A stretch of DNA of 62,100 nt, the filler included, from Sluysia triapertura (lineage: Eukaryota), in NCBI GenBank assembly GCA_046118255.1. It is 4 parts of 4 records of this genome, joined end to end, with 100 filler letters (N's around TTAATTAATTAA, not from the genome) between each part and the next. Parts side by side here need not be neighbours in the genome. Positions count along the whole stretch, not along the records: positions 26,950 to 49,691 come from JBJNIA010218473.1; 3 more parts are not named here. One strand, written 5' to 3'. The notes under the pieces were generated by a model. The model made no database searches. It was not told the DNA's origin and was given only the letters and a program-made list of their open reading frames with translations. Positions within the stretch are counted from its first letter, which is position 1, and each line of letters begins with the position of its first letter. Shown piece by piece: positions 1 through 62,100 of this stretch. Made by a program: the position numbers and the translations under genes.

Positions 1-196
1 ATCCAAAATTAATTTTACTTTAACCTTTCAACAAGCATTTAAAACCATTCAATTTAATGCATAGATCTTGTTTTCAAATGTAGACCTTAAATAAGTTTCA
101 ATAAATTATTCTAACATTTTTCACTTCACTTACAACCTAAACCACTACATCTCTAAAAAACAAAGTTAATAAAACTTTAAAAATTTCATTATCATA

Positions 197-256
197 CTGC
201 GAAGTAACAACCACAAACGATACATTATACGCTTAGTTACGGTTATTCCTTCGCAG
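197..256. repeat. Spaced inverted repeat IR0, cassette copy A
   Basis: CTGCGAAGTAACAACC (197-212) / GGTTATTCCTTCGCAG (241-256), 14/16 paired, 28-nt spacer; homologous to 27404-27460. Confidence 0.7.
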
Positions 257-504
257 CATAACATTCGTTTCTTTTCTTTTATTTCAATTATGTTTATGTA
301 GAATATAAAGAATATTAAGAACAAGCTTGTATAATAGATTTTAAAAGATTTATGCATTTCTTTTAAATTTTTGAAATAATAATAACAACAGTAATTTTAC
401 TATTTCTATTATTATCAAAATTGTTATTATTATCATTATTTTCATTATTGTTTATTGTTTTTATTATTAGTAGTAGTATGTGTTAAATAAATTAAATTAA
501 AACT

Positions 505-657
505 TGTTGTCACCATCATCAGTGGTGACATGTCATTTAATTCTGTCAACTACACTTCACCACTGATGATGGTTTGTAGTCAAATAAAAATTAATTTCAT
601 CATCGCCAATCAGAGTGCAAATTATTTTCATTCGTGTTAAGACACTCTGATTGGGCA
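505..657. repeat. Double spaced inverted-repeat module (IR1+IR2), cassette copy A
   Basis: Perfect 17-bp IR ACCATCATCAGTGGTGA (512-528)/TCACCACTGATGATGGT (557-573); perfect 12-bp IR CCAATCAGAGTG (606-617)/CACTCTGATTGG (643-654). Confidence 0.9.
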
Positions 658-886
658 GGCTAGAAAAACAATAAAAGAGAACTAAAAATAGTAGCGAATA
701 AAGTATTACTGCTCTCAATTAGAAATCATTATTATGCATAATTAAAAAGTAGACAATTAAACAGTTAAATACAAAATTTTTCCAGACAATATATAATAAA
801 AATCTAGACGTAAAAGTTTTAAAAGTTCCTATACCCAATTATCAATAGATCGGTCTCAAAAAAACAAAGTACAGACAATTTTTAGT

Positions 887-1160
887 GGTAAAGTCGATGA
901 TTATCTAATTTATAACATGACCAAACATCTAGATTTAGTCAATCAAATAAATATACTTAACAACATAGTTCCATCCATTTGCAAGGTAAATGATAAATTT
1001 AGTGAACTACATGTTGGTAAAGTCGATGATTATCCAATTTATGATATGACCAAACATCTAGATCTAGTTAATCAAATGTATATTCTCCACAATATGGATT
1101 TATCCATTTGCAAGGTATACGATAAATTTGATGAAATACTCATGAGTAAATCCGATTATC
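887..1160 (+). repeat. 129-bp (43-codon) internal tandem duplication
   Basis: GGTAAAGTCGATGATTAT...ACCAAACATCTAGAT...CCATTTGCAAGGTA at 887 and 1016, plus a degenerate third start near 1145. Confidence 0.92.
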
Positions 1161-1897
1161 AACCAATTCGTATTAGTCTGTTGATCAGGAAGGACATAAA
1201 GAATTATGAAGACAAGGAAAATTTCTCAAATAGTAATGTAGAGAATCGTGTTACAAATCCTGAAGAAGTTAATGTTAACAATTTGTTTATAAATGATGAT
1301 ATCAAAGAAGTAAATTCAATATCTCCATTTAACGCCAATGAATCGAAAAGATGCGATTGTAAAGTTTATTTAAGAAAGTTGGACGTAAATTATAATAAAG
1401 CAATTGACGAGCAAAAAACATTTATTATGTTAGATGACTACGATAGAGATATAATTTTTTGTAAGCTTTTGACTGATAGCAGTCGTTTACGTATTACGAA
1501 ATTGACTAATCGTTCTGTTAGTTTTAAATTGATTTATAGATATAATTATTTTTTAGTCAAATTAGTTATAGGTGGGACCATGAAACGCTCGAGAGCTAGA
1601 TTAGAAGATTTTCCTTATATGCTCAGTATCGTCAAAAATGTGGATCTAATATATTTTTATTTTTATAGTTCATTAATAAATTTTTATATATATAGTTCAG
1701 TGTTAATAAATAAATATTGTTTAAAAATTGATAAAAACTTAACAAATCTGAAGCATATTATCATAGTTAAGTTTAGAGATCCAGCATCTAAGAATCATTA
1801 TGTTAATATTTACGTATCATGTTACAATTTTTGTAAAAAATTTAAATTAGTGTTAATGATCATATTAATTAATAACGTATTATTATGTATGTCATAA
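917..1897 (+). CDS. Orphan protein, cassette cargo family member A (326 aa; may contain a read-through intron or be a pseudogene; continues in 1885-2187)
   Basis: Long ORF in stop-rich AT DNA; collinear motif matches to 27903-30000 and 9100-9509 (GGTMKR/AGSMKR; LSIVKNVDLIYFYF/LDITKDVDELNNYF). No known domain recognised. Confidence 0.55.
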   Translation: MTKHLDLVNQINILNNIVPSICKVNDKFSELHVGKVDDYPIYDMTKHLDLVNQMYILHNMDLSICKVYDKFDEILMSKSDYQPIRISLLIRKDIKNYEDKENFSNSNVENRVTNPEEVNVNNLFINDDIKEVNSISPFNANESKRCDCKVYLRKLDVNYNKAIDEQKTFIMLDDYDRDIIFCKLLTDSSRLRITKLTNRSVSFKLIYRYNYFLVKLVIGGTMKRSRARLEDFPYMLSIVKNVDLIYFYFYSSLINFYIYSSVLINKYCLKIDKNLTNLKHIIIVKFRDPASKNHYVNIYVSCYNFCKKFKLVLMIILINNVLLCMS

Positions 1898-2187
1898 AAC
1901 TTACACTTAGAATATATGGTTACAAATCTAATTCTTTCTCTACGTTATCAATCTTTCAGTCAACTTCCGATACTGTTTACTTTATCGAACTTAGTAATAC
2001 GCTCTCAACTTTAAGATACATTATAAACACAAACATACGTCTTAATCTTCCATCTGTAAAAGCTCGGCATACATCTTCATGCATAAAACTAGCCTTTAAT
2101 AAATTAAATTATATGATATTATCATCCATAAATTTGTGTCAGAATAATGACCACCAAATTTATAATTATTCAACAATTATTAAATGA
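1885..2187 (+). CDS. Frameshifted or spliced C-terminal continuation of cargo gene A
   Basis: Overlaps the end of 917-1897; IYGYKSNSFSTLSIFQ aligns by eye with KYGTDHSSISHYLILK downstream of ORF 29201-29680. Confidence 0.4.
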   Translation: MYVIKLTLRIYGYKSNSFSTLSIFQSTSDTVYFIELSNTLSTLRYIINTNIRLNLPSVKARHTSSCIKLAFNKLNYMILSSINLCQNNDHQIYNYSTIIK

Positions 2188-2362
2188 GATGCATTAAAAA
2201 AACTACTGTTGTCGTCCACTGTATTAATTATTGAAGAGTTGAACAATGAGACATTTTTTTCGTCTTCAGTGATTTTAGTTCTTTTGTATTAGTTTTTTTA
2301 ATTAATTTGTGTACAACCAATATTAAGGTGTAATAGAAATTCTAGTATTGAAAAGTTTTATA

Positions 2363-4066
2363 CAGTAATTTCGTCACGAAAAGTAAATAAAATCTTGCAA
2401 TCAGACTCAATGTACGAATAAATGACAAATGTAAGCTTCTTTATCCGGACATCCTTTATACACATTACTTTATTTTCCGGATCATCATTTACAAGATAAA
2501 ATACATTAAAATAAAATTTGTTTTTAAACAAAATTTCACGAATATTCCACATCCTTAATATTATCAATTTATGTCTACAAGGAAGAAAATGGTGTTACAA
2601 TTAAATGATTAATTATAAATTATAAATCGTCTAGAAAAAAATATTGCGATAGATTAAGGTGTTTGGAAAAATAAAGATTCCGTGATAAAATTTGTATCAT
2701 TCCAATATAATAGTGGATGTTCCAAAAAATGGAAAACTGTGAAAAAAGCCAATCAATGATAAGATAGACAACGCAATTTATCAATGGTTTTTACAGAAAT
2801 TAAGCATTGATCAACCTATCACGGGCCGGTTATTGTGCGAGAAAGCTTTATATTTTAACGAAGAAATTGAAAATAATGAAAACTTTAAAGCCAGTGGAGA
2901 GACGAAATATGAGAATTAGAAATCCATGGAGAGAAACTTTCATAAGATTTTGCTGCATCAGAAAAATTCAAAACTGATTTTAATTTATTTATTGTACGCG
3001 AGAAATATGACAGTCTGGTTTATATTGAAAAGCTCTTCCTAACAGGTCTCTGACATCAAGAAATGAAGATAAGGCTCCTGGACATAAAGTTTCTTTAGTG
3101 GTATGAGGTAACTCGAATGGACGTCATCAGCTCCCATTGGTTTAAAACCCGTGTTTTTTTCCAATAGTCCACACCAGTCAAAACAGAGGATGGATGAATT
3201 CTGCTACATTTATTCATTGTTTCAAAAAGTTTTTCATTCGTATAAACATTTCATAAAGGTTTTGGAAAAGTTGGCAATGTATTATTATTATTATTATTAG
3301 ATGTTATTATTATTGTTGTTATTGTTGTCACACCATCTGAAGATGTTGTAAAGTAATGTTTCTTCAACCAAATGTTACATCAATCCTTCAGCCAATTGAC
3401 GAAGGTGTAATTTCTACGGTATTAAGGAATTTTTCCAAAGTTTTGATTGCATGATGATAATGAAGAAACTTATTTCCAGCTTTCTAAAGTAATTAGTTTG
3501 AAAGATTGTTGCTGGTGGTAGCTGAAGAATGGAATATGGTGGCTCATATGCATCTTTACTGCGTTGTTGGAACAGACTAATGGTTGGAAATGATGTTGAG
3601 AGTAATTGTAATAAGATATGTGATATTAAAGACGCAGAGGATAATTTATTAGGCTTGGTAAAAGGTGTTCCAGCATCATATGACTGTAATTTACTAGATG
3701 TTAGAGTGATTCTGGGTTTCAAGCGTTAAATTGTGATGAAATTGCTGAACTTGTTGGTAATTATAATAAATGTTATGATGAGACATTAATAGGTGATGAA
3801 CATGAAGTGGAAAGTGATACATCGAGTAACACCGCACTAGAGATGGCTCTACGTTGCTTCGTAGCACTAAAAAGTCGGTTCCAGTGCAATAATTTTGTTT
3901 AAAAATATTCGGATATTCCTCATTAAAGAAAAAATCAATAACAGGCTATTTCAATTAAGGATTTTATGTTTTCTGTTCGAATTTATTTATTACTCTATTA
4001 TTCAATTTTTTTTCTTATCCGGATCATCTCTGGTCCGAAGTGATTCAGATAATAGGAGTTTCACTG
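2363..4066 (+). mobile_element. Decayed pogo/Tigger (JRKL/TIGD-like) DNA transposon
   Basis: TA|CAGT...ACTG|TA ends; frameshifted transposase with CENP-B HTH (IDNAIYQWFLQK...PITGRLLCEKAL...FKAS) and DDE_1 pieces (KALPNRSL, KAPGHK, GWMNS, FLQPNVTSILQPIDEGVI). Confidence 0.85.
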
Positions 4067-5199
4067 TATTTAAAAAAACAAACAGAAAAATGCAGCTGTC
4101 AGCACGTGAAAAAAAATATTTAACAAAATATTATTAATTATGCAAAATAAAAAGCAACATAAATCGTATAAATTAATCTAATCTAATTACATTCTACGAA
4201 TGATTAAATGATGTATTTTCAGAATAATTTAATTTATTTTTACTAATTTAACGGATGTAAAAAATTAAACTTGTCTTACAAAGAGAACATTAGTAGACAA
4301 CTGTTAAATGATGAAAAACTGCTAACTTTCTCACAAAGTACTATTAAATCTGTAGATTTAGGTAGACACAAAATAAATGATCGCATAATTAATACTTCAT
4401 CAATCAAATTCATCTGACTTAGAAAAAAATGGTGTTTTTCTTGATACAAAAACCTAACTTACAGCAAAATAAATTATTATTGAGTCCGTTTACAGTGTAC
4501 GATTTACCAATGACGTACCTGTAAAATTACGTGACAGCAATTCTAAAAACTAGTTGTATAAAAAATACGCTTTGCCTAAATTTAAGCAATAATGGACAAA
4601 ATGACTTAACAAATAATTACGACCAACGTTGGAATATACAATATTTAAATTATGTGAAAGTGTAAGGTTTATAATATTTGTATAGAAACGTATTGTATTA
4701 TATATATTTTTAACTCTTAGCTAGATCTTAATGTAATGATCGTTGGGTTTTTGATTTCTATGAAAATTTAATGAGATTATATTGTAATCAAAGTACTTTC
4801 GACTAAAATGTATTTAATTGTAACTTGACCTTAATATAAAGACTATAAGCTTAATTTACGTTACAATATTAGAAAAATTATAATAAAACAAGACTCAAAA
4901 GGTTTAATTTTTATTATACAACAATTAAAATTAAAATAAAACTACTGAAAATTTATAAAATTCAAAAGAGCAATTATTAATAATGACAAAAAGTTATAAA
5001 TAATAAAATTATAATAAGGATAAAAGTTAAATTATAATAAAGGTCTAGCCGAGAGACTCTACCTTATGATACTGATTTTATAATTGATCTTAAGGGCCAA
5101 CTAAAGAGGAATGAATTTAGATTTTGAATGGATTTTGTGATTGGCCTTAAGGACCAACCGAAAACTTAATATTTTAAGTATAGATTTTAACTCAAAATT

Positions 5200-5900
5200 G
5201 AGTGTTCACACTATATACAACAAACTTACAAATTCAATCAATAATATTGAGGATCAGTTTCCAAAAAAGTTTCTCGAATTGGTTTGATAGGTTGCATCGC
5301 TGATGATTGGAAATTGTTATACCTCTAATCGAAGACGCGAGATTTATACTGATAACTTGACTAATAAATTTGATAATTGTTGGAGTACTGAACTTGCTGG
5401 CGAATTGATTTTGATAGACGTGGAAATGTTAATTTCGTATTGATGACAATTGTTTTTGTGATTATGACTTCTATCTAATTTGTACTACAAAATGGCATAT
5501 TATAAACAATGGCGTTTTTCTTTATCTGTCTTTTCTTATATAGTTTTTTTTGCATACAAAGCACATATTTAAAATTTTGATTTGATAAAACAATTTTATT
5601 TCTGGAAACTTCTCTTTGTATTATTTTTTAAAGTAACAGAATAATAATTTTAATTTTAATATAATTAGAATAATTTTTTTACAATAAAATAAAATATAAA
5701 AATATTGTACACCTTTACATTATTGACTGTTACTATAAATTATTGAGAGTCTTTACTTAATGCTCACATGTCTAACTTATCTTACTTAATGTATGTACTA
5801 AAATCTAAAGTAAAACTAATAAATGCACAATCTATATAACAAAAAACAAATCTATTAACAAATTAAACAATATTGAATTATTAAACAATATTATAATAGA
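5200..5900 (-). mobile_element. Probable LTR-retrotransposon gag relic
   Basis: Degenerate zinc-knuckle-like CFVCKK...KD near 5530-5570; many stops. Confidence 0.3.
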
Positions 5901-6328
5901 CTTGGTCAAAAATAAGATAGAAATAAAATATTAAAATATTAGAATTAAAGCCACGAAGGATTTTTAATCTCGTTTATAATAATTTTGCGTGGATTTTAAC
6001 CCTCAATAAATTAGGTAAACTTAATAAATAATACTTAAAATAGAAATATTTAAGTGAAGTTTATGATACGAATATTTTTACTATTAGTACCGCCTTAAAA
6101 TAATGCACAGTGAACATGGAATAAAAACAGGTTCTGAATAGTTATGACACCAATATTGAATAAAACTTGAATAACCCTGTGCAAACGACAAAGAAAAAAC
6201 TAAAATGGAATCGATATAAATTTTATAATGAAGATTTAAATGAAACTAGTAATTTTAAAAATGGCAATTCTCATTAAACTGCTGCTAGTTTATGTATTAG
6301 TCATCCGCCAATAGGAATTGATGCAATG

Positions 6329-6351
6329 TTCTAGAACATTCTAGAAGCTTC
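6329..6351. promoter_or_regulatory. Perfect five-unit heat-shock element with adjacent CCAAT box
   Basis: TTCtaGAAcaTTCtaGAAgcTTC matches alternating nGAAn pentamers; CCAAT at 6308-6312. Confidence 0.55.
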
Positions 6352-7529
6352 TATTCTGTTTTTAGAAAAGATTTTTCTTTTTAGAAATTTTATTTTATTT
6401 TTTGGAAAATAAATTTTTTTAAGGTTTTAAAGGACTTATAAATGATCTTAGAGTATTTTGCATAATTTTAGAGGGTTGTGATGACAACCTAACAAATTTA
6501 ATGCTTGCAATAACTTTTACTTATGTTGCGTCTACATTAACAGAAGGTTTACTCTGAATTTATGCAATAATTTTGTATTTATGTAATCCATGTAATCCAT
6601 AATTCACAAAAATGTTTTATATTTATAATTACAATTATTTATAAAATAACTCCAAAGTTTCTTTTATATTATTAATGAACAAAAATTAATTACCGAATAA
6701 AAAAAAATTAAAATTAAAATTCACTTTTAGAAAATACGATTTTATTTTTTAGAAATGAAGTTTCTTGTATTTTCCTTGTTAGAAAATCACTTTCATTTTT
6801 AAGTGTTGTAATGACAACCTAACATTGGTTTATTAAATTGGATTCTAATTTAGCTTTGATTCCGTTTATTCATATTTAATATTGAATGTAATTCCAAAAT
6901 GTAATTAGTTTTGACTTACGTGAATGCTGCATAAAAGGCAATTGGTAAAATGAGCACTTAAAGCTACTTTTAATACCTTTACAATAAATATTAAAAATTT
7001 CTTTTAAAATCGATACAAATTTTGATGATACAAAAATAAGTTGTTTTATATTTTTATGTATTGTATAGTTAATACAAGAGCATTAAATATAAGTTTTAAA
7101 TTAATTGACGAGTTGATATTAGTTGCTGACGAACAAAGATTATTGACACATTTTGAACAATCACTACACGGACTGCCTTCTTTATAAGGTTTGCTTGTTG
7201 AATTAAATCTAAAACGAATTATATATATAATCTAAGGAAATTAGAATGTATTAGGTTATAAAAAGTCAACAATTACCCAGAAATATATTGTGGATTAATT
7301 TATTTACTTTTTGTAAACGTCACACAAATTCGAGTTTATTATTAATTTGATTAATGTAAAAGGATCTTAGCTATATTTTATTTTGTTTCATTGATCAAAA
7401 TAAAGTTGTTCTTATGATTATTAAAATGTTTATCAATCTTAGACAATAAACGAACAATGAATTATTATTATAAAATTCAAACACTTTTTCAAAAAATCTT
7501 TAGTCGTCTTCACTTCCTCTGTTAAATCT

Positions 7530-8700
7530 CCTCCATAAAGTACTAAAATAAACACGCACACACTAATTTGTGCTTCAAAATATGTGGCCAAACTGATTTT
7601 TGATACTTGTAAAAATGAAAAAAAGCAATAGATGCACAAAACTTAAGATAACAAAATATCATCATACATATTATTAGATATACATTGTTAAACCTTAAAA
7701 ACATTGATTTTGGTTTTCGTATTTTTTAATTATTACCAAATATTTATAAATTACCATCATATTTTTGATTTAAATTCTTGCATTTAGTTTCTTAATTGAA
7801 TATTTATTACACCGATTGACTTCAATACTAATCATAAAAGCAAATAAATAAAAATAGTCAAAATTAAAGAATAATTTGTTATCAAAAAAAATGTTCCCTA
7901 ATGATTGTAAATTATATTTTGCTTATTAATGATTTTATTAAAAACTGCATACTTTTTGTTGTATAGACACACCGTCATTACTTTCAGATTTTCATGCAAT
8001 GAGCAAACAAGCGAAGAACAGCCTACTTTTGTCACCATATGATAAATCATCTTAATATAAAAAAATTTCCATTGATTTACATTATTTATCATAAAAGTTA
8101 CAATAATTAACACATTATTTATTTAATTGAATTAATTATTTTAATTAGATTTTTAATAATTTTTAGTGAGATATTAATGAAATAATGTAAGCTTTTGTTT
8201 TTGTATTTAATGTATCATTTATATAATGGACAATTTTATGATTTAATTAAATGAATTATTTTTCAATACAAAATTTATTATTTTTCATCAAATTTTTGAC
8301 ACAAAAGTTATTTGAAGACATTTTCAAATAAATTTTCTGCATAATTATTTAGTTTTCACCTATTTTCAGTAATCTTTTAAATATTTTAATAAATTTGAAA
8401 CAATGCCTCAAAACCAGTTGCATTCATTGCTTCTCACTTGAATTTTTTTACTTAGCAATATTATCAAAGTTACCATTGTCTTTATCAAACTCTTTTTTCT
8501 CAAATTGATCGATCTTGTTCTGATCAATAACAACTACATTGGATTTTGTTGATAAAGATAAAGTTTTTGCACAAAAATGCAAGTTTAACATTAAATCTGA
8601 AAAAGTATCTCTAATCAATTTCATCAAAAAGTCATAATGACATAAATTTTAAGCTTTCTTGTTTATCACATTTTTAATTTTAACAAAAAGGAATTTCTTT
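7530..8700 (-). mobile_element. Possible heavily decayed pogo-family transposon
   Basis: Weak CENP-B-HTH-like fragment (EAMNATGFEA) and a pogo-like terminus near 7533-7560; very degraded. Confidence 0.25.
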
Positions 8701-9099
8701 AGTTATCATTTTGTCAACAATTGAATGTATAAAACGGAAACAATATGAAGAATAGCAATGAAGAAATTAAAATAAAGAGGAATGAAGTACTTCTGATATT
8801 TTTAGATGGTTTTGTTTTAATTTTCTATAATAATTAATAAATTTATTTACCATAAATAATATTATGTTGTGGTGGCCAACACCATTACGCAATATTCTAA
8901 TAAGCCACAACACCAAAATTTACATCTACAAAACATCTAAATTACTCATTATATCAAAATTTACTAAATTTACGCTTTAAAATCTAAAAAATAAAACGAA
9001 ATAAATGAAATTTCTATTAAACACCTTCAATTTCACTGACTTTCTCTCTTATAACTCTCTCTCTTCCTCATTTTTACTTCTCCTTAACCTCTTACCTAA

Positions 9100-9509
9100 T
9101 TGTCTTTATTTAACAATAATTTGGATTGTAATAACCCAGTTGCCAAAAGTATACAATCTCTGACCAATATAACAGAAGGTCCATATAGTTTTTCATTTCA
9201 AAAGAAAACTCTGTCTATATCACAAATAGAAAATGAATCCATGCATGTATTCTCAATATCATCAGTACACAACAATGTTTTGCTTCTGGTGATGTGAATG
9301 ATTCTTCAGTGGCTACAAATATCACTATTAATACAACCATTCTCAAAATGTCAATTTTACGTTTGTACGAGTACTATCAATTATTATCAAATATTGGGCG
9401 TGATTCCAATAAAAATCAATTAGATATTACCAAAGATGTCGATGAATTAAATAATTATTTTACATTTTCCATTGAACGTTTAAAAGCATTGTTAAATTTC
9501 CTTTCATAA
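9100..9509 (+). pseudogene. Fragment of the orphan cargo gene family (two ORFs joined by a frameshift)
   Basis: NP...KKTLSIS matches NP...AKTLSIS of 27903-29141; LDITKDVDELNNYF matches LSIVKNVDLIYFYF of 917-1897; lies downstream of a TGTGGTGG/CA-rich terminus at 8868. Confidence 0.5.
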
Positions 9510-9898
9510 GAATTTTTTTGACATTTGTGTTAATATAAACCTTAAAGTAATTTTAAATGTAAATTATCTACTAATTACTAAAATCAGATTGATTTTATAA
9601 TTTTGTTTATTTATAATTAAAATAATAATGATAATATCTACTAATTATGATAATATTAATAGTAATTTCAATAATGGCAAAAGTTAGAATAGCAAATCAA
9701 CGCAACGTATCAAGTTGAAATATCTAATTATTACTGTATATATATGCTACTAAAATTAGTAGTAGGTAAAATATTTTCGTTAAACATAAGCAAATTTTAG
9801 TAAAAAGAAATATTTAGTTTTATGATTAAAGAAAATCAAAAAGTAAATTTATATGATGTGAATATGTTATTTATTAATAATCCTGGATAATTATAATT

Positions 9899-10290
9899 TT
9901 GAATAATTATATAACTGTGCATGGACAATCCAAACATGAAACTAATGTTATCGTTGAAGTGTCAAATTTAGAACATAAAGATCTGGCAAAGTGGTTTATA
10001 GATTATTATACTCGTGCCAATTCAATTTCTGTTAGTTTCTGGCAGTCAATATATTTCATCTTCAAGCAAGGCCACGTATCGATTGTTTATTTTCTAATAC
10101 CATGAGACGCTAATGTTAACACTGAAAATAAACATCATTATTTTTAGCTTTGCATTTGTATACTCGTAGCATTGCCAAGTATTTGTTTTATTATGGTACA
10201 CCAGTAACCGGAATCGATAAACAATTTCTTAATGATTGTATCACAAAGGAAATCTTGGTCAAATGTTATTTAGATCATATGATTAACGAA
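9899..10290 (+). CDS. ESRP: ESRP/fusilli-like gene, N-terminal (DEDDh-exonuclease-like) region exons; internal intron boundaries uncertain
   Basis: TVHGQ...EVS...LAKWFIDYY resembles ESRP1 TDGQLH...EAS...LPECFYSFF; HMINE|gtatgt resembles AMISE; phase-0 donor at 10291 fits the acceptor at 12346. Confidence 0.55.
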
Positions 10291-12346
10291 GTATGTTTTC
10301 TTTACCTTGGCTTTTGTGTTTATTTATTTTATTTTACTGACATTCTTATATCCTTGAACAGTGATTTTCCAATATGTTTTAGGTGTAATAAAATTATGTT
10401 AGAATATATTAGACGTTAATTATTATTTCGTTATTGTTTTTCAAAAATAATATTAGTTTTGTCCATTCAAATATAATGTTTATTTTAAAGCATTTTATCG
10501 GTAATTTTAACAAAATTTATTCTTGATAAATAATTTCATACTTAATAATAATAAAAGAAATTACTTACCAAATATACAAGTCACCCATTTATGCATTTCA
10601 AAATTTATAATTTGTATACTCTTAGTTATAAAGTTAAAGTAATACTATATGTAAAAATAAAAAATTTTCAATATCATTGTCTTCCATAAACCCTATAATG
10701 TTTTCATTTTGCGTTTCTGAAATAAAATTTTCAACTGTTGCCGTACTTTTAATTTCACATCCATTTTCTTCAGATGAAATTATTGCTTATCACACGCAAA
10801 ATCCTTTCGTATGGATTTCATTAATTATATTTTGATATACCTTTCCTTGCGCTATTATTATCTACTTGCAAACATTAACAAAACTTGCGCGACACTATCT
10901 TCCTCCTTTTCTCCAAACATCATCTAGGCTTTATATTCCTGCATCTTTAGATGTTCGATTTATACTAGTGTATGCAATGTCCATCGGAATTACTACTAAA
11001 ACTGAATTGTTTTAATAGCTTCTTACAAAGTTTGTCACATGGGACATTTTATTGTCGCGTTGTGGCCGTAGTGTTATATAGTGCCGGACATAATGGTTAG
11101 GACTGTATTCAAAACTGTTACTAATAATAAACCTTAACTTTAATATATAAAGTGTGAAGAATATGAGACTTGAGGCGGTTCAAAAAACTGACATTCGTAA
11201 AGTGTATTATGAATAGGATTCGAATTTGGATATGTACATGTATGGCTTATTTCCTAAGAATTTGTGCGAATTCGTCAAGATTTTATATATTTAATTCTAG
11301 GTTTTTGTTATGAGATGAATCAAAGCTTATTTTGTATAATTAATTGTGGCCACTTTACTTAAATGAGAACCCGAAGGTAGTATTTGATCATGATTATATT
11401 GTGTTGATTTTTTTTGGAGATAGTTGTTTTATGATTTATTTCACAAGTTTTTAAAATCAAACTTTATGATTATTTTACTATGGTTTCTTTTTAAATGAAA
11501 CCTTGGAAATTGGAATTTAGTGAGGTTCCTTCTTTAAATGAAATCTATATATTGTATAATTTATATTAATCTTTTTAATATTTCTTTATGGATTAATTTA
11601 TGAATTTTATGTTAGTTGTAAAACTTTACAAGTTATTTTTATATTCTACAATGGTTTCTTCTTAAATGAAACCCTAAAAAACTGTATTATATATTTGTTA
11701 CATTTTTTAAAAGGCTATGTTAGGTGTTTTTTTTAATTCTTAATTGAAATTCTAAGGATATTATTTTATGTATGTTAAAAATTTAAAGGTTGTCAAAATC
11801 AATTGCTCAAATTAAGAATACTCGAAAAAGTAATTGTTTATTAATCAAATATAGTTGTAGTGTTCAACTTACACATAAACTCCTAACACAACCACAAACC
11901 TCCATCACATACTACACCAACATATAATAATCTAAATAAAATATAATATATTTTTCTATAACTTTAACAATATATAATATATGTAATTTACTCTACTTTA
12001 AATAAATTATAACATTATAAAATTACCATAATTTATTATTAACACCACCTTTAGTCCTTCGTAATCACTTTCTCTGGACCTTATCAACGTCGTGTAAACC
12101 TTACACTCTTCTCCTTGTCATTATTATTTTTACTTTTATTATCATTATTGTCATATTTTCTGATTATTCAAATTTTTACATTAAAGTATTATAAATGTAT
12201 AAAATCGCAAATTTAGCAAAAATTTGTATACACGTTTAAAATTTATTAATTGAATCTCATATATTGTATATATTATCGTTTTGAATATGATTTCTGTCTA
12301 TCTGTAATTTGTATATTGTATATTATTAAACGATGGTAAACTTAAG

Positions 12347-12680
12347 AATTTGAACAAAATCCAGACAACATATTGCCCTGCAGTTTTTCATACAGATGAT
12401 CCTATCGAATCGAACGTAGTTGTTATGATCAAGCCTATTGATTATAAAACACCAGTTTCTGAAATTTTGCCTTTTTTTCGTGGTGTCAATATAGCCCCTG
12501 GTGGTTTAGCTATTTTGATGGCTGATGGTAGACGAAGTAATCGAATATTAGTAAGATTCACTGATTCTCGTCAGAAAGATATTGCAATGATGAGAGATAA
12601 ACATCATTTTGAATTTGGAAATTCGAGATTTATTACTATAACAAACTATGATAGCAAGGAATTTATGAAAATTGCGGGTT
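12347..12680 (+). CDS. ESRP: ESRP/fusilli/SYM-2 family exon, quasi-RRM1
   Basis: FFRGVNIAPGG...DGRR...LVRF...KHH...FMKIAG matches ESRP qRRM1 (FFKGLNIAKGG...GRRNGEALVRF...KHH...FLKIAG); AG/GT boundaries. Confidence 0.88.
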
Positions 12681-13681
12681 GTAAGGATTTCTTAATTTTT
12701 TAAAAATTACCAAAAATAAAATAATTAATAATATAAGTAAATTTAAAATGTACAAGTAATAAACTTAAATCTTTAAAAAATGTGTTATATAACTAAATAT
12801 AAAACCAAATAATAATCAATTTTTATATTTAATACTTTGAATTTTAAAGTAAAAATTCATATTAAAACACAAAATATTATCTATACCTATTACTATTATT
12901 TTATCAAAATAAATAATTATATAATCAAAATAATTGACTTGAGAAATTGTTGATAAATAAGTATTAAAAGAAATTTTTAAAAATATATTGTATTTAAAGA
13001 GAATTATGTACAAATAACTCAATCAGTAAAAAATACAAAAGATAATACTTAAAAATAAAAAGGAGATAATTAACATTTAAATAAATTTATTTTGCAGGTT
13101 ATAATTTATGTGATGAGGTTGGAAAGTAATTAGCTCTGTACAGAAAAACAAAAGGTATAAGAAGATAATTTTTATAAATATTATGTTTTCGGTCTTTCTT
13201 AAGCCTCTGAAAAAAATGTCAATGTAAATTGATAATACGTTGAAAAATAAACGCTTTACAAAATTTTATACGAGCTTCAAATAATATATGATAGACTGAA
13301 ATAGAATTAAAGTTATGCAAAATAAATAATTTGGTGATAATAAACAAAATGCAAAAGCTGAATTTAAATTCTAATTATTCTAGTTTTAAGAAAACATAAG
13401 CAGTTACGAACAGTGAATAATAATCATGTGTATTTTTAGACGTTTATGTTAGTTGATGAACGAATGTATACAATTATACTTAATCAAATAGCTTGGAACA
13501 TTTATTTTAAGTTTGTAAGTCTTTAAACACATGTATATATCAACTGTAATAAAATTTCGGTTAAATTTAAAATATCGAATCGTAATAGATAACAATTCGT
13601 TTTAATTCCTAAAACTGTTACGTAATTTAGTTTTTAATTTAGATATTAGAAAATTTTTAACAACACATTTTTTTGCTTAAG

Positions 13682-13785
13682 ATCGTCATGAAAGTGTAAA
13701 AAAATATTTGGATCAAATTAATACTCCAGAACAAGTTCTAGTTCGAATGAAAGGTCTTCCATTCACAGTTACAAAATCTGATATT
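13682..13785 (+). CDS. ESRP: ESRP family exon, start of quasi-RRM2 (gene runs off the scaffold)
   Basis: aag|...QVLVRMKGLPFTVTKSDI|gtaagt, in phase with the previous exon; ESRP1 has QVIVRMRGLPFTAT. Confidence 0.88.
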
Positions 13786-13954
13786 GTAAGTGAAGTTATT
13801 ACATTGTTTAAATTTTTAAAAATAGTTATCATGAACCTTTGAATCATTTTATTTGCAAAATCTTAACTTTTATTATTAATATCACATTTTTTTCAACAAT
13901 AAAATTGTTTACATTATTATTATTATTAATTATTATTATTGTTATTATTATTAA

Positions 13955-14005
<51 letters not shown>

Positions 14006-14105
14006 NNNNNNNNNNNNNNNNNNNNNNNNNNNNNNNNNNNNNNNNNNNNTTAATTAATTAANNNNNNNNNNNNNNNNNNNNNNNNNNNNNNNNNNNNNNN
14101 NNNNN
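14006..14105. other. Artificial scaffold-concatenation linker (N44-TTAATTAATTAA-N44)
   Basis: Exactly 100 nt; core has stop codons in all six frames; identical to linkers at 26850 and 49692. Confidence 0.97.
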
Positions 14106-14700
14106 CAAATTAGTAAAGGTTCATTTAGCTTGAACCTAAGCAAAATCAATTAATATTTAAAACGGTTTGTATAACCAAACCGGAGTAAAATCCTTCATAT
14201 CATATTTTTAAAATAATATAAAATCATATAAAATTACAAAATTAACTGCCCCTAAATTGTATTATTGATATTAATTGTGATTTAATTTATTTAGTTAATC
14301 TTTAGTGATTTATAGAACTTGATTATTACATTTTGGAAAAAACCTTTTGTGACCTTTATATTAATTGTTTTTGAATATAACCTATAAAAGACTCAAGTAG
14401 AATATTATTAACCGATTAATACATTATTTGAACATTAAAGCAAAAGCTTTCTAAACCTCCATTTTTTAAGTCATTAACATAATACTACCTTATTTAAATT
14501 TTTAAAGCATTAAAGTGAAGAATCTTTTGTGACCTCCATTTTATTTTTAAGTCAGAAAATCCAACGGTTGGCCATTAAGTTTGTAAGCCCAATACGTTGG
14601 TGAACTCACCATTTTAAGTTTTATTCTCCATATATACTTACATTTCTTGCAATTTTATAATAGATTAAAATAATTAATTTATTGCAACTTTGTAGAATTA
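14106..14700 (-). mobile_element. Partial LTR, same family as 30453-31274
   Basis: Reverse complement of ~14557-14625 (GTGAGTTCACCAACGTATTGGGCTTAC...GGCCAACCGTTGGATTTT) is nearly identical to ~30546-30597. Confidence 0.65.
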
Positions 14701-14774
14701 AATAAAGTAGGTTATAAAATATTTTAAAATATTACAATAATAATATTATTAATTATAATTATAATAAAAAATAC

Positions 14775-15113
14775 CCCTTTTTCAAGCTGGATTACAATAC
14801 TTAATAGTTGATCTTCCAATCCACGTAAAGTAACACTGAAATCAATTACGGATATTTCAGCAAAAATTTCTGGTGAAAATTTTGGATTTGATAATTTCGT
14901 AGTGACAAATAAACGAAAATTATTTTGTACATCGACTTCTTTATCACTTACTTTCACTTTGTAACCAGTACCCATTTTAATAAAATTTTTTTCAAGAACA
15001 TTATCTAAGGCTGGATCTAGTTCTTCAACAACATCTTCAATTATTAAAGAATTTCCATTACTTAAAGCATCTTCCAATGATTGTTGAAAATATTTATTGG
15101 TTAAAGTTGTACA
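14775..15113 (-). CDS. DNAH5: Axonemal dynein heavy chain (DNAH5/DNAH8-like) exon, AAA5 region
   Basis: [18 protein letters not shown]...[17 protein letters not shown]...GLEDQLL; ag/gt boundaries, 339 nt, phase 0. Confidence 0.9.
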
Positions 15114-15196
15114 CTAAAATAATAAATATTTAATAATATAAAATTGTCGATCTATTTTTAAAAATAAATAAATAAAATAATAAATAATTAAATAAC

Positions 15197-15349
15197 TTTC
15201 ATATTATTCCCTTCCTTTTCTTTAATCCATTGTATGCCTTGACTTTGTGGATCTATTAATAAAGGATACCTATTCGATTCATAAATTATGATAGCATTTT
15301 CAATTGATAATCGATCATTAGGAAGTCCTTGCAAATTCCATTCACCAAT
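15197..15349 (-). CDS. DNAH5: Dynein heavy chain exon ([12 protein letters not shown]...[11 protein letters not shown])
   Basis: 153-nt exon absent from the ORF track; canonical AAA5 N-terminal motif; ag/gt boundaries. Confidence 0.9.
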
Positions 15350-15984
15350 CTATAAATTACACATTGGAATAAAGTTATCGAAAGCAACATAACAATGTTG
15401 AAATTTTGCAAATTATATATTTTAAATGAAGCATACAAATATGACATTTTTCTCAATTACATTAGCCAGGTATTTGTTAGAGATAGAATTAGTGTTAGTG
15501 CTAGTGCACTTAAAAAAGAAAATGATTTTGAAATGTATCTTGACTTATCAGAGTCACAGAATCATCAGTGAGACATATTTAAAGTAACTCATAATATATG
15601 ATATAAGTTTTCTATTATTTTCCACAAAAGTGACAATACAAATTTTGGATTCTAATTTGTCTTGAAAACGTGAACCGTTTTTAGACTTAGATAGGCAATC
15701 ATGCCTTTTTCTTGTGCTTCGAAAAAAAGGTTTTCAAGTTATTTCTTCGAAAATTTATAAGACTGTAAGGTCACTTTGAAGAAGCAAGAAATTTGAACGT
15801 TTATTTAAATTATAATTAAGTTTATGTATTGCAAATAAAACATTATATTANNNNNNNNNNNNNNNNNNNNNNNNNNNNNNNNNNNNNNNNNNNNNNNNNN
15901 NNNNNNNNNNNNNNNNNNNNNNNNNNNNNNNNNNNNNNNNNNNNNNNNNNNNNNNNNNNNNNNNNNNNNNNNNNNNNNNNNNNN

Positions 15985-17308
15985 CGTTCAATAACATCCA
16001 GAGTTTTACCTAGTGATATTCCGTGTCGTCTAGCTATATTTGCCCAACTAGATGTCATCATTTGTCGATAAACTTGATTAAACGGTCCACAATATGAAAC
16101 AAATCCAGCCAATACAATTACATCTCCAACTAATAAGCCAATACCTTTTTCAAATTCTATACTTTGTTTAGTCCATCTCTTCTTTTCATCTTTCAATCCA
16201 TTCATTAATTGATTTGCTGTAGTCATTTTTTTCCTACACATTGCTGCATCATTTTCCAAGGCTTGCTTTTTAGCAATAGCTTTATCATAAACTGCCTTTA
16301 CTTCAGCTAAAATCGCCTCTTTTTCTTGCAAAACTGCTTCAGCTGCTTCTAAATCTTCTTTAGCTTTTGTTAGTATAATTTCTTGTTTTTTCAATTCATC
16401 TTTTAATGGTATTACTTCTTTGTTAACCCAAAAAAATTTTTCCATTGCTTTTGTCCATGCACATAAACCAGCAACATTACCGCAAGATTTTTTAGCTGCA
16501 TCTAAATTATAATCAGGCATATTGAAGTAAGGTTGTAATAAGTCTACAATTTCTTCATTAATCATATCACGCTGAAAAGTAAGTAAATTTTCCAAAAATT
16601 TCGTTGATGTCAATAGTTTCAATGATTCCGGCCATGACGTCTTCATCATTTTACGGTCCCAGTCTGGTATAACTGGATCGATTTTTTTCATAAACAATAT
16701 CAAAACGCAATCCATAATACGTTGAATTAAATGTGGAGGTTTTGGTAATTTACGTACTGTTGTAATATCGTTCGGTTTAATTGTATTTAGAGCATCTTCA
16801 GCTTCCTGAAGTGCCGGTTTAGCTGCATTTAATTTTTGATCAGCAATAGTATAATCATGATTAATTTTTTCTACAATCACTTCACATTTATCTTTCACAG
16901 TTTTAACTTTGTTTTTAATTTTCTCAGCTGCATTAGTTTGTTTAGTTACATCATCTAAAACTGCCTCAGCTTCTTTACTAGCAATACCTAAATGTTGCTC
17001 TTTAATTTCCAATTCTTTACTTAATTCAACAATAGAAGCTTGTGCTTCTTTTAATTTCAATAAACCGTTTTTCATACGATCATTCAATAAAGCAATTTCT
17101 TCTTGTAATTTGGCGTATAATTTTTTGTATAAATTTATGTAAGATAAATATGATTTTTGAGTAACATGAACACGACGTCGATTTTCATCGTAATATTTCT
17201 GACAGGACAGAGTAACATCTTCATGTACTCTTGCTATAATTTCCATTATTCGGTTTCGAGAATCATCACTACAAACCAGATGAAATGATTCTAACTTTGC
17301 TCTAGCCA
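15985..17308 (-). CDS. DNAH5: Dynein heavy chain exon: stalk coiled coil and microtubule-binding domain (truncated by a gap)
   Basis: AAKPALQEAEDALNTIKP...KPPHLIQRIMDCVLILF...CGNVAGLCAW...SYCGPFNQ is typical of the DNAH5/8 class; phase-1 acceptor fits the previous exon. Confidence 0.93.
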
Positions 17309-18899
17309 CTAAATACAAAAATCAATTGATTTAGCTTTTGTTTAGTTTCAAAATTAAATTTAAAATTATATTTATTGAATCATTTGAACTAAAAAAATCA
17401 GAAAGATTCCTTTTGACAAGGAAAACATAATTTCAAATTTTTAATTTTTAATCTTGCATAGTGTAAAGTATTTATTCATATACATTCAATTCGCCATATT
17501 GGAAGATCTTTTGCTATTATTATTTTCGACAAAAATTGCCAAAAATATACATTGAAAATTCCAAAATTATGCAGTCAATTCATAAGTAAATTTATATATG
17601 TTAAATATTAAAGTCTAGGTAAAATCATTTTTGTAAAATCCCTGTTAAAATATTAAAATGAATAAAAAATTAAAGATATAGACTTTTAATTATCAACATA
17701 AATAAAAAATCTTTGTTCCTTTTATTAGTTACGATTTTGTTATTAATTTTTGAAAACTACTCTTATAATTTATTAGATTTCTTTTGATTAAAAATATTAA
17801 TTAAACGATTTAGTTTTTTGAGTTTTGTTTTTGTGAAGTAATTTGATAACTAAAAACTTTTAAAATTAATACATAGAACTACATAACTATTAACTCAATA
17901 AAAGTAGTTAAATATATTTACACAAGAATAGAATGATAAAATAGTTTAGTAACATTTACATTAAGGACATAAGCACTTTAAATAGCACATACGTTACATG
18001 ATCGTTTCCTTAGCTACAAAAACACCTATTCTACGTTTTAAGTCGTAAATTGGGGCCGAATCCATTGAATTATCCAATTTGCATGTATACATCATCAGAT
18101 TATATAACAGCAAATAATAAGTTTTAATTAATTTAAACTTAAAGATATTTTTAGCTTATTTTAAATGGTTTATTTACTTATTTATAAATATTTTACAAAC
18201 TAAATATTTACTTTGTTTTAAATTTCAAAACACAGAATTGAATTTAAATCATTTTAAAAAATAATCGTAATTATTGGAAAATTTAATACTCAACTTTATT
18301 TACTTTTATTTGTAATAATGATAAAAATAAATATTTTTTCTACTAGTGTTTTTCTTAAACTGAACATGATATCAAAATCTATTGGTTCGTTTACATCAAC
18401 GACTTAAAGCGTACCACAGACGTGTCTGTAACTATGCAACGTATATGCTAACTAAAGCATGTGTTATTAAACTATTATTATGTAAATCAGTGAGTTAGTA
18501 TATAAATTTTACGAAGGGTTATGCACTAATTTCAGCCGTTTATAAACAAAGTTATTTTCACAAACTCAAAATAAATTCATACAATTACTATTTTCAATGA
18601 AAAGATAACAAACTATAGCATTAATTTCTTCAAGAATAAATAACCGAACACGTAACTAATAAGTGAAAATTCATAGAATGGAATAAAAACACCATTAACT
18701 ATCTAATTTTTACGATTAAAAGGTTTGCATTTTAATAAGTATTTTAGTCCTCAATAAATCAGGCAATGAAAAAGAATTACAAAAATAAGTTTCAGTAACT
18801 TATAAATATAACTTATAATATAATTTGAAAATTTTTTAGTTAACTGACTGTCTTTTGTTGAAAAAATAATAATAAAATATATGCTAATTTACAATTAAC

Positions 18900-19700
18900 A
18901 ATTTGCACTGAACTACTAATGGAAAATTTAAAAATTCAAATGATGCTGTCCTCTTCGCCTAAGGGAATCAGAATTTATACTGATTCCAGACGAATATAAA
19001 TGAAATGTGCGAGGGAATATTTTATTATTGTTGTGAACTTAATACCAAAACTATATACCCTACCCTCAAAATTGACAACCATATTTCAACATAATCTAGC
19101 ACAACAATTAAAAACTGAACAAATTTCATGTAACAATCAAAACATTTTAAGACGACCATCTCTACATAGAATTATAAAGCTAAATAATTCAGTTCGCATT
19201 ACTTCCATTACTTCAAACAAAATTCAATAGCTTATGCACAAGCTGAATTAAAATAAAAACAGCTAGATGTAAATCAATAAATAAGTAACATACCTACTTT
19301 GTAAAAATATAAAAATGATTTGCGGAAATCCTAGTTTGATTCAATCAGCTTTTCTCTATATACTATATAATCAAATTCAAGTTCATTCTATTGTTTGTGA
19401 AAAGAGAAATCGAAATATCAACTCAAACCCATCTGGTAATATTGATTACGAAAATATTATTCGTTCAATTTATGATATAATTGTTAAGATTATATGTCAG
19501 CATATATATTAACATTATTGAATGTAATAAAATTGCACGAATCCATCGAAGCAACTTGCTAGTTATGAGCAAACTTAGATATCCATGTCGAAATAATCCA
19601 TCATACGTAAGAAATTGTATTTTTGAAAATGTCACAAGTTATGAAATCGACAGAATAAGAGCGGCATGCATGAGTGTAGATTAATGGTAATAATGGTAAA
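18900..19700 (+). mobile_element. hAT-family transposase relic within a dynein intron
   Basis: Frameshifted pieces ICGN, LHESIE..LRY and AACMS(GRF)NG resemble hAT/ZMYM1-like DEstD..LRY and DGAaxMSG motifs. Confidence 0.4.
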
Positions 19701-20760
19701 GAGATTAACTCAAAAATAATCATTTAACATTGTCTATGGTACAATTTAAACTATCAAACGAAACATTTCTTCTTGGTAACACTGATTACTTAGGTAGATA
19801 TCAGTTCAAAATAAATTTGTTCTCAACGACTCTACTGAGTCCAAACATAAACCGGTCACATCTTTAACCCATACATTTTCATCGCTGACGTTGTTAGTTT
19901 ACAGACTATTTTTATGTTTGTTAGGAAATTGAATATTTTGTCTTTTATTATTCTTATTCATGGTCAATGGTCAGTCGCCAAGCTTTAAGCTGACAGCTAA
20001 TTTAAATTTAGAAATTATCTTCAATTAAGGTAACCTGACAGAAACTAAAAGTAATCATAAGGTAGACTATCAAATTTTATACATTGACAATCTAACCATT
20101 AGTTGAAATTCTGATATCTAAACGAATAAATGTAGTACGTTTAAGCTAAAATTTAGAAAATTTAATTTTTACTTATTTACTCTTGTAAGTAATAAATTGT
20201 TATAATTTCATATATTTTTAAAATTATTCTCATTATTACAATTATTTCTAAACTGATTATAATGGCAACACAACACTTTATTGCTTTACTTTTCATTAAA
20301 CATTTAAGCCGGATAATGAATTCTCACTTAATTTTTAGTACATTTCAATCACTGGTTTATTTTTTTGATCTTGGCGTATTATATCCTCATCTCTCTTTAA
20401 TTATCCTTACCTAAGATTTCACATAAAGCTACGCTTTATAACTCCAATTTGAATCTTGCCACAACATGAATTCGTCTAGATGCGGTTTCCCAATATTATT
20501 TTTAAATGGAACTGAAAATGGAGCTGTACTGACTAGCATAATATCAAAATAATAAATTGTGTCGTTATGGTATATCTATAAGTACAGATATTATATTTCA
20601 GTAAAAATTACATCGAATAAACAATCAGTAAACACATAAGCACACTCAAGCATAGTTACATTGTCATGAACTTATGACTATGTGAATTAACATTTTCCCC
20701 CATTTTTTAAAATGACTTTTCTTTTATGTTAATTAATATCGTAATATATAAGGTCCTAAC

Positions 20761-21028
20761 CATTTATCAAAGCATCTAATGGCCATTTATGAAACCAACT
20801 TATCGTACATCCTGATATTAAAGCAGGAAAATATAGTGTTCTTTGGCGAAATTTCTCACCAATTGGTGAAAATGCTAATACTATATGAAGATTATCTCTA
20901 ACGCGATTAAGAAAATATTGATAAACAGCTTCATTTGATTCTGGTTCTTTGTGAAGTTTCTTTTTCATTATGTAACTAAGTGTGCCAATAATTTCATCGT
21001 TTTCTTCTTTGGAGAATAATCCTGGAAT
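20761..21028 (-). CDS. DNAH5: Dynein heavy chain exon, AAA4 C-terminal part
   Basis: RVRDNLHIVLAFSPIGEKFRQR...FPALISGCTISWFHKWP; ag/gt boundaries. Confidence 0.92.
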
Positions 21029-21686
21029 CTTAATAATAATAAAAATAATAGTGTTTTTAATAACACTGATGTGGTTTCTTAAATATGCCAACCTATTTTA
21101 TAAATGGAATTTAATTTAATGAGTTCACCAGTAGTCCAAGGCTTACAAAATTAGTTTGTCCAAAAATTTTCATCGTAATAATCGTGCAAAGAAAATACTT
21201 ATGCTTTTAGTCACAAATATAAACTTAGAATCTTTTATAATATTCAAAATTTATTTCTATCTTGGTCTAAAATTGATTTCAATTACGGTGGACCTTTATT
21301 TATAATAAGGTTTTAGAAAATAAGATATTACCTCTATTTAAAATGAGATTTCAAAAAATTTATTAGATTTTATAGAAATTTAACTTGATATTGCATAATT
21401 CCTTAGAATTTACACCTCTATTTCAAAAGCACTGTAATAGTTAAATAACGAGCGATAATTAATATATTCTCAAAATAGTACACAGACTAAAAATATTGAT
21501 TAAGTACTATTAGTAGAATAGATGTATTTATATAATTTACAAATTTGAAGACTGTATTTAAATTTTTTTGTTATATTTTGAAGTGGATTTTACAGAGCTC
21601 TTTACAGTAATTTTTATATATGAATTTAAAAGATTTGACGTCAGATTTTGCAACGCTATGTAAAATGCATCTAAAACTAAATATGC

Positions 21687-21734
<48 letters not shown>

Positions 21735-23384
21735 TACTATTATTATAATTATTATTATTATTATTGAGTCAAAACCCAAAACTATAGAATTTACAAAAAA
21801 TAGCATAAGTTTAAGTTTCTTATAATTTCAAAAATTCATATTTAATTACGGATTATTACACTTTTACATCGATTGACACCAACCTAAATTAAAATATAAA
21901 GTCTAAATTAATTATTAAAATTAAATATTTTATTTTAATATTTTTATCATTGTTTTATTATCTTAATTATAATTTTATTATAATATTTATAGTTTGTTTA
22001 TTATACCTTTGGTTTAGTTCGAATTGTTTTAATCTCTTAACATTGATAGATATACATATGAATGAAAATATCATGTCAAGTTTTTTGTTTCATGAAGTAT
22101 TGTTAATTTAATTGTTTTTATTTATATAATTTTTATAGTTTTGTTTTCCATTAATAATACTGTTTCGTACTTGAAATATACTGTATGAATAATATAACAA
22201 AATATTCATGGAAAAATCGTTTGAATAATTTATAATTTGAATTTTATTTGAAGTAGAACCATCTTTGCTTTAGAAAATAATTAAATCCATCAAAATAAGT
22301 TTCATTCTTCCTCCATCAACTTCGTATTGTTAAGTGAAATGATACTAACTCTTAATCCCGGTAACTATCAAATCAAAGACTTTTTACAGAAAGAAAGCTT
22401 TTCCTTTGAATACTGAGCGATTTAATTATTGTAGAGACTTGAGGTACATATGCACGGACAAATGCAGTTTCAATACATCGATGTTACTTTGTTTAGAGGC
22501 AAGTGATCGTTTTTATGCTAAATTATCGAAAGAATAAAATTATCTTTTGGGTTTTATCCCCTTAAATTTATAATAATGCCTTCATTTGCTTGCAATAAGT
22601 GACTTATCAGTCGTACTTTTAACAATTATTATGTGTCCAAACCAGGCTTTTAATTTTAAATTTTGATTTTTAGTTATTCATCTTGTTTTATTAAAATTTT
22701 ATATTTGTTTAATTATTATTATTATTAATATAAAAACTTTAAGAATCAGATTGATGAGACCCTCATACATAAAATTCTTTTGATTAAAGTTCACACACAA
22801 ATAGTTATAGTGACGCTTTCTATACTAGATGAGTCGTTTGGTGTAACCGGACCCTGCTCAAAGAAAATCACAGCAAAAACAATATTATTAAAAATCAGAT
22901 ACAACAGTTTATAAAACTCATTAAAATTATTTATTTTGATATTATTTTGTATTTTACAAACATTTAAAAGTGAACACTTTTATACTTAGTAAAATTGACA
23001 AATCACATTTTGAATCACTATACGAATAAAGTCAAATATTTTAATAAACCAGAATTACAAAAAGGATAGGAAGCAATTATCTTAGAGGGCATCAACAGAT
23101 TCTGAAAACATGAATTATTTTAAACTTATGATCTTCAAGCTCTATCTTTTATGAATTCCAAGCTAACACAACGAAATAAATAAAAAACTATATTAAAACA
23201 ACTATACAGTAAAATATAGTAAATTATTATATGAATCATTTATTACCAATTACGTATGAATAAAATTACTATATGCAGGAAAATTAAAATGGTACATGTT
23301 TTTTAAAATTTAATGTAATTAAACTATTGTAAAACAACCTAATTCAATTTTCAAATCACAGGTATTTCAATATGAAACATTATA

Positions 23385-23408
23385 AATAATAATAATAATA
23401 ATAATAAC

Positions 23409-23448
<40 letters not shown>

Positions 23449-23810
23449 GTTATAATAATAATATATTTATATTGCGCTCATATCTACTCAAAAGCGCTTA
23501 AGGTAAATCATTTACCATAATACTTCTGAAACAGAAAGAACTTTGCCTTTTTAAATATTTTATAATCTTCAAGTAATTTGACATTCTCTGGTAACTGGTT
23601 GTATATTTTTGAAACTTAAACGGTATACAACTTATCACCTGGTTTCTGTATAGGTTATTATGCCTCTATGAAATATTCATCTGGGTTTCCAAATTTTTTA
23701 TTATTTCTAAAAGATATTCAGGACATGCGAAATGTAAGCATTTGTAAATTATTGTAATGATTTTGAATACTATTCGTGCATTTATTGGCAACCAATGCAA
23801 TTCCTTACAT
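23385..23810 (-). mobile_element. 3' end of an L2/CR1-group LINE with (TTA)n tail
   Basis: Minus strand encodes KIYNQLPENVK (ORF2 C-terminus) followed by AAGCGCTTTTGAG...GCGCAATATAAAT stem-loop and a TTA microsatellite; second copy at 39034-39421. Confidence 0.75.
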
Positions 23811-23857
23811 AAAAAGAAAATATGTTAAATTTATCTATCGATTTAAACATAACTAAC

Positions 23858-24011
23858 AGTCCCAGAAGACAATATATTGTTTAAATATTCTAGATACGTT
23901 TCTGATTTTATTTCAGCATCTGTAAATAAAAACACAACACCCTTTCCGTCTCTTCCAGCTGTTCTGTATATTGTTTTTAGGTCGTCCAATAAATTCGCGT
24001 GATTGTATGTT
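23858..24011 (-). CDS. DNAH5: Dynein heavy chain exon, AAA4 (Walker B region)
   Basis: [19 protein letters not shown]...[25 protein letters not shown]; 154 nt, phases match both neighbours; absent from the ORF track. Confidence 0.9.
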
Positions 24012-24171
24012 CTTAATTCAAAATGAAATTCAATTTAATTAATTTAAATATATTTGCAAATCTAATTTAAACATTATTATTTCAGTTATTTACTTATTAG
24101 AGAATTCAAAAAATATTTTATTTTATCTACTAACTATATTAAGTAAACAAAATAAAACTAATCATAATCAC

Positions 24172-24425
24172 CTTGTAATTGTTATTTGAAAACATACATA
24201 TTCAGCAATATAAGCAGCTAATCGTGTTAACGACTTTTTACCAGACCCACCAACACCAACTAATAAAATATTACCTTTTTGCATACGAATTACACGAGAT
24301 ATTTTAACAACATGAATCATTGCATCAATGAAGAAAACTAAATTGATTTTAGTGCCTCGTACAATTTCATTGTACTGATTATTGAACATAATCAAACGAT
24401 TTTGAAATGATTCCATATCAGGTAT
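24172..24425 (-). CDS. DNAH5: Dynein heavy chain exon, AAA4 P-loop
   Basis: [19 protein letters not shown]...[17 protein letters not shown]; cag/gt boundaries. Confidence 0.92.
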
Positions 24426-26849
24426 CTGGAATTAATTTGTTTATTCTTGTACAGTTTATTTAATTTAATCTCAACATTAATTATTAACTTTTTAAAAAAC
24501 TAATAAGTAATAATAAAATTTAATAATTAATAGACAACGATATAAATAAACAATTACATGTTACTTATCTTTCGTACATAACTTTTATAACAGTCTACTG
24601 ATTTTATTACAGAGCTGGTAACCAAGTTCAGGTTAAATTAGAGATCGAAATAAGGCAATTTAAATAAATAGAAAATAAACAATTATAATGAAAGTATGTC
24701 CAGTGACATTGGATAATGAACCGCAAAGGGTTTGTATACATTATACTTTAGAGCACGATAATATTATTGATTGAACATCAATATCTCTATAAATTCACGA
24801 ATAAAGATTAACATACGATGCAAGTAAAAACGATTTATTGAAAATTTTAACTAATATTTCTTTGAAAAAGCAATGTTTTACCTTGGAAATGTTGACAATG
24901 TTAGAAAAGGTAATTTCTATATAAATGGTGTCGAATTAGTATGAANNNNNNNNNNNNNNNNNNNNNNNNNNNNNNNNNNNNNNNNNNNNNNNNNNNNNNN
25001 NNNNNNNNNNNNNNNNNNNNNNNNNNNNNNNNNNNNNNNNNNNNNNNNNNNNNNNNNNNNNNNNNNNNNNNNNNNNNNNNNNNNNNNNNNNNNNTTTTGT
25101 GAAATATACTTTTGGATTGATTCTGTCTTTAGATTTTCCGTCTTTTAACTCAAATGTTTTTTAATATACAATTCTTAGTTTATTGTTAAGCTCTCTTTTA
25201 TGATTTTACTTAAGACTTATTCTCCTCTCTAGTTTTGATGTATAAAACTAATAATCTTTTATTTAATGTTTATCTTTATACTCTAAATATTAAATTCTCT
25301 TTTGGATTTTATTGTAATATAAATCTAACTCAAAAATTTTCTAATATACAAATCTCTTATTAGATTACTATTGAAATCTCCTGATAATTTTAATTTCGTT
25401 TATTCAAGACTTATTCGCTTTAATATTACATTGATTTAGTATCAAATTCTCTTTTTCTTTAATCTTTATTTGGAAGCTTAGTTCGGTCTTTGTCTCCAAT
25501 CTTAAAGATGGAAGTGCTAAATTGGAGTTCTATAAACTATTATTTTAAATCTTAAAAATCCCACTTCCAAAGCCCTAGTAATCAACAAATAATAAGTCTT
25601 TACTTAACAAAAGATATATTAATAACTATAAATACAAACTATAAATGAATATACTTCAAATTTTGTAAAGTTTCTTTTGTATTTATTTTAATTTTATGTA
25701 GTTTATTTATTCTGAAAATTTATATCATGTAATTTACGTAGGAAAATAATAAAATCAAATAGTTATTAAAATCAAATGTTGTTCATCAAAAGATTTACCA
25801 ATATCAAATGTGTCTGAATCCCTTATTGCTTACCACGATTAATATTAGCAGATAGTTTTTGGCTTATCGGAATTTAATCAGTATTACTCACGAAGTTTAT
25901 GTTGTCAAATAGTTCTTAGTCAAATGGTATTTAATTCGTCAATATCATGTGTTATCTAATAATCAGTGCACCAAAATTGAAGAGTACAACGTTTATCGAT
26001 TTCAATATTATGTCGATGTTAATTTCTTTTATTGCAAAAATTTTGTTTTTTTTCAATATCTTTTCAGACACGTATGCATAAAATCTGTACATAAATTTTT
26101 ATTTGTTATTTTCCAGCGTACAAAATTATTGTTACTACACAAAATTTTTTTATTCGTAATTTATCATTTTCTACGTGCAAAATTTAATATTTATTAAGAA
26201 TTTTTTTCTTATAATTATTTAGAAAATTACAAATTTAACAAACTTAATGCTTCCATAAAATTAAACATTCATATGTGCATTCAATATTCATATATTTTAA
26301 ACATTTCCTTTATTCATAACTACTTACTAACACAAAACAAAATTCATACAATTTATCAGTAATATTCAATCTTTTTTTATCTAGCGCATTTTTTGGATTT
26401 CTTTATATTTAAATAATTCATTATTTGACATTCAAATATTTGCAATGGCTCATCAAGATTCAACATTCATATTATCTTACTCATTATTCATACATCATTA
26501 ATATTAATTATTAATTTATAATTATTCAAACATTCATTGTTTTCAAGTATTCATTTATTAACATAATCAAACAATTATTTTTCAAATATTCATTTATCAA
26601 TATTTTAACAATTCATCATTCATTTAGTTTCATTAACAATCATTCATTATTTCATACTGATATTCGATCATCCAGCAAAATCTCATTCATTAACTTTATC
26701 ATCATACTTTATTTTTACATTATTATTAATATCACAATATTATTACTGTTATTACTGTTTGTTTTGTTTTATATAACTCCAACTTCGATTACCCCGATGA
26801 TTCGGAAAACATTTGTAATATTACAACGGTTCCTCATTTAAATTTAATT

Positions 26850-26949
26850 NNNNNNNNNNNNNNNNNNNNNNNNNNNNNNNNNNNNNNNNNNNNTTAATTA
26901 ATTAANNNNNNNNNNNNNNNNNNNNNNNNNNNNNNNNNNNNNNNNNNNN
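26850..26949. other. Artificial scaffold-concatenation linker
   Basis: N44-TTAATTAATTAA-N44. Confidence 0.97.
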
Positions 26950-27403
26950 ATCTCGAATAATTCACAACATTCACTCAAAAGCTATCTCTTCAAACAAACC
27001 ACAACCACAATATACAATACACAAATTATAAACACAATGACACCATTCAACACCGTTAACAAATACCTCAGAAATAGAAAACATTTACATTAAAATCTTT
27101 AACAAACTACACCAAACTAAATTTACTTAATTTACACATATTCATCATCAACATGTATTCTTAATAACATTATAATACGTTAAGATTTATTTTGTAATCA
27201 TCGTTTAAAACTAAAGTAATTTCAACCTTTCACTAAGTATATCAAACTATCACATTTAAGGCTTAAATATTATTTTTAAGTACAAACACTCAATAAATTT
27301 CAATAAGTTTTTCTAACATTCTTCGTTTCAATTACAACTCGATTCATTCCTATTTCATTTAAAAATAAACAATTAAGCTTTAAACGATTCATTATCTAAA
27401 CAA

Positions 27404-27460
27404 GAAGCAACAACGATAATAATAACGAGACGTACTATACCTCGTTATCATTGTTTCTTC
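27404..27460. repeat. Spaced inverted repeat IR0, cassette copy B
   Basis: GAAGCAACAACGATAA/TTATCATTGTTTCTTC (14/16, 25-nt spacer) plus inner ATAACGAG/CTCGTTAT. Confidence 0.7.
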
Positions 27461-27640
27461 ACAGTATTTCATAAGTTTTATTTCTTTTATTTATTTTATA
27501 TGTCAGAAGGTAAAGAAATATAACGAAAAAAGATCGTGTAGAAGTTTCAAAGAGGATTTTATGCGATCTTTATTTAATAATAATAATAATAACAATGTTA
27601 TTATTGTTATTATTGTCATTATTATCACTGTTTTTAATTT

Positions 27641-27790
27641 TTGTTGTCACCTTCATCAATAGTGACACTTAGTCATTCTTTTCATTTGCACGTCTCTATT
27701 GATGATGGTTTAGTACCATAAATTAATCAATTCGTCAAAATCCAATCACGACAAAAATTATACAGAATATTATACCAGTCGTGATTGGAT
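27641..27790. repeat. Double spaced inverted-repeat module (IR1+IR2), cassette copy B
   Basis: ACCTTCATCAATAGTGAC (27649-27666)/GTCTCTATTGATGATGGT (27692-27709), 16/18; perfect ATCCAATCACGAC (27740-27752)/GTCGTGATTGGAT (27778-27790); both spacers 25 nt. Confidence 0.9.
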
Positions 27791-27902
27791 AACCAATGAC
27801 AGCATGTATAAAAATAAAACATTGTTAAGAAAATTAAAAATTAGCAGCTCAGATTATAATTTTCAACTGGATTAAAAAATTATCAACAATCATAAAATTT
27901 TT

Positions 27903-29141
27903 ATGTCTTCAAAGCAGTCTGATACAATGATACTGATAATTGACCAAAAGGTTATGAAAATATCCGAATCTAAATTAGATAAACAATATGTACACGATAA
28001 AATGCTTGATTCTTTTCCTAAAGATGTTATAATATTTCATACTCCAGATAATAAAAAAGTAGCTAATTCAGTACATGAACTAAAAAATGTTGCTAGCGTT
28101 TCACTTTGTGTAGTTTTTCAAGGTTTTATCAATGATAATGAACATAAAGCTTTTAGAAAAGTTCTAAAAAATAAATGTTATAAAAACAGAGAAATAATCA
28201 TTAGTAAATCATTGCCAAACAATCACATTACTAGATTACCGTATTATCATTATTCCTGTAACGAAGATAAAGATAAAAAATATGTGCATTTGATTGCGAA
28301 CTATGTTCCTCAGAATGTTATGCGAATTTTATCTTTTCATAATCGAAATAATCCATGTATGTCTACCATTTATTTTACTAACATTACTAACATTAATGTA
28401 AAAAATGAATTTACGTCAATAGATCTTCCTTCTCATTCCAGAATTTATTCTCAGTTGGCTATCACTAGTCTATCCACATCAAAACAATTAAAATCTTTGA
28501 AGAAAAATAAAGTTTCATTTAACAATCATAAAGAAATTATTTTAAGTAATGAGCACGATGTTTTACTGGGTCCAGACTATATCAATGTTGATCGTCCCTC
28601 GAACACTATCGCTAATGATGACAATAAAATTAACAGTCATGACAATAACAATAATAATACAACTGATGAAAGTGTAAATGGTAACCCAAAACAAAATTTC
28701 GAAAATCGTTTTGTAAAATATGAATTACATCATGATGTGAATCACAATGTTCCTGACAATAATCTACCAGAAGGCTATGAATACGTAAAGTCAATTATTA
28801 CGATCTCAAAAATAAAAGCTGAAAAAGAAGCGAAAGATTTTTTCAGCAATTTAATCTATTCTGAAGTATGTAAGTTGATATGCAATGAAAATTTTGGTGA
28901 AAATCCACATATTGATCATCTAAAAGCAGTATTTTCAACGGTAAAAAACTTTCAGTATTATTATTATTTGGCCAAAACTTTATCAATAAGTTATGGCGAT
29001 TATCAAGTGGAATTAGACTACGGAATATGCTCGTTAGATGCAGAAAAACTAGGTGCAGATAATACAATGAATATACTTGTCAAGCAAGAGTCTATAACTT
29101 TCAGGAAGAACGACATCATTAACGTAAAAATAATTTTGTAA
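27903..29141 (+). CDS. Orphan protein, cassette cargo family member B (412 aa, N-terminal part)
   Basis: Uninterrupted 1.24-kb ATG-initiated ORF 113 nt after IR2; motif homology to copy A and the 9100 fragment; no known domain recognised. Confidence 0.65.
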   Translation: MSSKQSDTMILIIDQKVMKISESKLDKQYVHDKMLDSFPKDVIIFHTPDNKKVANSVHELKNVASVSLCVVFQGFINDNEHKAFRKVLKNKCYKNREIIISKSLPNNHITRLPYYHYSCNEDKDKKYVHLIANYVPQNVMRILSFHNRNNPCMSTIYFTNITNINVKNEFTSIDLPSHSRIYSQLAITSLSTSKQLKSLKKNKVSFNNHKEIILSNEHDVLLGPDYINVDRPSNTIANDDNKINSHDNNNNNTTDESVNGNPKQNFENRFVKYELHHDVNHNVPDNNLPEGYEYVKSIITISKIKAEKEAKDFFSNLIYSEVCKLICNENFGENPHIDHLKAVFSTVKNFQYYYYLAKTLSISYGDYQVELDYGICSLDAEKLGADNTMNILVKQESITFRKNDIINVKIIL

Positions 29142-29200
29142 GTATTAATTTTTGTCTTTTTTGAATTTTCATTTAGTCATCAAACGATTTAGCCGGATCA

Positions 29201-29680
29201 ATGAAGCGCAACAAGAAAAATGGGGTTCAGTATAAAGAAGTTGGAAGGATGATATTGACTTCCAAGTCAAACAAATTAATTGTTATTTTTACAAAACCCA
29301 TTGATGTAATAAAATTTTATGTTAATAGTTCTATATTTTCAATTTGTCTTTTCAAACGTAAAATATACCTTGTATCTCGTGTTGAATTACGTAAACATAA
29401 ATCTAATAACGATAGAACTGTTGATGATTTAAGACTTAGAATAAATAAACTGATAGCTATAAGCATTCAAGCTCGAAATTTATGTAAAATTTATGAGACA
29501 AATAAGTTTGAACATAGTAAAAACTATAAGCAAAGAATGTCGATATATAATAAAGCTATATACATAAGACAACTTATTAATGTCATGACAGGAATTAATT
29601 ACGATGTAATAGGCCATCTTTTAAAATTCCATCCAAATAATCATGAAAAAACTTTTATTAAATTCTTAGATAAAAAATAA
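29201..29680 (+). CDS. Downstream part of cargo gene B (probably joined to the previous ORF through a short intron; degraded continuation to ~30000)
   Basis: The 60-nt gap has GT donors and a pyrimidine tract ending tttag; AGSMKR and IKFYVNSS align with GGTMKR and INFYIYSS in the single ORF of copy A. Confidence 0.55.
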   Translation: MKRNKKNGVQYKEVGRMILTSKSNKLIVIFTKPIDVIKFYVNSSIFSICLFKRKIYLVSRVELRKHKSNNDRTVDDLRLRINKLIAISIQARNLCKIYETNKFEHSKNYKQRMSIYNKAIYIRQLINVMTGINYDVIGHLLKFHPNNHEKTFIKFLDKK

Positions 29681-30452
29681 ACTTGTCAAACTAGTCTTAA
29701 ATTTAAATTTACATAACAAATTCACACCCTCCAAACCTACATCATCCTCAAATTGTTATCAGGAGTATTACTCACAAATCATGGCAAGTCTCAATACATC
29801 ATAAAATGGTGTCAAAAGTATTACTACTCAAAATATGGTACGGATCATTCCTCCATAAGTCATTATTTAATTTTAAAGTATTTTTACTCATAGTCCAATA
29901 TAATGACGCTGATGTTATTTTAACTTTCTGTTTACCAAAAAATGTACGTATGCATTGCATACCATGCGAGTCCATAAAATTACAAAAAATTAACCCATAA
30001 AATTACAAAGTTAATTTTTTCATTAAACAGATTTATGCAAAAAGTCAGAAAAGTAAAACAATTTTCATCTAACGTATTACTAGAAAATAATTAATGTAAT
30101 TTACACTCGAGTCTACTGGACACGACTGGTATACAGAAGGTAAATGTATATTCATTGACATTTTTAAGTGACACAGAATTCTATATGACAAATATTCATC
30201 AATTCACGCAAATACTTACTACCTTTAGTTTTATTTCTGTGAGAAAAATTCCAACATGTTTAGTTTATATCGGATCAAAGGTTATTATGCGCATTTTTAA
30301 TACCATTAGTCATTTCATTGTAGATTGTAATTTTATGAAAATTTCAATGAGGATTTTAAAAGCACAATTAAGTTCATTTCAAACCAACTTTCTTTTAACG
30401 GTTTAATCATCTTATTATAGTCATCTTAAGATATAGGGCTAAGTCCTCAACC

Positions 30453-31274
30453 TGTTGTTTGTGCATGTTTGTTTTATTATTCGCCGAGTATACTACTACA
30501 TTACTATGATAAAAGTAAAGTAACAGAATAAAAACTTAACTTAAAGTGAGTTCACCAACGTACTGGGCTTACCTGTTAGGGCCAGCCGTTGGATTTTGTA
30601 AATCAAGGTAAAGTCTCAAAATATGCTAACAGAGCCTTAATGCTTAATCCTACCTAGAGGTAAACTTTATTAATGTATTTTGTAGTGCTAAGATCCTTTA
30701 GTAATTGTCAAACTGAGGTTCTCTGTAAGTTTACTTGAAGATAATATTTAAAAAGAATTGCTTAAAAACTTTAGTGCTTAAAATATAAATGAAAATTGAA
30801 GTTTATTTAGTGATTTTGCGTAGATTCCGTTATATGGAATCGTTGTAACAGATTTTACGTTTCTAGAATTCAATGCTAGCTTCTTCAAAGCAATTGTAGT
30901 ACTGGATTTTAGGAGATTTTGAGACTATAAAAATTAAGAGATTAAATAATTGTAAACAAAAACTGTTATCTTAGTTAGTTGATCACTAATTATAATTTAG
31001 AAATATATTTTACAATGGATCTACTATATGATCCCAATATATTTAATGAGTTTAAGTTTATTTTACGTAGGATATTTAAAAATATCAACCTTAATACAAT
31101 TAAACTAACGTGATTAATAGAATAACAAAATTTCGATTCAAATGGGTAAAAATCTTGAAAAATTGCAACCAAAAGTCTCAGTTAAAAAGTTCTATTAAAA
31201 ATTTATGTTAAATTATGTCTTAATTGTCGATTCTTATATAGTTGTTTTAGTCTGACCTTGGTCAGATTAAAACA
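30453..31274 (+). mobile_element. Solo LTR (822 bp) with 4-bp target-site duplication
   Basis: AACC|TGTTG...AAACA|AACC; homologous partial copy at ~14.1-14.7 kb; hairpin at the 3' end. Confidence 0.65.
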
Positions 31275-31799
31275 AACCAAAAATGGTAATAATTTAAAAT
31301 AATTTGAAATAATAATTTTGGAATAATCACGTTAATCAACTGAAAAATAATAAATTCTTTAATTGAAAAATATTTAAAAAATAATATTACAAAATTATTT
31401 TTACTTTATATTAAATTCCGAAAAAATTAATATGATTTCGAATAATAATTTAAATGATTTACATAAAAATGAAAACCAAATACAAAATAAAAATCAATAA
31501 GTTAACAAAATTGTTATCAAATCAAAATAGTCAATGTTGCATGTATACATTTAATAATTAATCAATGTAATATTAAATCAATGTATGTTTTTATATATTT
31601 ACATATTTAATCAATAACATTGCTATACTATACTACTGTATTTTTTGGCACATTTGGCTAATACATGAAAGATCATAATATCTTATTAAATATAATAAAA
31701 CATAAACATTAAAATCATTATTTGTTGTTGAAAAAAAGATAAATTCCGTTAAAAATACAAAACTGTCAAATAAACTTATTAATTAAATTATCTGTTCAA

Positions 31800-32092
31800 T
31801 CAAGAACGTATAATTAACTCACTTCTTCTAGTGTAACATTTTGTGGAGTTTGGTAGGTATCCGACAATACACCAAACACAAACTTCATTTGTATCTTTAC
31901 CAATTAACAATAAAGTGGAAGCATTAATTCTCTCAGGTAATTCTCCATTATGACTGAGAATTATTATAGTAGTTTGATTTTTGAGTAATTCATAAGCAAA
32001 AGGAATATTTGACGTACAATATAAACTAACTCGTGTAGTATTAACATATATACTACTATCGTTTGGCTCAACCACAGAAATAACAGCTTCAT
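31800..32092 (-). CDS. Terminal exon, small Cys-patterned probable glycoprotein, paralog 1
   Basis: Phase-1 AG acceptor; ...VSLYC...VCVWC-x10-CYTRR; several N-x-S/T sequons. Confidence 0.65.
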
Positions 32093-34008
32093 CTTTAATA
32101 ATAATAATGATAATAATTTAATTATACAATTTTATTATTATGTCACATTCATAATATATTATTTTGTGGCCAAATCTAATGTATAGCAAAATTCAACATA
32201 AATTAAATCTAATACAAAATTGGCGAGAGTCGATTATACAATAGGTACTATTAGTACTCTAATATTGACAATTATATGCAAGATATCTTTGCCTGAGATT
32301 TTATATTAAAAATACACTTCGTGTGAGTCCCTAAAAATCTTAGTCTTACACACTTCAGGCTAAGTTATAAGTAGCAAAAATAATATTTAATGGGGGTTTA
32401 TATTAATAACTAATGTTTATTTTAAGTAATCAATTACCTATTAAACCTTTGATTGATTATTCAACAAAGAGTATTGACTTATGTTAATACGTATATTCTG
32501 AGTTTAAAGTGAGTTTACTACCGTTTATAACGGTATTATTATATAACGGTTTTATTATATTCTTTAACTACGATAAAATCGGTTTTAAATATATTCAGAA
32601 AATTTGAGATTTTAAGTAAGATTTTTCTACCGAATATAAAATCGGTGCCTTAAAGTCAATAAAAATTATAAATTTTAATTAATGACAAATTCTTGGAAAA
32701 TATATTTTATCAAATTAATTTACAATCAATTAGAATTGATGTTAAAAATTAAAATCAAATATAATATAAAATATACAATTAACTAGATTAATTTATAACA
32801 TATTCAATAGATTTTAAAAGAATATTTAAAAATAAATTAAAATCGTTATCAAATTTTTCAAAATAATTTACGTGAATTTTAAGGTTCTATTTTAAGTAGA
32901 ACAAACTACAAAAAATTAACTAATCTATCAACAAAATTATATTGAAGAGATGAATAAAGTTTTTTCCACCAAATACAAAATCAATAAGTAAAAATTATTC
33001 ACCAATTACTTACAAGCAAGTTTTGAAATAAATTTAAACAAATAAATTTTTTTTAACTAATAATATGTTGAGAGATATGAATACTATTTATAGTTATTTT
33101 TCAATAAAACAAAATCAATATTATTAATGTTATTTTATATAATTATTATTCAATTTCTATTGGATGATAGAAATAAAATAGCATCAGTCTAATTATAATA
33201 GATAATTTAAAAAATATGCTGTTAGTTATACAATGTGATTCACCGAGAAATTTTATTCACGAATCATTTAAATCGACGCCATTTATCATAATGGAAAACT
33301 TTTCATATTAGTTCCATTAGCAGGAAAAGTGATCAATTCTTTTCAAGGAGAATATTTATATGATAAATTAAATTAGTAAGTTTATTCTTGTTTAAGGCAA
33401 TAGTACTCGTAAGGTAATTATAATAAAATAGACTTAACTTAAGTTTTGTAAATTATTTGCCTGATGTTTTAAGGGACAAAATAAATTTTTAACCTCATTA
33501 ACATAAAAAATTAAAGGCCATGTTAAGGCTTTAATTATAAAATAATAAATTAATCTATAATAGTTGTCTTTAATTTCTATTCTTATTACTGCTAACGTTT
33601 AGTTATATTTTTATTAATGAGGATTCGTTTTGTTCAGTTATTACGATTAATAGGTAAAGTGAGATACATTAAATAAATTACTTGATAATTAAGAACCTCT
33701 AATTAAGATAAAACGTTGCATTTACTAAAAGATAAAGTGTAGCCTAATTTTTCATATTAATTATGCTAAGATTTGTTTAACTATAGTTACAGGAACACTA
33801 TGTTTACGATGTAAGACGTTTACTGTAACCGGACCCCTGCTCAATTTTTTTGAGGCAGGTTAAAAAGTAAAAATACCACAGCATCATCATTTCAATCATA
33901 CTTAATATTTGTTTTCCAAGTGAAGCACAAATACGACATGGAACTGTTTTAATCAGATCAACGACATTGTTATTACTGTTGTACTTATTAAGATAACATA
34001 ATACATAT

Positions 34009-34286
34009 TTATTGTCTAACTATACCTTGTCTAGTATAACAAGCTACTGCCGGATCCAGAATTTCATGGGCACATGTTACACAAATTTGTTCCTCATTAT
34101 AATTTTTATGCTGCACATCTACAGGTGTGTGTAATGTATATTTGAAGTCAATAAAAATGTATCCAAATCCAAAAATTTGTTTTAATTGCAATAAAATTTC
34201 TGGACTAATTAAACAGGTAATATTATGTTTCAGTATTGGCCAATAATTTGTAATGTTAGGATACATGTGAAGTTTTACTGGTTTGC
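34009..34286 (-). CDS. Terminal exon, Cys-patterned paralog 2
   Basis: Phase-1 acceptor; ...NITC...FGFGY...ICVTC-x10-CYTRQG. Confidence 0.7.
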
Positions 34287-35549
34287 CTAATTATTCAATA
34301 ATAAAAATTATTTACAAAATTTTAATATTAAATAATAATTAACAATATGATACACATTAATCGATGCTAGAATTATTATCCAAATAGTTTTTAGTTATTA
34401 AATAAATAAATTCAATTAGGATAATAGATTTGTTTTTTGCATAGCTAGAAATTAATTTCAAAATCACTTTTATTTGAACAATCTTACATAAAGTTTGTTT
34501 CAATAATTTCGGTTTCATATATCTTGATATTATTGTTATTTATAATTTTTTAATTTATAAATTTATAATTATTTAAAAGTTTTTATAATTTAATTTTTCA
34601 AAAAATAAATAAATTATATATATAATTAATAGTTATGCAAAATTGTAAAATTAAAAATAATAATAATATTGTAAATTGAATTTTTATAAAATGTTATACC
34701 ATTCCAATAAAAAATACAAAATGACTAAGATGTTATTTGTGTATTCAATTACTTGCTCCAACATTAAAATTAGATATTCATAAATTGAAAAATGTATAAC
34801 TATATTATTAATATTAATAATTTTTAATATATTAATAAGACTATTACTTAATATACTTTGCGTGATTTAACAGTTTAATTTTTTTACATGCAAACCGTAT
34901 TACTCACGATAGAATGAAATCTTTGGTTTAAGGAAGTAGATTCAAATCGGAGAATTATTGAAATACGATTCAAAAGCATTGGACGACGATCTTCCTGATA
35001 TAAAACATTTACAAGCATATAAGAAAGATACAACATTAGCGGAAAAAACACTATGAAAAAGTAAAAGAAATAATTTCCGAAACTGATCAAAATCAAATGA
35101 ATATTTGTCAATGGATAGATTAGCAATTTATTGTTAACGCAAAAGTGTAGGCACAGGTTAAATGTAGATGTATAATCATTCTTAAAAATAAACTTAAAAA
35201 CGTTTTGAGAGAAGACAAACTTTAATGAGAAAATTCTTTCAAAATATTCACTAATTTCTTAATCTAAATTACAAAAGTGCTTGTTTTAATGTTGTTAATG
35301 GTAGATAATACAAGAAGTCTTTTATCAACAAGGTATTGCATATCAATTACACCACGAATTGACAACCTATCTCATTACTTTATATCATTGCATCATATTG
35401 CAAAAGAGAATATTGTTTTTCTTTAGTACATGAATTGTATCACCTATACTTTCCATTTATTATATAAATGAAGATAAAACTTATCACTTTTCCGGTAAAT
35501 TTTTGTAAACATTTAACTATAATCTGTTTGAAAGTTTAAATTTCATTAA

Positions 35550-35742
35550 CATGTTCGCTACCAGCGTCGCATATAATATGACATCAGTTCTTGCTTTTGA
35601 GTTCGTAGTCGCAAATGTGTGGCATGTCCACACTATTGTTAATAAATAATACTGATAAGGTAGACGCGCCACACATTTGCGAGGACGAACTCAAAAGCAA
35701 GAACTCATACGACGCAAATATGCGACGCTGATAAAGAACTTG
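35550..35742. mobile_element. Fold-back MITE, piggyBac-like (193 bp)
   Basis: ~80-bp imperfect inverted arms (e.g. AGTTCTTGCTTTTGAGTTCGT/ACGAACTCAAAAGCAAGAACT); flanked by TTAA and TTAG, consistent with a TTAA target duplication carrying one mismatch. Confidence 0.75.
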
Positions 35743-37791
35743 TTAGCATAGTATTTAATCAGTGCAATAATAAAAATTTGTACAATAATAAAAATAAGAC
35801 TACAAAGTATTAGTGCATTGTACAATTTCAGTTATTTATAGATATCTTTTTACATATATATTGAAATGAATTTTACTAGTATTTTATCAGCTGTTTAAAA
35901 TTCCATTCACAAAGTTTTATTAGTTTAAGTGTATTTTAAATCCACATAAAATGTGTTTAAAACCTAACACTTAACAAACTAACGTTAGCTGATTATGTTG
36001 GAGAGGCATAACATTAATGTGATATTGACTTTAATTACTATTTAATTATTTGGTAATCTGGACTAACATTTGATTTGATTTTACTTTATTATTTTTATTT
36101 GAAATAAATAATTTTGTAAATAATTTAAATATTATTTTTATTATATTTATAAAACATATAGTTTAGAAAATTAATATAAAATATTTTTAACAAACAAAAA
36201 TTTAGAAAATTGAAATAAAATATTAAAAAAAAAATAAAATATTTTAAACAAAATTAATAAAAATATTCAAGAAAATTTTGTTGTTTAACTAAATCAATTT
36301 TCAAATTTGCATCAATTGACGCCAATATGGCGAAATTTTAAAATTCTGCAAACAAGAAGCAATACAAGCAATTTCTGAAAATTCTCAATGATATTCAACA
36401 GTCCTGATATCCATGTTTAGGTAATATTTTTATATAAGTTTTTAAAATTCCTAATCTTATTGATAGGAAATTATTAAATTCCACATAAAATCCAAACATC
36501 TATCCTAGACCGTAACTGGCTAGGTTAACATTTTAGTGCATTAAGTGAACTATTGCTAAATTTAACTAAATTATCTTACATAAATCAGGCCGTAACCGAT
36601 TGATTCAATTTTTAAATTCTATTGTCAATCTTGTCAGACCGTATCTGGCTAACATAACCTATAAATTAATATCATTCGTTTGTTCAGAAATATTATCTAA
36701 TTGTTCATAAGCTTGCACAAATCCTTTTTAGTTTCATATTAAGCAAATTTTATTGTTACGTTAAAACCCTAAGATTTAAATCGTGTCTAATTAGGCGAAA
36801 CAACCTTCAAACTTCATTTTGTAAGTTTTAAGTCAAAAAATCTTGTAATTAAAAATATTATCCGGTTTGGTTATTGATAAGTCGAATATATGTTCGGGTT
36901 CACTAGATATTTGTGATGACGTATCTGTATATATGTATTTATGTGATGTCTCTATATCTGATTTATGTTTATGATTATTGGACATTGTAATACACGTTTT
37001 TAGCTGATTTATTAATATTATTATTATTGATTTATTATTAATTGATAATCTTGATAATATTACAATTGATAATATTTTAGAATCTTGCAAAAAATTATTC
37101 TATATTTTAATAATTTTAATAATTGATAATATTTTTGGGAAATAATTCTTTTTAAAAAAATAAACTAACGTAAGTGCTTATTAATTTATAAAAATAATTT
37201 ATTAATATTAATTAAAATAGTTTTAAATTATTTCACTTTAAATAGTTTTGTTTTAAATTACTTCAAGGACGCTACAAAATATACATAAATATGAAAAAAA
37301 TTTTAAGACACAATACAAAAAATTCAAAAAACTACGTTGGACTCACGTTAAAATCTTATTTTATTCTATAAGGATCTTATCTTACTTTTTATCGTTGAAG
37401 TCTTTAATAATACCTTGTTGTTAAATTTAAAATTATTAAAATCACGATTAAAATCATTCTACAAAAACTTATTTGCAAAACATTATTGAGTCAAATAGGT
37501 AAATTAAGAAAATAATTTTTGTGCATTGTTATTGCATATTTTAGATTCTTGTATAATGTAATAATACTACATATTCTTTATTACTTTATTGTTATTGTTT
37601 ATAATAATAATAATAATAATTATTATTATTATCATTATTATTATTTTTATTATGGGTAATTCGTAAGTTGTATTTTTAGGTACACTTTCTTTCAAATAAA
37701 TAAACACCATTATTTTTCTAAAGCAAAAATAATTCATTCTAAATAGATAACGTTCTGATATTGTACAATTTAGAATTTATTTACAAATAAA

Positions 37792-38063
37792 CTAACGAAA
37801 TGGTTCGTAACACTTTTTCTTTGATGAAACATTTTTTCCACTACAAACAAAACAAATAGTCCGGTTGTCTTTGCCAGTAATTCTTAAATATGTATTATTT
37901 ATTAACGTATATGCATGTGATGTTATATTTGTAAATTTATAATTAGTAATTAGTAAGGTTAAAAAGAATTCAGTAGGATACAGGAGACAGTAAATATCCA
38001 TTGTTTTATTAAAAATGAAAATTTCTGATGTCCAAGGAAATATAACGAATTTTGGAACAATAC
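37792..38063 (-). CDS. Terminal exon, Cys-patterned paralog 3
   Basis: Phase-1 acceptor; ...MDIYC...ITGKDN..ICFVC-x10-CYE; five sequons. Confidence 0.65.
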
Positions 38064-39033
38064 CTATATTTGAAATATTAATATTTGTAGAACTAAATTT
38101 TTCAGATAATAATTTGATTTTTCACCGCTAGTATTACGAAAAAATTAAGTTTTTTTGGATACAAAATGAATACAACATATAGAAATTGTTTTGATTGTTA
38201 TTGTTGGATTTGTTGAAAATTAAATACTTTAATTTATCGTCGTTTCGGTTTTAAAGAAGAAATGGATTGTATCATTATAAATCAGTCGAGCAATTAATAA
38301 GTTGATTTCTTCCACCTGTTCTGGTTGCATAAAGTCGAGACAAAGTTTGAAATTAAGAATTTTAGTTTGAAGAGGTTGTATGTTCAGATTCAAGAAATAA
38401 TGGAGTTAGAAGATATTCTTCAGTGACACATAAGTTTCTACCGTCAGAAACTAATTACCGCTAAATTGAACGTACGTAACACGTATCATATAGGAAATTG
38501 AAATTTTCATATCTACAAAACAAGTTCCTTCAATTTCTTAAGAAATACACTCGTGGGTATTATGTAAAATACTTCTAGGCAGCAATTACCTGAAGATTAA
38601 CAAGATGCTCAACAATAATATATACAGTTTCGTAAGCAAATAACATGTACAAGGAAAATTACAAAAATTTGTTTGAAATCTAAAAAATACGATTTCTAAC
38701 AATGCTGAACAAAACCATGCATCCATCAATGTTATGTTGCAGCTACCTAAGATTTTATTACTTTAAATTATCGTAGTAAATTTAATTATTTAACTATTTA
38801 GGACATGAACAACTTTTTAAATGATCTTGAGATAACAATACAGCCATTGCTCACTATTCAAATATTTTCATTCATATCATATACTAACTGCTTTCTTTGC
38901 TTTTAAATTATTCTAATGGCATTAAAAAGATAATCTTTTATCCTTAATTTATATAGATTTAAAAAGATTTGATATTGACCTCCTTTCTGGTATTTTTCGT
39001 CAATTATAGTTAAATCATAGTTTCAAAATCTTT

Positions 39034-39421
39034 TAATAATAATAATAATAATATTAATAATAATAATAATAGTAATAATAATAATAATATATTAATTTAT
39101 ATTGTGCTTATATCTACTCAAAAGCGGTTAAAATAATATTTCTAAAACAGAAAGAAATTTGCATTTTTCTTAAATATTTCATAATCTTCAGTAATTTGAC
39201 ATTTTTTGGTAACTGGTTGTATATTTTTGAAACATAAAAGGCATACAACCTATCACCTGTAAATTCTGTATAGATTATTATGTCTCAATGAAGTATTCTT
39301 CCTGGTTTCCAATTTTTTTATTATTTCTAAAAGATATTCAGGACTTCCGTAATTTAAGCGTTTGGAAATTATTGTCATGATTATATTCTTGCTTTTATTG
39401 GCAACCAATGTAATTACTTAA
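39034..39421 (-). mobile_element. 3' end of an L2/CR1-group LINE, second copy
   Basis: Collinear and highly similar to 23385-23810. Confidence 0.75.
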
Positions 39422-39762
39422 GATCTTCTTTCCAAAAGAGAATCATTATCATGTACATTTAATATAAGTCAATAACATTTACTATTATATTTCCAAACGA
39501 AATAAAGATAGTTTTGTTAAATTTACAGTTTAACTTTAATGACTATAATAATTTCTTGATATTTCAATGATTAAGATATTGTTTAAATTATAATACAACT
39601 ATAATATTGTACAATAATAAAACAAAGTACTGTTAAATAAATGTAATTATGAAGATCCAAAAGTGGTATTTTGATTTTAATTATTTATTTATTATTCCTT
39701 TTTTGTTTAATTATGCTACGTAGAATAAATTAATATTGTAATGATTTTTTTAACGATTAATA

Positions 39763-40037
39763 TTATAAATTTAAATTCAAACCTCTTCTTCTAAAACATT
39801 TTTCAGCAACAGGTAATATTTCATGTAAACACTTTACACATATTTTACTTTCGTTTTTAGTTTTGTAACGTATCCTCAATGGATTAAGATAAGTATAAGT
39901 GAAATTAACATATTTAAATCCATAACCGAATAATTTACTTTCTAATGATTTTTCATTTAAAGTACAGCTAATTTCCAGATCAACCTTAGGTAAGTAATAA
40001 TCAATATTTGGTGCAAGGTTTAGAAAAACTTTTAAAT
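39763..40037 (-). CDS. Terminal exon, Cys-patterned paralog 4
   Basis: Phase-1 acceptor; ...EISC...FGYGF...ICVKC-x10-CFRRRG; clearly closest to paralog 2 (PNI..Y.P, HEIL). Confidence 0.7.
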
Positions 40038-40219
40038 CTATATAAAAATAAGTTATTAGAAGAATTGAATTATTTTCAGCAAAAAAATTTAAAATAACAC
40101 ATTTCAATACCTTAAATTAAGTTTTAAAGCTTATAGATGCACCTAACTTTTACTTGAGTTATAGTTTCCGAAGGTTATCCAACTGGACTTTATTTGGAGA
40201 AAATTATAACTCCAGTTTT

Positions 40220-40255
<36 letters not shown>

Positions 40256-40275
40256 TATAATATAATAATAATAAT

Positions 40276-40317
<42 letters not shown>

Positions 40318-43300
40318 GCACTGCCAATTTCAATATTCCATATTTCTTGGGTATATTAAAGACAAGTATATACAGCTTTAGTATAATATAATATTGTGAC
40401 ACCTAATTTTTTAGTGTTATTAGTACTAAAATTACATTACTAAAACATTTCTAAAACTTAATTTACTTGCATAACCGTTTATAAAATACTCAAAACAAAA
40501 AAATCTGAAAGGAATATTAATATTATTTGAGTAATGACTTAGCACTTCATTGTCATTTAAATGAGGTCACACTTTAGCATTCATTAATCTTAAGCAGTAA
40601 TGATCATGAAATAAAACACTGAAATTTAAATTCTCAAAAATTATGTTTCTAAAGGAAATAATAATAATTATAAAAATGATGTTACTACTATTATTATTAA
40701 AATTGGTAGCTATTAAAAGTTTACGCATCATTTGTTATAGGTTATGATAAAGTGGCAGGCAGTGAGGTAAATGATTGTTACATTGCTACCGATGGAGCAT
40801 CTAGTCGCATTTTAAAAGATAATTTTAAATTAGTTAATAAGCAACATAATGTATCTTTTAATATTGGCCTTAACTGTTTTCATGGTCCTCAAATTGGTCT
40901 AGTATTGACTAAATTCAATTCGACTGTTCAAATTTTCTTGGTGATATAAGAAAAGTCTATTACTAGAATGACCAGTCAGAGTTATTTTAAAGTATTTAAT
41001 GTAGATCATGTTAACGACAGTATTAAAGCCGAAATGTAGCTAATCTGTACAATGAAGCTAATAATAAACTGTACAATCTCCAATAAATAACACTATTTCC
41101 ACATTATCATATAGATGATGTTGCACAACATACAGAAACATGTCTGGACTATAAACCTGCTATATAATGGACTGCTGTGGTTTTACGCAATGATATCGGA
41201 ACGCGATAATAAATCAAACTTCATATACAAATATTAATGTGGGAAAGCGTATATGAATAAAAGAATAAAATGCTTTATATGATGTGTGAGTCCACGTACG
41301 ATCCTACACTTACGAGGATTTTAAAGAATAATAGTAACGTGAACTTACTGGAAGTAAAAAATTATCAAAAAACATATAGTTAATTTAAATTTTTGTTCTT
41401 AAGAATTTATATTTTATTGATTAGCATTATTCAACTTTAATTAGGTCACTTTTTCTTACGTGAGACCTTTCACGGTTTCATCTTTAAATGAAACCTTAAA
41501 ATTAATATTTTAGGTTTTTCCTTTAAACAAAACCTTTAAAAATAATTTATTAAGATTCCTTTTTAAAAGAATATTTATTGCAAAATTGATTTTTTAAATA
41601 TTATCTCAATTATTTTATAAATTTTAAAATGAAACTCAATGAATATTTTATTAAGGTTTCTTATTAAATGAAGCCGTGTATAATTAAAGTTACTTTAAAT
41701 GAAACTTTTTACACTATGACATCTTTTGAATTTTAATCAATTTATAAATTCTATAATTGTACATATATTTTATAACACTTTCATTTTAAAAGAAACCAAG
41801 AAAAATACTGTTTAAATCACTTTATATTAAAATTAATGAAGAGTAAAATTTTAAATCAAAATTAACAAAATTCGAAATAGTGTTTTTAAGATATATTAAT
41901 TACAAATTAAATATTAATCAAAATTACAATGATTTAATAATAAAACTGATATAATATAGAGCTGATACAAAATATTTGTACAACATTAATTTAGTAGATT
42001 ATTCTAGTTTAATAATCTTTAACCTTTTTAAAATTGTGTTATCAACTTAAAAGATAAGTAAAAAGAGTAAAAATTTTAAGTACATTTTATGAGCAATTTA
42101 CTAAAAATTGCGAATCTAAAGAACAAAAAACTAACGATAATAATAATAATTAATATATTGTTATTCAAATTATTGTCTTAAGATGTGCTTAGCAAAAAAT
42201 ATTATTTCAAAAACGTACTGGAAATGTACTTGCCAAAATAATAGACAGTATAATATTATTCAAAATTGATACTGAACTTAAAAAATTAAAGTTGCCAACT
42301 TTATAAATAAATTGAACTTCTAATAAAAATTGTGAACTAATTATTGATATTGTACGTGAACTATGCTTGTTTTTATACCGTAAAGTTGACCTTAATGGTC
42401 TAAATATTTATAATTGCATAAGTTTAAACAAATTAATAATTATTTCGTGTACGTTTAAACAAATTAATTTGACATAATTATAATATATATTGATTCAATA
42501 ATATTAATTTTTTTTATAATATTTTTCAATAATAACGTTAATATTTTACATATTTGCATAAAAAGTCATTAAAATATTTACAAACTAATAATAATTAAAA
42601 TATAAATCTAAAATATTTACATAAAACTAGATTATTTATTGTATCTTGTAAAATGTCAATAATTTGTCTCGAGTACAACGTTACTAACTCAGTTGTTTCT
42701 CAGTCATATCTTGGGCCACGTTCGTCTAAATAAACTTAACTTTCACATTTAAGGCGACAGAAACTCTTTTTTGGCATTGACGAATAAACACATGTAATGT
42801 CTGCTTTTAATTTATTATTCAAAATTGATTTACACAAATTCAAAATGTGAGGTTAACCCTGTCACAAAGATAGCTTCAAAATGTGATCTTGTAAAATTTG
42901 CGCATTTGAGACAGTTTTAAGAGAATTCTAAATATATTTGTGGAGATTTAATTCCTAACTCTCAACAAGGAATCAGTAGGGGAAAACAGATCATATCGAG
43001 ATTCAACACTTGTTATAGAGCACCACCAGCATCGGAAAAATATTTGTCGATATTTTATTTACATTGATAAAGCTTACTTTAAGTAAGTAAATTTTCTTAA
43101 TATTGTTAATTCCTTTTAATTTAATTTATTACCGCTAAAATCACTACCAAAATAACTAGATAAAAATGTTCGGTTTTCTTACCACCTGAACAATTATAAA
43201 AATAATGAGTTTTAGAGTTTGGGTCCGCCTACGCTAAACGGTTTACCTATAAGGACGTTCACGTAGGATTTTAAAGCTTTGTCAAATAACTGAAGGTCAA

Positions 43301-44021
43301 GAAAATGGTGTTTTATGCGTATATGATTAATAATTTTCTCACTTAATAATTAGGTTTAAATGTTTCTTTAAATGTAGTAAGCTCTTATATTTTCAGATCT
43401 CAAAATTTTCAATCTAGTTCCTTTTCTTAAAGAATGATTATCGCTGAAGTTATCGAAACCTTTTAAATTCTATAATCACTAAATTTGCTAATAAGTTCTT
43501 TAAGCTTTTTACTACTTTTAACGGAAAACTTTTAATAATTATCTTTCGATACAATTTATTTATTACTTTTATTTAAAAATCTTTTGATTTTAATAAAACC
43601 TTATCTTTAAATGATAACAAAACAAAATCCACTTAGTAAGTTCTATTACAAAACAAATTCAAATAGTAATATTAACGTATATCAGTATTCTATTACAAAG
43701 GCTCAATATAACAATGTGAAAATTTTTAAATCAACGTATATTCTATTACAAAGGTTCAATATAACAATGTAAAAACTTTTTATGAAACACAAAACGAATT
43801 TTTTATATAAGTAAAAAACAATATAATAAAATATATATATTTTTAATTTAACGTCTGATTTTGACCCAGAAGTTACGTGTGGGTTTCTCTAATAATAGTA
43901 CAAAGAATTTAAGTCGTATTTTAAGACCGTTAAAGAATCGGGTCGAGAAACTTACAAATAAAAGCTTACTGAATCGTAAAACCAAATTGAAAAGATCCGG
44001 AATTGTGAACTGGAACGTAAG

Positions 44022-44118
44022 AAACCAAATCGTGTTTTTATCCAAAAAACCAAATTACGTTTTATCCAAAAGACCAAATTACGTTTTATCCAAAAAACCA
44101 ATTTACGTTTTATCCAAA
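44022..44118. repeat. 24-bp tandem repeat, ~4 copies (AAACCAAATTACGTTTTATCCAAA)
   Basis: Seen directly; ~50-60-bp tandem duplications nearby at ~43675-43780 and ~44450-44570. Confidence 0.88.
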
Positions 44119-46189
44119 TGAACGTCAAAAATTCTGCTCCAAATTAAAACCAAAAAATTGTAACACAATTGAAATGTCTATAAATCTGTCTCTATGAATT
44201 CTAGATTATTAACTCTAGAATGTTTTGATTTATCTTGACTTTATATACCTTTTGATGAGTATACGTTAAAATAAATATCCTATTTTTAAAATAAATATAA
44301 CATAAATAATAGATTTCCGTTTTATTTTCGAAATTAACTAAATAATATTTCGATAAAATTTTCGTTCCATAAAATAATATAAATAAATTTTTATATATCT
44401 GTTTTGGTTATAAACAAAAATTTTATAAATAATATTATTATGAATAAAAATACTAGAATAAATTTCCGTTTTTTGAAATTTTATTATTTATAAATGAGTA
44501 ATAACATAAATACTAGATTCCGTTTTTAAAATTTGATTATTTATAAATGAGTAATAACATAAATACTAGATATTTTATTATTATTTAATTTTATTATTCA
44601 ATAAATTCATTATTATTTACAAAATTATTACTGAATTTTTTTTAATACAATTATTATTCACAATTTTATTTTAAGATAATATTATTTACAATTAATTAAA
44701 TTAATTAAATATTGTTTAATTTAATAATTTCGTGAAAAATATATACATAAAATGTATAATGAATTAACATTAGAATTAGTGAGAACTTTTGAATTTTATT
44801 AGTTTACCTAATGTTGAAATGTTTGATGCAGATAACGTAAAAATTAGTTATTTATTTAGTTTTATAATCTAAAATTAAATTTATATATGTTATAATACCT
44901 AAGTATAATTAAAGTATATATTAAATTGATGCTCATTAAGATACCAATTCAGACATGTTTTTTAAATCAACGTGCGACGACGCACGGTTGATGAATGTCG
45001 TATTGCATAAAAACTTTCTATATAAATTAAATTTGGTTTTTGATTAGTTTTACGTTTATTTTAAGTTGACATATTATATCAATGAAAAAATGATAGTGTA
45101 ATAATGATATTAAATTTTGATTGCGTTATGTTGAAAAGACAAATCCCATTTTCTTTGGGTAATTGGAAACCGACAGAAATTACTGTTGAAATTTAATTAT
45201 TGAAATTTGTCATCTTGTGACCAACTAAAAGAAATTAATAATTATAACAAGTTATTATTTCCATTTACCAATTTTTTATTTCCTAATCAACTATCTAAAC
45301 GATCTAACTTTTGTAATAAAACCAGAACAAGAGAGCTATACAACAATGAAAACTTTGAAGAGAGCTGACTCAACACAATTGTGATAAACATGGTGATTGA
45401 GAAATTATTTTTAGTAATTGACTAAATGTTATAAGCAATATTTTTATTGTTAAGATTAGTGATTTGCGTTTTTATTATTTTATTACTATTAAATTCGGGC
45501 AGCAATATTTATTGTATTGTGTTTAGTTATTAAACAGGAAAATTCATTATCTTTTTGTAAAATTCTTCCAGTACCCATGAAATTCAAAATAATTCTTTAA
45601 ATATGTGTAAATTTTTAAACGCGCTCTTAATACGGTCAACTTAATAAAGAAACCAATAATATTGATACAACCAGTATAAAGTCCAATATAATTAACTAGA
45701 AATAACTAGAAATTTTGACTCAAAACCAAACCGAGCGGGAAGTCAATCCAATAAAGTAAATCCGCAAAACAAACTAACGGGAAGAATTTCAACAAGGTTT
45801 AAATAAGTTTAATAAAATGAATAACATTCAACAAAGTCCACTGAACCAAACCAATTATTATTATTAATTTGATCAATAAAATCAAATTCAAATACGCAAA
45901 CAATCCTAAGCCATCCACAACAAAAGTAGCCAAATTCTACTAAAATAATTATCGAACCAACAAATTAAGATCAATTCAATGTCAAATAAGAAAATTTAAG
46001 ATGGCACGTACCAAAAATTATAACATTAAGGTTTTCCGCTCAACAAAGGTTCACTTACTATGATTTGCGTCATATAAATTTTAAATCCTACAATATATCA
46101 AGCGAGCCACAATTTCAATTAGTCATCGTTTACCTTGTAGAACCGACGATGATTCAGATTTTTCACTGCAAAGAACAGCGGAAGCGCTC

Positions 46190-46340
46190 ATCAATGCAGT
46201 TTTTCCTAGTTTACATCTAGTTCACCTAATACGTGGTTCATAGTCATTGAGGCTAATGTCAAAACAAACTCCATAAAACAGCAAAGTGCCAAATTTAATG
46301 AAACACTGGCAATCAAATTTGATACTAATATGTATTCAGT
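46190..46340 (+). mobile_element. Ty3/gypsy gag N-terminal relic
   Basis: FP../FTSSSPNTWFIVIEAN resembles the P.F....P..WF...EA.F gag motif; frameshifted. Confidence 0.45.
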
Positions 46341-48027
46341 CAACACTGATCAAACAAATCATCATTCAGCAAATTTGAGAGTTTGGATTTGTTAATTAAT
46401 ATTTTATTCGAATTATGGCCTCTAATGGCATTTAAGATGTCTTCTAAAAAATAATTTTGATATTTTTCTTAAATTGGAATTACTTCTGTGTCATTTTTTT
46501 GGTTTTATTAGTTTCAATTTAATGTACTGTCAACATGAGCTTTAATTAAACTTACTTTTCTATACAACCTCTATGTATCACTGTCTGTTTAACTTTATTT
46601 GAGATTTTTTCTTAAGATTTATGTATTTACTTAAATTTTCCTCATCTAAAGTTTTATTGGAATTAAATTTAATGCTGGCTTGAGTCTTAATGAACTGAAG
46701 TATGTTGGGAGTAGTGAAGGATAAAGGTCAATATGAGGGTTATGACTCAGGATAACGGAATATGGTGAATGTTATTAAAGATAAGGTAATATGATGAACT
46801 GTAATGGTAAAATAAGTATGAAAAATACTTGAATTAAAACAATAAATAATAAGAATAAGTTCAACATTATTAAAGAATTAGGATGAGGTATTATGATGAA
46901 CTGCAATGATAAGATAAGAATAGAAAATACTTAAATTAAAACAAAATAATGAGAAATATGAATAAGTAAATCTGTACAAGGTTTTATTTGTTAACATATT
47001 AAAGTACATTTATTAATTAACTTAATTCAAATTTGTTTAATTTGATTGTGGTGTCACACTTTAACACAACATACATATCATCCATCATCACCATCAATTA
47101 CACCAACATACAACAGATATTTCACTCACTATCATCATCGACCACATAACCCTCGTCACAAACAAATACTATACCAAAATAAAACGCACTTACAACATCC
47201 GCAGTATCACATCTTACCTCTCATAAACCACAAACGCATAATAAAATCTAAGTGTGATTACCAAAAGAAAATCCCTACGCCCATATTGATAAGTCAATAA
47301 AAATGTTTGCTCATGATATAATTATATTGCATTTAGTGTGTAATATTGAGTTTTATTAGTATTTTTAATGATGAAGTATATAACGTATATATAACGTAAA
47401 AATTAGTTATTTTAAAATAGGAACAAGGGTTAGTAAAATGTTCATTATTGATTACACTTCGTATTGATGCAAGTGCTAAAATTTAAATAAGTTGTCACCC
47501 CTAGTCATGTTTTTTAATATTAAAAGATTTGTAAAAAAGCAGAACTATTTTTTGTAATTGTTTTCTTGTAATATATTGTCTGCCATGAATAACTATATTA
47601 TAAACAATGTTTGGAACAAATAAAGCCTTCATAATTGTATCCCACCTCAAGTATGAAGTTATCTTTGTACATGTTAAGTATGCTCCTAATCCAGCCCAAA
47701 TCGCATTAGAATAAAAATACTAACAATAATTTACAAAGGAAATTTGATCATTAAGATAGAAAAAATGCTTGGTTAAAAAGTTGTAAAAACATCAACACCA
47801 CCGTCATTCTTCAACTAGTGACCCTTATATCGCTTAAGGTACTACCCAATTGTATTTTTGTGGTAAAGGTTTTTTTATTAATTGAATTAAAGATTTATTA
47901 ATTTAAAGTTGAGTTAATTAAATTAACTGCTATTCTTCATTCATATGAAAAATTTCGTCAATCGATTATAAAAAATTCGGTTTATATAATTCTTAAACGA
48001 ATAGTACAAATAATATATTACAAATAA

Positions 48028-48411
48028 CTAAAATGCAAATTTAGCTCGAATTTTTTCTAAATTCTTCGCAATATCGTTTGGTTCTTTACCAAGTTCCGAA
48101 CTGATGCTTCGTTGTTTAGCAAGATCCAACGTGGTGAACACTTCACACAGATCACCATCAATAACTGATTTGCAAGGAAAATAGTATGAACGATAATGTA
48201 AATGATCTCGACCAACCATACTCAAACACTCGGCTCTCAAATGCGATTCTAAAGTTTGAAAAAATTCGTATGTGTCATTTGATTGAAATGGAACAAGAAT
48301 ACCAATAGCACCGTTAATTGTTGTGTATAATAATGTTTCCAAGCCGCTTGGATTCAGTGACGCCTTTTGAATCGATGTTACCAGTTCACCGACATAGAAG
48401 TGGCAGATTAC
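48028..48411 (-). CDS. SF3B3: Splicing factor 3B subunit 3 (SAP130), last exon
   Basis: VICHFYVGE...LLYTTINGAIGILVPF...GRDHLHYRSYYFPCKSVIDGDLCE...KFAF*; ag acceptor at 48412-48413. Confidence 0.95.
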   Translation of the reverse strand, partial: VICHFYVGELVTSIQKASLNPSGLETLLYTTINGAIGILVPFQSNDTYEFFQTLESHLRAECLSMVGRDHLHYRSYYFPCKSVIDGDLCEVFTTLDLAKQRSISSELGKEPNDIAKNLEKIRAKFAF

Positions 48412-48765
48412 CTATATAATAATAACAATTTTAACAAAAATACCATCAATATTTTAAAAACAAGTTGGTTAGTGAGTGGTGCACTTTAGAAGCAGCACAC
48501 ATACAATTTTAATATTTCAAAAACAAATTCGATATAAATACTTTTGAGGCTTAACATAATTAAAATCTGCTCGATACTTTTTTAATAACATTGAATAAAA
48601 TTTTAAATTTTCTTTATTTTAGTATCAAAATTTATATTTATTTTATTTCCAAAATGCTTATGACAATAAAAACAGTTTGTTAGAGGAGACTGAAATGGCA
48701 TTATGTTTGGTGCTTGATTGCTTAATATATTTGAAAATGAGTCAACGAAAAACAATATCACATAC

Positions 48766-49086
48766 TTCCACTTTTTGACTGCAGCCTCCTAAATGCCCAC
48801 GTTCCCACAATGCTTTACTACCACTAGGATCTTCTTCTACATCATCGGTGACATCCTTGGGAAGTCTCAGAACAGCAATATTTCCGAACTTGTCGGCTGC
48901 CACGGCCGTGTCATTGTCCAGAATACAAACATGATTTACCCAGCGTGTTATAGTGTCATCTGCGAATATTACAAGTTGGTTCTCTGCTCGACGATGATAT
49001 TTCACCCAAAATATGCTGTCTTGCATATCGGCAACAACAATACGACTTTTGTACGATTGAATAGTGACGATTTTGTACGGAAAATT
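48766..49086 (-). CDS. SF3B3: SF3B3 penultimate exon
   Basis: ENQLVIFADD...ADKFGNIAVLRLP...DVEEDPSG..ALWERG; cag/gtatgt boundaries, 321 nt. Confidence 0.95.
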
Positions 49087-49289
49087 CTGTGGAAAAAATA
49101 ACAATCATATTTCACTTTTAATATAAATTTATATTCAATTAAATCATTTAAATCAAAATTTAATATTAATCGAATACATTTTTGCTACAATTTGATGTAA
49201 AATGATTATATTTAATATTTGTAATAATAAAAATATCTGCAGATGAATTATTGTGTCAATCGTAAATCAAAGCTCACCAAATACATCAA

Positions 49290-49500
49290 ATATCTAGTCG
49301 TGCAACGGCAGTGGTTCATTATTTTATGAAAATTTTCGATTACAGTTCGACCTAATTCTGGTTCATTTTAAGTAATGGCTTCGATTATATTCTCTTTGAG
49401 ATCGTTTATTGCTTTCGGATTGTTGCCGCAAACGTTATCTTTCAAGAAACTCTAAAGGAAGAAGTTCAGAGGTTTCAGAATGCATGATTTGGGAGGGACA
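49290..49500 (-). mobile_element. Tc1/mariner (maT-like) transposase C-terminal relic in an SF3B3 intron
   Basis: PPKSCILKPLNFFL*SFLKDNV..NNP..INDLKENI resembles WPPRSPDLTPLDFFLWGYLK..VY...P; a hAT/Charlie-like end CAGTGATTCTCAAC follows near 49615. Confidence 0.6.
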
Positions 49501-49691
49501 ATTATTGAAACTACATGTTCAAGTTATTATAACAGATTTTAATGCTTTTAGATTGAACTTATAAGTTTAGTCTATTAGTTAAAAACCGAATTTTGTAGAC
49601 TTCTTCGTTTATATCAGTGATTCTCAACCAATGTGCCGCCGAATTTTAGTCTTATGATTATGTTCACATTTGTATTCTATTCTAGTCCAAA

Positions 49692-49791
49692 NNNNNNNNN
49701 NNNNNNNNNNNNNNNNNNNNNNNNNNNNNNNNNNNTTAATTAATTAANNNNNNNNNNNNNNNNNNNNNNNNNNNNNNNNNNNNNNNNNNNN
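49692..49791. other. Artificial scaffold-concatenation linker
   Basis: N44-TTAATTAATTAA-N44. Confidence 0.97.

Positions 49792-62100: not shown

Follow-up and report, generated by a model that had tools for sequence, protein, structure and literature searches.

A captured-looking, putatively kinase-dead GSK-3 N-lobe in a probably multicopy repeat unit of Sluysia triapertura

What kind of protein is encoded by two long open reading frames that follow a high-copy repeat in Sluysia triapertura, and how might they have come to lie there? We addressed this question in a 62,100-nt stretch of assembly GCA_046118255.1, filler included, in which parts of four records are joined end to end (hereafter the window; parts side by side in it need not be neighbours in the genome). 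The initial annotation had read the two frames (copy B), together with a second locus at the start of the window (copy A), as an old, functional, multicopy family of orphan proteins with no recognisable domain, carried by a cassette with an inverted-repeat module upstream. The coordinates of all features are collected in Table 1.

Table 1. Features of copies A and B, in window coordinates
Feature	Position	Strand	Description
High-copy repeat	26950-27575	+	summed contig depth 44,000-55,000 (26950-27353), 6,100 (27354-27555); 27207 onward common to copy A
AAT/ATT-type microsatellite tail	27576-27640	+	counterpart in copy A at ~375-480; from sequence and alignment
Hairpin 1, imperfect inverted repeat	27649-27709	.	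RNA fold z -4.3; copy A 512-573, z -4.8
Hairpin 2	27740-27790	.	13-bp perfect arms with a CCAAT box in each, 25-nt loop, z -6.1
Third CCAAT and TATAAAAA	27793-27797, 27807-27814	+	TATAAAAA ~90 nt 5' of the ATG
ORF1	27903-29141	+	412 aa from ATG
GSK-3 N-lobe, hinge, helix D	28068-28376	+	ORF1 residues 56-158, equivalent to GSK-3beta 55-158
Extension, no known family	28377-29141	+	in-frame 254 aa, Asn/Asp-rich middle
Candidate intron GTAAAA...TTTAG	29124-29176	+	53 nt; shortest pair fusing ORF1 and ORF2 in frame, 574 aa
ORF2	29177-29680	+	159 aa from ATG 29201, frame open from 29177
Broken tail	29681-30000	+	in-frame stops; not coding-like
Copy A upstream module	5-695	+	repeat end, tail, two hairpins
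Copy A ORFs	800-2187	+	365 aa + 103 aa, frameshifted, 43-aa tandem duplication

The layout of copy B was largely as first described: the 412-aa and 159-aa frames are both present (the latter at 29201-29680 when counted from its ATG), and the sequence behind them is degraded to about position 30000, with stops in frame. The intron-like gap between them, originally given as 60 nt, measured 59 nt from the ORF1 stop to the ORF2 ATG; it is T-rich and ends in AG at 29175-29176. ORF2 is probably a second exon. Seven GT-AG pairs no more than 120 nt apart preserve a long frame, the candidate intron of Table 1 among them; an alternative donor, GTAAGT at 29138, is canonical but out of frame, running into a stop five codons past the AG at 29176. 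GC content by codon position is coding-like in ORF1 (0.37/0.25/0.23) and also in ORF2, and is 0.27/0.27/0.39 in the tail at 29714-29890. With a GC content of about 24% for the window, the 412-codon frame stays open in DNA of 27% GC. For ORF1 residues 159-412, an equally open frame arose in 0 of 2000 shuffles, which places it beyond chance.

A search of ORF1 against 1.84 billion protein representatives returned 181 matches at E ≤ 0.001 (best E 2.7e-12), and among the matches listed all fall in the N-terminal half of the frame. The top-scoring cluster bears the name GSK-3 beta, the KKVLQ/KNRE motif of GSK-3 occurs in 143 of the best 150 of the 181 matches, and a Pfam Pkinase domain was found in all 30 matches scanned. 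In a PDB search, residues 56-158 aligned with GSK-3beta 55-158 at a best E of 1.8e-14; identity to GSK-3beta/Shaggy is 33-37% over a collinear alignment with one single-residue gap. A profile built from 26 full-length matches recovered the N-lobe stretch at E 2e-20, while none of the other window ORFs (1183 screened) fell below E 0.55, and HHalign gave the N-lobe a probability of 97.9 against GSK-3. By four methods (protein search, profile, PDB search and HHalign), the N-terminal third of ORF1 is GSK-3 at the level of sequence. A structural model computed from a 50-sequence GSK-3 alignment reached pLDDT values of 72-92 at residues 41-150 and resembles GSK-3beta structures, a likeness that cannot count as independent of the alignment put in; the model suggests that the N-lobe starts near residue 41. 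Profiles supported neither residues 1-55 as the GSK-3 N-terminal arm nor residues 170-185 as its C-terminal tail, and relatives of ORF1 were absent from the metagenome and viral contigs searched. Pfam returned no family for ORF1 at E ≤ 0.1 and the protein atlas was blank for it, so that the GSK-3 domain was missed by both. The description of the protein as one with no recognisable domain therefore fails, and ORF1 matches a known host family, an outcome that the initial annotation had itself named as refuting. The term orphan does not apply to the N-terminal third; for residues 159-412 (254 aa) and for ORF2, no homolog was found.

The changes within the lobe bear on catalysis. All three glycines of the GxGxxG loop are gone (G63A, G65V, G68C), the ATP-binding beta-3 lysine is changed (K85R), and the gatekeeper and hinge are altered (L132A, D133N); R96 and the helix C glutamate E97 are retained. 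K85R serves as a kinase-dead GSK-3 mutant (PMC8500522). HRD, DFG and APE motifs were absent from both ORF1 and ORF2. Because the glycine-loop glycines and Lys85 are lost and no C-lobe was found by HMMER or HHalign, the predicted product would be inactive as a kinase; judged from its residues, it cannot be an active one.

The GSK-3 match stops at residue 157-158, within two residues of an intron site in GSK-3 genes. Among the matches listed as diverging there, 8 of 37 leave the usual GSK-3 sequence directly after the ..K|V position, as an exon end would predict; we take human GSK-3 to have an exon border at that position. Beyond it, homologs were found at E ≤ 1 neither for ORF1 residues 160-412 (proteins of 226-721 aa searched) nor for ORF2 (proteins of 280-2000 aa searched, and viral contigs as well). 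Pfam gave one sub-threshold match on ORF2 and no family at E ≤ 0.1, and a single-sequence fold of ORF1 272-412 reached a pLDDT of 33, too low for use.

Could the missing half of the kinase nevertheless be present in a decayed form? A weak likeness to helix E and the catalytic loop of GSK-3 is present in ORF1 352-407 (2 and 6 of 300 shuffles as good), and ORF2 weakly resembles the part of the GSK-3 C-lobe that follows DFG (z 2.0, 12 of 300 shuffles; HHalign probability 0.2). The echoes can be picked out by eye in GSK-3 order, namely GICSLD/GICHRD, NILV/NLLV, TKPIDV/TTKIDV, DRTVDDL/DSGVDQL and LLKFHP/LLEYTP. Such collinear echoes, seen in both B and A, speak for a reading that we consider doubtful, yet the main rival to the one favoured below: that B, with ORF1 spliced to ORF2 (~574 aa), is a whole, extremely degenerate GSK-3 pseudokinase in which the helix D/E exon border holds an insertion of ~190 aa and a decayed C-lobe is made up of ORF1 352-407 and ORF2, A and B then being a lineage-specific expanded host family of non-catalytic scaffolds or decoys. 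In a global alignment, with the region picked afterwards, 0-9 of 300 shuffles did as well for 6 of 8 GSK-3 queries, and a profile test on natural units scored the helix E-DFG piece at z 3.3/2.5, ORF2 at 2.0/1.9 and the A tail at 2.0/2.7, against z ≤ 0.9 in 15 control runs. The N-lobe match, moreover, ends in the same profile column in which the first echo begins. When no region was preselected and long inserts were allowed, however, the scores became control-like (z ≤ 1.3 for the C-half of B and ≤ 1.1 for A). A local C-lobe test gave 11 of 150, and neither a profile search of the 1183 window ORFs nor HHalign detected a C-lobe. A1 matched neither the helix E-DFG piece (z 0.4) nor the N-lobe (z -0.5), and two flatworm GSK-3 queries gave no signal (173 of 300 and 87 of 300 shuffles). 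The pseudokinase reading would also require the supposed C-lobe to fall below detection while the N-lobe remains 33-37% identical.

The relationship between copies A and B is clearest upstream of the frames. The DNA at 5-452 and 27207-27645 is 67% identical (E 5.5e-29), and nhmmer prolongs the match to 695/27848, giving about 650 nt in common between two modules that lie 27 kb apart in the window. No DNA similarity was detectable between the A and B ORFs, and the copies have nothing in common to the right of them. At the protein level, the four A/B motif pairs of the initial annotation were all located where it implied. Under standard gap costs, shuffles as good were frequent (188 of 500 for A1-B1, 125 of 500 for the joined ORFs and 129 of 1000 for the tails), and tblastn and phmmer found no link; when long gaps were made cheap, the alignment ran collinear from start to end at z 3.3-3.7, shuffling by residue or by block giving 0-2 of 150 as good and six controls reaching z ≤ 2.0. 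Given the shared upstream DNA, homology of the A and B proteins is likely, and the ORFs of A are probably a decayed relative of those of B. The proposal that both belong to one family thus finds support in the upstream DNA and the cheap-gap score, but not in the standard-cost tests, tblastn or phmmer, and as a claim about proteins it is probable, on statistics that are weak and vary with the parameters. No GSK-3 domain was found in copy A by profile or HHalign, Pfam gave no family for A1 or A2 at E ≤ 0.1, and the protein atlas was blank for A1. A profile made from the A and B sequences showed no match to GSK-3, and the 43-aa repeat of A, tried as the start of the N-lobe, was no better than borderline, with 154-244 of 5000 for the first 75 aa and 761-959 of 5000 for the first 100 and with profile and DNA comparisons negative.

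The repeat upstream of B resembles the decayed 3' end of an L2/CR1-group LINE, as judged by eye, and the putative LINE label rests on this appearance. Pfam, run on six frames with stops read as X, found no LINE, reverse transcriptase or transposon family in it. The hairpins that follow out-fold nearly all of 200 shuffles (0-6 as good). In copy A, hairpin 1 (512-573) has perfect 17-bp arms, and the counterpart of hairpin 2 (606-654) has other arm letters with the pairing kept; Rfam had no match in the window. The CCAAT and TATA boxes of B lie about 90-160 nt 5' of the ATG, TATAAAAA being what we take to be the TATA box, and 27793-27814 may represent an RNA polymerase II promoter.

A third locus in the window, at about 53000-54750, has a like layout: a LINE-like repeat by eye, a microsatellite tail, a pair of hairpins unlike those of A and B, and an ORF of 154 aa. 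Its sequence has nothing detectable in common with A or B.

Copy number was assessed over 26950-33000 with contigs of one DNA run from the same organism, possibly the source sample, placed at an identity of at least 80%. Altogether 7898 contigs were placed, 588 at ≥ 99% identity, 1583 at 95-99%, 3305 at 90-95% and 2422 below 90%; near-identical contigs gave a depth of 17-45. Summed depth, which is not a copy number, was about 800-2,500 over 27758-29777, then 408 at 29778-29979 and 30-120 in the unique-level stretches at 30182-30383 and 31394-32201. Other copies have small indels at 28379-28381, 29152 and 29672 and carry an extra 39-nt GT...AG segment at 28716/28717, which is in frame and may be intron or coding. 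Every listed ORF1 variant is common to 5-23 contigs. ORF1 accounts for 11 of the variants (among 40 of 825 listed), 4 synonymous and 7 not, a set too few and too selected for conclusions on selection. The contigs point to many diverged versions of both ORFs, and the unit is probably multicopy. The depth drops toward the supposed LINE 3' end, a profile that fits a subfamily-specific end and not a simple 5'-truncated LINE. A multicopy cassette with a common upstream inverted-repeat module, as proposed at the outset, is supported by the homology of the A and B modules and the many variant contigs. An old and functional family found no such support: A has no ATG at the matching start, the tail of B is broken, and the 11 variants cannot reveal selection.

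With moderate confidence, we favour the explanation that B is a fairly intact copy of a dispersed repeat with a captured, kinase-dead fragment from the 5' part of a host GSK-3 gene, amplified as mobile cargo, probably via RNA and mostly as a passive passenger. The GSK-3 fragment would have been captured once and would then have spread with the mobile unit, the likeliest route being an RNA intermediate in which it formed the 3' cargo of a LINE-type element. This route is suggested because a repeat end and its tail lie upstream and because the 39-nt GT...AG segment is absent here and present in other copies. The CCAAT/TATA module could allow the fragment to be transcribed on its own; the majority of copies are probably decaying, A being more decayed and rearranged, and any protein produced would be non-catalytic and a decoy at most. 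The mobile-cargo reading is weakened because neither element ends nor a reverse transcriptase or transposase were found and because depth falls at the supposed 3' end, and the RNA intermediate in particular because B keeps its intron-like gap, which would be expected to be removed.

Other carriers were considered and rejected. Terminal repeats longer than 20 nt were absent near the ends of B (26950-27900 compared with 29700-31450), although its left end may precede 26950, and a search for a Helitron 3' end gave a single hairpin of 6 bp at 29948-29962, which lacks CTRR, and none right of A. A Pack-TIR or Pack-MULE was set aside as terminal inverted repeats were not found, a Helitron as a GC-rich hairpin with CTRR was not found, and a Burro LTR element as its structure was not found, with no gag, pol or LTR.

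The same lack of element ends and of a mobility enzyme would also suit an origin with no mobile element, in which segmental or tandem duplication of a truncated GSK-3 duplicate and a neighbouring repeat gave rise to pseudogene copies. The same orientation of A and B in the window, the broken state of A and the broken tail of B agree with such an origin, but the raised depth spans the unit and returns to the unique level at 30182-30383, A and B have nothing in common to the right of the ORFs, and a 412-codon frame is still open in 27% GC DNA; we regard it as quite unlikely. Very unlikely, in our view, is an active role, in which a LINE-type element with an accessory 3' transcription unit (the two hairpins and the CCAAT/TATA promoter) would express a kinase-dead GSK-3 N-lobe from tens of copies and inhibit host GSK-3 by N-lobe replacement, in mirror image to baculovirus PK2, a selfish tuning of Wnt/beta-catenin in stem cells; on this reading, the layout of the third locus hints at an element class with exchangeable cargo. 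An old, functional orphan family unrelated to known proteins is scarcely credible and, as stated, refuted: residues 160-412, ORF2 and A had no homolog found and A and B align collinearly under cheap gaps, but four methods identify the N-terminal third as GSK-3, and only the part outside that match could be a family of its own.

The window also holds dynein heavy chain and SF3B3 exons, identified by Pfam, and an RRM-type gene that is presumably ESRP/fusilli-like. When 35 C-terminal SF3B3 sequences were placed in a tree, the window sequence grouped (support 100/99) within a set of 12 rows that included all nine named flatworms; it lies there beside two other records (86% identity to P0157), on a long branch for which long-branch attraction is possible. 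Because of this placement, the host is probably a flatworm, and perhaps a free-living planarian. GSK-3 belongs to the destruction complex of beta-catenin; this pathway patterns regenerating flatworms. If the captured copies are expressed, they would make up a decoy family whose role as a regulator of the beta-catenin pathway is open to direct test; if they are silent, the annotation is still corrected, such copies being otherwise filed as orphans.

Both host-gene capture with amplification by mobile elements and half-kinase inhibitors are already known. We found in the open-access literature no description of a kinase-dead GSK-3 front half amplified in a flatworm genome, which repeat libraries or kinome tables may nevertheless list. 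Compared with the CMGC kinase GSK-3beta/Shaggy itself, the fragment is alike in its N-lobe, hinge and helix D, with R96 and E97 retained, but it has lost the glycine loop, carries K85R and a changed hinge, has no detected C-lobe, is fused to unrelated sequence and is apparently multicopy.

Planarian genomes are described as AT-rich and repeat-rich (PMC11410931). Pack-type transposons (Pack-MULE; Pack-TIR, e.g., Ssk-FB4; Helitrons) carry host-gene fragments (PMC8277862, PMC6431247), and the likeness lies in a host-gene piece amplified within a repeat and in a chimeric ORF; here, in contrast, there are neither terminal inverted repeats nor a Helitron end, and the upstream repeat looks retro-element-like. 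Planarian Burro elements bear host-like regulatory domains, the text of the review not containing the word kinase (PMC6431247); they are giant gypsy-like LTR elements, whereas gag, pol and LTRs were not observed in the present case. Drosophila telomeric LINEs have picked up host gene fragments promoting suppression of host transposon silencing (PMC13534243), and they resemble the present case as a non-LTR capture of host gene fragments; here, however, the cargo consists of a kinase piece that diverged long ago and keeps an open frame, and the assignment to LINEs is putative. In baculovirus PK2, a host-derived single kinase lobe inhibits its parent kinase by binding the other half (bioRxiv 10.1101/2025.02.05.636571); PK2 is viral, mimics a C-lobe and has demonstrated activity, whereas the present N-lobe lies in an animal repeat and is known as a sequence. 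The truncated planarian beta-catenin-3/4 are Wnt-pathway paralogues acting as inhibitors (PMC5643146); they are ordinary host paralogues, whereas the GSK-3 fragment described here sits in a repeat.

Copy B, the locus with the GSK-3 N-lobe frame, and copy A, its probable decayed relative, share upstream DNA with two inverted repeats (hairpins 1 and 2). In hairpin 2, the arm letters differ between A and B while complementarity is kept in both, and each arm contains a CCAAT box. The order of parts at 53000-54750 (+) matches the layout of A and B; sequence similarity of this locus to either copy was not detectable.

The first frame of copy A carries an in-frame tandem duplication at 886-1168 (+), of 129 nt (43 aa) and 80% identity. 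Immediately to the right of this copy lies a decayed pogo/Tc5-type transposase (~2700-3450, +), matching HTH_Tnp_Tc5 (E 1.9e-5) and DDE_1 (E 9e-5).

A second unannotated family gave nothing significant in Pfam; its members at 34012-34290 and 39766-40116 have 22 of 53 residues in common, with Cys pairs present, and the family possibly represents exons of secreted proteins.

Features in the window
Feature	Position	Strand	Remark
Paired hairpins, copy A	512-573, 606-654		large loops
Paired hairpins, copy B	27649-27709, 27740-27790		large loops
C/A-rich repeat	within 53000-54750	+	LINE-like 'SLPKEIR' stretch, then ATT tail
Hairpins, same locus	53972-54027, 54104-54170
Open frame, 154 aa	54286	+	after hairpins
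Second unannotated family	34012-34290, 39766-40116; also 31803-32117, 37795-38121	-
Short, very high-copy repeat	~30526-30644, 14506-14626, 58507-58566		copies via nhmmer
Another dispersed repeat family	44769-45230, 47286-47414, 55949-56438		70-88% identical, inverted copies
100-nt gaps	14006-14105, 26850-26949, 49692-49791		TTAATTAATTAA at centre

Near the first listed copy of the short repeat, summed depth over the matching contigs of one DNA run reached 124,000 (30384-30585), a value distinct from copy number. The long inverted repeat at 35587-35704, with perfect 15-bp inner arms (35609-35623/35668-35682) and longer, imperfect outer arms, is a possible MITE or hairpin RNA.

Judging by their sequence, the 100-nt gaps look like scaffold linkers. 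Joins may be uncertain, because no dynein exons were recognised past the gap at 24946-25094. One repeat end (23414-23807) is located inside a dynein intron. It is 81% identical to another at 39034-39420 (both -), each with an ATT tail, and by motif the two resemble the C-termini of L2/CR1 LINEs.

What the first reader, a model, noticed from the sequence alone, without database searches (positions are those of the whole stretch)
31800..40037. Tandem array of four divergent paralogs with a C...CxxC-x10-C[YF] domain
Seen: four co-oriented terminal exons of 293, 278, 272 and 275 nt. Each begins at a phase-1 AG acceptor and has an early Pro, one Cys ~25 aa in, an invariant CxxC-x10-C[YF] end and 2-5 N-glycosylation sequons. 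Identity is otherwise low (pairs 2/4 and 1/3 are closer). The P...x-L/I-x-C start and phase-1 intron recall an Ig-like exon, but the core Trp is missing. Inference: a rapidly diversifying family of small secreted or surface glycoproteins (host interaction, gamete recognition or immunity); alternatively, alternative last exons of one gene.
Basis: partly seen in the sequence, partly recalled or inferred. Interest (0 to 1): 0.72.

Follow-up and report, generated by a model that had tools for sequence, protein, structure and literature searches.

The report
Four internal exons, unannotated Ig-like repeat
Four minus-strand exons each encode one copy of an unannotated, roughly 88-residue, four-cysteine, glycosylation-rich Ig-like domain, and they are internal, frame-preserving repeat exons of a larger secreted or surface protein rather than last exons of four small genes.

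Summary
The four exons are real and homologous. A profile built only from sequences outside this window finds them at E 2e-8 to 4e-18 and finds nothing else in the piece.

They are not terminal exons. Each has a phase-1 AG acceptor and a phase-1 GT donor placed four codons plus one base after the last Cys. Their lengths are 270, 261, 267 and 255 nt, all multiples of three.

The only relatives among 1.84 billion proteins are five short ORF calls on metagenome contigs under 1.2 kb. These have the same exon borders.

Two of those contigs (L003, L006), from different samples, carry three such exons in a row with introns of 50, 162 and 54 nt. So the domain is a serial repeat within one protein.

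Pfam and PDB sequence searches give nothing. AlphaFold models (pLDDT 76 and 81) give a generic Ig-like beta sandwich. Foldseek finds IgSF adhesion domains only at E about 1e-2, and VIA-align Z is 7.5 or less.

Four invariant Cys, enriched N-x-S/T sequons and a conserved sequon position point to a secretory-pathway glycoprotein.

No RNA data exist, and I found no signal-peptide, membrane or other exon. One gene versus two, and constitutive versus alternative splicing, stay open.

Verdict: a new sequence family of a known kind of module, of moderate interest.

The parts
39783..40037 (-). Repeat exon 4 (the most 5' in the transcript), 255 nt, phase 1-1. Acceptor AG at 40039-40038, donor GT at 39782-39781.
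   Evidence: Sequence read. Non-window profile E 2.8e-13. 37% identical to exon 2.
37797..38063 (-). Repeat exon 3, 267 nt, phase 1-1. Acceptor AG at 38065-38064, donor GT at 37796-37795 (ttc|gttagt, the weakest donor of the four).
   Evidence: Sequence read. Non-window profile E 4.3e-18. Donor score 2.6 against 5.3-9.1 for the others.
34026..34286 (-). Repeat exon 2, 261 nt, phase 1-1. Acceptor AG at 34288-34287, donor GT at 34025-34024.
   Evidence: Sequence read. Non-window profile E 3.5e-11.
31823..32092 (-). Repeat exon 1 (the most 3'), 270 nt, phase 1-1. Acceptor AG at 32094-32093, donor GT at 31822-31821 (aa|gtgagt, the strongest donor).
   Evidence: Sequence read. Non-window profile E 2e-8.
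48031..49104 (-). Last two exons of the upstream neighbour, splicing factor 3B subunit 3. They set the 5' limit of the repeat gene at about 48030.
   Evidence: Pfam CPSF_A at E 1e-28 and 2e-23. Aligns end to end with the C-terminus of human SF3B3.
27903..29677 (+). Convergent plus-strand open frames of 412 and 159 aa. They have no family match and no relatives. If they are a gene, they set the 3' limit of the repeat gene at about 29700.

Best explanation
The four exons are internal, symmetric (phase 1-1) exons. Each encodes one complete copy of a previously unannotated domain of about 88 residues.

The domain is a seven-strand Ig-like beta sandwich without the usual core Trp. I infer that it is held by two disulfides. 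One runs from the strand-B Cys to one Cys of the strand-F C-x-x-C. The other runs from the second C-x-x-C Cys to the strand-G Cys, across a fixed 10-residue F-G hairpin.

The copies are most likely spliced in series, in the order exon 4, 3, 2, 1, into one transcript, or at most two. That transcript would encode a secreted or surface-anchored, N-glycosylated multi-repeat protein. The conserved framework (strands A, B, E, F and G) would carry a variable C-to-E face that does the binding.

Shown here: homology, exon borders and phases, the Cys pattern, sequon enrichment, and serial arrangement in a related organism.

Inferred: the disulfide pairing, secretion, serial splicing in this genome, and an adhesion or recognition role.
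For: (1) Conserved borders. All four window exons and all six complete exons on metagenome contigs L001-L004 start two bases after an AG. All ten end one base before a GT, at the same aligned position. All ten lengths (255-270 nt) are multiples of three.

(2) Serial arrangement. L003 carries consecutive family exons at 189-455 and 618-875. A third runs from 930 to the contig end and continues at 1-138 through a 55-nt end overlap. The introns are 50, 162 and 54 nt. L006, from another sample and another assembler, shows the same 1052-bp three-exon unit at 99.4-99.8% identity in the order c-d-b-c.

(3) Not first exons. No ATG-started signal peptide lies in the open frame upstream of any acceptor. 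No paralogous leader or tail exons lie between the copies.

(4) Duplication pattern. Exons 2 and 4 are 37% identical, and the largest gap (3.5 kb) falls between the pairs [4,3] and [2,1]. This fits duplication of a two-exon block.

(5) Fold. AlphaFold gives pLDDT 75.9 and 80.6, with the first Cys in strand B, the C-x-x-C in strand F and the last Cys in strand G. The top Foldseek rows are IgSF adhesion domains: NEGR1, MDGA1, Dscam1, CD22 and Fc-epsilon-RI.

(6) Secretory hints. Every complete exon has four Cys, except one metagenome exon that has five. Sequons are 2-4 times over shuffles. One sequon hot spot (alignment columns 49-52) is kept in 9 of 11 exons.
Against: - There is no RNA evidence. 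The only run holding this DNA is not on record as RNA, and read laying laid nothing.
- I found no signal-peptide, transmembrane or other exon in the 18 kb available. The gene model is incomplete.
- Introns here are 1.7-3.5 kb against 50-162 nt in the related contigs. Splicing behaviour could therefore differ.
- The structural matches are weak (Foldseek E about 1e-2, Z 7.5 or less) and fit any Ig-like sandwich.
- I could not read model coordinates, so the disulfide pairing is an inference.
- The donor of exon 3 is weak.
Confidence: 0.62

Rival explanations
1. The four exons are alternative cassette or mutually exclusive exons of one gene. Each mRNA would carry one exon or a subset, giving isoform diversity in the manner of arthropod Dscam exon clusters.
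For: - All exons are symmetric, so any combination keeps the frame.
- They are paralogous and co-oriented in a cluster.
- (UUA)n tracts lie upstream of exons 4, 3 and 1. A complementary (UAA)n tract lies 144 nt downstream of exon 3. Predicted duplex energies are -27 to -36 kcal/mol, against -8 to -17 for shuffles. Such pairing could in principle loop out exons.
Against: - Identity is only 17-37% and lengths differ (255-270 nt). Known mutually exclusive clusters have near-equal, much more similar exons.
- In L003 and L006 the exons are joined by ordinary short introns in a repeated three-exon unit, which is the signature of serial domains.
- I found no flanking constant exons.
- The A/T microsatellites are expected in DNA of 22% G+C, and the downstream tract is self-complementary.
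Confidence: 0.15
2. There are two to four separate small genes. Each would have its own short 5' signal-peptide exon and 3' exon around one or two repeat exons.
For: - The copies are spaced 1.7-3.5 kb apart, which leaves room for extra small exons.
- The 3.5-kb gap between the pairs [4,3] and [2,1], together with the closeness of exons 2 and 4, fits two two-domain genes.
- Short signal exons diverge fast and would escape my scans.
Against: - All-against-all comparison of six-frame segments from the gaps and flanks found nothing above noise.
- The scan for an ATG, a hydrophobic stretch and a phase-1 donor gave only four weak candidates. Two lie inside a transposon-like or hairpin region.
- Related contigs show many exons per gene.
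Confidence: 0.13
3. The domain is an intracellular zinc-binding module that uses the C-x-x-C plus two further Cys (or His), not a disulfide-bonded extracellular domain.
For: - Four invariant Cys include a C-x-x-C, often followed by x-His.
- The only PDB sequence hit, at a non-significant E of 0.75, is a zinc finger of RBM10.
Against: - There is only one C-x-x-C. The first Cys is 44-46 residues upstream, inside a predicted beta strand.
- The His is not conserved: it is absent in window exons 1 and 3 and in the L003 exons.
- Sequon enrichment and a conserved sequon position argue for the secretory pathway.
- Phase 1-1 exons are typical of extracellular modules (established knowledge).
Confidence: 0.05
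4. The four exons are decaying remnants (pseudo-exons) of a once longer repeat gene and are no longer expressed.
For: - I found no other exons and there are no RNA data.
- Long A/T-rich gaps with a transposon-like fragment and a hairpin repeat lie around the exons.
- The donor of exon 3 is weak.
Against: - All four frames are open for 93-117 codons in DNA where a stop is expected about every 11 codons.
- All four Cys, the Pro and both splice sites are kept in every copy, despite identity of only 17-37%.
Confidence: 0.05

Closest known systems
Immunoglobulin-superfamily I-set/C2-set domains of cell-adhesion proteins (Dscam1, NEGR1/IgLON, MDGA1, CD22, perlecan Ig3)
   Same: - A beta sandwich of about 85-90 residues.
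- A Cys in predicted strand B and a Cys in strand F about 47 residues apart.
- An L/I-x-I strand-E motif before the F-strand Cys.
- One domain per phase 1-1 exon.
- Tandem repeats and N-glycosylation.
- These are the top Foldseek rows.
   Different: - No Pfam Ig-clan model matches any of 12 copies, even at E 10.
- There is no core Trp in strand C.
- The D-x-G-x-Y-x-C motif is replaced by I-C-x-x-C.
- An extra invariant Cys sits exactly 10 residues after the C-x-x-C.
- A short helix is predicted where strands C/C' should be.
- Structural scores are only at the generic level: TM 0.5-0.6, Z 7.5 or less.
Domain 1 of ICAM, VCAM-1 and MAdCAM-1 (Ig domains with a second disulfide)
   Same: - Short I-set-like sandwiches with an additional disulfide besides the B-F one.
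- They appear among the VIA-align rows at Z 6.5-7.3.
   Different: - From established knowledge, their extra disulfide links the B-C region to the F-G region, not F to G within a C-x-x-C.
- There is no sequence similarity.
- They are vertebrate proteins.
Arthropod Dscam clusters of mutually exclusive Ig-coding exons
   Same: - A co-oriented cluster of paralogous exons.
- Each exon encodes all (exon 9 cluster) or half of an Ig domain and preserves the frame.
   Different: - Here identity is 17-37%, lengths are unequal and introns are kilobases long.
- I found no constant flanking exons.
- Relatives show the exons in series within a repeated three-exon unit.
Other Ig-like repeat modules (bacterial Big_2, PKD, macroglobulin MG domains, phage tail-tube Ig-like domains)
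   Same: They have comparable Z (6.5-8.6) and TM (up to 0.77 against an Atlas model) to the predicted fold.
   Different: - They have no Cys framework and no sequence match.
- They come from different kingdoms or domain contexts.
- The resemblance is at the level of the common sandwich only.

Membership tests
Immunoglobulin superfamily (Pfam clan Ig, CL0011) | Significant match to an Ig-clan profile (ig, I-set, V-set, C2-set, Ig_2, Ig_3) | tested here: not met
   hmmscan of the 4 window exons and of all 12 aligned copies against Pfam-A at E up to 10 gave no Ig-clan family. A profile search of PDB sequences gave no Ig chain.
Immunoglobulin superfamily (Pfam clan Ig, CL0011) | Core Trp in strand C, 10-15 residues after the first Cys | tested here: not met
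   There is no Trp at that position in any copy. Most copies have no Trp at all.
Immunoglobulin superfamily (Pfam clan Ig, CL0011) | Disulfide between strands B and F | tested here: inconclusive
   Invariant Cys fall in predicted strand B (residue 25) and strand F (69 and 72) of the models. I could not read coordinates and no experiment exists.
Immunoglobulin superfamily (Pfam clan Ig, CL0011) | D-x-G-x-Y-x-C motif at strand F | tested here: not met
   The copies have G-x-I-C-x-x-C instead. No Tyr sits two residues before the Cys.
Immunoglobulin superfamily (Pfam clan Ig, CL0011) | Greek-key beta sandwich of 7-9 strands superposable on IgSF domains | tested here: inconclusive
   The models have pLDDT 76 and 81. 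The best Foldseek rows are IgSF but at E 1e-2 and TM 0.5-0.6. VIA-align Z is 7.5 or less for model 2 and 8.6 for model 1 (a phage Ig-like domain), which is within the range the tool calls common.
Immunoglobulin superfamily (Pfam clan Ig, CL0011) | One domain per symmetric phase 1-1 exon (typical of the family, not strictly defining) | tested here: met
   All 10 complete exons have this structure.
Dscam-type mutually exclusive exon cluster | Alternative exons of nearly equal length and high mutual similarity | tested here: not met
   Lengths are 255, 261, 267 and 270 nt. Identity is 17-37%.
Dscam-type mutually exclusive exon cluster | Exactly one exon of the cluster per mRNA | not testable with these tools
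   No RNA run holds the locus and read laying laid nothing.
Dscam-type mutually exclusive exon cluster | Docking and selector intronic pairings | tested here: inconclusive
   The only complementary elements are (UUA)n and (UAA)n microsatellites. They are compositionally trivial in this DNA.
Zinc-finger / zinc-ribbon modules | Two closely spaced ligand pairs (C-x-x-C or C-x-x-H twice) | tested here: not met
   There is one C-x-x-C only. The other two Cys are 44-46 residues before it and 10 residues after it. The His is not conserved.

The most novel reading that the evidence does not exclude
The locus encodes a lineage-restricted recognition protein whose symmetric repeat exons are combined variably. 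Exon choice would be steered by pairing between one (UAA)n tract downstream of exon 3 and alternative (UUA)n tracts upstream of exons 4, 3 and 1. This would be a microsatellite-based analogue of the Dscam docking/selector mechanism, acting on a domain family that no database describes.
Probability: 0.06. Interest if true: 0.7.

Novelty: new variant of a known kind. Interest (0 to 1): 0.4.

Why it matters
The domain has no Pfam, PDB-sequence or annotated-protein relative among 1.84 billion representatives. Yet it is conserved, with its exon borders, in A/T-rich DNA from several independent samples.

That makes it an undescribed extracellular repeat family of a poorly sampled animal lineage.

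It shows how an Ig-like sandwich may do without the core Trp, by adding a second disulfide clamp.

It also flags a gene that automatic annotation evidently misses. If the protein is a surface adhesion or recognition molecule, its near-identical tandem three-exon cassettes in a relative and its divergent copies here would be a useful case of repeat turnover.

Beyond that it is an ordinary kind of gene architecture.

Tried and rejected
Searches that found no relative or no family:
- Pfam on single exons and on all 12 copies: nothing.
- PDB sequence profile: nothing.
- Rfam on the whole piece: nothing.
- Word-based protein search with the family alignment: only two already known fragments.
- JGI metagenome contigs and IMG/VR scans with the family patterns: pattern matches, but no confirmed relative.
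- The top hit of the big profile search, a 2614-aa protein (P0001), is a cystatin-repeat cathepsin hit in 11 short stretches. I rejected it as a repeat artefact.

Searches for more of the gene:
- Other family copies or fragments in the piece: none.
- Paralogous leader or tail exons between copies: noise only.
- Signal-peptide first exons (ATG, hydrophobic stretch, phase-1 donor): none at strict settings, four weak ones when relaxed.
- DNA-level similarity of the flanks: only A/T microsatellites.

RNA evidence:
- One run holds the DNA and it is not on record as RNA.
One later local script scanned the whole piece for A/T tracts and printed nothing from those places.

Organism:
- The sample accessions of the metagenome hits appear in no paper.
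- The 412-aa neighbouring ORF has no relatives.
- The SF3B3 exon is 83% identical to an unnamed Logan fragment and 67% to a tapeworm fragment. It aligns end to end with human SF3B3 at E 2e-41; I did not compute the percentage identity.
- Atlas hints are Arthropoda for the family and Nematoda for SF3B3.
- The source is an A/T-rich animal and the phylum stays open.

Full report
SETTING

The piece (26950-49691) has 18-33% G+C in 1-kb windows and 19-28% across the finding itself.

On the minus strand, its right end carries the last two exons of splicing factor 3B subunit 3. Pfam CPSF_A matches at E 1e-28 and 2e-23. The exon aligns end to end with the C-terminus of human SF3B3.

Its left end carries plus-strand open frames of 412 and 159 aa. 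These have no family match and no relatives.

Whatever gene owns the four exons must therefore lie between about 29700 and 48030.

THE OBSERVATION

The other three pattern matches in that scan are short, unrelated frames that the family profile does not pick up.

In each case AG is followed by two bases that complete a codon, which is phase 1.

The four translations align with five invariant positions: one Pro and four Cys.

A profile built only from sequences outside this window finds the four at E 4e-18, 3e-13, 4e-11 and 2e-8 among 607 six-frame segments. The next segment scores 0.003 and lies in the wrong frame of the SF3B3 exon. So the homology is real and there are exactly four copies here.

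Each exon has exactly four Cys and 2-5 N-x-S/T sequons. That is 2-4 times the number in residue shuffles.

Exons 2 and 4 are 37% identical. Exons 1 and 3 are 22% identical, barely above the remaining pairs at 17-21%.

The exons are not terminal. Immediately after C[YF] plus three codons plus one base, every copy has a GT:
- aa|gtgagt at 31822
- ag|gtatag at 34025
- tc|gttagt at 37796
- ag|gtttga at 39782

With these donors the exons are 270, 261, 267 and 255 nt. All are multiples of three and all are phase 1 at both ends.

The decisive support comes from relatives, described next.

RELATIVES

A HMMER profile search of 1.84 billion cluster representatives returned six proteins.

One, a 2614-aa cystatin-repeat cathepsin, is hit in 11 short stretches. 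I rejected it as an artefact.

The other five (84-113 aa) are bare ORF calls on metagenome contigs under 1.2 kb with 24-29% G+C. None carries a name.

On L001, L002 and L004 the family exon is 264 nt. It has the same phase-1 AG and GT at the same aligned positions.

L003 (1107 bp) is the key contig. It holds consecutive family exons at 189-455 and 618-875. A third runs from 930 to the contig end and continues at 1-138 through a 55-nt overlap of the contig ends. The introns are only 50, 162 and 54 nt.

L006, from a different sample and assembler, shows the same 1052-bp three-exon unit at 99.4-99.8% identity. It runs c-d-b and back into c.

Exons 50 nt apart cannot be separate genes or last exons. 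They are serial repeats of one protein. In that organism the three-exon cassette is itself tandemly repeated in near-identical copies.

No annotated longer protein with this domain exists in the library searched. Scans of JGI metagenome contigs and IMG/VR found none.

WHAT THE DOMAIN IS

No Pfam family matches any of the 12 copies, even at E 10. No PDB sequence matches the profile.

AlphaFold2 models built on the small family alignments reach mean pLDDT 75.9 (window exon 1) and 80.6 (L002 exon). Both are beta sandwiches. The first Cys lies in the second long strand, the C-x-x-C in the penultimate strand and the last Cys in the final strand. A short helix and a low-confidence stretch sit in the middle.

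For the better model, the best Foldseek rows are IgSF adhesion and receptor domains: NEGR1, MDGA1, Dscam1, IgLON5, CD22, perlecan Ig3 and Fc-epsilon-RI. These score only E about 1e-2 and TM 0.5-0.6.

The rows mix IgSF, macroglobulin, phage and bacterial Ig-like domains. The tool itself calls that range common.

The Atlas feature search puts the family nearest to unnamed, mostly arthropod-labelled clusters and, more distantly, V-set/ig clusters.

I conclude that the fold is an Ig-like sandwich. Membership in the immunoglobulin superfamily proper is not established. The profile match, the core Trp and the D-x-G-x-Y-x-C motif were all tested and not met.

HOW IT PROBABLY WORKS

These steps are inferred:
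- One Cys of the C-x-x-C pairs with the strand-B Cys, as in the canonical Ig disulfide.
- The other pairs with the strand-G Cys, across an F-G hairpin whose length is invariant at 10 residues.
- This second clamp may compensate for the missing Trp.

Three things point to the secretory pathway:
- enriched sequons
- a sequon hot spot kept in 9 of 11 exons, at alignment columns 49-52
- phase 1-1 exons, which from established knowledge are typical of extracellular modules

The most variable and least confidently modelled part is residues 30-60, the C-to-E face. That is the likely binding surface.

I therefore read the locus as part of a gene for a secreted or surface multi-repeat glycoprotein in which exons 4, 3, 2 and 1 are joined in series.

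The 37% identity of exons 2 and 4, and the largest gap (3.5 kb) falling between the pairs [4,3] and [2,1], suggest duplication of a two-exon block. Two two-domain genes would also fit this pattern.

WHAT IS MISSING

There are no RNA data. I worked beside those places afterwards.

I found no signal-peptide exon, membrane anchor or other exon:
- The open frames upstream of the acceptors contain no ATG-started leader.
- An all-against-all comparison of the gaps and flanks gave only noise.
- A scan for an ATG, a hydrophobic stretch and a phase-1 donor gave four weak candidates. Two lie in a transposon-like patch or a hairpin repeat.

In DNA this A/T-rich, open frames of 45-70 codons are expected by chance at about one per kb per strand, so such frames carry no weight.

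RIVALS

Alternative or mutually exclusive use of the exons is possible, because any combination keeps the frame. Complementary (UUA)n and (UAA)n tracts do flank exons 4, 3 and 1. However, low identity, unequal lengths and the serial cassettes in L003 and L006 argue against a Dscam-like cluster.

Separate small genes cannot be excluded without RNA, but nothing repeated lies between the copies.

A zinc-binding reading fails on the ligand pattern and on the glycosylation signal.

Decay is unlikely, given four open frames of 93-117 codons with all key residues and both splice sites intact.

ORGANISM

This is not resolved.
- The SF3B3 exon is 83% identical to an unnamed fragment from a G+C-normal genome (L005, 52% G+C) and 67% identical to a tapeworm fragment. 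It aligns end to end with human SF3B3 at E 2e-41; I did not compute the percentage identity.
- Atlas hints point to Arthropoda for the family and Nematoda for SF3B3.
- The source is an A/T-rich animal from a poorly annotated lineage.

VERDICT

The 'terminal exon' and 'four small genes' reading is wrong.

The thing itself is a new sequence family of a familiar kind of module: an Ig-like, phase 1-1 repeat exon. Interest is moderate.

Noticed in passing
window 40216-40320, 39026-39096, 37574-37656, 32094-32140: On the minus-strand RNA, (UUA)n tracts lie 183 nt upstream of exon 4, between exons 4 and 3, and directly upstream of exon 1. A (UAA)n(UUA)n tract lies 144 nt downstream of exon 3. Predicted duplexes are -27 to -36 kcal/mol, against -8 to -17 for shuffles. 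All three period-3 arrays that Tandem Repeats Finder reports in the 22.7-kb piece lie in this exon cluster. The downstream tract is self-complementary, and such repeats are common in A/T-rich DNA.
   Followed up: partly
L003 1-1107 and L006 1-1171: Two assemblies from different samples close on themselves around the same 1052-bp unit of three family exons, at 99.4-99.8% identity. This implies a tandem array of near-identical three-exon cassettes in that organism, through recent amplification or homogenisation. The copies in the window are old and divergent by contrast.
   Followed up: partly
window 35583-35708: An inverted repeat with 54-nt arms, 85% complementary and 18 nt apart, sits in the G+C-richest patch (42%) of the 3.5-kb gap between exons 3 and 2. 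It could be a hairpin-forming element or a small transposon remnant.
   Followed up: no
window 46210-46392 (+): An open frame has a weak match to Pfam DUF7041 (E 3e-5, below the cut-off) in a 40% G+C patch upstream of the exon cluster. I take it, from memory of where DUF7041 occurs, to be a transposon fragment; this was not checked.
   Followed up: partly
window 27903-29138 and 29201-29677 (+): Two long open frames (412 and 159 aa) are separated by 62 nt and converge on the repeat gene. They have no Pfam family, and the word-based protein search found no relative for the 412-aa frame; the 159-aa frame was not searched for relatives. Frames this long are very unusual by chance in DNA of about 27% G+C, so this may be an orphan gene.
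   Followed up: partly
window 44036-44118 and 44464-44571: There are tandem repeats of 24 nt (3.5 copies, 94% matches) and 53 nt (2 copies, 94% matches) in the region between SF3B3 and the exon cluster.
   Followed up: no
The stretch is an A/T-rich 15-nt tandem repeat in the intron between exons 3 and 2.
   Followed up: no
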